A stretch of DNA of 39,033 nt from Clostridiales bacterium DTU087 (GCA_001513495.1 LFTN01000135.1:16454-55486); one strand, 5' to 3'; counted from the stretch's first letter, positions 1 through 39,033 are shown. Made by a program: numbers and translations. The notes: generated by a model not told the origin, from the sequence alone.

Positions 1-954
1 ATGTACGATGGAGCCACAGGCCTGGCAGAAGCAGCACTGATGGCCATCAATATCACCGGCGGCAGCAGGGTGATTGCCTTTGAGAGCATACATCCTGACT
101 ACCGGGCGGTGGTGGAAACCTATCTGAAGGCGGTAGGGGCTGAGCTAGTGGTACTGCCCGCGGGCCGGGGGACAGCTGATCCTGCGGTACTTACCCCATA
201 CTTGGGAAAAGACACTGCGGCTGTGCTGATCCAGCAGCCAAACTTCTTCGGTTTGCTGGAGCCGGTCAACGAGATTGGGGCGCTTCTGGAACAGGCTCCC
301 ACATTATTTGTCGCGTGTGTCAATCCCATCTCCTTGGGAATACTCCAAGCTCCGGCTGCCTATGGAGCCGACATAGCTGTCGGTGACGGTCAGCCCTTAG
401 GAAACCCGCCGGCCTTTGGCGGCCCTAGTTTCGGTTTTATGGCAGCTAGGGAGAAGTATATCAGAAGAATGCCAGGGCGGATTGTGGGTGAGACCCGGGA
501 TGAGAATGGCAGCCGCGGGTTTGTTCTGACGCTCCAGACTAGGGAACAGCATATCCGCAGGCAGAGAGCTACATCAAATATCTGCACCAATGCCGCTCAT
601 TCGTCGTTGATTGGGGCCATTTACCTGGCGCTGCTGGGTAAAGAGGGACTGAAGGAAGTGGCGGTCCAGTGTGCTCAGAAAGCCCATTATACCGCGGAGC
701 AGATTGCTGCACTGCCCGGCTGGGAGCTGCTGTTTGAAGGTCCGTATTATCACGAGTTTGCCGTCAAGGCCCCAGTACCTTGGAGCAAAGTCAATGAAGC
801 TCTCTTGAATGAGGGGATCATCGGAGGGCTGCCCCTGGGCAGAATGTATCCCCACCGCCCAGAGTGGCAAGACGCAATCCTCTTTTGCGTAACGGAAGCT
901 AGGACTGTCGGTGAAATTCAGCACTTAGTTCAGGTGCTAAAGGGGGTAGAGTAA
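1..954 (+). CDS. gcvPA: Glycine dehydrogenase (decarboxylating) subunit 1, 5'-truncated by window edge
   Basis: Motifs [39 protein letters not shown]; TAATG stop/start overlap with gcvPB. Confidence 0.97.
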
Positions 955-2474
955 TGGCCGGCCAGAAGAATTTCCCGCTGTTAATGGAGCTCGGTGCACC
1001 CGGCAGACGAGCTTACCTGCTGCCCGAACTAGACGTGCCCAGCCAAGCCGTAGAGGAGTTGATTCCCAGTGAGCATCTGCGGCCAGAGCCAGCTCCCTTG
1101 CCTGAGCTAAGCGAGCTGGAGGTTGTCCGCCACTACACTGGCTTATCCCGGCGCAACCACGGTGTTGATGTCGGTTTCTATCCGCTGGGGTCATGCACCA
1201 TGAAGTACAACCCTAAAGTCAACGAAGATCTTGCCGCATATCCGGGATTTGCCAGTTTGCATCCCTATCAGCCTGAGGCAACCGTTCAGGGTGCACTCCA
1301 GCTGATGTCGGAGTTGGAGCGGTATCTATGTGAGATTGCTGGACTGGCAAGGGCCACTTTGGCACCGGCGGCCGGTGCCCACGGCGAGCTTACGGGATTG
1401 ATGCTGATTAAGGCCTACCACGAGAATAGAGGAGAGGGGCACCGGGATGAGATCATCATCCCCGACTCCGCTCATGGGACAAATCCTGCCAGTGCCGCCA
1501 TGTGCGGCTACAAAGTGGTGGAGGTAGCTTCCAACCAGCGGGGCAGTGTTTCTGTCGACGCCTTGCGTGAAGTGGTTGGGCCCAAGACAGCCGGCTTGAT
1601 GTTAACCAACCCCAATACCCTCGGGCTGTTTGAAGAGGACATACTGACCATCAGCGAGATGGTCCACAGCGCAGGAGGGCTCTTGTACTTCGATGGTGCC
1701 AATGCCAATGCGATTTTGGGCAAATGCCGGCCGGGGGATATGGGTTTTGATGTGGTTCACTTCAACCTGCACAAGACTTTCTCCACACCCCACGGAGGCG
1801 GTGGTCCTGGATCTGGGCCCATTGCAGTGAGGGATAACTTGGTGCCCTTCTTGCCTATGCCGGTGGTGGAAAAGCGGCAAAGGCTTGCTGATGGAGCCGG
1901 TGCCGGTGAAAACAGCCTTGGGTTTTACCTAGATTATGATCGGCCCCTTTCCATAGGGAAAATCAAAGGCTTTTACGGCAACTTCCTGGTAATGGTGCGG
2001 GCCTATGCCTATATCCTTTCCATGGGGCCAAAGGGATTGAGGCAGGCCAGTGAGGATGCGGTTTTGGCGGCCAATTACCTGATGGCCAAATTGAAGCCGG
2101 CCTATGATCTCCCCTATGACCGTATCTGCAAGCATGAGTTTGTCCTGTCGGCAAAGCGCCAGAAGGCCTATGGGGCAACTGCCAGAGATATCGCCAAGCG
2201 GCTGCTGGATTACGGCATACACGCACCAACCGTGTACTTTCCGCTCATAGTGGAAGAGGCTTTGATGATCGAGCCTACAGAAACTGAAACAAAGGCAGTT
2301 CTTGATGAGTTCATCGAAGTAATGCTGGCTATTGCCAAGGAAGCCGAGGAGTCGCCGGAGCAGCTGCAGACAGCTCCACACAGGACGGTAGTGGGAAGGC
2401 TGGATGAAACTCTGGCAGCTAGACACCCCGTTGTGCGCTGGCGGGGCGAGAATGTCATGGAGGCTAAGGCATAG
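954..2474 (+). CDS. gcvPB: Glycine dehydrogenase (decarboxylating) subunit 2
   Basis: [25 protein letters not shown]-lysine motif [24 protein letters not shown]. Confidence 0.97.
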
Positions 2475-2475
2475 G

Positions 2476-3333
2476 ATGAGCAGCAGGCCAAAGGTCATTG
2501 GTTATCTCGGGCCCCAGGGGACATTTTCGGAGCAGGCGGCAAGGCTCTACCAAGCCCGGCTGATGGATGGGCAAGTCCTGCTGCAGCCCTTCTGCAGCAT
2601 CATGGAGCTCATCCTGGCAGCTGATACAGGCAGGATCCATCAAGCAGTAGTGCCGCTGGAGAACTCCTTAGAGGGGCCAGTGGCATTGACCTTGGACATG
2701 CTTGCCCATGAGGTGGATCTTAAGATGGCGGCGGAGATCATCATCTCCGTTCGCCATCATCTATTGGCTCGAAAAGGCACAGTCTTGTCTGATATTGATA
2801 GGGTTGTCTCACATCCCCAGGCTTTGGGGCAGTGCCGTGCCTTTCTCCAGACACGGTTGCCCAGGGCGGCACTGGTTACGGCCAGTTCTACAGCAGAGGC
2901 GGCCAAGGCTGTGGCCGACAGCGGCAGCAAATGGGCAGCCATCGGCAACGCTGCGGCAGCGGCAGTTTACAAACTTGGGATCCTCGCCTCAGATATTCAA
3001 GACAACCGGGCTAATGCCACCCGGTTCTGTGTTCTCGGGAAAGAAGACTGCAGAGAGCCCACCGGGGATGATAAGACTTCCATAGTCTTTTCACCCCGGC
3101 AGAATAGGCCTGGGGTCCTGTATGAGCAGCTGGCGGAATTCGCCGGCCGGGGTCTAGATTTGACCCGGATTGAATCCCGTCCGGCCAAAAGTGTGCTCGG
3201 CGAGTACCTGTTTTTTGTCGATATTGCGGGCCATAAGACTGCTCCCGATACAGCCGCCGCCATTGCAGCAGTTGCTGCCAGCAGCAGTTTCTTCAAAGTC
3301 CTTGGATCATACCCGCGCTGGAAGGAACAATAA
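2476..3333 (+). CDS. pheA: Prephenate dehydratase with C-terminal ACT domain
   Basis: GYLGPQGTFSE, VPLENSLEG, SHPQALGQC, NATRF, LTRIESRP; start placed at ATG 2476, 1 nt after the gcvPB stop, rather than the ORF-track start 2404. Confidence 0.93.
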   Translation: MSSRPKVIGYLGPQGTFSEQAARLYQARLMDGQVLLQPFCSIMELILAADTGRIHQAVVPLENSLEGPVALTLDMLAHEVDLKMAAEIIISVRHHLLARKGTVLSDIDRVVSHPQALGQCRAFLQTRLPRAALVTASSTAEAAKAVADSGSKWAAIGNAAAAAVYKLGILASDIQDNRANATRFCVLGKEDCREPTGDDKTSIVFSPRQNRPGVLYEQLAEFAGRGLDLTRIESRPAKSVLGEYLFFVDIAGHKTAPDTAAAIAAVAASSSFFKVLGSYPRWKEQ

Positions 3334-3354
3334 TTCTACTTGGAGGGGATAGGA

Positions 3355-4248
3355 TTGCTCGACGGCACCACCGTTGGAAACACCGTTGCCAACTTGCCGG
3401 GTATCTTGAGGGCCCTGTTCGCTATTGTTGTGATTGTGGTCATCACCAGAGTCGCTGTCAGGGTCGCCAGTTATGTAATTACCAAGTTCTTCGAGCGGGA
3501 GGCAGCTAGAGGCAAGCACGGGGACCCCAAGCGCCTGCAGACCCTGATGAACATACTAAACAGCGCTGTTCGCTACGTGGTTTACTTTGTCGGCGCTGTA
3601 ACAGTCCTTGAAAGACTAGGGGTGCCCACTGGCTCGATAGTTGCTACTGCAGGGATTGGCGGTTTGGCCATAGGTTTCGGTGCCCAGAACTTAGTCCGAG
3701 ATGTGATTACCGGCTTTTTCATCCTAATGGAAAATCAGTACTCCGTCGGTGATTATGTGCAGATCGGAGATGTGACCGGGGTCGTAGAGGAACTGGGGAT
3801 GAGAGTCACTAAGCTCAGGGATAAGAGCGGAGCACTGCACATTATTCCCAATGGACTGATCGAGCAGGTGACCAACAACATGGGTCCGGCAATGCGGGTC
3901 TTGTTCAATGTCCTTGTCTCCCATGATGAGGACTTGGACAAGGTGCTCGCGATCATAGAAGGGCTTTTCCAGGAACTGCGGCAGTCGGGGATGCCCGGTG
4001 TAGTGGAAGGCCCCACCCTGCTTGGCATCAACGATATAACAGACACCGGCGTTCTCATCGGGGTTCTAGCCTATGCCGAAGCTATGGAGCAGTGGGGTGC
4101 GGAAAGGGCTATTCGGGGAGCGATACTCAAGAGATTTGCCGAGGAAGGCATCACATCGCCTTATCCCCGTCAGTATGTAGTTGTTCGCCAAACCCATGGC
4201 TCAAGCGGGCCTTCCGCTGCGGAAGAGCAGGCTGTCCGGGAAGCATAA
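3355..4248 (+). CDS. mscS: Small-conductance mechanosensitive channel family protein (YkuT-like)
   Basis: [40 protein letters not shown]; TTG start 8 nt after GGAGG at 3342-3346. Confidence 0.9.
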
Positions 4249-4318
4249 GGCTAGTTTAGCTGCTGGTTTTCGGCAGGCTGGGAAGAACTTGATGACGATC
4301 AAGAGGAGGGAAGCGCCA

Positions 4319-4510
4319 ATGCTGCCTGTGTATCGGTTGGGAGATGTTGTTCAAATGAGAAAAGAGCATGCCTGCGGCGGCGATCTGTGGGAGGTCATGC
4401 GGATCGGCATGGATTTTCGCATCAAATGCCTGCAGTGCGGCAGAGTGGTTATGCTTCCCCGGAGGAAATTTGAGCGGGCAGTAAAAAGGGTAGTGAGGGA
4501 GGAGCCGTGA
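4319..4510 (+). CDS. DUF951 family protein (YyzM-like)
   Basis: [14 protein letters not shown]...[29 protein letters not shown]; AGGAGG RBS; usual position upstream of ychF. Confidence 0.88.
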
Positions 4511-4600
4511 AACCTGTGGGGCCGTGCGGGTCTTTCGGGAACCTCTGAAAGCTCGGTAAGCGGCACCTCTGTTCGATGGTGAAGGAAAGGGGTAGTGAAT

Positions 4601-5719
4601 ATGTATTCAATGGGTATAATCGGTCTTCCCAATGTGGGCAAGTCTACACTCTTCAATGCTTTGACCCAAGCTGCTGCGGCGGCAGCCAATTATCCTTTCT
4701 GCACCATCGAACCTAACATAGGGATCGTGCCCATACCAGATGAACGCTTGCAGCAGATCGGAGAAGTCGTCCAACCTGAGAAGCTCACACCAGCGGTTAT
4801 TCAGTTTATCGATATCGCCGGCCTAGTCAGAGGCGCCAGCCGGGGGGAGGGCTTGGGCAATCAGTTCCTTGCCCATGTCCGGGAAGTTGACGCGCTGGTA
4901 CATGTCATTCGGTGTTTTGTAGATGAGAACGTCAGTCACGTGGAAGGGGACTTGGAGCCTCTCCGGGACCGTGACATTGTTGAAACGGAGCTGCTCCTTG
5001 CCGATCTTCAGACTCTGGAAAAGCGGCAGGAGAGGGTTTCGCGCTACCTGAAAACCGGTGAGGACAAGTATAAAGCCGAATTGCAGCTAGTCCAGCGCTT
5101 GGTTGAGCACATCAGTCAAGGGCTTCCTGCCCGCACGCTGCCGGTGAAAGAAGATGAAGGCTCACTGCTTCAGGAGTACCGGCTGCTGACTTCGCTGCCG
5201 GTGCTCTACTGTGCCAATGTCAGTGGAGATGACCTGCCTGAGATCATAGAAGGCGGTGACGGCGGCTCCTCAGGGCGCCACTACCGGGAACTGGAAAGAG
5301 CAGCCCGGGAGGCAGGGGCTGCCTGTGTAGCCGTTGCTGCCCAATTGGAAGCGGAGCTACAGGAACTGGAGGCGGGGGAACGCCGGGAGTTCTTGGCAGA
5401 GCTGGGCATACCGGATTCCGGCCTGGACCGGTTGGTCAGGGCAGCGTATCAGCAGCTGGATCTGGTGACTTTTTATACCATCAAGGGGCCAGAAACCAGG
5501 GCCTGGATCATACCCCGGGGGACAAAGGTTCCCCAAGCAGCCGGCAAGATCCACAGTGACATGGAGCGGGGCTTCATCCGGGCTGAAGTTCTCTCTGCAG
5601 AAGAACTGATTGAAGCAGGGTCTTTTTCCCGGGCCAGAGAAATTGGAATACTGCGTTCTGAAGGCAAGGATTACGAGGTGCAGGATGGAGATGTCATGCT
5701 GATCCGGTTTAATGTCTAG
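4601..5719 (+). CDS. ychF: Ribosome-binding ATPase YchF
   Basis: GIIGLPNVGKSTLFN, ANYPFCTIEPN, DIAGLVRGASRGEGLGNQFL, C-terminal TGS domain; alternative start GTG 4595. Confidence 0.97.
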   Translation: MYSMGIIGLPNVGKSTLFNALTQAAAAAANYPFCTIEPNIGIVPIPDERLQQIGEVVQPEKLTPAVIQFIDIAGLVRGASRGEGLGNQFLAHVREVDALVHVIRCFVDENVSHVEGDLEPLRDRDIVETELLLADLQTLEKRQERVSRYLKTGEDKYKAELQLVQRLVEHISQGLPARTLPVKEDEGSLLQEYRLLTSLPVLYCANVSGDDLPEIIEGGDGGSSGRHYRELERAAREAGAACVAVAAQLEAELQELEAGERREFLAELGIPDSGLDRLVRAAYQQLDLVTFYTIKGPETRAWIIPRGTKVPQAAGKIHSDMERGFIRAEVLSAEELIEAGSFSRAREIGILRSEGKDYEVQDGDVMLIRFNV

Positions 5720-5779
5720 ACAGGTTTTCAGAGCCGGCCCTGTGTCAGAGGTAATTGCAAATCTTCAAACCCAGCCATG

Positions 5780-5808
5780 TTGCATGGGTGGGTTGTCAAT
5801 GGTATAAT
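5780..5808 (+). promoter_or_regulatory. sigmaA promoter of the rpsF-ssb-rpsR operon
   Basis: TTGCAT (5780-5785), 17 bp, TATAAT (5803-5808), extended -10 TG. Confidence 0.85.
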
Positions 5809-5819
5809 TACCATGGTCA

Positions 5820-5866
5820 TCCCTGCTCCAGGTGCGTCCTGGGGCCATGTCCATAGGGAGGAGGTG
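5820..5866 (+). ncRNA. S6:S18-binding ribosomal leader (cis-regulatory RNA)
   Basis: Inner hairpin CTCCAGG/CCTGGGG (5826-5844) followed by CCA (CCR motif); outer stem TCCCT/AGGGA running into the RBS; directly upstream of rpsF. Confidence 0.75.
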
Positions 5867-5871
5867 GAGCT

Positions 5872-6162
5872 ATGGTGAGACCATACGAGATTATGCTCGT
5901 CTTGCAGCCCGGTCTTGAGGAAGAAGGCGTTGATGCTTTGTTGGAGCGCCTGATGGGTGTTGTTACCGGTGAAGGCGGCACCATCGACAATGTGGATCGA
6001 TGGGGCAAGAGACGGACGGCTTACGAGCTTCAGGGGTTCACCGAAGGCTTCTATGTGGTGATTGATTTTCAAGCGGAGCCCGCTACAGCCAGTGAGTTGG
6101 AGCGGATCGTGAAGCTCTCCGATGAGATCATTCGCCATCTGCTGGTACGCAGAGACAATTAA
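5872..6162 (+). CDS. rpsF: 30S ribosomal protein S6
   Basis: RPYEIMLVL...WGKRRTAYEL...IIRHLLVR; strong RBS; synteny with ssb-rpsR. Confidence 0.97.
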   Translation: MVRPYEIMLVLQPGLEEEGVDALLERLMGVVTGEGGTIDNVDRWGKRRTAYELQGFTEGFYVVIDFQAEPATASELERIVKLSDEIIRHLLVRRDN

Positions 6163-6220
6163 GCGGCAACTCACGGCTAAGTTACAGCTCCGTTCCGCAC
6201 AGCGATAAGGAGGAGCATCT

Positions 6221-6619
6221 ATGCTTAATCGAGTGATATTGATCGGCCGCTTGACAGCCGACCCCGAACTGCGATATACCCAAAACGGCACCGCGGTTAC
6301 CAATTTTCGCTTAGCCGTAGAACGAGGATATACCAATCAGAGCGGACAAAGGGAAGTTGACTTTATCCCCATAGTTGTTTGGGATAAGCAAGCAGAAACC
6401 TGTGCCAATTACCTAAACAAGGGACGTCTGGTAGCAGTAGATGGCCGGCTGCAGGTACGTTCCTATGATGCGCAGGACGGGTCCCGGCGGTGGGTGACCG
6501 AAGTAGTTGCCCAGGATGTGAGATTCCTCGATTGGGGAAGACAATCTGATCAAGAAAGTGACAATCCGCAGGGAACAGACCAGTCGGATGATTTCTTTAT
6601 TGAGGATGTGCCCTTCTGA
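6221..6619 (+). CDS. ssb: Single-stranded DNA-binding protein
   Basis: MLNRVILIGRLTADPELRYT; acidic tail ending EDVPF. Confidence 0.97.
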   Translation: MLNRVILIGRLTADPELRYTQNGTAVTNFRLAVERGYTNQSGQREVDFIPIVVWDKQAETCANYLNKGRLVAVDGRLQVRSYDAQDGSRRWVTEVVAQDVRFLDWGRQSDQESDNPQGTDQSDDFFIEDVPF

Positions 6620-6634
6620 TAAGGAGTGAGACAT

Positions 6635-6871
6635 GTGGTTAGGGATCGAAGAAGGGGGCGTAGAGGCAGGCGCAGAGTCTGCAGCTTCTGCGTTGACAAG
6701 GTAGAACATGTCGATTACAAAGAAGCTGGCCGGTTGCGCCGTTATCTTTCGGAGCGAGGAAAGATATTGCCTCGGCGGATCAACGGTAACTGTGCACGCC
6801 ATCAGAGGCAGTTGACTGTTGCCATTAAGCGTGCCCGTCAGGTTGCACTGCTTCCATACACAGCAGAGTAA
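6635..6871 (+). CDS. rpsR: 30S ribosomal protein S18 (Zn-binding C+ form)
   Basis: CSFC...DYK...[20 protein letters not shown]...AIKRAR; GTG start 8 nt after AAGGAG. Confidence 0.97.
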
Positions 6872-6895
6872 CCACAACTGAATTCTAGACATAGC

Positions 6896-6928
6896 AAAGG
6901 GTTAACTGCTTGGCGGTTAGCCCTTTTT
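6896..6928 (+). terminator. Rho-independent terminator after rpsR
   Basis: AAAGGGTTAACTGC-TTG-GCGGTTAGCCCTTT stem (with G-U pairs) ending in a T run. Confidence 0.8.
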
Positions 6929-6999
6929 CACACATTTTGAAAGACTGTACAGCGGCGGAACCGGGTGTGGGGACAAATTTTTGCCAGGAGGTGTGAGGC

Positions 7000-7317
7000 A
7001 TGCCTATGCCGAAATCCGATATCGGCATTGCCCGCAATATCAAGACCATTGAATGGCTGAAGGCCGAGTTGGTCTCCGGGGTAGCCACGTTTTTCCGGGG
7101 TCTAGTCAGAAACACAGAAGATATGATGATTGATGGCTTAGCCAATATAGTGATCACGTGCTTCATCCTGGGAAACCGGCTGGGATTTAGTTTTTCTAGA
7201 TTGGATGTAAAGATCGAGAACAAGATCAAAGCCAATATTGAGCAAGATCACGAAATAGAGCAGTGGTACGGTGATTTTTCTGCTCTGCTGCGGTACCTAC
7301 AAGACAATAAGAGGTGA
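7000..7317 (+). CDS. MazG-like family protein
   Basis: IARNIKTIEWLKAEL...EIEQWYGD pattern; position between rpsR and yybS as in many clostridia; AGGAGGT RBS. Confidence 0.75.
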   Translation: MPMPKSDIGIARNIKTIEWLKAELVSGVATFFRGLVRNTEDMMIDGLANIVITCFILGNRLGFSFSRLDVKIENKIKANIEQDHEIEQWYGDFSALLRYLQDNKR

Positions 7318-7322
7318 AGAGG

Positions 7323-8273
7323 ATGCGACAACCAAATAGCACCAGGTCTCTAACAGAGGGGGCCATGCTGGCGGCCATCACTGTCCTGCTCTCTCTTCTG
7401 GGTGCCTATTTCTTGCCTTATCTTTTTTTTATTACGCCTGTACCGCTGATCATTCTTGTCTATCGCCATGGCATGAGGCCGGGGATCTTGGTGGCTGTAA
7501 CTTCAGCACTGCTGGGCGGCATAGTGCTCAGCACCTTGCCGACTATGATTTTCCTGCTGATTCTGGGCCTAGTCGGCCTAGCCATGGGAGAAGCCCTGCG
7601 GGAAGGCTTTTCACCGGGTAAGATTATGTTGATAGGCAGCGCCACATCGATAGCAGCCATGGTGCTAATGGTTTTGGTAACGTCATTTTTGCTGGATTAT
7701 AATGTGCTGGAAAGTACGATAGAACTCATGGAGCGCTCTCTGCAGCAAAGCATGAGCATCTACGACAGGCTGGGCATAGAGACTAATCCGCTGCTAAATG
7801 AAGATTTTCTGGGAGAGTTTATGCGGATGCTGCGGCTGGCTTTTCCAGCGGCGATACTGACTACCGCTGTCATTATGAGCTTCGTCAATTATTGGCTGGC
7901 CCATCTAATCTTGCGGAGGTTAGGCGTGAAGCTGCCGTGGCTGCGTCCATTTCGCTTCTGGCGGTTTCCCTGGTATTTTGCCTGGGGCTATATCCTGGGA
8001 CAGGGTCTGCCGCTGCTCACCCGAGGGACAGGCGATGGCAGTATATGGTTTGCCCTGGGGCTTAACCTGCAGATCCTTTTCAATTATATCTTCCTGCTGC
8101 AGGGGCTTTCTATCCTCTGGTTTTTCCTGGATAGAGCTAATGTCGCCAAAGCCATCCGCTGGCTGATTGTTTTTTTCATGTTCAACCCCTTGTTTATGAC
8201 CCTGATTGTCTGGGCAGGTGTCTTGGATACTTGGTTTGACTTCCGGAAACTCGGACAGGACGAAGCCGTGTAA
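7323..8273 (+). CDS. yybS: YybS / DUF2232 family membrane protein
   Basis: TRSLTEGAMLAAI start, many hydrophobic helices, C-terminal GVLDTWFDFRK; lies between rpsR and rplI; alternative start GTG 7314. Confidence 0.85.
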   Translation: MRQPNSTRSLTEGAMLAAITVLLSLLGAYFLPYLFFITPVPLIILVYRHGMRPGILVAVTSALLGGIVLSTLPTMIFLLILGLVGLAMGEALREGFSPGKIMLIGSATSIAAMVLMVLVTSFLLDYNVLESTIELMERSLQQSMSIYDRLGIETNPLLNEDFLGEFMRMLRLAFPAAILTTAVIMSFVNYWLAHLILRRLGVKLPWLRPFRFWRFPWYFAWGYILGQGLPLLTRGTGDGSIWFALGLNLQILFNYIFLLQGLSILWFFLDRANVAKAIRWLIVFFMFNPLFMTLIVWAGVLDTWFDFRKLGQDEAV

Positions 8274-8297
8274 TTATGCTGCTAAGGAGGGAGCTGC

Positions 8298-8747
8298 ATG
8301 GAGGTTATCTTGAAGCAGGATGTAAAGAGCCTTGGAAAACAGGGCGATAGGGTAAAGGTGGCAGAGGGCTATGCCCGCAATTTCCTAATTCCCAGAGGGC
8401 TGGCAGTGGAAGCCACCAAGGGCAACATTAAAAGCCTGCAGCATCAGAAGAAATTGGACCAGGAGCGGGCATCCCGGGAAAGGGCAGAAGCTGAGAAGAT
8501 GAAAGCTGTCCTGGATGATCTGGACCTGGTGATCCGGGCCCGCTCGGGAGAAGGCGGCCGGCTGTTTGGTTCAGTGACCAGCGGCGATTTAGCGGACGCA
8601 ATCAAAAAAGCGGCTGGTATCGAAGTTGACAAACGGAAGCTGGAATTGGAAGAGCCCATTAAAGCCGTAGGCAGTTACAGTGTTAAGGTAAAGCTCCTGC
8701 CTGGGGTGACAGCTAATCTAGGTGTTAAGGTAGAATCGTCTGAGTAG
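8298..8747 (+). CDS. rplI: 50S ribosomal protein L9
   Basis: MEVILKQDVKSLGKQG...VAEGYARNFLIP, GRLFGSVT. Confidence 0.97.
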   Translation: MEVILKQDVKSLGKQGDRVKVAEGYARNFLIPRGLAVEATKGNIKSLQHQKKLDQERASRERAEAEKMKAVLDDLDLVIRARSGEGGRLFGSVTSGDLADAIKKAAGIEVDKRKLELEEPIKAVGSYSVKVKLLPGVTANLGVKVESSE

Positions 8748-8791
8748 CTAATGTAGTTAATCCTTCCGGTATTGAAAGGGGAAGCTCCAGC

Positions 8792-10804
8792 ATGAAGAGC
8801 ATAATCCGAAAACTCCTGACGAAGAAAGAGCACAAATTAGGCATGAAGCTTTCCGGCGAAGAGCAGCTGAAACGGCAAGTTACAGCGGTTTACGGCCTTT
8901 TGGCTAATTTGATGGGGTCTGACAAACTGGTGATGAAGGCCGGAAAGCTGGATGCTCTTCACCTGATGCGCTCTGATCGTTTGGAGGAGCGGGTATTGGC
9001 TCTGAAGAAAATCGTGCTGGAGGATCCCACCCTGAGCAATGTGCCTAAACCGGAGGAGATCCCAGAGGAACTGCGGGAGATTGAAGATGTGTTGGCTGAC
9101 CTCTTGGCTCGCCGCACAGTCCAGGAAGCCCTGGAAAAGAAAATGGCAGAGCGGATGGAGGAGCGGCAGGAAGAATATCTCCGGGAGCTCCGGATGGAGA
9201 TATTGAGGGAAGAAAGGGGCCCAGACAATCCCTTTACCCTGAAGAAGTACGCGGAACTGGAGAAATTGGAGCAAAGGAAGCTATCAACATCCATCAATGA
9301 GTATCTAAGGCCCACGGATCTGACAGCGGTAGTGGGCCAGGAGAATGCCATTAAGGCCTTGTTTGCCAAGATCGCCTCACCCTATCCGCAGCATGTGATT
9401 CTATATGGGCCCCCTGGTGTTGGGAAAACCACTGTGGCCCGGCTGATACTGGAAGCTGCCAAGCAGCTGCCGTATACGCCCTTTGAATCTGACGCCGAAT
9501 TTGTGGAGGTGGACGGTACAACCCTGAGATGGGATCCCCGGGATGTGACTAACCCTTTGCTGGGGTCGGTTCATGATCCTATCTATCAAGGAGCCAAGCG
9601 GGATCTGGCCGAGGGGGCAGTCCCAGAACCAAAGCTGGGTTTAGTTACCGAGGCCCATGGCGGAATCCTATTCATCGATGAGATCGGCGAGCTTGATCTC
9701 ATGCTTCAGAATAAGCTGCTCAAGGTGTTGGAGGATAAGCGGGTCAAGTTTGACTCTTCCTACTACGATCCTTGTGATCCCAATGTGCCGAAGTATATAA
9801 GGAAGCTGTTCGAAGAAGGGGCGCCGGCAGATTTCATCTTAATCGGTGCCACAACTCGGGACCCGTCGGAAATCAACCCGGCCTTGCGTTCCCGCTGTGC
9901 TGAGGTGTTTTTTGAGCCCCTGAGCCACAAGGATATTCAATCCATTGTGGCCAGTGCTGCGGAGCGGCTGGGGGCCGAGCTGGAAGCGGGGGTCGCTGAA
10001 TTGATCAGCGAGTACACAGTTGAGGGACGGAAGGCAGCCAGCATTTTAGGTGACTGCTACGGTGTCGCTCTCCAGCGGTGTGGAGCCGGCGGGGACCCGG
10101 CGGGGCCGGTGACGATTACCAGGTCGGACCTGGAAGGTGTGATTCAGACCAGTCGGCTGGTACCCTATGTGACGGTCCAGGCCGATGAAAGCGCGGAAGT
10201 GGGCAAGGTCTTGGGACTGGGAGTCAGCGGCTTTCTCGGTTCTGTCCTCGAGATCGAAGCTGTTGCCTTTGCTGCCAAGGCCCAGAGTAAAGGTACGTTA
10301 AGGTTCAACGAAACCGCTGGTTCCATGGCCAAGGATTCGGTCTTCAATGCAGCCTCAGTGGTGCGGCTGCTCACCGATAAAGAGATCTCCGATTATGACC
10401 TCCATGTAAATGTGGTGGGGGGCGGCAAGATTGATGGCCCTTCGGCAGGACTCGCTGTGACCTTGGCCTTGATTTCAGCCATTGAGGGCATTCCTCTGCG
10501 CCAAGATGTTGCTGTTACCGGCGAGGTCTCACTTCAGGGCAAGATCAAGCCGGTGGGCGGCATTCAAGAAAAGATTTATGGAGCTAAGCAAGCCCAGGTA
10601 AAGCGGGTGCTGGTGCCCATGGAGAATGAGCGGGAGATCCCCAAGGGGCTCAGCGGTATCGAAGTCATTCCCGTGGGCTGCGTTCAAGATGCCTTGGCGC
10701 TGATCTCGGCATCGGAGACATCGACGCCTGTCTCAGCCTCCACCTTTGATGCCAAGACAGTCCAGTGGCCGGCTAAGCATAATCGTCACCGCCTAACCAG
10801 CTAA
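8792..10804 (+). CDS. lonC: Lon-family ATP-dependent protease (LonC/LonB-like)
   Basis: Walker A GPPGVGKT, Walker B LFIDEIGE, protease Ser motif IDGPSAG and Lys in VGGIQEKI; follows rplI. Confidence 0.88.
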   Translation: MKSIIRKLLTKKEHKLGMKLSGEEQLKRQVTAVYGLLANLMGSDKLVMKAGKLDALHLMRSDRLEERVLALKKIVLEDPTLSNVPKPEEIPEELREIEDVLADLLARRTVQEALEKKMAERMEERQEEYLRELRMEILREERGPDNPFTLKKYAELEKLEQRKLSTSINEYLRPTDLTAVVGQENAIKALFAKIASPYPQHVILYGPPGVGKTTVARLILEAAKQLPYTPFESDAEFVEVDGTTLRWDPRDVTNPLLGSVHDPIYQGAKRDLAEGAVPEPKLGLVTEAHGGILFIDEIGELDLMLQNKLLKVLEDKRVKFDSSYYDPCDPNVPKYIRKLFEEGAPADFILIGATTRDPSEINPALRSRCAEVFFEPLSHKDIQSIVASAAERLGAELEAGVAELISEYTVEGRKAASILGDCYGVALQRCGAGGDPAGPVTITRSDLEGVIQTSRLVPYVTVQADESAEVGKVLGLGVSGFLGSVLEIEAVAFAAKAQSKGTLRFNETAGSMAKDSVFNAASVVRLLTDKEISDYDLHVNVVGGGKIDGPSAGLAVTLALISAIEGIPLRQDVAVTGEVSLQGKIKPVGGIQEKIYGAKQAQVKRVLVPMENEREIPKGLSGIEVIPVGCVQDALALISASETSTPVSASTFDAKTVQWPAKHNRHRLTS

Positions 10805-10849
10805 TCGAGAATATCCTTTTGGTGCTAACTAGGAGCAGGAAGGGGACTA

Positions 10850-11740
10850 GTGGTGGCATACGGTTCTGAGAGACGGTTAACGGGCAGTACAGGTGTGCTG
10901 GGCGTCATCGGCGATCCCATCGCCCACAGCCTGTCGCCGGCGATGCAGAATGCCGCTCTGGAAGCCTTGGCACTGGATTATATCTACGTTCCTTTTCATG
11001 TCAATCCTCTGCATGTTGGGGAAGCCATAGCGGGGATGAAGGCCTTTGGGATTAGGGGGCTCAATGTCACCATCCCCCACAAGGTGGCTGTCATTGATCA
11101 TATAGATGAGATTGAACCAGTGGCAGGCCTCATCGGGGCTGTCAATACCATCAGCAATGAGGGCGGCCGGCTTGTGGGCTACAATACCGACGGCAGGGGT
11201 TTCTTGCAGTCCCTTAAGGAAGAAGCAGATCGCGAACCTCCGGGCCAGCGGATAACCATCATTGGGGCAGGGGGGTCTGCCCGGGCCATCGGGTTTCAGC
11301 TGGCTGTTTCCCAAGTTGAGCGCTTGGTCATAGCTAACCGGACCAGGGGCAAGGCCTTGGCCCTGGCAGCTGAGATAGCCGATAAGACCAAGTGCTCCAC
11401 TGTAGGCATTGGCCTTCACCAATTGGAATCATACCTGCCGGCCACCGATATTCTCATTAATACGACTTCCCTTGGTATGCATCCCCAGGTAGATACTATG
11501 CCACCGGTGGAGTGCGGGAAGCTGCCGTCCTCCGCCCTAGTCTGCGATATAGTCTACAATCCTTCCGAAACACTGCTGCTAAGAAAAGCTGCTGCCTGCG
11601 GCTTACCTACATTGCCCGGTTTGGGAATGCTGGTTTACCAAGGGGCAGCAGCACTGGAAATCTGGCTGCAGGTTAAGCCTCCCATCGATGTGATGAAGGC
11701 TGTTGTCAAGCAAGAACTGGAAAACTGCAGCCAGAATTAA
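10850..11740 (+). CDS. aroE: Shikimate dehydrogenase
   Basis: GDPIAHSLSPAMQN, GLNVTIPHK, GAVNT, GYNTDG, GAGGSARA, GLGMLVYQG. Confidence 0.95.
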   Translation: MVAYGSERRLTGSTGVLGVIGDPIAHSLSPAMQNAALEALALDYIYVPFHVNPLHVGEAIAGMKAFGIRGLNVTIPHKVAVIDHIDEIEPVAGLIGAVNTISNEGGRLVGYNTDGRGFLQSLKEEADREPPGQRITIIGAGGSARAIGFQLAVSQVERLVIANRTRGKALALAAEIADKTKCSTVGIGLHQLESYLPATDILINTTSLGMHPQVDTMPPVECGKLPSSALVCDIVYNPSETLLLRKAAACGLPTLPGLGMLVYQGAAALEIWLQVKPPIDVMKAVVKQELENCSQN

Positions 11741-11747
11741 GCCAGCA

Positions 11748-12509
11748 CTAGACGATGGGCGGCTCACCTTTGATGGCTCTGACCAGCTCCATGGCTGCAG
11801 CTACCTTTGGCTTGGGGCCGCTGACTACAAGGCCCACACTGCCCTCGCTGCCTCCTACGCCGCCGCCAGAGACCTGTACTGCTTCGACGCCGCAGAGAAT
11901 GTCCAGGGCCTCTACTTCGGTGATGATCGCAGCACCGACAACGGGAATCATGCCGCAGGCCATGCCCATGGTATCATCAAAAGCATGAATGCCCAGCTGC
12001 CGGACGGCTGCCTCCACTGATGGGATCAGTTTCTCCCGGGACACCGGGATGATCAGATGGCTGCCCCGGGCATACAGTGTACCGAGTGCCGATCCAATGG
12101 TGCCTCCATTGGGAGCTCCCACTAGGACGCCGGCCATGCCCGATGGATCCACAGCATTGGCCCCTTTGATAAACACATCTTTACCGGTAAAATCTTGGAG
12201 AATGTCAAGCCACGGGCGGGAGCTTCTCTCGCCGTTTTCAAAACATACAGGCGTCAGGCGGGTTTCACTGGATGTAGCTGTAAAGACGCCTTGTGTAATA
12301 ACGCCGGCGGTGTAACGCATCTTCTCCACCGGCTCCTGAAGGACTTCCTCGGCGACGTAGGCATTGGTAATGCCGGTGGCTATGATCAGCTTGCCTTGTT
12401 TTCGAGCTGCTTGTACTTGCGGCAAGGCCGCAACTGCTTTGCCGATTAACCGTTTGCCTTCAGAGACAGTCAAAGAGATGAGAGCCTTTCCTGTGCCGTT
12501 GTCCGTCAT
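11748..12509 (-). CDS. Hypothetical protein, possibly NagB/RpiA/CoA-transferase-like fold
   Basis: 253-aa ORF with AGGAG RBS; Gly-rich motifs ATGITNAY, DVFIKGANAVD, GGTIG, GGGVGGSEG; the fold is an inference. Confidence 0.75.
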   Translation of the reverse strand: MTDNGTGKALISLTVSEGKRLIGKAVAALPQVQAARKQGKLIIATGITNAYVAEEVLQEPVEKMRYTAGVITQGVFTATSSETRLTPVCFENGERSSRPWLDILQDFTGKDVFIKGANAVDPSGMAGVLVGAPNGGTIGSALGTLYARGSHLIIPVSREKLIPSVEAAVRQLGIHAFDDTMGMACGMIPVVGAAIITEVEALDILCGVEAVQVSGGGVGGSEGSVGLVVSGPKPKVAAAMELVRAIKGEPPIV

Positions 12510-12543
12510 TGGCTGATCACTCCTCTAGCTCTAATGGGCAAGC

Positions 12544-12747
12544 CTATTGATCCATGGCTTCCAGGTATTGTCGGCAGAGACGGTTGATTTGCCGCTGGGT
12601 CTGGACCAGTACCTCGGTGATCTCTTCCTTGCACTGCCGAACCAGTTCCTCATCGAACAAATTGATTTCAACAGCTTTTAACAGGGTGCTCAGCTGCTGG
12701 TTCAATTCTCGCTGTGTATTGACCAAAGCTTGCCATTGACTTTCCAC
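12544..12747 (-). CDS. Small helical hypothetical protein
   Basis: 67-aa ORF, AGGAGG RBS upstream of GTG, amphipathic heptad pattern, co-oriented with the 253-aa gene. Confidence 0.65.
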   Translation of the reverse strand: MESQWQALVNTQRELNQQLSTLLKAVEINLFDEELVRQCKEEITEVLVQTQRQINRLCRQYLEAMDQ

Positions 12748-12807
12748 GGGTAATAATGCCTCCTACTAAAGTCGGAAGGTGTCTTCTCCCACCAAGTGCT
12801 AAGTTTG

Positions 12808-12836
12808 TATTCGACACCACCATCTGCTGGACCTGC
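12808..12836 (-). promoter_or_regulatory. Putative sigmaH promoter overlapping a consensus Spo0A box
   Basis: Minus strand GCAGGT, 18 bp, GAAT (GTCGAATA); TGTCGAA at 12810-12816. Confidence 0.55.
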
Positions 12837-12852
12837 CGCCCCCAGAGCGCAG

Positions 12853-12885
12853 GTAATAAGGGACAAAAAGAGTACATATAGTACT
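12853..12885 (+). promoter_or_regulatory. Putative sigmaE-type promoter upstream of ddl with overlapping palindrome
   Basis: AATA (12855-12858), 16 bp, CATATAGT (12875-12882); AGTAC-ATATA-GTACT inverted repeat at 12871-12885. Confidence 0.35.
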
Positions 12886-12958
12886 AGAAGACTTTCCAGC
12901 CAGAAGTAGTTGAGACGAAGGGAGAGAAAGGGCCCCTGCTGCCGATGGGGCCTGCAGC

Positions 12959-14140
12959 GTGAAGAAGAAACTGCGAATCGGAGTCATTTTTGGTGGACGT
13001 TCCAGTGAACACGAGGTTTCGCTGATCTCGGCATCCTGTGTTCTCGCTGCGATAGATAAAGACAAGTACGATGTTGTACCAGTAGGTATCACAAAGAAAG
13101 GGCAATGGCTGCTAGGTGACAATGCCTTGACTCTTCTTACTCAATACGCCCAGGCGGAGCTGGAGGGTACAGGAGATCCTTTAGAGGAGCATTTGTTGAA
13201 GCAGCCGGTTCCGGAGGTAGTGCCGGTATCTTTGGTTCCCATCCCTGGAAAAGCCAGCATCGTATCACTGAACCCTCAGGAAAATGCTGTGGCAATGCAT
13301 CATCTCCTCGACGGCCTTGATGCAATATTCCCGGTGCTCCATGGAACCTACGGAGAAGATGGGGCGATTCAGGGCCTTTTGGAGCTGGCTGATGTGCCCT
13401 ATGTGGGGGCAGGGATCACCGGTTCGGCAGTGGCCATGGATAAGGCGATGGCCAAGGCTGTGCTGGCCGCTGGAGGATTTCCGCAGCTGCCGTATTTGGT
13501 AGTGCTGCGTTCCCGGTGGGAACAGGACCCCGAAGGTGTACGGCGGGACATAGAGGCCCGCATTGGTTATCCTTGTTTTGTCAAGCCGGCTAACTTGGGC
13601 TCCAGTGTAGGGATTTCCAAGGTGCGTGAGCCCCAGGAGCTAGATGCAGCACTGGCAGAGGCAGCTCTTTACGATCGAAAGTTGTTGGTGGAGGAGGATG
13701 CCGGCAATGTCCGGGAGGTGGAGTGCAGTGTTCTCGGAAATGATGATCCAGCTGCATCCATACCAGGAGAAATTGTACCTTCTAGAGAATTTTATGACTA
13801 CATTGCCAAGTACCATGACAATAAATCCCAGCTGATTATTCCGGCGCGGATTTCACAGAAGACCAGTGAGAGGATACAAGAACTGGCTGTAGAGGCCTTT
13901 AAGGCCGTTGACTGTGCTGGTATGGCTCGGGTCGATTTCTTCGTAGACAAGGAGACTGAAGAAGTCTACATCAATGAAATCAACACGATACCTGGCTTTA
14001 CTCCTATCAGTATGTATCCTAAGATGTGGGAAGCTAGCGGGCTCTCCTACGGGGAACTAATTGATCGCCTGATTGAGTTAGCTATCGAACGCCATCAGGA
14101 CAAACAGCGCAACGTAACATCATTCAAGCCCAATGGCTAA
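12959..14140 (+). CDS. ddl: D-alanine--D-alanine ligase
   Basis: [52 protein letters not shown]. Confidence 0.96.
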
Positions 14141-14215
14141 AAGCCGCCGCCAGCCCCCATGGAGACCATCGGCCTGAAGCCGTAACGATATGCCCGGAAA
14201 GGGCAGAAAGGACCG

Positions 14216-14521
14216 ATGTTAATGCGGCGAATAATCAGGATTCTGGCACCAAGGGTGAGGTTGTGGGGGCACCTTCTGTTATTGGCTGCATCGCTGGGGG
14301 TTGTGGGCTGGGCGTGGCTGTTTTATAAAAATGTCTGGGATGCTGCTATTCCAGCGTTTGGTTCACCAGAGCCTTATTTGGAATCCCTGCGCTGGCTGTT
14401 GGCCAGGTACCTCTTGGCCGGCGGAGGCCTGTTGGTCGCGTGGCTGTCGGGCTTAGCCATGGTCCGCTCCAGCACGCCGGGCCGGGTGCATGGGAGCGGC
14501 CGGCAGCGGCAGATGGGATAG
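14216..14521 (+). CDS. Small membrane protein with two predicted transmembrane helices
   Basis: 101-aa ORF with AAAGGA RBS, two hydrophobic stretches, fills the gap between ddl and ABC-F. Confidence 0.6.
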   Translation: MLMRRIIRILAPRVRLWGHLLLLAASLGVVGWAWLFYKNVWDAAIPAFGSPEPYLESLRWLLARYLLAGGGLLVAWLSGLAMVRSSTPGRVHGSGRQRQMG

Positions 14522-14539
14522 TTTTGGGGGAGCAGTTAC

Positions 14540-16450
14540 TTGAGCCTTGTTCAACTGGATGGAATCACAAAACACTACGGAGACAGCCTGGTCTTTGAGC
14601 AAGTTACAGCAGCCATCGAGCGGGGTGATAAGATCGGTCTGGTGGGTCCCAATGGGGCAGGCAAGACTACACTCTTGGCGGTGATAGTCGAAGAGACCCT
14701 GCCGGACAGCGGCGTGCTCCGCATGGCCGGTCAATGCCGCATCGGTTATTTGCCCCAGCGGCCGGAAAGCACCTGGGACATGACCTTGAGGCACCTGCTC
14801 CTGGGGGAGTTCAGTGAGATCCGGGCCATGGCTGATGCCCTGCGTCAGTTGGAGAAAGAGATGGCCTCTCCGGAGGTCTATGAAGATCAGGGGCTTCTAG
14901 ATCAGGTCATGACCCGCTACGGCCAGCTGCAGGAGGAGTTCCGGCTGGCAGGCGGCTATTCATACGAAGTGAAGATGAAGCAGGTCATCTACGGCTTGGG
15001 ATTTACCGAAGGGGATCTTGACCGGTCTGTTGGGGAGTTTAGCGGCGGTGAGAGGGTGCGGGCAGAACTTGCCCGGATACTTTTGGCGGAACCAGATCTG
15101 CTGCTCTTAGATGAACCCACTAATCACCTGGATATGGACGCGACAGAGTGGCTGGAGGGCTACCTGCGGGGATTAAAGCAGGCGGTGGTGCTGGTTTCCC
15201 ATGACCGCTACTTCTTAGATCGAATCTGTACCCGCATTTGGGAATTGGACAACCATCAATTGTTTCAATACAAGGGCAATTTCACCCATTATGTGGAGCT
15301 GCGGCAGGCGAGGCTTGCCCGCCAGGAGGCCGAGTATCAAGCAGCTGCAGCAGAAGCACAGCGTCTGCAGGCATATATCGATCGGTACCGGGCCGGCAAC
15401 CGGGCTAAGCAGGCCCAGAGCCGGGAGAAGCGGTTGGCCAGGTTAAAGCCTGTGTCTAGGCCGTCTAGGACTGGAGCCATGGATTTGGAGCTGTCCTTTG
15501 ACAGCCGGACAGTCAAGCAGGTGCTGCTTACAGAGGAACTGGCCATCGGATATGATGAGAAGCCGCTGGTAAGCGGGTTAGATCTATCTATCCTGCGGGG
15601 AGAACGCTGGGGGATCATCGGCCCCAATGGTGTAGGCAAGAGTACTTTGCTAAAAGTCCTCACAGAAGAGGAGCCTCCTCTAGAGGGCTCATTCGCGTGG
15701 GGGGACGGCGTTTCCATTGGATACTTTCGTCAAGGGTTGGATGACCTGGAGGACAGCAGCACTATTTTAGATGAGGTGTTGGAAGTCCGCAATCTGCCGG
15801 TAGGCGAAATGCGCAGCTTCTTGGCTCGCTTCCTGTTTACAGGGGAGCGGGTTTTCAGCCAGATTGGCAGTCTAAGCGGCGGAGAGCGGTGCCGGGTTGC
15901 ACTGGCCAAGCTGATCCTGGCGCGACCTAATGTCTTGCTATTGGATGAGCCGACTAATCACTTGGACGTGGTCAGCAGAGAAGCTTTGGAGAATGCCTTG
16001 GCAGATTTTCCAGGTACGCTGCTTTTGGTGACCCACGACCGGTATCTGCTGGACAAGCTGGTGACCAACCTCTTGGTGTTGAAATCGGGCGGGTATGAGA
16101 CCTTCGAAGGGACTTACAGTTCCTATCGGGAGTGGAAGCGGCAAAGGGAAGAGGCTGCTGCGGCGGCTGCAGCTGTTGCTGGTCCAGCCCAGGGGAAGAG
16201 GGCCCCTATAAGAGAGCCCAGCAGGGATGTGCAGAAGGAGTTGGCCCAATTAGAAGCAACCATCACCCTGGCTGAGCGGGAACTAGAGCAATTGACCCAG
16301 GAGATGGCGGATCCAGATATCTACTTAGATGGTGAAGCCATCAGATCGGTATCGCTGCGGCACCGGGAGATATCCCAGAATTTGGAACAGCTCTATCAAA
16401 GGTGGGAAGGGCTCATCCTGGAGCTTGAGCAGGATTCCAGACCGCTCTAG
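14540..16450 (+). CDS. ABC-F family ATP-binding protein (YdiF/Uup-like)
   Basis: Two ABC cassettes (GPNGAGKT / SGGE / LDEPTNHLD, twice), helical linker, C-terminal coiled coil, no TM segments. Confidence 0.92.
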   Translation: MSLVQLDGITKHYGDSLVFEQVTAAIERGDKIGLVGPNGAGKTTLLAVIVEETLPDSGVLRMAGQCRIGYLPQRPESTWDMTLRHLLLGEFSEIRAMADALRQLEKEMASPEVYEDQGLLDQVMTRYGQLQEEFRLAGGYSYEVKMKQVIYGLGFTEGDLDRSVGEFSGGERVRAELARILLAEPDLLLLDEPTNHLDMDATEWLEGYLRGLKQAVVLVSHDRYFLDRICTRIWELDNHQLFQYKGNFTHYVELRQARLARQEAEYQAAAAEAQRLQAYIDRYRAGNRAKQAQSREKRLARLKPVSRPSRTGAMDLELSFDSRTVKQVLLTEELAIGYDEKPLVSGLDLSILRGERWGIIGPNGVGKSTLLKVLTEEEPPLEGSFAWGDGVSIGYFRQGLDDLEDSSTILDEVLEVRNLPVGEMRSFLARFLFTGERVFSQIGSLSGGERCRVALAKLILARPNVLLLDEPTNHLDVVSREALENALADFPGTLLLVTHDRYLLDKLVTNLLVLKSGGYETFEGTYSSYREWKRQREEAAAAAAAVAGPAQGKRAPIREPSRDVQKELAQLEATITLAERELEQLTQEMADPDIYLDGEAIRSVSLRHREISQNLEQLYQRWEGLILELEQDSRPL

Positions 16451-16485
16451 GAGAAGTACTTAATGTTGCGGCAGCAACCAGCTGA

Positions 16486-16517
16486 GGCCTTTGGGATGAT
16501 CACCCAAAGGCTAATTT
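16486..16517 (+). terminator. Hairpin, probable terminator after ABC-F
   Basis: GCCTTTGGG-ATGATCA-CCCAAAGGC followed by TAATTT. Confidence 0.55.
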
Positions 16518-16551
16518 GAATGCTGGCAAGTAGTTGCCGGGAGGGATATGG

Positions 16552-17472
16552 ATGGCAGCCGATAATACCAGGGCTTGGCAGATAGAAAACCCTTGGCGGT
16601 TGATTGCTGTGCCTCGGGAACTACTTACAGTCTATCATCGGGTTATAGGTAACGAAGCTGTCCTTCTGTGGCTCCATCTGCAGTGCTTCGGAGAGAACAA
16701 CCTGTTGTCGGATATAGACACTCTGGTGGCTGAGCTCCAGGCCCGTACCGGGTTCTCCCCGGAGACAGTTATGCTGGCTCTCCACCGCTTGGAACAGTAC
16801 GAGCTGGTGGAGATGAAGGAGCGGGTGATCAGACTGAGCCCGCCCCTGACTGCTGAGCAGTTTGCTGCCCGCTTTGCCGGTGAACTGGCTGCCGGCATTG
16901 AAGAAGGGCAAGTTGATGCAGAATTGGCATATGGAGCCCTGGAGGCAGCGGAAGGAGAAGAGCAGGCCTCAGCCGCCGATGCCCTCCCCGAGACCTTGGA
17001 TCTCGACTTGTCCAGTGCAGTGGGGGCTGCCGAGGAAGAGTCGGAGGTTGCAGAAGAGCAGGCCATCTTGGATAAGGAGGCTTTCTCTTCCCCCGAGGCT
17101 GACTTCCAGGCCGTGCTTGATCTCTATCATAAGCGTATCGGCATGATGGGCCCAAAACAGCGGGACAAGCTCCGCTTCTGGGTAGAGGAGTCGGGGATGA
17201 GTGCAGAAGTAGTAGCGGCAGCCATTGACATCACAGCCCGCAAGGCGGAAAATCCACGCATCCAGTACCTAGAAGGGGTTTTGCGCAACTGGTATAATGA
17301 CGGTGTACGGACCTTCGAGGAGGCACTGAAGAAGTATCCAGAGATTGCCGGCGATAGTGAGAGTGCCTCTGCAAGCTATGAAGGAGCCCCCAATGCGGGA
17401 GCATACACTGAAGCTGATCAAGAGCTAATTCAAAAATGGAAGGAGCTTTACCCCGATGAGTATAGCAGCTAA
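16552..17472 (+). CDS. DnaD/DnaB(Bacillus)-domain replication protein
   Basis: N-terminal LLTVYHRVIGNEAVLLWLHL resembling the Bacillus DnaB/DnaD winged-helix region, acidic linker, C-terminal YLEGVLRNWYNDG matching the YxxxIxxxW DnaD-domain motif; ATG 6 nt after GGAGGG. Confidence 0.8.
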   Translation: MAADNTRAWQIENPWRLIAVPRELLTVYHRVIGNEAVLLWLHLQCFGENNLLSDIDTLVAELQARTGFSPETVMLALHRLEQYELVEMKERVIRLSPPLTAEQFAARFAGELAAGIEEGQVDAELAYGALEAAEGEEQASAADALPETLDLDLSSAVGAAEEESEVAEEQAILDKEAFSSPEADFQAVLDLYHKRIGMMGPKQRDKLRFWVEESGMSAEVVAAAIDITARKAENPRIQYLEGVLRNWYNDGVRTFEEALKKYPEIAGDSESASASYEGAPNAGAYTEADQELIQKWKELYPDEYSS

Positions 17473-18856
17473 GCAGCTGGATGACCGGGAGGGTAAAGTC
17501 CCATTTGTACCCATGGATCTCGATGCCGAGCGGCGGGTACTGGGCATCCTGATCAAATACCCAGATAAAATTGATTTGGTCATAGATAAGCTGAAGGCCG
17601 CCCACTTCTACGATCGGGTTCACCGGATGATCTTTCAGGTCATCTTGGAGCTGTACCAGTCTAAAGGCAGGATCTCGTATACGCAGGTATATGCCAGGCT
17701 GCGGAAGGAGCAAGAGATTGATACCTTAGAAGAGGTATTGGTGGGGATTACCGAGTCCTTTGCCAGCCAAGCAGAACTGGATCCCAGTGTGGAAGTGCTG
17801 CTGGAAAAGGATGCCAAGCGCCAGATTCTCAACGCTGCCCAGAAGATCGAACAGATGGTCCTTCTGGAAACGGAGGACAGTATCGAGGGCTATCAGGCTA
17901 GGGCCCAAGAACTGATATTTGCTGCCACCAATGCTGCAGCCAGTCCCGAGGATGATGCCAAGGACCTCTTGGAGGTCCTAAATAAGTGCTATGTCAATCT
18001 GCTGCAGAGGCGGGAAGGTAAGTCTACCCACGGATTGTCAGTGCGCTATCCGTCCATCGATGCCTTTACAACCGGCTTTAAGAAAAAGGACCTGATTATC
18101 TTAGCAGCCCGTCCCAGCATGGGGAAGACTTCCTTGGCCCTGAACTTCGCGGTAAATGTGGCCAAGCGCAATATACCGGTGCTCATCTTCAGTCTGGAGA
18201 TGGATGATGAGCAGATCGGGGATCGGTTGGTTCTCAGCGAGTTGTTCCGTACCAGGGGCAGGGGGCCGGAAGAGGTTACAGCCTTTGATTATGCAACTAA
18301 GATGACCGATACCCAATTTGCTGTAACCCAATCCATCTTTAACGATCTCTACAAACTGCCCATTCAAATCGTTGACAGGCGGGGCCTGACAGTAGCAGAG
18401 ATCAGGGCTAAAGCCAGGAAAGCGAAGGCAGAACAGCCGGACCTGGGATTGATCATTGTGGACTATCTGCAGTTGATCAAACCTCCAGCAGATACCAGGA
18501 AGAACTGGTCACTGGTGGTAGGTGACATTGTCAGGGAGCTGAGGGATCTCGCAGGCGAGCTGGATCTGCCTCTCATCCTCCTATCCCAGCTGAATCGGGG
18601 GGTAGAGAGCCGGGAGGATAAACGGCCCATGATGTCGGATCTCAGGGACAGCGGCAACATCGAGGAGTTTGCCGACGTGATTATGTTCTTGTACAGGGAG
18701 GATTACTACTACCCTGAACAAGCTGCTGAGAAGGGGCTGGAAGGCGCCACTGAAGTGATCTTCGCTAAACAGCGAAAAGGGCCCACCGGCAAAGTCAAGC
18801 TGCGTTACCTTAAGGAATACACTCGCTTCATCGAGGAAAGCCTTCGGGAGGAATAA
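17456..18856 (+). CDS. dnaB: Replicative DNA helicase (DnaB family), divergent
   Basis: H1 AARPSMGKT, H1a FSLEM, H2 IIVDYLQL, H3 LSQLNRGVESR, H4 DLRDSGNIE, AKQRKGPTG; N-terminal DnaB domain. Confidence 0.93.
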   Translation: MSIAAKQLDDREGKVPFVPMDLDAERRVLGILIKYPDKIDLVIDKLKAAHFYDRVHRMIFQVILELYQSKGRISYTQVYARLRKEQEIDTLEEVLVGITESFASQAELDPSVEVLLEKDAKRQILNAAQKIEQMVLLETEDSIEGYQARAQELIFAATNAAASPEDDAKDLLEVLNKCYVNLLQRREGKSTHGLSVRYPSIDAFTTGFKKKDLIILAARPSMGKTSLALNFAVNVAKRNIPVLIFSLEMDDEQIGDRLVLSELFRTRGRGPEEVTAFDYATKMTDTQFAVTQSIFNDLYKLPIQIVDRRGLTVAEIRAKARKAKAEQPDLGLIIVDYLQLIKPPADTRKNWSLVVGDIVRELRDLAGELDLPLILLSQLNRGVESREDKRPMMSDLRDSGNIEEFADVIMFLYREDYYYPEQAAEKGLEGATEVIFAKQRKGPTGKVKLRYLKEYTRFIEESLREE

Positions 18857-18867
18857 CAGGCAGGAGT

Positions 18868-19089
18868 ATGGATATGGAGCTGTTCGAAGAACTGGAGCGG
18901 ATCAAGATTCGCTTTGTGGCGGCATATGACAAGCTGGTGAAACAAGGGGTTATATCAGAAAGGGATTACCAAGAGATTCTTGAAATTATCGATGATCTAG
19001 ACAGCTACAGCCTGGAGGAGCTGCAGGAGCGCCTGGGGCGTTTCCGCCAAGTGCTGCCTCTCCAGGATGAAGGACTTACAGAGGAGTAA
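18868..19089 (+). CDS. Small acidic helical hypothetical protein
   Basis: 73-aa ORF 11 nt after the dnaB stop, AGGAG RBS, Glu/Asp/Leu-rich. Confidence 0.7.
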   Translation: MDMELFEELERIKIRFVAAYDKLVKQGVISERDYQEILEIIDDLDSYSLEELQERLGRFRQVLPLQDEGLTEE

Positions 19090-19145
19090 AGGCCTGACCG
19101 GCTGAAAACTCACTTTGAAGCCCAATTAGACTGGAGGTTTGTGCT

Positions 19146-20159
19146 TTGGGATTGGTTCCGGCAGCCCGGCCCCAGAAGCGCCGCCTATGGCCTTATTTGA
19201 TTGCGGCGGTGGTGCTTCTTGGTTTAGGTGTATATCTGACAGCAGCAAAGACAGTAACCATCATTGTAGATAACGAAGTACAGCAAGTGGTGACAACTTG
19301 GACCGGCAGCGTAGATGATGTTCTCGCCAAGGCTGGTGTTGCCCTGCTGCCTGAGGACCGTGTAGAACCGGCTGTCAATGAGCGGGTAACCCGGGGCATG
19401 GAGATTCGCATCACCCGGAGCTTCCCGGTTACCCTAGTGGTAGGCGGTTCCGAGAAGACAGCGCGGTTCATCGGCGGCTCTGTAAAGGACCTTCTGGAGC
19501 AGCAGGGTGTAGAGCTGGGGGAGATGGATCGGGTTATTCCTGATCTGACACAGGAAGTGGCTAGCTCGCAAACCGTGGAGGTTATCAGAGTCACTGTGGA
19601 ACAGATAACCGTGGAGGAAGACCTTCCCTATGCAAGTAGGGAGTGGGCAGAGCCCACGTTGGAGAAGGGCAAAACCAAGGTTGTGCAGCAAGGCCAATTA
19701 GGTGTCCAGGAAAAGGTCTATGAAGTGACCTGCGAAAACGGCCGGGAAGTAAACCGGGAACTGCTCCTGACCCGGGTAGTAAGAGAGCCTAAAGACGAGA
19801 TAATAGGAATAGGGACCAGGGAGCCGTCAAAAAGCGTCATCACCACCTCCCGGGGGCCGATCCAGTACAAAGAAGTGAAGGAAATGGTTGCCACGGCGTA
19901 TTATCCTGGGCCGGAGAGTACCGGCAAGTGGGCAGATGGGATCACTGCCACAGGGGTGAAGGCGGGTTATGGAATTGCAGCCGTAGACCCCAAAGTCATA
20001 CCTTTGGGAAGCCGCCTGTACGTCCCGGGCTACGGGCACGCTTTAGCCGCTGATGTGGGCGGGGCTATTAAGGGGAATCGCATTGATTTGTGCTTTGACA
20101 CCTACAATGAGGCTATCCAATATGGGCGGCGGACGGTAAAGGTGTATATTTTGGAGTAG
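19146..20159 (+). CDS. yabE: YabE-like cell wall protein (DUF348 repeats, G5, 3D domain)
   Basis: N-terminal TM, ubiquitin-like repeats, G5 (VVQQGQLG), 3D domain ATAY...AVDPKVIPLGS...AADVGGAIKGNRIDL; upstream of rsmA. Confidence 0.88.
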   Translation: MGLVPAARPQKRRLWPYLIAAVVLLGLGVYLTAAKTVTIIVDNEVQQVVTTWTGSVDDVLAKAGVALLPEDRVEPAVNERVTRGMEIRITRSFPVTLVVGGSEKTARFIGGSVKDLLEQQGVELGEMDRVIPDLTQEVASSQTVEVIRVTVEQITVEEDLPYASREWAEPTLEKGKTKVVQQGQLGVQEKVYEVTCENGREVNRELLLTRVVREPKDEIIGIGTREPSKSVITTSRGPIQYKEVKEMVATAYYPGPESTGKWADGITATGVKAGYGIAAVDPKVIPLGSRLYVPGYGHALAADVGGAIKGNRIDLCFDTYNEAIQYGRRTVKVYILE

Positions 20160-20161
20160 AC

Positions 20162-20184
20162 GGGCAGGTTACCTGCCCCTTTTT
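20162..20184 (+). terminator. Rho-independent terminator after yabE
   Basis: GGGCAGG-TTA-CCTGCCC then CTTTTT. Confidence 0.7.
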
Positions 20185-20208
20185 GCATACAACGGGGGTT
20201 AGATTGTT

Positions 20209-21102
20209 TTGGAGCCAAATGCTGTAGATACTGCCTTGGCTGCGCCTACCGCGGTTCGCCGCCTGGCTGCCAAGCACGGGTTTACCTTCCGCAGATCCTT
20301 GGGACAGAACTTCTTGATCGATGGCAACATCTTGAGGAAAATCATCCAGTCGGCGGCAATCACCAAAGCAGATACAGTTATAGAAGTTGGTGCCGGTATT
20401 GGGACTCTCACCCGGGCTTTGGGGAGTACTGCCGGGCGGGTACTGTCACTGGAGGTTGATAGGCGGCTGGAGCCTATTCTCCAGGAGACCGTTGGCGATT
20501 ATGATAATGTGGAGATTATCTGGGAGGATGCCTTGAAGCTGGACTGGCCCAGCTTTTGGAAGCGCCAAGGGTTGTCCCGGGCGAAGTTCGTTGCCAATCT
20601 GCCGTACTACATTACATCGCCCCTCTTGCTCAACATCTTCTGTGAATGCCCTTTCCTGGAGAGCATCACGGTAATGGTGCAAAGGGAGGTAGGAGAGCGA
20701 TTTACTGCCCAGCCTGGAACCAAGACCTATGGAACACTTACTGTCTTGGCAGGCTACTATAGTGAAGTAGAGATCTGCCATATAGTGCCTCCCACGGTTT
20801 TCATGCCTCCTCCAGATGTGGAATCTGCAGTAGTGAAGTTTACACTCCGGCCCTACGAATTGGAAGCCGTCGATCCGGAGTTGCTTTGGACAACTGTCAA
20901 GGCTGCCTTCAGCCAGAGGAGAAAAACCCTGGCCAATTCCCTTGCCTCAAGCCTCAAGCCTTCTCTTTCCAAGGCAGCAGTCAATGATATCCTGCAAGCT
21001 TGTGGTATTTCCCCTGAGCAGCGGGCAGAGACTTTAACTGTCGCGGATTTTGTTATACTGTCCAACCACTTGGCTGCCGTGCTTCCCAGGGAGGGACGCT
21101 GA
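20209..21102 (+). CDS. rsmA: 16S rRNA adenine dimethyltransferase RsmA/KsgA
   Basis: LGQNFLID, IEVGAGIGTLT, VANLPYYITSP, FSQRRKTL. Confidence 0.96.
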   Translation: MEPNAVDTALAAPTAVRRLAAKHGFTFRRSLGQNFLIDGNILRKIIQSAAITKADTVIEVGAGIGTLTRALGSTAGRVLSLEVDRRLEPILQETVGDYDNVEIIWEDALKLDWPSFWKRQGLSRAKFVANLPYYITSPLLLNIFCECPFLESITVMVQREVGERFTAQPGTKTYGTLTVLAGYYSEVEICHIVPPTVFMPPPDVESAVVKFTLRPYELEAVDPELLWTTVKAAFSQRRKTLANSLASSLKPSLSKAAVNDILQACGISPEQRAETLTVADFVILSNHLAAVLPREGR

Positions 21103-21134
21103 CTTGGGGAGGCAGAAGTTGCCGGCAGGCATCG

Positions 21135-21163
21135 ACAGGTAATGGGCGGTGGTTTGCAGAATA
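21135..21163 (+). promoter_or_regulatory. Putative sigmaH promoter upstream of the YkuK gene
   Basis: ACAGGT, 18 bp, GAAT (GCAGAATA). Confidence 0.4.
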
Positions 21164-21185
21164 TCTTCTTTATTGGGGTGAGTGT

Positions 21186-21662
21186 ATGGAATACCTTATT
21201 AGTCCTTCCAAAGGCCGCCTCTCCTTTGAGGATGCTTTTCAAGATATCATCCTTTTTATAGAAGAGCAGCCTGATGCAGAGTACAAGCTGATCATCGGTA
21301 CTGATTCCCAGTACTCCCAGGACAGCACCTGCTTTGTCACTGCCATTATTGTACACCGGCTGGGCAAGGGTGCCAGGTATTACTATACCCGGGAATGTGA
21401 ATTTGTCGGCAAGTCACTGCGCCAGCGGATTTTCTACGAGACATCCCGCAGCCTTGCCCTGGCTAGCCGTGTAGCAGAGAAACTGGCGGAAAACGGCCAC
21501 GCCGACCTTAATGTGGAGATCCATCTAGATGTAGGTGTCAACGGCAGAACCAAGGAACTCATCCGGGATGTCACCGGCATGGTCATCGGCAGCGGCTTTG
21601 ATGCCCGGATCAAGCCCGACTCCTACGGAGCCTCTAAGGTCGCCGACAAGTTCACCAAGTAA
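21186..21662 (+). CDS. Ribonuclease H-like YkuK family protein (DUF458)
   Basis: IIGTDSQ, FVTAIIVHRLGKG, LRQRIFYET, EIHLDVG, IKPDSYGASKVAD. Confidence 0.85.
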   Translation: MEYLISPSKGRLSFEDAFQDIILFIEEQPDAEYKLIIGTDSQYSQDSTCFVTAIIVHRLGKGARYYYTRECEFVGKSLRQRIFYETSRSLALASRVAEKLAENGHADLNVEIHLDVGVNGRTKELIRDVTGMVIGSGFDARIKPDSYGASKVADKFTK

Positions 21663-21788
21663 GGACCCCCGTATAGAGCTTCTGATTGTTCCTGTCGATT
21701 TCCCTACTGTCTTTCTCCCCATGCCATGACCCAGTTCTGCTTTGCCCCCTTGTGCCTGTTAACCTTTCCCGATCCACATCTGCCCTCA

Positions 21789-21816
21789 GCACATCTGTTT
21801 CCAACTCTCATAGAAT
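21789..21816 (+). promoter_or_regulatory. Putative sigmaK-type (mother cell) promoter of the amidase gene
   Basis: GCACA with AC at 21791-21792, 16 bp, CATAGAAT (21809-21816). Confidence 0.45.
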
Positions 21817-21887
21817 GATTCAGGACTCAATGCCCTGTTTAGCCGATCCTAGCCCACGACGATGCAGGTCTTGCGGGAGGCCGGATA

Positions 21888-22799
21888 ATGATGTGCAGGA
21901 GAATTGTGATTAACGGACGGGTCTGGGAAGGCGACGCCTCCTGGAGATGGGTAGATGAAGTGCTGCTGCTTCCCCTTCAGGCCGCAGTAGAACGGCTGGG
22001 GGCAAGCCGGCGCTGGGCTATCTATCCCCAGCAGCTGGAGATAGAAAAGGATGGAAAGACCTTAACCCTAGAGATTGGTGCTGCAGCTGCCTGGCTGCAG
22101 GATGAGAGAATATCGCTGGATTGCCCCGTGTATTTGGATAATAACGCAGTGATGGTGCCGGTTTCCCTTCTTTGCCGCTTCTTTAAATTGTCCTGGGCAC
22201 TTGTGGAGGATGCGGGTGCCGCAGTCTTGAGCAGAGCTGAACCGGCCCTTATTGGAAAAACTGTACTGCTAGACCCCGGCCATGGAGGAGAGGATCCGGG
22301 GATTATCAGCGGCGATCTGATTGAAGCCGAGTTCACGTGGGATGTTGCTTGGCGCCTCGGTAGCCTTCTGAGGCTGAGCGGAGCTGCGGCAGCCTTTACG
22401 AGGCAGCGGGAGGAGACGGCTTCTCTCATCCAGAGGACGGCGGCAGCTGAGACGGCAAAGCCGGACCTCTTGATCAGCATTCACTGCAACAGCTTTATCC
22501 ATCCCGGCCGCAACGGCCTAGAAACCTACTGGTACAGCAGCTGGCCGGCCCGGCAGCTGGCCGAATACATTCATAGGGAGACTATTGAGGAGGTGGAGAT
22601 TCCCGACCGGGGAGTAAAGGAATCAGCCTTTTACGTCTTGCGTCATGCGCCGACAGTATCCGTGTTGGTGAAGTTGGGATTCGCCACAGGAGATAGGGAT
22701 GGACACATCCTAATGGACAGATGGCTGCGAGAAAGGGCGGCTTTGGGCATATTCAGGGGAATCCGGGCATTTATGGAAGCAGGAGCTATTCAAATGTAA
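21888..22799 (+). CDS. N-acetylmuramoyl-L-alanine amidase family 3 protein with N-terminal copper amine oxidase-like (stalk) domain; catalytic Glu replaced by Lys
   Basis: LLDPGHGGEDPG, LIEAE, LISIHCNS, FYVLR, SVLVKLGF; GGGAGG RBS. Confidence 0.85.
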   Translation: MMCRRIVINGRVWEGDASWRWVDEVLLLPLQAAVERLGASRRWAIYPQQLEIEKDGKTLTLEIGAAAAWLQDERISLDCPVYLDNNAVMVPVSLLCRFFKLSWALVEDAGAAVLSRAEPALIGKTVLLDPGHGGEDPGIISGDLIEAEFTWDVAWRLGSLLRLSGAAAAFTRQREETASLIQRTAAAETAKPDLLISIHCNSFIHPGRNGLETYWYSSWPARQLAEYIHRETIEEVEIPDRGVKESAFYVLRHAPTVSVLVKLGFATGDRDGHILMDRWLRERAALGIFRGIRAFMEAGAIQM

Positions 22800-22830
22800 A
22801 AATCTTGTTGCAAAGGGCCGATGACACTCC

Positions 22831-22860
22831 TTGACAGGGCAAGGAGGGCGCTGATATAAT
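22831..22860 (+). promoter_or_regulatory. sigmaA promoter P1 of veg
   Basis: TTGACA, 18 bp, TATAAT with extended -10 TG. Confidence 0.8.
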
Positions 22861-22870
22861 GATTGTTTAT

Positions 22871-22899
22871 TTGACTGGAAAACCGGGATGTGGTATAAT
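22871..22899 (+). promoter_or_regulatory. sigmaA promoter P2 of veg
   Basis: TTGACT, 17 bp, TATAAT with extended -10 TG. Confidence 0.8.
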
Positions 22900-22922
22900 T
22901 GCACTGACGAGAAAGAGGGAAG

Positions 22923-23195
22923 GTGATGCTCGTGCCAGCACAGAACGCCAGAAGTCTGGATGCCATTAAGAAAAGTCTGGAAGCCAATGTCGGCAAGAAG
23001 GTTAGACTGCGGGCGAATCGGGGACGTCGCAAAGTTATAGAGGCAGAGGGAGTGCTGGAGCAAACCTACCCCAAGCTTTTTGTGGTGAAGCTGGACAAAC
23101 CCAGTGCAATCAAACGCCTTTCATACACTTATGCTGACGTACTGACTGATACCGTACAGGTAACCATTGGCGACAAGCAGGTTGGCTCAGTTTAG
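22923..23195 (+). CDS. veg: Veg family protein
   Basis: IKKSLEANVGKKVRLRANRGRRK...GVLEQTYPKLF...SYTYADVLT; exact start uncertain (22923/22926/22932). Confidence 0.93.
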   Translation: MMLVPAQNARSLDAIKKSLEANVGKKVRLRANRGRRKVIEAEGVLEQTYPKLFVVKLDKPSAIKRLSYTYADVLTDTVQVTIGDKQVGSV

Positions 23196-23228
23196 CAGCC
23201 GGTCGGCCTAGATACTATCGTTGATACG

Positions 23229-23273
23229 AACCCCAGGTGGGTCCTTTATGAGGATTCACCTGGGGTTTTGTTT
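23229..23273 (+). terminator. Rho-independent terminator after veg
   Basis: Long stem AACCCCAGGTGGGTCCT / AGGATTCACCTGGGGTT followed by a T-rich tract. Confidence 0.85.
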
Positions 23274-23287
23274 ATCTTTGTTTGACT

Positions 23288-23317
23288 TCTAATTCGCCGC
23301 CGCGGCCGCATAAGAAT
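23288..23317 (+). promoter_or_regulatory. Putative sigmaE promoter
   Basis: TCTAATT, 14 bp, CATAAGAAT upstream of the GH18-like gene. Confidence 0.5.
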
Positions 23318-23343
23318 TAAGGGACTAAAGGAGGCAGCGGTCG

Positions 23344-24549
23344 ATGGGCCACCGGATTTGGCAGCCGGGGAAGCGGACAGTCTTGCGTTTGGGAAACAAA
23401 GGCCTGGCGGTCACTTGGCTGCAGGAACGGCTGAAATCCCTGGCATATGATGTGGAAGTCGATGGAATCTATGGATACCTCACCGAGGATTGTGTCTGCT
23501 CCCTGCAGCGGGAGTACGGCCTGAGAGTGGATGGCATAGCCGGCCCCCGAGTTCTTGAACTGCTCCAGGATAAGGATATTCAAGAAAACGCACCCAGCTG
23601 TCAGCTATGGGGTGCAGTACAGGGCGGGCAGTTCTGGCAGCAGCTTCAGCGCAAGCCCTATGAGGCTGTAGGCCAGAGGTTAACCGGCATGGTGCTGTAC
23701 TGTTTTGAGGTTGGGGAAGACGGCGATGTTATCGGAGAACTGCCGCAGGCGGCTCTCTCTAACCAGCAGCTAGCCAACGTCAAGCTAATACCTGTCCTTA
23801 GCAACTATGACTGCGGCCGGGGCCTTTATAATGAGCGTGCATTGGAGGCACTGCTGAAACGGCGAGATATGCTGCGCCGGTTCCAGGAACTAGTCAGGAG
23901 TCTATTGGCCAATGGGAGATTAGGTGGTATCGGGCTGGACCTGCAGGGGGTGGGAATGGGATATGCGCGGCGCTTTGCAGCTCTAGCTGCTAGGGTACGG
24001 AAACTGGCCGATGGCTGCGATAAGCGATTGTACATGGTTCTAGTACGGGCAGCCGTCAAGGGGGGCTTTCCCCGGGGCGTGGAAAGCTGGGTCTGGACGC
24101 TGCCGGACCGGATAATTCTCCAAGCTCCCCGGGAGCAGGCAGCTAGAGAGCCAGGCCCCAGGATGGGCTATCAGTGGCTGCAGGCAGGGCTTAAAGGTGT
24201 GTCTCGGCATTTGCCCGCCTGGAGGCTCTTAGTTGCCCTGCCGGGAAACGGTATAGCTTGGTATATCGGGAAGGATCAGGGATATCAATACCTTTCCTAT
24301 GATGAAGCCCGCAAACTCGCTTATCTGAAGCAAGCGGCTATCCGCTGGGACAACTTGGAGAAGGTCTCCTACTATGATTTTGCCGATGAGAAGGGACGCT
24401 GCCGTGTATGGTTCGACAACAAAGACAGCCTGAGGTGGAAACTTGATTGGCTGAAAGGTCAGCATGTGTCAGGCATCGTCATCACGCCGCTGGGCTGTGA
24501 GGACACCCGAATATGGGAAGAGCTGGGCAGGCAGCATTTACCAATCTAG
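23344..24549 (+). CDS. Peptidoglycan-binding domain plus degenerate GH18 (SleL/YdhD-like) spore protein
   Basis: N-terminal PG_binding_1 (WLQERL...VDGIYG...LRVDGIAG); GH18-like C-terminus VWFDNKDSLRWKL...LGCED; catalytic strand reads GIGLDLQ; AAAGGAGG RBS. Confidence 0.75.
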   Translation: MGHRIWQPGKRTVLRLGNKGLAVTWLQERLKSLAYDVEVDGIYGYLTEDCVCSLQREYGLRVDGIAGPRVLELLQDKDIQENAPSCQLWGAVQGGQFWQQLQRKPYEAVGQRLTGMVLYCFEVGEDGDVIGELPQAALSNQQLANVKLIPVLSNYDCGRGLYNERALEALLKRRDMLRRFQELVRSLLANGRLGGIGLDLQGVGMGYARRFAALAARVRKLADGCDKRLYMVLVRAAVKGGFPRGVESWVWTLPDRIILQAPREQAAREPGPRMGYQWLQAGLKGVSRHLPAWRLLVALPGNGIAWYIGKDQGYQYLSYDEARKLAYLKQAAIRWDNLEKVSYYDFADEKGRCRVWFDNKDSLRWKLDWLKGQHVSGIVITPLGCEDTRIWEELGRQHLPI

Positions 24550-24573
24550 CCAGCAGCCGCCCAGCATATAAAT
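24545..24573 (+). promoter_or_regulatory. Putative sigmaE promoter of the SPOCS gene
   Basis: TCTA (24545-24548), 16 bp, CATATAAAT (24565-24573). Confidence 0.45.
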
Positions 24574-24615
24574 GACAGTGTTAAGCGTTTAAGGAATAGA
24601 GGGGGGAAAAGGTAG

Positions 24616-26247
24616 ATGGCGTTGAGAGTGAAGGACGATATTATCCAATTGGAGACAGTAATCGGCACGAACTCTACCCAGACTGTAGCCGACGGCACAG
24701 CGGTCATTCCCGGCAGCATGCTGCCGGCGGATCGGATTGTGAAAGTAACTGCCGTTCCCAGCATAAGGGAACACTGGGTGGAAGAAGATAGAGTAAATGT
24801 GGATGGGGTTATGACGGTAACGATCATCTATGCCGGGCAGACAGACACAGGGCAGACTTACTATGGAAGCACGCAAATTGCTGATGCGATTCCTTTCAGC
24901 CATTTTGTGGACCTGCCCGGGGCAATGCCTGAGATGTGGTCTCAATGCAGCGCGGCAGTGCTGGATCTCCAATCTTCTGTCAGAAGCGACGGCCGCACTG
25001 TAGATCTTGACATAGTCTTGGAGTTGACGGCAGCAGCTGTGTCAACTCAAGAGATCGTAGTGGTTACCGATGCTGCAGCAGACCCTGCTGTTCGATTAAA
25101 GGCAGCCAAAGATGTCCTTCATATCGAGGATGTGATCGGCAGGGGAACTGCTAGAGCACAGATCCGGGAAATTATTCCCATACCTGGTGGAGGCGGGCCT
25201 GACCTCAGGCTGCTGGAGGTACAGGGCAAATTCCGGCCGGTGGAAAACCGTGTGGATATAGACCGGGCGGTGATAGTGGGAACGATGAGCTATAGAGCCA
25301 TCTGTGCAGGATATAGCGCCGATACAGGGGAGGAGCAGATTGTCATACACCGCTGGGATGACATATCCGCTGTGGAGCTCAGTGCTCAGATTTACGGCAG
25401 TTATGCAGGCATGACCGCCCATCCCCAGATAGCTGCTCCCCTGATCTCCGGCCGCTTGGCCAATGACGGGCAAAGCCTGGCCATCGAAGGCGAGCTGACT
25501 GCGGAGATAAAGGTCGTGCAGCCCCTAAATATCTCGGTGGTCACTGATCTATCCTCAGACAGCGATGTAGAAATTGCGGTCAGGCAGGAAACGATTAAAA
25601 TTGAGCAGGTCGGAGAGGCCGCAGCCAAAGATATTTACGTGGACGGCACTGTTCAGCTGCCAGCATCCCATCCTCCTCTGGAGCGGCTGCTGGATGTGGA
25701 AGCCCGGGCTGCCGTTACCGGAGCCTCTATAGTGGGCGGACGCGCGGTGGTGTCGGGGTATATCGACCTATCAGCTTTATACGCTGCCAGGACCGATGAT
25801 TTCAGCCAGCCTGTCTATCACGCCGCCTGGGGCAATGCAGAAACCTTTGAGGCCAGCATTAATGTTCCAGCGGCAGCGGCTCTGGCCGAAGGTGAGGTTG
25901 AGGCAGATATCGTCATCCATGATGTGCGGGCTGAGCCTATCAGCAGGGATACCATCAGCTTCCATGTGGTGGGTTCTGTGTCTTGCCGTCTGAAGGAGGC
26001 CGCATCCAAGGAAGTAGTGGCTGAAGCTGTTGAGCTGCGGCGCTTTAAAGGCAGGCCGCCCACTTACACTTGCGTGACCTTACAACCGGAAGACACTCTC
26101 TGGAAGCTGGCCGCTAAGTACCGCACCACTGTGGAGAACTTGTTGGAAGTCAATCCTGACCTCGCGGAAACTGCCATGACCATCGGCGGGCTGCCGGTGG
26201 GCAGCAAAGTGTTGATTACACATTCTGCATCCTCCGAATTGGAATAG
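24616..26247 (+). CDS. sipL: SPOCS (DUF3794) repeats plus LysM, spore coat morphogenetic protein (SipL-like)
   Basis: Three beta-rich repeats (DRVNVDG..IIY, DRAVIVG..YRA, GRAVVSG..ALY) and C-terminal LysM (LQPEDTLWKLAAKYRTTVENLLEVN); downstream of veg as in clostridia. Confidence 0.8.
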   Translation: MALRVKDDIIQLETVIGTNSTQTVADGTAVIPGSMLPADRIVKVTAVPSIREHWVEEDRVNVDGVMTVTIIYAGQTDTGQTYYGSTQIADAIPFSHFVDLPGAMPEMWSQCSAAVLDLQSSVRSDGRTVDLDIVLELTAAAVSTQEIVVVTDAAADPAVRLKAAKDVLHIEDVIGRGTARAQIREIIPIPGGGGPDLRLLEVQGKFRPVENRVDIDRAVIVGTMSYRAICAGYSADTGEEQIVIHRWDDISAVELSAQIYGSYAGMTAHPQIAAPLISGRLANDGQSLAIEGELTAEIKVVQPLNISVVTDLSSDSDVEIAVRQETIKIEQVGEAAAKDIYVDGTVQLPASHPPLERLLDVEARAAVTGASIVGGRAVVSGYIDLSALYAARTDDFSQPVYHAAWGNAETFEASINVPAAAALAEGEVEADIVIHDVRAEPISRDTISFHVVGSVSCRLKEAASKEVVAEAVELRRFKGRPPTYTCVTLQPEDTLWKLAAKYRTTVENLLEVNPDLAETAMTIGGLPVGSKVLITHSASSELE

Positions 26248-26320
26248 CTTGCGGAAGAGGGTCTAACCAGTAGGCTATCGGGTTTGCAGCTGATTTTGAG
26301 AAAGTGAAATTGATTGTGCT

Positions 26321-26357
26321 GCTGCCGGCGCATAATTTTGCACCGGCAGTTGTGTTT
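26321..26357 (+). terminator. Hairpin, probable terminator after the SPOCS gene
   Basis: GCTGCCGG-C-GCA / TGC-A-CCGGCAGT stem followed by TGTGTTT. Confidence 0.5.
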
Positions 26358-26441
26358 AGAGCTGACATAGCCTGTCATATACCTTCGTAATTGGGTTTTT
26401 GAACCGGCAAACTGTTATATGAATACCTTTATTTTTGAAAA

Positions 26442-26471
26442 GCATAATCTGTATCATCCATACCCATACTA
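26442..26471 (+). promoter_or_regulatory. Putative sigmaG (forespore) promoter
   Basis: GCATA, 18 bp, CATACTA matches the B. subtilis sigmaG consensus; a second weaker match GAATA-17-CATAAT at 26421-26448. Confidence 0.65.
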
Positions 26472-26507
26472 TAGATTACCAATCAAGCAAAGAAGGAGGG
26501 GATTAGG

Positions 26508-27500
26508 ATGGGTTCCCAGTTGAGGGAAGCAGCTGTTGGATCAGAGAACGCTAACCGTATGTATACAGAAGAGGAAGATCAAAAAATCTTAGCTAAGTGG
26601 TGGAACAAAAAACTCAGACCAGAACTGGCGAAGGAACTAGGCAGAAGCGAAGCCGCCCTTGCCCAGCGGTTCTATGCCATTTTGAAAAAGAAGGGTATAG
26701 AGCCCAAGTCATATAGGGCTAAGATGAAGGAGGAAGCAGGCAAACGGCACTTGCAGCCCACCGCAGCCGGCCGGAGCTGGACTAGGGATGAAGATATCAT
26801 CCTGTGGCGAGGGGCAAGAGCCGGTGACAGCTTCTCTGATATCGCCGGCCGGCTTGCCGGCCGCACAGCCGAGGAGTGCCGGGAGCGCTATGAAGCCCTG
26901 CTTCAGGCAAACGCCAGTGTAGATGTCCCTGTGCAGCCTACGGACGCTCTTGGAGCTGCGGCTGATCAGAGGAGAGAAGTGGGGGGCTCTGCGGCTGATA
27001 TTGAACATACAGTCCAGGAATCCAGCGAAAACGGCCAGCCAGAGTATCCGAAGGATGGGCAAAGCGAAGACTCAGAGGATTTCTTGGATGTCCTCAGGCG
27101 ATTCCCACAGCAAGCTGAAGCGTTAACTCACCGCATGGATGGCATCGAGAATGATATGCAGTACATCAAAGGCAGCCTGCAGTTCAGCCTGGAGCACTTG
27201 GCCCAGGGGCTTCAGAATGTCGTCAATTATCTTGTCGGGCAGGAGCAGGATTTTACGGCCTTTGAGAAAATCCGCCAAGAGAATCAAGCTCTCCGCAGTC
27301 AGTTGACAGAGCTGCGGCAGCGGATGGAAAACGAAAAAAAGGAATTGAGAAAAGTCTACAACGAGCTGGAGTTCTGGCTGGGTGAATTCTTGGAAATGCG
27401 CAAGATCGAGAAGGTAGCCAATCTTGGAGAGTTGATTCCCAAACTCAAGTACTCCTATGACAAGTTTGGAGTGCTCCTGCAGATTGAAAAGGAAGCCTAG
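26508..27500 (+). CDS. Putative transcription regulator with two Myb/SANT-like repeats and a C-terminal coiled coil (RsfA-like)
   Basis: YTEEEDQKIL...LAKELGRSEAALAQRF and WTRDEDIIL...IAGRLAGRTAEECRERY; AAGGAGG RBS. Confidence 0.7.
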   Translation: MGSQLREAAVGSENANRMYTEEEDQKILAKWWNKKLRPELAKELGRSEAALAQRFYAILKKKGIEPKSYRAKMKEEAGKRHLQPTAAGRSWTRDEDIILWRGARAGDSFSDIAGRLAGRTAEECRERYEALLQANASVDVPVQPTDALGAAADQRREVGGSAADIEHTVQESSENGQPEYPKDGQSEDSEDFLDVLRRFPQQAEALTHRMDGIENDMQYIKGSLQFSLEHLAQGLQNVVNYLVGQEQDFTAFEKIRQENQALRSQLTELRQRMENEKKELRKVYNELEFWLGEFLEMRKIEKVANLGELIPKLKYSYDKFGVLLQIEKEA

Positions 27501-27534
27501 CTCCGGCAGCAAGCAGCAGCTGGATACGAGGCAT

Positions 27535-27567
27535 GCCCTGGGGTCTACGCCGCCAGGGTTTCTTTTT
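27535..27567 (+). terminator. Rho-independent terminator
   Basis: GCCCTGG...CCAGGGT stem followed by TTCTTTTT. Confidence 0.7.
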
Positions 27568-27664
27568 GGAGTCATTTCCAACAGCCGGCAAACGGGGATA
27601 ATTATTTCTGCCGGCTGCATTCGCTGAGAAGAGATGACTATGGTACAAGAGGGGATTTAAGTAT

Positions 27665-28951
27665 ATGATAATAGGTAAAAGCAAGGTAAGAGGAAGGATG
27701 GGAGACGACTTGGGAAAGCCAACAACTAAAAAGACGGGGCTCAGGAGAAGGACACTCCACTCGATGACCGGTGGTTTTCTGGGACTCATAATGTTCTTGT
27801 CATTCTTGTTTGCGCCGGTGGGCCTGGGAGTGGCCGAAGCACTGACGCCGGATGATGTGGGAGCCGATGTGGCTCTGCTGGTAGCTGCAGGGACCAATCA
27901 GGTACTTTTGGGAAAAAACCCGGACAAAGTCGTGGAGCCCGCCAGCATAGCCAAGATCATGACTTTGCTCCTGGCTTTAGAAGCCGTGGACAGGGGCGAG
28001 ATTTCCCTTTCCGACAAAGTACTAGTAAGTCCGGATGCAGAAGCCATTGGGGGCTCCCAAGTTTGGCTGAGAGCCGGTGAAGTGTTTACATTAGAGCAAC
28101 TGCTCAAAGCAGTAGCCATTCAATCAGCCAATGATGCCGCCCATGCGGTGGCTGAACACGCAGCCGGATCTGTGCCGGCCTTTGTCAAACAGATGAACCG
28201 ACGGGCCCAGGAATTGGGCATGAAGGATACCATATTCACCAATGTTCACGGCCTGCCGCCGGACCCCGGCCAGGATGCTACCGTTACCACTGCCAGGGAC
28301 AGTAGCAAGATGGCCCAGGAGATCCTCAAGTTCCCGCTGGTCTTGGAGTGGACATCTACGTGGACAGACGTATTCCGTTCCGATAACCCCCGGACGGTGT
28401 TATACAATACCAACAAGATGCTTAGGGAGTATCCTGGGCTCGACGGCCTCAAAACAGGCCACACCGACAGCGCGGGCTATTGTCTGGTGGCGACTGCGGA
28501 GCGCAGCGATCTGCGGCTGATATCGATCGTTATGGGGACAGCCAGTGATGCCCAGCGGCGTCAAGAGACCCGCAAGCTGCTGGATTACGGCTTCAAGGGA
28601 TTCACCAGCCAAAGACTGGTAGAACACAAAGAGATAGTCGGTGAGGTTGTGATCAAGAACGGAGTGCCGGAGACTGTGAAGGCAGCAGCTGCAGCCCCCT
28701 TGGAAGCCCTTGTAGAGAAAGGGAATTCGGCACCTTTCCACCGGCACTTGCAGGTGCAGCCGGATTTGGAAGCACCTTTAAAGGCCGGTGACATTGTGGG
28801 AGTAATGGTAGTCAGCCAGGAGGACAGCATTCTTGGCCAGGTGCCGGTAGAGCTGGAGGAAGATGTCAGGCCGGCCGGTTTCTTTGTTAGGATTTGGCGC
28901 TGGCTGCGGGATCTTGTAAAGTCGCTTATTGCTGCGGAACCATCGGCTTAG
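27665..28951 (+). CDS. D-alanyl-D-alanine carboxypeptidase (peptidase S11, DacA/DacF-like)
   Basis: SxxK (ASIAK), SxN (SAN), KTG, signal/TM segment, C-terminal amphipathic helix; true start probably later (27698 or 27710). Confidence 0.92.
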   Translation: MIIGKSKVRGRMGDDLGKPTTKKTGLRRRTLHSMTGGFLGLIMFLSFLFAPVGLGVAEALTPDDVGADVALLVAAGTNQVLLGKNPDKVVEPASIAKIMTLLLALEAVDRGEISLSDKVLVSPDAEAIGGSQVWLRAGEVFTLEQLLKAVAIQSANDAAHAVAEHAAGSVPAFVKQMNRRAQELGMKDTIFTNVHGLPPDPGQDATVTTARDSSKMAQEILKFPLVLEWTSTWTDVFRSDNPRTVLYNTNKMLREYPGLDGLKTGHTDSAGYCLVATAERSDLRLISIVMGTASDAQRRQETRKLLDYGFKGFTSQRLVEHKEIVGEVVIKNGVPETVKAAAAAPLEALVEKGNSAPFHRHLQVQPDLEAPLKAGDIVGVMVVSQEDSILGQVPVELEEDVRPAGFFVRIWRWLRDLVKSLIAAEPSA

Positions 28952-28977
28952 CGACGGGAGTAGGGAGTTGTGGATTA

Positions 28978-29949
28978 TTGGGTCCCATAGTTGAAAGTGC
29001 CCATGCAAAGATCAATTTGGCCCTGGATGTCGGTCCAGTAAGGCCCGATGGTTATCACGAGATTCATACCGCGATGCAGTCATTGGAGCTTCAGGACGTC
29101 GTACTGCTGGAAGAACGTCCCCAGGGCATATCCCTGAATTGCCTGCGAGGCAATCCTCTTAGTCAGGGAGCGCAATCTTGCTTGGAGCTATATACCGCTC
29201 CGCTGCCTCCCAGTGATGACAGCAATCTAGCATGGCAGGCAGCAGCGCTGTTGATGGAGACGGCGGGAGTCCGGCGGGGTGTGCATATCGTAATCCGCAA
29301 GGCTATCCCATCGGCAGCCGGCTTGGGAGGCGGCAGTGCCGATGCCGCGGCAGTGCTGCGGGGCCTAAATCGGCTGTGGAACCTGGGCATGGACTTCCGC
29401 GAGCTGGCTGCAGTAGGAGTCAAAGTAGGCGCTGATGTCCCCTTCTGCCTGTTGGAAGGGACTGCAGAGGCGGCTGGTATTGGTGAAAGGCTTAAGCCTG
29501 TGGCATCACCCCCGCCGTGGCCGGTGCTGCTGTTGAAGCTGCCGGCGGCGGTATCCACGGCTGCCTGCTACGAGGCTTACGATGGTCTGCAAGACCCTCC
29601 CCGGGTAGATACCGCCGGGATGCTGGAAGCTTTAGCAAATCAAGATCTGGCCCAGGTGGCAGAGCGCCTCGGCAACTCCTTGGAGGCGGTCACAATGCAG
29701 CAGGTGCCGGAGCTGGCGTTTTGGCAGGAAGCTATGGAAGCAGCCGGCTGCTTAGGGGTGTTGATGAGCGGCAGTGGCCCTACGCTCTTCGGGCTGGCCC
29801 GTGATGAAGGGCATGGGCGTGATGTATTTGAGCGCCTGACAGATGCCGTCAGGCAGGAACAGCAGGGTCAGTTGCCTAACCTATATTTGACTAAGTTCTT
29901 AGCAAGCAGGGAGAACGACCTGTTCAAAGGAGGCGCTTGGCATGCGTAA
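28978..29949 (+). CDS. ispE: 4-diphosphocytidyl-2-C-methyl-D-erythritol kinase
   Basis: AKINLAL...DGYHEI, IPSAAGLGGGSADAAA, GADVPFC, MSGSGPT; TTG start after AGGGAG. Confidence 0.95.
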   Translation: MGPIVESAHAKINLALDVGPVRPDGYHEIHTAMQSLELQDVVLLEERPQGISLNCLRGNPLSQGAQSCLELYTAPLPPSDDSNLAWQAAALLMETAGVRRGVHIVIRKAIPSAAGLGGGSADAAAVLRGLNRLWNLGMDFRELAAVGVKVGADVPFCLLEGTAEAAGIGERLKPVASPPPWPVLLLKLPAAVSTAACYEAYDGLQDPPRVDTAGMLEALANQDLAQVAERLGNSLEAVTMQQVPELAFWQEAMEAAGCLGVLMSGSGPTLFGLARDEGHGRDVFERLTDAVRQEQQGQLPNLYLTKFLASRENDLFKGGAWHA

Positions 29950-30637
29950 ACGGCTGGCCCCCATCCAACTGGATAATTACAAGCCTCTGCGGGATATTGT
30001 TTTTGAAAACCTAAGGGAGGCGATAATTGCCGGCCAGTTGCGCCCTGGCGAGAGATTGATGGAAGTACAGATTGCCGAAGAGCTGGGTGTAAGCCGGACG
30101 CCTGTGCGGGAGGCAATCAGAAAGCTGGAATTGGAAGGCCTAGTGATAATGGTACCCCGTAAAGGGGCATATGTTTCCAATGTATCCATTAAGGATATTA
30201 CTGATATATTCCAAATTCGCAGGGTCCTGGAAGGTTTGGCGGCAGAACTTGCTGCCGAAAGGCTAACAGAAGAGCAACTGGAAGAATTGCGGCAGCTGCT
30301 GGATCGTACGGCAGAAACCATTGATAAGCTGGAAGTTTTGACTGCAGTGGATATGGATACAGGTTTCCACCAGGTGATCTATGAAGCAGGCCGCAATGAG
30401 AAGTTGAGCAGCATGCTATATCATCTTCGGGAACAGATCCAACGCTTTCGTACCCAGTCCTTGAGCAGGCCGGGGCGCCTGCAGCAGGCCGTTATGGAAC
30501 ACCGGGCGATCTTGGAGGCTTTAGAAAAGGGCGACGGGGAGCTGGCCCGCCGGCTGGTGGAAGAACACATCGAAAGCGCTGAAAGCGCTCTTCTGGCTGC
30601 CTTTGAGGAAATTGGAGAAAAGGAAGAGGACTCATGA
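29942..30637 (+). CDS. GntR family transcriptional regulator (FCD domain)
   Basis: LRPGERL...LGVSRTPVREAIRKLELEG; FH...EH...H effector-domain residues; overlaps the ispE stop. Confidence 0.92.
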   Translation: MRKRLAPIQLDNYKPLRDIVFENLREAIIAGQLRPGERLMEVQIAEELGVSRTPVREAIRKLELEGLVIMVPRKGAYVSNVSIKDITDIFQIRRVLEGLAAELAAERLTEEQLEELRQLLDRTAETIDKLEVLTAVDMDTGFHQVIYEAGRNEKLSSMLYHLREQIQRFRTQSLSRPGRLQQAVMEHRAILEALEKGDGELARRLVEEHIESAESALLAAFEEIGEKEEDS

Positions 30638-31446
30638 ACCAGGTCGATGCGGTAGTGCTGGCTGGTGCAAGAAATACAGGGCGTTTGCGGAAAATGGACA
30701 GCAGCTTCTATGAAGCTAGTATTGAGATCGCTGGACGGCCCATGTTGTACTATGTGCTGGATGCCCTGACTGCCGTTCCCGAAATCAGGAGAATAGTGGT
30801 CACAGCCCCGTCGGGGGCTTTTGAAGGAGACTGGCAGGGCAAGGTTGCCTTCTTGCCGGCTGCTGACAGCATGCTGGAGAATATACGCCGAGGCATTGCG
30901 GCACTTGACGGCGAGGGCAAGGTCTTGATCGTCACCTCTGACATTCCGCTGATCAACCCTGCAGCGATATCGGATTTTATTCAAAGGTGTAAAGGCCGGG
31001 AAGCAGATATTTATTATCCCATTATTTGCCGGGATGCCAATGACAGGGAGTTTCCTGGAGTCAAGCGGACCTATGTGCGTCTGCGGGAGGGAGTTTTTAC
31101 CGGTGGCAACATGGCCCTGGTTTCGCCGGAGATTATCGACAAGTGTGCTGCAATTATCGAGCGGGCCATTGCGATGCGCAAGAACCCCCTGCAGTTGAGC
31201 CGGCTGCTGGGATTTAAGTTTATCATCAAATTCCTCCTTAACCAACTGAGTCTACGGGAGATCGAGGCCAGGGTTCAGGATGTACTGCGCTGTCGGGGAG
31301 TGGGAGTGATTTCCCCCTATCCACAGGTGGGGATCGATGTGGATAAGCCCAGTGATCTGGAGCTGGTACGGCAGTTGTTGGAGGGGGAGGAGCGGGCTTA
31401 CTCCCAGCAGGATCTAATGAGTGGAAAGGATATGCATTTTCACTGA
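30634..31446 (+). CDS. MobA-like NTP transferase domain protein
   Basis: DAVVLAG, IAGRPMLYYVLDAL, IVTSDIPLI, GIDVDKPSDL; ATGA overlap with GntR. Confidence 0.8.
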   Translation: MNQVDAVVLAGARNTGRLRKMDSSFYEASIEIAGRPMLYYVLDALTAVPEIRRIVVTAPSGAFEGDWQGKVAFLPAADSMLENIRRGIAALDGEGKVLIVTSDIPLINPAAISDFIQRCKGREADIYYPIICRDANDREFPGVKRTYVRLREGVFTGGNMALVSPEIIDKCAAIIERAIAMRKNPLQLSRLLGFKFIIKFLLNQLSLREIEARVQDVLRCRGVGVISPYPQVGIDVDKPSDLELVRQLLEGEERAYSQQDLMSGKDMHFH

Positions 31447-31476
31447 AGGGGAAGCAGGTTTGGCAGCAACTGACCA

Positions 31477-31506
31477 GCATAGCTGCCTCCTTAGGGGTCT
31501 AAACTA
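31477..31506 (+). promoter_or_regulatory. Putative sigmaG/sigmaF promoter of the SASP gene
   Basis: GCATA, 18 bp, TAAACTA. Confidence 0.55.
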
Positions 31507-31533
31507 GGAGTGGACCCGATAGGAGGTGAAAAC

Positions 31534-31773
31534 ATGGGTGCTGGCCAGAAGAGAAACACGCCTCTCATCCAGGAGGCCTACCAGGCTCTTCAGCAGTTTA
31601 AGTACGAAACCGCTAACGAACTGGGCATTCAGGTGCCTGAGGGAGATTACTGGGGTTACGTCTCATCTCGAGACTGCGGTGCGGTAGGCGGCAACATGGT
31701 ACGGAAAATGATCGCTGCGGCTGAGCAGTCCCTCATCGCTCAGGCCGGCGGTAATACACAGCAGAACTACTAG
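31534..31773 (+). CDS. Alpha/beta-type small acid-soluble spore protein
   Basis: ALQQFKYETANELGI...SSRDCGAVGGNMVRKMI; AGGAGGTG RBS. Confidence 0.93.
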   Translation: MGAGQKRNTPLIQEAYQALQQFKYETANELGIQVPEGDYWGYVSSRDCGAVGGNMVRKMIAAAEQSLIAQAGGNTQQNY

Positions 31774-31955
31774 CATTAGGCATCAAGACTAATGGTACGC
31801 ATCACTGAAGTACACTGCTTTACACTGGTGATGTATACCGGCGCTGCTTTATTATATGAGCCCGCCATCTGGCGGGCTTAACCGTGATCAGGGTATAATA
31901 GTAATAGGGATTTATTTCTAGCAACTTATTCCTCACAATTAGGGAGGGGAAGTGT

Positions 31956-33344
31956 ATGTCAGCAGCTGCGGTGGTTCTCGCGGCAGGGAAAGGTACCCGC
32001 ATGAAGTCTGCAGTCCCAAAGGTTCTCCACCCCATATGCGGACTCCCTATGATAGCACATGTAGTCAACAACCTTCGGGAAGCAGGTGTTGAGCGGATCC
32101 TGGTTGTGGTGGGTCAAGAGGGACAGGAGATCCAAGGCCTCCTGGGATCGGAAGTGGAGTATGTCGTTCAAGCAGAGCAGCTGGGAACTGGCCATGCGGT
32201 GCTGCAGGCGGAAGCCGTCCTGCAAGGCTGCAGCGGCCCCGTGCTGGTAATCCACGGTGATACGCCCCTATACCGTCCCGGCACCTTGCGGGATCTCATC
32301 GAGGCCCATCAGAGTTCCAAAGCTCTTGCCACAGTGCTGTCAGTGGTTGTTGATGATCCCACAGGCTACGGAAGGATCATCCGGGACGCTGCCGACCGGT
32401 TTGCCAAGATCGTTGAACAGAAAGATGCTGGCCCAGAAGAGGCACTGGTGAAAGAGATTAACAGCGGCACCTATGTTTTCGAATGTGAGCCGTTGTTTGA
32501 GGCTCTGCACCAGATTAGCCCCGAAAACGCCCAAGCAGAGTATTACTTGACAGACGTGCTGGAAATCATCAAGGAGCAGGCAGGCAAAGTTGAAATCTTT
32601 ATCCACGGCGATCATGAAGAGGCATTGGGGATTAATAACCGGGTGCAGCTAGCAGCAGCAGAACGAATCCTGCGGGATAGGATTCGGGAGAGATGGATGC
32701 GGGCCGGTGTGACTATGGTGGATCCTGCCACTACATATGTGGATGCCGAGGCTGAACTGGCACCAGATGTAGTCCTTTTGCCTTTTACCTTTATCGAGGG
32801 CCGTACCCGGGTAGCTGCCGGTTCAGTCATCGGCCCCTTTAGTCGGGTAAAGGACTGCGTGGTGGGAGAAAATGTTACCATAAGCCAGGCAACTGTTCTG
32901 GAAAGCTCCTTAGATGCAGACTCCACAGTTGGCCCATACAGTTACATCCGGCCGGGATGCCGCCTGGCTGAAAAGGCCAAAGTCGGAGGATTTTGTGAGA
33001 TCAAAAACACGACTGTGGGGCCGGGGAGCAAGGTGCCCCACTTGACTTATCTGGGAGATACAAGTATCGGAAGCGGAGTCAATATTGGCGCGGGAACTAT
33101 TACCTGCAATTACGATGGAAAGAAAAAGCACCCCACAGTGATTGACGACGGGGCCTTTGTCGGCAGCAACTGCAATTTAGTAGCGCCTGTCGAAATAGGA
33201 GCCGGCGCCTATGTGGCAGCGGGATCTACCGTTACCAATGATGTGCCCCCAGGAGCTCTGGGAGTAGCCAGAAGCCGGCAGCGCAATATCCCAGATTGGG
33301 TTCAGCGCTGGAGCAGCAAGACAAATGCTCCGGAAGAGGGATAA
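31956..33344 (+). CDS. glmU: Bifunctional UDP-GlcNAc pyrophosphorylase / GlcN-1-P acetyltransferase
   Basis: LAAGKGTRMKS, QLGTGHAV, GYGRI, hexapeptide repeats, NIGAGTITCNYDG. Confidence 0.97.
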   Translation: MSAAAVVLAAGKGTRMKSAVPKVLHPICGLPMIAHVVNNLREAGVERILVVVGQEGQEIQGLLGSEVEYVVQAEQLGTGHAVLQAEAVLQGCSGPVLVIHGDTPLYRPGTLRDLIEAHQSSKALATVLSVVVDDPTGYGRIIRDAADRFAKIVEQKDAGPEEALVKEINSGTYVFECEPLFEALHQISPENAQAEYYLTDVLEIIKEQAGKVEIFIHGDHEEALGINNRVQLAAAERILRDRIRERWMRAGVTMVDPATTYVDAEAELAPDVVLLPFTFIEGRTRVAAGSVIGPFSRVKDCVVGENVTISQATVLESSLDADSTVGPYSYIRPGCRLAEKAKVGGFCEIKNTTVGPGSKVPHLTYLGDTSIGSGVNIGAGTITCNYDGKKKHPTVIDDGAFVGSNCNLVAPVEIGAGAYVAAGSTVTNDVPPGALGVARSRQRNIPDWVQRWSSKTNAPEEG

Positions 33345-33362
33345 TGATACGATTCTCGAATA
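33336..33362 (+). promoter_or_regulatory. Possible internal sigmaH-type promoter upstream of prs
   Basis: GAGGG, 17 bp, GAAT (CTCGAATA). Confidence 0.3.
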
Positions 33363-33419
33363 ACTCGAAGGAGGCTCTCAGTCCTCCAAAAATGTTGATG
33401 GGACAGGAAGTGAGCAGGG

Positions 33420-34373
33420 GTGTCCATCAGACACAATTATAAGAAGCTGAAGATATTTACAGGGACTGCCAACCCAAAACTAGCCCAGGATATTGCCCGT
33501 TATCTGGGCACAACGGTAGGACGTTCTGAGGTAAAGCGGTTTAGAGATGGCGAAATTAACATCCGCATTGGCGAGACAGTGCGGGGCGCCGATGTGTTTG
33601 TCGTTCAGCCCACAAGTGCTCCCACCGATACGCATTTGGTTGAGCTGTTGATTATGATTGATGCTTTCAAGCGCGCTTCAGCTAAAGAGATAGCAGCTGT
33701 CATTCCGTATTACGGGTATGCCCGGCAGGACCGCAAGACGCAGCCTAGAGATCCCATCAGTGCTAAGCTGGTTGCTAACCTGCTGACCGCCGCCGGCGCT
33801 GATCGGGTATTGACCATGGATTTACATGCAGGCCAGATTCAGGGCTTCTTTGATATTCCGGTGGATAACTTGCGGGCGATGCCTATCTTGGCTAATTACT
33901 TCTTGGAAAAGCAGCTGGAAGACGTGGTTGTAGTATCCCCAGATGTCGGCGGAGTTTCCCGGGCCCGGGAGTTTGCCAACCGCTTGGATTGCGGCTTAGC
34001 CATTGTTGATAAGAGGCGGCCGGAGCCCAACATGGCCGAGGCTGTCAATGTGATTGGAGACATCGAAGGGAGAACGGCAATCATAGTCGATGACATAATC
34101 GATACAGCCGGAAGCATGGTGGAGGCAGTCAGGGTGCTCATTGATCGGGGTGCCAAAGAAGTCTATGCCTGCTGCAGCCATCCGGTGCTTTCACCGCCTG
34201 CTACTGAGCGCTTAGCAGCATCCCCGGTGAAGGAAGTGGTAGTCACCAACAGTATCCCCCTCTCGCCGGAGAAGCAGCTGGACAAGATCAAGGTGCTGTC
34301 TGTTGCGCCCTTGTTCGGGGAAGCCATCAGGCGTATCTTTGAGGAACTGCCGGTAAGCAAGCTCTTTGACTAG
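33420..34373 (+). CDS. prs: Ribose-phosphate pyrophosphokinase
   Basis: FRDGEI, PYYGYARQDRK, DLHAGQIQGFF, VSPDVGG, IVDDIIDTAGS. Confidence 0.97.
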   Translation: MSIRHNYKKLKIFTGTANPKLAQDIARYLGTTVGRSEVKRFRDGEINIRIGETVRGADVFVVQPTSAPTDTHLVELLIMIDAFKRASAKEIAAVIPYYGYARQDRKTQPRDPISAKLVANLLTAAGADRVLTMDLHAGQIQGFFDIPVDNLRAMPILANYFLEKQLEDVVVVSPDVGGVSRAREFANRLDCGLAIVDKRRPEPNMAEAVNVIGDIEGRTAIIVDDIIDTAGSMVEAVRVLIDRGAKEVYACCSHPVLSPPATERLAASPVKEVVVTNSIPLSPEKQLDKIKVLSVAPLFGEAIRRIFEELPVSKLFD

Positions 34374-34406
34374 GTCTGGCGGTACCTATCGGCAGGTGAG
34401 GGTTAT

Positions 34407-34436
34407 TTGACCAGCCTGTCTGCCCAGTGGTATAAT
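34407..34436 (+). promoter_or_regulatory. sigmaA promoter of rplY
   Basis: TTGACC, 18 bp, TATAAT with extended -10 TG. Confidence 0.75.
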
Positions 34437-34504
34437 ATTAGGGCCCTTGAAGAGCCTAGGATAAGAAGTCTGTATCGCGCTGATAATGTGAGGAGGACAA
34501 GACT

Positions 34505-35155
34505 ATGCGACAATTCCAGTTGGCTGCCGAAATCCGTCGGGAGACGGGTAAAGGCGTCAACAATCGATTGCGCCGGTCAGGATATATTCCTGCGGTTGTT
34601 TATGGTTCGGGTAAAGAAAATGTCAATGTGCAAGTAGAAGAAAGGCTTGTTGGCCGTCTCATGCGGCAGGGCGGGTTGAACCGGCTGCTGACCCTCCAGA
34701 TAGATGGACAGGACAAGGCTGTCCTGGTGCAGGAGGTTCAGGTACATCCAGTCCGGGGCAGTCTGCAGCACATTGACTTTCTTGAGGTTCGCTTGGACGA
34801 GAAGGTTACCGTGACTGTACCGATCCAGATAGTGGGAGATGCTCCAGGTGTCCAGGAAGGCGGTGTTCTAACTCAGTCGTTATGGGAGTTGGAAGTATCC
34901 TGTCTGCCGACAGACATTCCAGATGCTCTAGAGATTGACATCTCCGGACTAGCCATCGGTGATACACTCTTGGTTAAGGATATTCAGGCTCAAGAGGGTG
35001 TCGAGATTACAGCGGATCCCGAAGAGACGGTATTGTCCATTGCGGTTCCACAGGCAGTGGTGGATGAGGCCGACGAAGCAGTTGAAGGCGAGGCTGCCGG
35101 CGAAGGTGCGGACGAGGGTGCTCAGCAAGCTGGTGCAGAAGAGCCGGCGGAGTAG
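34505..35155 (+). CDS. rplY: 50S ribosomal protein L25 / general stress protein Ctc (long form)
   Basis: RLRRSGYIPAVVYG, EVQVHPV...HIDF, C-terminal beta domain and acidic tail; lies between prs and pth. Confidence 0.95.
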   Translation: MRQFQLAAEIRRETGKGVNNRLRRSGYIPAVVYGSGKENVNVQVEERLVGRLMRQGGLNRLLTLQIDGQDKAVLVQEVQVHPVRGSLQHIDFLEVRLDEKVTVTVPIQIVGDAPGVQEGGVLTQSLWELEVSCLPTDIPDALEIDISGLAIGDTLLVKDIQAQEGVEITADPEETVLSIAVPQAVVDEADEAVEGEAAGEGADEGAQQAGAEEPAE

Positions 35156-35226
35156 TGTTGCCGCTCATGGTGGGTTGGCTGCCCAAAGAAATGGGGGCCA
35201 AACCCGCGAAGCTTATCTCTTTGGTT

Positions 35227-35264
35227 AAATGCGTGGCGAGTTACAGGCTGCGCATTTTTACTTT
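35227..35264 (+). terminator. Probable terminator after rplY
   Basis: AAATGCGTGGC / GCTGCGCATTT stem followed by TTACTTT. Confidence 0.55.
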
Positions 35265-35318
35265 GCAGGACCTTGGTATGTAGGGAGGTAGAGGGGCCGC
35301 TAGTGCGGCCGTCAAGCC

Positions 35319-35897
35319 ATGAAGGCTATAATCGGATTGGGGAATCCAGGTGACCGCTATGCCGCCAATCGTCATAATCTGGGCTTTATGGCGGCAGATC
35401 GGCTGGCTGACCGCTGGAAGGCGCCGAAGTGGGGTCACCGCCATCAGGCACAGGTAACCAGCATTTCTCTGCCTGAAGGGCAGATACTATTGGCCAAGCC
35501 GCAGACATATATGAATAACAGTGGTACTGCCGTGAGAAAGATCTTAGATAGTTACGGCATAGCACCCCAGGATCTGTTGATTATCTATGATGACTTGGAT
35601 CTGGAGATTGGGCAGCTGCGGCTGCGCCGCACAGGGACTGCCGGCGGCCATCGGGGAGTCAGTTCGGTCATATCCTGTCTGGAAACACAGGATTTTCACC
35701 GCTTGCGGTTGGGGATCGGCAAACCTCCTCCAGGAGTGACAGTTGTCGATTATGTGCTAAGCGATTTTTCCAACCAGCAGTGGGAGACAATCAACAAAGT
35801 AATCGCCAGCGCCTGCGAAGCTGCTGCTGTTTGGGTGAAGGACGGCATCGATGATGCCATGGCCCGTTTCAATGGGATGCATCTAAAGGAAGGCTGA
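35319..35897 (+). CDS. pth: Peptidyl-tRNA hydrolase
   Basis: IGLGNPG...RHNLGF, KPQTYMNNSG, IYDDLDL, GGHRG, RLRLGIG. Confidence 0.97.
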   Translation: MKAIIGLGNPGDRYAANRHNLGFMAADRLADRWKAPKWGHRHQAQVTSISLPEGQILLAKPQTYMNNSGTAVRKILDSYGIAPQDLLIIYDDLDLEIGQLRLRRTGTAGGHRGVSSVISCLETQDFHRLRLGIGKPPPGVTVVDYVLSDFSNQQWETINKVIASACEAAAVWVKDGIDDAMARFNGMHLKEG

Positions 35898-36005
35898 GCC
35901 AATGCATAAATCTGCAGGTACTGGCCTACCTTAGTATATGAACTGTAGAGAGCTTGTACGGGGGACTGGCGCCCTTGATTGGCATGGAGTATATGATTAG
36001 ATAAT

Positions 36006-36413
36006 ATGGGATATATGCTTAAGGCACTGGCTGTCGCGGGAGCCGCCGCGCTCTTTGCGCTTAGGGTCAACCGCATCCTGGCGGCTGGATTTGGCGAAGT
36101 GGCTGTGAGGCTGCTGATTCCCGTAGTAGAAGAGGGGCTCAAAACGGGGTCGGCTCTTCTCTTTGGCTTGTCGGTGCCGGTTGTCCACATCGGCTTCGGC
36201 CTCTATGAAGCTGGATACGACTTGCTTGCCAATCCAGGTGTGGGCCGTACCAGACGCTGGCTGGCGGCTTTCTTGGCCATTATTGGGCATGGGATTTTTG
36301 GCTGGTTGACCTGGTGGCTGCTGTGGAGTAAGGGGAGCGCCATCCTGGCCCTTGCGCTGGCGTGTACAGTGCACTGCTTGTGGAACGCGACAGTACTAGG
36401 TATAAAGCGGTGA
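36006..36413 (+). CDS. Small membrane protein with PrsW-type glutamic intramembrane protease motifs
   Basis: EExxK (VVEEGLK), FxxxE (FGLYE), H (IGHGIF), HxxxN (HCLWN) in a hydrophobic 135-aa ORF. Confidence 0.65.
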   Translation: MGYMLKALAVAGAAALFALRVNRILAAGFGEVAVRLLIPVVEEGLKTGSALLFGLSVPVVHIGFGLYEAGYDLLANPGVGRTRRWLAAFLAIIGHGIFGWLTWWLLWSKGSAILALALACTVHCLWNATVLGIKR

Positions 36414-36522
36414 TGGGAGGCTTTAAGGCATCTTCCGGGTTATTTGCCGCGCTTTGAATTACTCCAGGCTTCCTGGCGGCGGGAGGCTTTGAGGCTTCTA
36501 TGATTGGTGGGAGGGGACAGAT

Positions 36523-39033
36523 TTGGGTATGCACGGGCTTCTACGCACTATTACACAATCGGAGGATTTTAGCCAGCTAGTGTCCGGATTGCGGCGGGGA
36601 CTGGCAGAACAGGCAGTGATTGGATTGGCCGGTTCTCAAAAAGCCGCCTATGTCGCCGGGCTTTATGCGGAAATCAAAGGCAGTTCTCAGCTGCAGAAGG
36701 GCCCGCTGTATGTAATTACTTATACTGTCTATCAAGCTGAGCAGCTCCATGCAGACCTGATGTCCTTTGTGCCCCGGGAGGATCTTTTTTTCTTCCCTGC
36801 CCAGGAAGTGTTTGTATACGAGGAAGTTACCCGCAATCTTGATATTCTTCGGGATCGGCTTCTAGCCTATAGGGCTATCATGGAAAGAGGCACTCCTGTT
36901 CTGATCGCTCCCATTCAAGCTTTGGCGGAGAGACTGATTCCGCCGGAGGTTTTCTTATCTGCCAGCTTTACCATCGATATGGAAACCCGGGTCCGCCTGG
37001 AAGAGCTGGCTGTTGAGCTGGTCAACATGGGATACCAGCGCGTGGATTTGGTGGAGGCTCCAGCTCAGTTCAGCATCCGGGGAGGCATTGTGGATATCTA
37101 CCCTCTGACCGAAGAGCTGCCTGTGAGGGTGGAGCTTTTTGACGACGAAGTTGATTCCATCCGCAGATTTGACCCTGAGACGCAGCGCTCCACAGAAAAC
37201 ATTCCCGGTTTCAAAGTCGTGCCTGCCAGTGAGTTCATTCTTCCGGAATCAGTGCGGGAGCAGGGTATCGCCGCTTTGCGGCAGCAGGCTGATTTGCAGA
37301 TCAGGCGGCTGGAGCGTGCCCGCAATACTCAAGGGGCGTCGGCATTGGAGGAGAGATTGGCAGCCCACCTAGAGAAGTTTGAGGAAAGGGCTGCTTTCGA
37401 AGGGATGGAGCAGTACAAGCCCTATTTTTACACCAATCTAGTCTCTCTGCTGGATTATGCCGATGGAGGCTATGTGATCTTTGACGAGCCGTCCCGTACC
37501 AGCGAACACCTCCGGTCATTCCTCAATGACTTCCAGGAGTCTTACAAGGGGCTCCTGGAGAAGGGCCGCCTGCTGCCCGGCATTGCCGACAACTACCATG
37601 ACTGGCCAAGTATTCTTAACGCCGCCCGCCGCCATCATCTTCTGTATTTGGCGGCCCTTTCCAAGAGGGCTCCAGGAATGAGCCCGCTGCAAACCATCAA
37701 TGTCTATGCTAGGCCGCCGGAGTCATTCCACGGCCAACTGGAGCGTCTGGCATCAAGCATCCGGGGGTGGCACCAGGAAGGCTGCGGCGTGGTCATGGTA
37801 GTGTCTACCGAGGAACGGGCCCATCGTTTGGTTGAAGTGCTTAAGGACTATGATATAGTCAGTATTTTCGTGCCGGAGATAACGACAGAGCTGATTGCCG
37901 GCAATGTACTGGTAAGCACCGGCACTCTGGAAGCCGGGTTTGAACTGCCCCTAAACAGGCTGGTGGTGCTTACAGAGAATGAGATCTACGGACGGTCTCG
38001 GCGGACACGGCGCAGCCGCAGCATCGAAGGCGGAGTCCGCATCACCGATTACAGCGCCCTGCGGGAAGGAGATTATGTAGTCCACATAAATCACGGCATC
38101 GGCCGCTATCTGGGAGTCCAGACTCTGCAGGCAGCCGGTATTCATAAAGACTATTTAGTGGTGCAGTATGCCGATGCCGATAAGCTCTATGTGCCCATCG
38201 ACCAAGTGGGGCTCCTGCAGAAGTATGTCGGCTCAGAAGACGGCCCGCCGAAAATCTACAAGCTCGGCGGCGGTGAGTGGGCTCGGGTGAAAAAGCGAGT
38301 CAAGGAATCTGTCCAGGAGCTGGCAGAGGGCTTGCTGCGGCTCTATGCTGAGCGGCAGACCGTCCAGGGATACCAGTTTTCAACAGACACTGTGTGGCAG
38401 GCAGAGTTTGAAGAAGCCTTTCCCTATGAACCGACCCCTGATCAGGTCCGGGCCATTGAGGATGTGAAGCGGGACATGGAGGCTCCCAAGCCGATGGATC
38501 GGCTGCTGTGCGGCGATGTAGGATATGGGAAAACAGAAGTTGCCGTCAGGGCAGCCTTCAAAGCAATCATGGACGGCAAACAGGTTGCTGTCTTAGTGCC
38601 GACTACCATCCTGGCGCAGCAGCACTACCGCACTTTTGTCGAGAGGTTTGAGGGGTATCCGGCCATTATTCACGTACTCAGCCGCTTTCAGTCGCCTGCC
38701 GAACAAGCGGCGTCCCTGGAACAGTTGAAGTTAGGAAAAGTTGACATTGTCATTGGAACACACCGTCTGCTGTCCAAAGATGTGGTGTTCAAGGATTTGG
38801 GTTTGGTGGTTGTCGATGAGGAACAGCGCTTCGGAGTAGCACAGAAGGAACGCCTGAAGCAGCTGAGAAAATCGGTGGATGTCTTGACTCTGACGGCAAC
38901 TCCCATCCCCCGGACGCTCCACATGTCTTTAGTTGGCGTAAGGGATATGAGCCTGATCGAGACTCCCCCGGAAAACCGCTTTCCCATTAGGACGTATGTC
39001 ATCGAATACAATGATGAGGTGATCCGGGAGGCA
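36523..39033 (+). CDS. mfd: Transcription-repair coupling factor, 3'-truncated by window edge
   Basis: Reading frame 1 from TTG 36523 / ATG 36529 (GGAGGGG RBS) to the window end, checked at several points: FSIRGGIVDIYP, GDYVVHINHGIGRY, DRLLCGDVGYGKTEVA, VVDEEQRFGV, LTATPIPRTLHMS. Confidence 0.97.
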   Translation, partial: MGMHGLLRTITQSEDFSQLVSGLRRGLAEQAVIGLAGSQKAAYVAGLYAEIKGSSQLQKGPLYVITYTVYQAEQLHADLMSFVPREDLFFFPAQEVFVYEEVTRNLDILRDRLLAYRAIMERGTPVLIAPIQALAERLIPPEVFLSASFTIDMETRVRLEELAVELVNMGYQRVDLVEAPAQFSIRGGIVDIYPLTEELPVRVELFDDEVDSIRRFDPETQRSTENIPGFKVVPASEFILPESVREQGIAALRQQADLQIRRLERARNTQGASALEERLAAHLEKFEERAAFEGMEQYKPYFYTNLVSLLDYADGGYVIFDEPSRTSEHLRSFLNDFQESYKGLLEKGRLLPGIADNYHDWPSILNAARRHHLLYLAALSKRAPGMSPLQTINVYARPPESFHGQLERLASSIRGWHQEGCGVVMVVSTEERAHRLVEVLKDYDIVSIFVPEITTELIAGNVLVSTGTLEAGFELPLNRLVVLTENEIYGRSRRTRRSRSIEGGVRITDYSALREGDYVVHINHGIGRYLGVQTLQAAGIHKDYLVVQYADADKLYVPIDQVGLLQKYVGSEDGPPKIYKLGGGEWARVKKRVKESVQELAEGLLRLYAERQTVQGYQFSTDTVWQAEFEEAFPYEPTPDQVRAIEDVKRDMEAPKPMDRLLCGDVGYGKTEVAVRAAFKAIMDGKQVAVLVPTTILAQQHYRTFVERFEGYPAIIHVLSRFQSPAEQAASLEQLKLGKVDIVIGTHRLLSKDVVFKDLGLVVVDEEQRFGVAQKERLKQLRKSVDVLTLTATPIPRTLHMSLVGVRDMSLIETPPENRFPIRTYVIEYNDEVIREA

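Follow-up and report, generated by a model that had tools for sequence, protein, structure and literature searches.

Placing the ring of a DnaB-family helicase onto single-stranded DNA is the job of the DnaI/DnaC-type AAA+ loaders and of DciA, and DnaC, DnaI and DciA are reported to use the LH-DH module for it (PMC9912922). Proteins of the DnaD/DnaB_2 type bind domain I of DnaA and hand over to DnaB(Bsu) and DnaI, and in B. subtilis the dnaD gene sits away from that of the helicase. Among phages, lambda O and P work with the host DnaB, and SPP1 has an origin-binding protein, a small loader and the helicase G40P. In PMC13326638, which also names the YxxxIxxxW motif of the DDBH2 domain, B. subtilis DnaD and DnaB are described as docking through their C-terminal tails onto whichever protein follows them in the pathway, and an earlier two-hybrid study is described that linked the CTD-CTT of DnaB to the CTD of the helicase; the tail of DnaD is basic and aromatic and binds ssDNA, according to PMC10201434. 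In phages, homologues of the viral loaders VdhL1/2 of Vibrionaceae adjoin dnaD-like genes (PMC11087808). Regarding the distribution of loaders, Brezellec et al. 2016 (PMC5109545) report that the surveyed Firmicutes carry dna[CI], with the exception of five that have dciA, and count Chloroflexota as dna[CI] domestication event 4; the name 'Limnochorda' is absent from their supplementary table. Full-text searches, with subscription journals outside their coverage, returned no literature on helicase loading in Limnochordia or on DnaI-less Bacillota.

The locus considered here lies in the window, by which we mean the whole stretch of 39,033 nucleotides that was analysed, taken from a genome of 233 contigs rated 97.3% complete. 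Like phage replication modules, it groups a helicase with an initiator or adaptor and with a small helper that is non-homologous. The trio is a chromosomal replicative-helicase operon that has been inherited vertically in Limnochordia-type Bacillota, and the features needed to follow the argument are these:

8298..11740, + strand: upstream context, comprising rplI (8298-8747), lonC (8792-10804) and aroE (10850-11740)
14540..16450, + strand: ABC-F ATPase gene, immediate 5' neighbour of the DnaD-type gene (PF00005 twice, PF12848, PF16326)
16552..17472, + strand: DnaD-type replication adaptor gene (PF07261, TIGR01446, fold)
16615..16836, + strand: N-terminal winged-helix domain of the DnaD-type protein, of DnaD NTD (DDBH1) type, aa 28-101 (model, VIA-align)
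16963..17046, + strand: acidic linker of the DnaD-type protein, disordered, aa 144-171 (pLDDT <50)
17050..17349, + strand: DDBH2 / DnaB_2 helical domain, aa 173-272 (Pfam match, VIA-align)
17266-17292, + strand: YxxxIxxxW-type motif YLEGVLRNW, within DDBH2
17419..17469, + strand: acidic C-terminal tail of the DnaD-type protein, with a short helix, aa 296-312 (...KWKELYPDEYSS) (conservation, model)
17456..17472, + strand: overlap of the DnaD-type and helicase genes, 17 nt (sequence)
17456..18856, + strand: DnaB-family helicase gene, with N domain 17510-17800, C domain 18032-18832 and Walker A GKT 18122-18130
18868..19089, + strand: gene for a small acidic three-helix protein (conserved ORF without known family)
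19146-20159, + strand: yabE-like gene (G5/DUF348/3D domains)
20162-20178, + strand: terminator-like hairpin (terminator scan)
20209-21102, + strand: ksgA/rsmA (domains)

The longest DnaD-type reading frame (16534-17472, +) opens on a TTG and encodes 312 aa, the form to which residue numbers refer throughout; an in-frame ATG at 16552, lying 6 nt after GGAGGG (16540-16545) and matching the start column of most homologues in the alignment, yields 306 aa. Its end shares 17 nt with the start of the helicase frame (466 aa, stop codon 18854-18856), and the overlap implies translational coupling of the two genes. In 67 related loci the longest frames overlap by 17 nt in 33 cases, by 14 nt in 14 and by 11 nt in two; the remaining 18 longer overlaps probably reflect over-extended ORF starts. 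The small frame (73 aa) begins 11 nt past the helicase stop, with a second ATG at 18874, 7 nt past AGGAG and giving 71 aa, as the more likely start. A terminator scan found no terminator-like site in the 83-nt gap between the ABC-F and DnaD-type genes, and the ABC-F neighbour is also found upstream of the DnaD-type gene in loci of families f1, f7 and f11. A domain scan of 36 ORFs in the window detected no AAA+ loader and no phage gene. A sequence-only reading of this DNA had already pointed to the 17-nt overlap, to an acidic and helical 73-aa ORF 11 nt downstream of the helicase and to flanks free of AAA+ loader and phage genes, all of which were borne out. It had also remarked that aroE occupies the usual helicase slot after rplI-lonC; the gene order is as described (lonC scores 1001.7 bits with TIGR02903), but the helicase is not displaced, since the order lonC-aroE-ddl-...-helicase recurs across the class.

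Conservation of the trio was followed in a class sample of 41 genomes, mostly MAGs, from 13 families of Limnochordia-type Bacillota. The DnaD-type gene lies directly 5' of the helicase in 40 of the 41 (39 of the 40 relatives), and the small gene is found in all 41 in exactly one copy per genome, directly 3' of the helicase and at most 112 nt from the helicase match, so that the three-gene order that the earlier reading had wanted followed through the class does hold. Among 77 named loci, a DnaD-type gene precedes the helicase in 67, the small gene is present in each of the 62 that reach far enough, and the same trio occurs in six out of six genomes from neighbouring classes. In one genome (G030) the order is lonC-aroE-ddl-helicase-small, with no DnaD-type gene upstream; a hidden copy 5' of its helicase was considered and rejected, the upstream ORFs being aroE and ddl and their hhalign probability against the DnaD-type alignment A2 being 0.8%. 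Downstream, yabE-like and ksgA genes follow the trio in most loci compared, with L031, L033 and L035 as exceptions, and in G030 and L031 (f7), where the yabE-like gene is not adjacent, the small gene nonetheless stands directly after the helicase.

In family, domain order and intact Walker A the helicase resembles that of Geobacillus and Bacillus (B. subtilis DnaC; 2vye, 2r6a, 4esv). It carries PF00772 (7.4e-18) and PF03796 (5.6e-81), G223-K224-T225 of its Walker A are invariant in the alignment, and its best PDB relatives are the Geobacillus structures 2vye (240 bits) and 2r6a (232 bits). As in those organisms it is the sole such gene: the genome has two DnaB_C matches, this helicase and RadA (TIGR00416, 586 bits), and the only DnaB-family helicase in the cell must serve the chromosome. 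It differs from its Bacillus counterparts in sharing no more than 37-39% identity with the sampled helicases of Bacilli, in its long separate stem, and in scoring narrowly under the TIGR00665 equivalog cut-off (372.3 bits vs 385.25); the phage_DnaB model TIGR03600 gives 347.3 against a cut-off of 498.65. Identity to this helicase in 81 genomes of the phylum is bimodal, at 57-100% within the clade and then no higher than 44%.

The protein encoded upstream has the architecture of B. subtilis DnaD and primosomal DnaB (PF07261): a winged-helix N-domain, a DDBH2 with its YxxxIxxxW motif and a flexible tail. PF07261 (DnaB_2) matches aa 197-266 at 4.1e-15 (55.7 bits vs a cut-off of 22), TIGR01446 (DnaD_dom) scores 54.2 bits against 24.95, and a genome search found no other DnaB_2 gene. 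The fold of the predicted model (pLDDT 75) matches 2zc2, 5wtn, 9a5c, 2i5u, 2vn2 and 2v79, with VIA-align Z scores of 11.6 to 2zc2 (a DnaD-like CTD), 11.2 to 5wtn (Geobacillus primosomal DnaB, both domains aligned) and 10.4 to 9a5c_B (DnaD), and DDBH2 superposes on 2zc2_A with an rmsd of 1.6 across 74 residues (Z 11.6). Foldseek with the whole model returned nothing at E <=0.001; its top ranks were DnaD and DnaB entries, an identity that VIA-align confirmed. In the N-domain, helices at 28-88 and a beta hairpin at 92-101 form a block with pLDDT 71-95 that reaches Z 8.0 to 2v79_A and, with 90 positions aligned at 29% identity, Z 8.3 to 2vn2_A (DnaD NTD). Since Z values of 6.5-8.6 are also attained by many generic winged-helix regulators, the winged-helix fold alone is unspecific. 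G39 and W46 of this domain are invariant in A2; in DDBH2, where valine replaces the isoleucine of YxxxIxxxW (YLEGVLRNW, aa 245-253), L250, R251 and W253 are invariant and Y245 nearly so among 20 sequences. DDBH2, winged-helix N-domain and motif, three of the marks by which membership of the family was judged, are all present.

There are, however, marked departures from B. subtilis DnaD. The gene here overlaps that of the helicase, and the protein has a long acidic linker (24 D+E vs 2 K+R in aa 105-190), whose columns in A2 are variable and gapped and whose length differs between families. The tail is acidic and conserved (KWKELYPDEY) rather than basic and aromatic: aa 268-312 hold 10 D+E vs 2 K+R (pI 4.05), and W302, K303 and E304, within a helix modelled at 296-305, are nearly invariant over 13 families, the conserved tail being absent from both f2 sequences in A2. 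The basic and aromatic tail of the B. subtilis DnaD type is not found in this protein, and with an acidic tail the analogy to B. subtilis is a loose one; we infer that aa 296-312 are a candidate docking peptide.

The small protein (pI 4.29; 20 D+E vs 9 K+R) is modelled as three helices with pLDDT 81.5. It belongs to no family in Pfam or NCBIfam; a sequence-profile search of the PDB gave a designed protein as its best match (E 0.0016), the ESM Atlas offered just one unnamed 64-aa cluster with a score of 0.76, and Foldseek of the fold against the PDB reached E 2.3 at best, all three uninformative. Searched against 1.84 billion proteins, its own profile retrieves no more than 134 cluster representatives. 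Being conserved, single-copy and helicase-adjacent in every genome of the sample, the ORF is a real gene and, judged by its sequence, represents an undescribed family, without sequence or fold likeness to DnaI/DnaC or DciA in the searches run. We propose it as a helicase-bound cofactor. Predicted as a complex with the helicase it scored 0.56 (runs 0.56, 0.56 and 0.60, concurring in >=97% of contacts, partner pLDDT >=71), against 0.00 for the best of three controls. Of 157 solved complexes 116 attain the mark applied, as do 2 of 215 mismatched pairs, but only 18 of the 157 and both passing mismatches do so at <=0.60; by this calibration a value of 0.56 that lacks a good prior is wrong in more cases than it is right. 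The complex prediction suggested by the earlier reading, which concerned both neighbours of the helicase, lends weak support to binding by the small protein.

Neither class of established loader could be detected in the window's family. PF01695 matches in the window genome are confined to DnaA and PhoH, and no DnaI/DnaC-type loader, meaning a chromosomal AAA+ protein of 250-350 aa and IstB/DnaC/DnaI type, was found there; nor does the genome have a DnaB(Bsu) to receive the handover known from B. subtilis. A profile (A4) based on DnaI-like proteins of this class itself retrieved only DnaA-sized frames, IS21-type IstB and P-loop fragments from all 12 family genomes, of which two are rated 100% complete, and no DnaI-like gene was found in G022 and G033, the single-contig genomes of the class sample. 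Two matches in the family were rejected as chromosomal loaders, an IstB match (G007, C106) that adjoins a gene with a Mu-type transposase domain and another (G038, C21) that adjoins a phage Rep_O gene. DciA (PF05258) has no match in the window genome and exceeds its cut-off in 0 of 41 genomes; the ORF in the recF-gyrB slot, its usual site, is RemA-like (PF04025, 8.2e-10). The same searches recover DnaA at 1e-9 to 1e-10 and DnaI-like genes in families f2, f7, f10 and f11, and their sensitivity is therefore adequate. One DnaB helicase, no DnaI/DnaC-type loader and no DciA is thus the outcome of the genome-wide check that the sequence-only reading had recommended. Most genomes of the class lack the usual helicase-loading ATPase and so may load the helicase differently, a non-AAA+ loader elsewhere in the genome being possible.

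A chromosomal DnaI-like gene is present elsewhere in about 10 of the 41 genomes, those of families f2, f7, f10 and f11. Three of these families (f2, f7, f11) keep both the small and the DnaD-type gene, and f10 keeps the small gene only. The two genes are therefore not simply exclusive with DnaI, as would be expected of a replacement loader. The DnaD-type gene is reduced in the DnaI-bearing families: its product has 223-263 aa and no long linker in f7 and f11 and lacks the tail in f2, and the gene itself is missing upstream of the helicase in f10, against 255-335+ aa in most DnaI-less families. The genomes being related to one another, this amounts to a trend and not a test.

DnaA and PriA are both encoded in the window genome, and the role of the DnaD-type protein, as that of B. 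subtilis DnaD, is probably downstream of the two. Our preferred reading, held with about as much belief as doubt, is a pathway from DnaA through the DnaD-type adaptor to the helicase that has no AAA+ loader and includes a new helicase-bound cofactor. DnaA would open oriC and PriA would mark stalled forks, and the adaptor would be recruited through its winged-helix N-domain and DDBH2 in the manner of B. subtilis DnaD. It would then deliver the helicase itself, with no handover to DnaB(Bsu) and DnaI, the likely contact being its conserved acidic C-terminal tail. Riding on the helicase, the small protein may either keep it ready for loading, as an open or still unassembled ring, or free it later, and the overlap of the genes would let the partners be produced jointly. 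The earlier suggestion of a lineage-specific loading system is favoured by the comparative data, while its further claim, that the DnaD-type and small proteins substitute for DnaI or DciA, has to accommodate the DnaI-like genes in some ten genomes. Findings named beforehand as contrary to it (a helicase grouping with vertically inherited Bacillota helicases, a normal DnaI, and neighbours that are unconserved or do not interact) were in no case obtained.

A bolder version of this pathway, which we regard as tentative and rather doubtful, would make the acidic three-helix protein of some 70 residues a loader or 'operator' of a new kind, distinct from both AAA+ proteins and DciA, that together with a tail-docking DnaD-type adaptor took over loading in Limnochordia and neighbouring classes. 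Within this proposal the takeover would have rendered DnaI dispensable and led to its loss in most families, and co-evolution of the helicase with its partners would explain its long stem branch.

The alternative that survives best, although we think it somewhat unlikely, is that the DnaD-type protein does an ordinary DnaD job of origin remodelling and DnaA bridging, that the helicase loads itself or uses an unrecognised loader encoded elsewhere, that the small protein is a regulator, a stabiliser or unrelated to loading, and that adjacency reflects no more than co-expression. Reported DnaB helicases that work without a loader include that of Helicobacter pylori. The co-occurrence of the trio with DnaI-like genes argues against strict replacement, G030 manages with helicase and small gene and no DnaD-type gene upstream, and the predicted binding of the small protein is only weakly supportive, all of which agree with this alternative. 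It accounts less readily for the class-wide overlap of DnaD-type stop and helicase start, for a conserved tail that has no known partner in these genomes, for the absence in the family of both a second DnaB_2 gene and DnaI, and for the reduction of the DnaD-type gene in the four DnaI-bearing families, again a trend among relatives.

The sequence-only reading had also considered a domesticated phage-type module, for which no direct support was obtained. Its nearest form, that at the base of the clade a phage or plasmid cassette of initiator, helicase and perhaps small protein displaced, in situ, the helicase then present and was vertically inherited thereafter, is in our judgement improbable. 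Phage modules typically pair initiator and helicase with small loaders, and the bimodal identities and the sub-threshold TIGR00665 score are as such an origin would have them. So is the tree (28 rows, unrooted, with few outgroups picked by convenience), in which the clade, represented by 19 helicases, forms a single group (100/100) whose stem measures 2.38 substitutions/site; on its far side lie three phage helicases, five further Bacillota helicases and one second copy. The phylogeny that the earlier reading had asked for therefore places the clade apart from Bacillota and phage helicases alike, but rapid co-evolution after loader loss would yield an equally long stem, and branching within the clade matches taxonomy. 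The closest phage helicase among 1463 matching phage records is 36% identical (tblastn), no nearer than the Bacilli, and the helicase scores 187 bits to SPP1 G40P (3bgw) vs 240 to Geobacillus. With the DnaD-type protein as query, tblastn matched none of 50,697 phage records; its alignment, scanned against IMG/VR, gave only three weak hits, confined to the C-terminal DnaD-type (DDBH2) domain. The operon occupies the ancestral rplI-lonC neighbourhood, with housekeeping genes around it, and with such flanks and no close phage relatives it was rejected as a phage or plasmid replication module. That a normal DnaI hides in unassembled parts of what are mostly MAGs (the window genome itself being fragmented and slightly incomplete), or is too divergent for detection, is very improbable given its absence from all 12 family genomes, including the two rated complete, and from both single-contig genomes, and given that the searches do detect DnaA and the DnaI-like genes of four families.

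In the earlier survey (PMC5109545), Firmicutes appear uniformly of DnaI type bar a few with DciA; here, a Bacillota class and its neighbouring classes are mostly without both. This class couples a DnaD-type adaptor and an uncharacterised small protein to a divergent helicase, and families with and without DnaI inside a single class offer a natural comparison. This provides three small, soluble and testable proteins for what may be a third way of loading a helicase.

The three genes lie in origin-proximal Bacillota housekeeping DNA, which runs (Pfam) ychF, DUF2232, rplI, lonC, aroE, ddl, ABC-F, the trio, yabE-like, ksgA and, further on, ispE, glmU, prs, ctc, pth and mfd:

16552-17472 (likely; longest ORF from TTG 16534), plus strand: DnaD-type gene, DnaB_2 domain (PF07261) at 4.1e-15 in Pfam
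17456-18856, plus strand: helicase gene, Pfam DnaB N at 7.4e-18 and DnaB C at 5.6e-81
from 18868, plus strand: small ORF matching no Pfam family

NCBIfam is consistent with Pfam for all three. The likely start of the DnaD-type gene is set by an in-frame ATG at 16552 that follows a GGAGGG box and falls in the start column of most homologues; ATG 18874, 7 nt past AGGAG, is the better start of the small ORF. The sequence-only reading had placed the trio correctly, the helicase start overlapping the DnaD-type gene by 17 nt and the small ORF beginning 11 nt after the helicase stop, and Pfam annotation of the window, which finds neither phage genes nor an AAA+ loader, bears out its remark that the trio has no such neighbours. 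Families f1, f7 and f11 of the class sample have an ABC-F ATPase gene directly 5' of the DnaD-type gene, abutting or overlapping it in f7 and f11; a scan of the window found no terminator-like site between the two.

14540-16450, plus strand: ABC-F ATPase gene, window
L031:2152-4029: ABC-F ATPase gene, fetched locus
L033:6034-7899: ABC-F ATPase gene, fetched locus

Elsewhere in the window, GC skew levels off at 11-13 kb and again at 20-22 kb, and a 330-aa protein (26508-27500, plus strand) whose gene has spore-coat and cell-wall neighbours (SipL, D-Ala-D-Ala carboxypeptidase) carries a Myb-like DNA-binding domain (PF00249, 5e-8), seemingly unusual in a bacterium. No Pfam family covers six ORFs of 101-253 aa, and for three of these NCBIfam gives no match either; three of the six sit between ychF and DUF2232 on the minus strand.

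5728-7235, minus strand: ORFs with no Pfam family
11748-12509, minus strand: no Pfam family
14216-14521, plus strand: no Pfam family
36006-36413, plus strand: no Pfam family

The trio is a chromosomal helicase operon with two constant partner genes, save for a single genome (G030) in the case of the DnaD-type gene. Across 41 genomes from 13 families of the class, the DnaD-type gene stands directly 5' of the helicase in 39 of 40 relatives, and the small gene has exactly one match per genome (41/41), always on the helicase strand and at most 112 nt past the helicase match. A pattern scan of species-representative genomes, with genes called by HMMs of our own alignments, yielded 77 loci, a sample that overlaps the 41 genomes, so that the two counts are not independent; the closest are MAGs titled 'Limnochordia bacterium', 'Limnochordales bacterium' or 'Bacillota bacterium'. 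The DnaD-type gene precedes the helicase in 67, with a stop-start overlap of 17, 14 or 11 nt in 49, which implies translational coupling, and the small gene follows in all 62 whose DNA extends past the helicase (five end at contig ends). One short contig (L096) holds the DnaD-type gene only, and in nine loci of other taxa (Clostridia, Tissierellales, Lentibacillus, Virgibacillus, Erysipelotrichaceae, Clostridium) no helicase adjoins the DnaD-like gene. Conservation of gene order, which the sequence-only reading had left to be checked, thus holds class-wide, and extends to other classes: in an even sample of the phylum (81 genomes), six genomes with helicases 57-63% identical all carry the trio, and canonical controls show rplI-lonC-helicase (G096) and rplI-helicase (G086). 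The exception, G030 of family f10, offers a natural contrast: there the helicase comes immediately after lonC-aroE-ddl, still with the small gene 3' of it (L035, G030:C2), and on another contig (L118:3657-5910, G030:C1) a DnaI-like gene adjoins that of a 437-aa protein bearing two DnaB_2 domains, a pairing that resembles B. subtilis dnaB-dnaI.

In the window's genome (233 contigs, 97.3% complete) a search for further DnaB-family helicases found none, the second DnaB_C match being RadA (Pfam/NCBIfam), which makes this the replicative helicase of the chromosome; a PF07261 search likewise gives one DnaB_2 gene, so the helicase's neighbour is the cell's only DnaD-type protein. DnaA and PriA are both present. 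Known loaders were sought in the same genome: PF01695 (IstB/DnaC/DnaI ATPase) matches DnaA and PhoH only, and DciA (PF05258) has no match, nor is it above cut-off in any of the 41 class genomes. The usual place of dciA, between recF and gyrB (PMC5109545), is occupied in the dnaA-dnaN-recF-gyrB region by another gene, ruling out dciA there.

L038:8068-8337 (G000:C219): RemA-like gene, 89 aa, PF04025

In about 10 of the 41 genomes (G012 and G013 in f2; G018, G023, G027, G034 and G037 in f7; G030 in f10; G031 and G040 in f11) the chromosome encodes a DnaI-like protein of about 260-350 aa, five of these cases verified by Pfam in housekeeping contexts and the others inferred because their scores and frame sizes are similar and, in f2 and f7, because a second DnaB_2 match lies alongside. 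When the 12 genomes of the window's family, two of which are 100% complete, are searched with a profile of these proteins, every match is DnaA, IS21-type IstB or a P-loop fragment; in four of five genomes of neighbouring classes the profile reaches DnaA-sized frames only. The family is therefore without detectable DnaI/DnaC and DciA. With the trio class-wide and no known loader detectable in the family, the lineage-specific system proposed earlier is favoured, although a simple 'replacement loader' is countered by the presence of both partners beside DnaI in about 10 genomes. Where DnaI is present, families have a DnaD-type gene that is shortened, lacks the tail or is missing altogether, which fits a division of labour, as a trend in related genomes and not a statistical result. 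In G038 an IstB-like match adjoins a phage Rep_O-type gene on a small contig (L121, G038:C21), and a second DnaB-type helicase (L131, G038:C163), 37% identical, groups with other Bacillota helicases, not the clade; the set is probably a prophage replication module.

The helicase's nearest PDB relatives are from Geobacillus (240 and 232 bits), with those of Vibrio and E. coli about equally far (about 230 bits) and phage SPP1 G40P farther (187 bits); its score is just below the TIGR00665 cut-off (NCBIfam), and helicases of two Bacilli and one MAG each of Tissierellales, Clostridium and Erysipelotrichaceae are 31-39% identical. A maximum-likelihood tree of 28 rows (19 clade, five other Bacillota, the three top phage matches fetched and the G038 second copy; L019 and L020 omitted as duplicating the window's family) sets the Limnochordia-type helicases apart from phage and other Bacillota as a monophyletic clade (100/100) on a stem of 2.38 substitutions/site. 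The grouping of families within it follows taxonomy, which shows that descent within the clade has been vertical. The stem itself could reflect fast co-evolution with new partners or an ancient helicase replacement, between which an unrooted tree with few outgroups does not separate. A phage origin of the trio, the other earlier proposal, is unsupported, the best phage helicase being 36% identical and the DnaD-type protein having no match in phage records and only three weak C-terminal-domain matches in IMG/VR; in the deep past such an origin is conceivable, though unlikely. After the clade, the next closest helicases (44% and 40%) are parts of primase-helicase fusions of 837-846 aa, the only DnaB-family matches in two Bacillota genomes, ordered DnaG zinc ribbon, DNAG_N, Toprim, DnaB N and C; a DnaB_2 protein lies 5' of each, in G102 with a DnaI-like gene also 5'.

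L138:4477-6990, minus strand: primase-helicase fusion, G102
L139:3648-6188, minus strand: primase-helicase fusion, G052

The predicted model of the DnaD-type protein (pLDDT 75) comprises:

aa 28-101: winged-helix domain, then a long helix
aa 144-171: acidic linker, disordered
aa 173-272: DDBH2 bundle containing YLEGVLRNW
C-terminus: short helix after a disordered stretch, in the conserved motif KWKELYPDEY

Foldseek hits to this flexible two-domain model are weak (best E 2.2e-3), with ranks 1-4 all DnaD or DnaB; together with VIA-align Z scores of 11.6 (2zc2), 11.2 (5wtn, both domains), 10.4 (9a5c_B), 9.4 (2i5u), 8.3 (2vn2) and 8.0 (2v79), they identify it as a protein of DnaD architecture. Its tail is acidic, whereas that of B. 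subtilis DnaD is basic, aromatic and ssDNA-binding (PMC10201434).

With a pI of 4.29 the small protein is acidic; it is predicted to form three helices (pLDDT 81.5) and has no relative of known function in Pfam, NCBIfam, a PDB sequence profile search, the ESM Atlas or Foldseek against PDB. Its profile matches 134 cluster representatives among 1.84 billion, 32 at E <=1e-10, mostly of 40-110 aa; about 30 longer matches, of several short stretches each, are read as low-complexity noise. Complex prediction with the helicase, one of the checks suggested earlier, used a 20-row alignment for each protein and three controls, and lends weak support: the score is 0.56 (runs 0.56, 0.56, 0.60) against 0.00 for the best control, with runs agreeing in at least 97% of contacts and partner pLDDT at least 71. 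The mark is met by 116/157 solved complexes and 2/215 mismatched pairs, scores of 0.60 or less including only 18 of those 157 yet both passing mismatches. With the 41/41 adjacency taken as prior, binding is somewhat more likely than not.

In B. subtilis the tail of DnaD binds DnaB and that of DnaB binds DnaI, and the DnaB CTD-CTT had been linked to the helicase CTD by an older two-hybrid study (PMC13326638, the latter as cited there). By analogy, loading would pass from DnaA or PriA through the DnaD-type adaptor to the helicase, the adaptor's acidic tail serving as docking peptide, and the small protein may be a helicase-bound cofactor aiding ring opening or assembly, or governing release. In the survey by Brezellec et al. 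2016 (PMC5109545), dna[CI] occurs throughout the Firmicutes surveyed save five species with dciA, and Limnochorda does not appear in its supplementary table; for Vibrionaceae, the replacement of a loader by a non-homologous one has been documented (PMC11087808). Full-text searches, with subscription journals outside their scope, found no paper on this helicase arrangement. The whole picture rests on computation so far; it is that of a Firmicute-type helicase-loading system in variant form, plus a previously undescribed small protein family.
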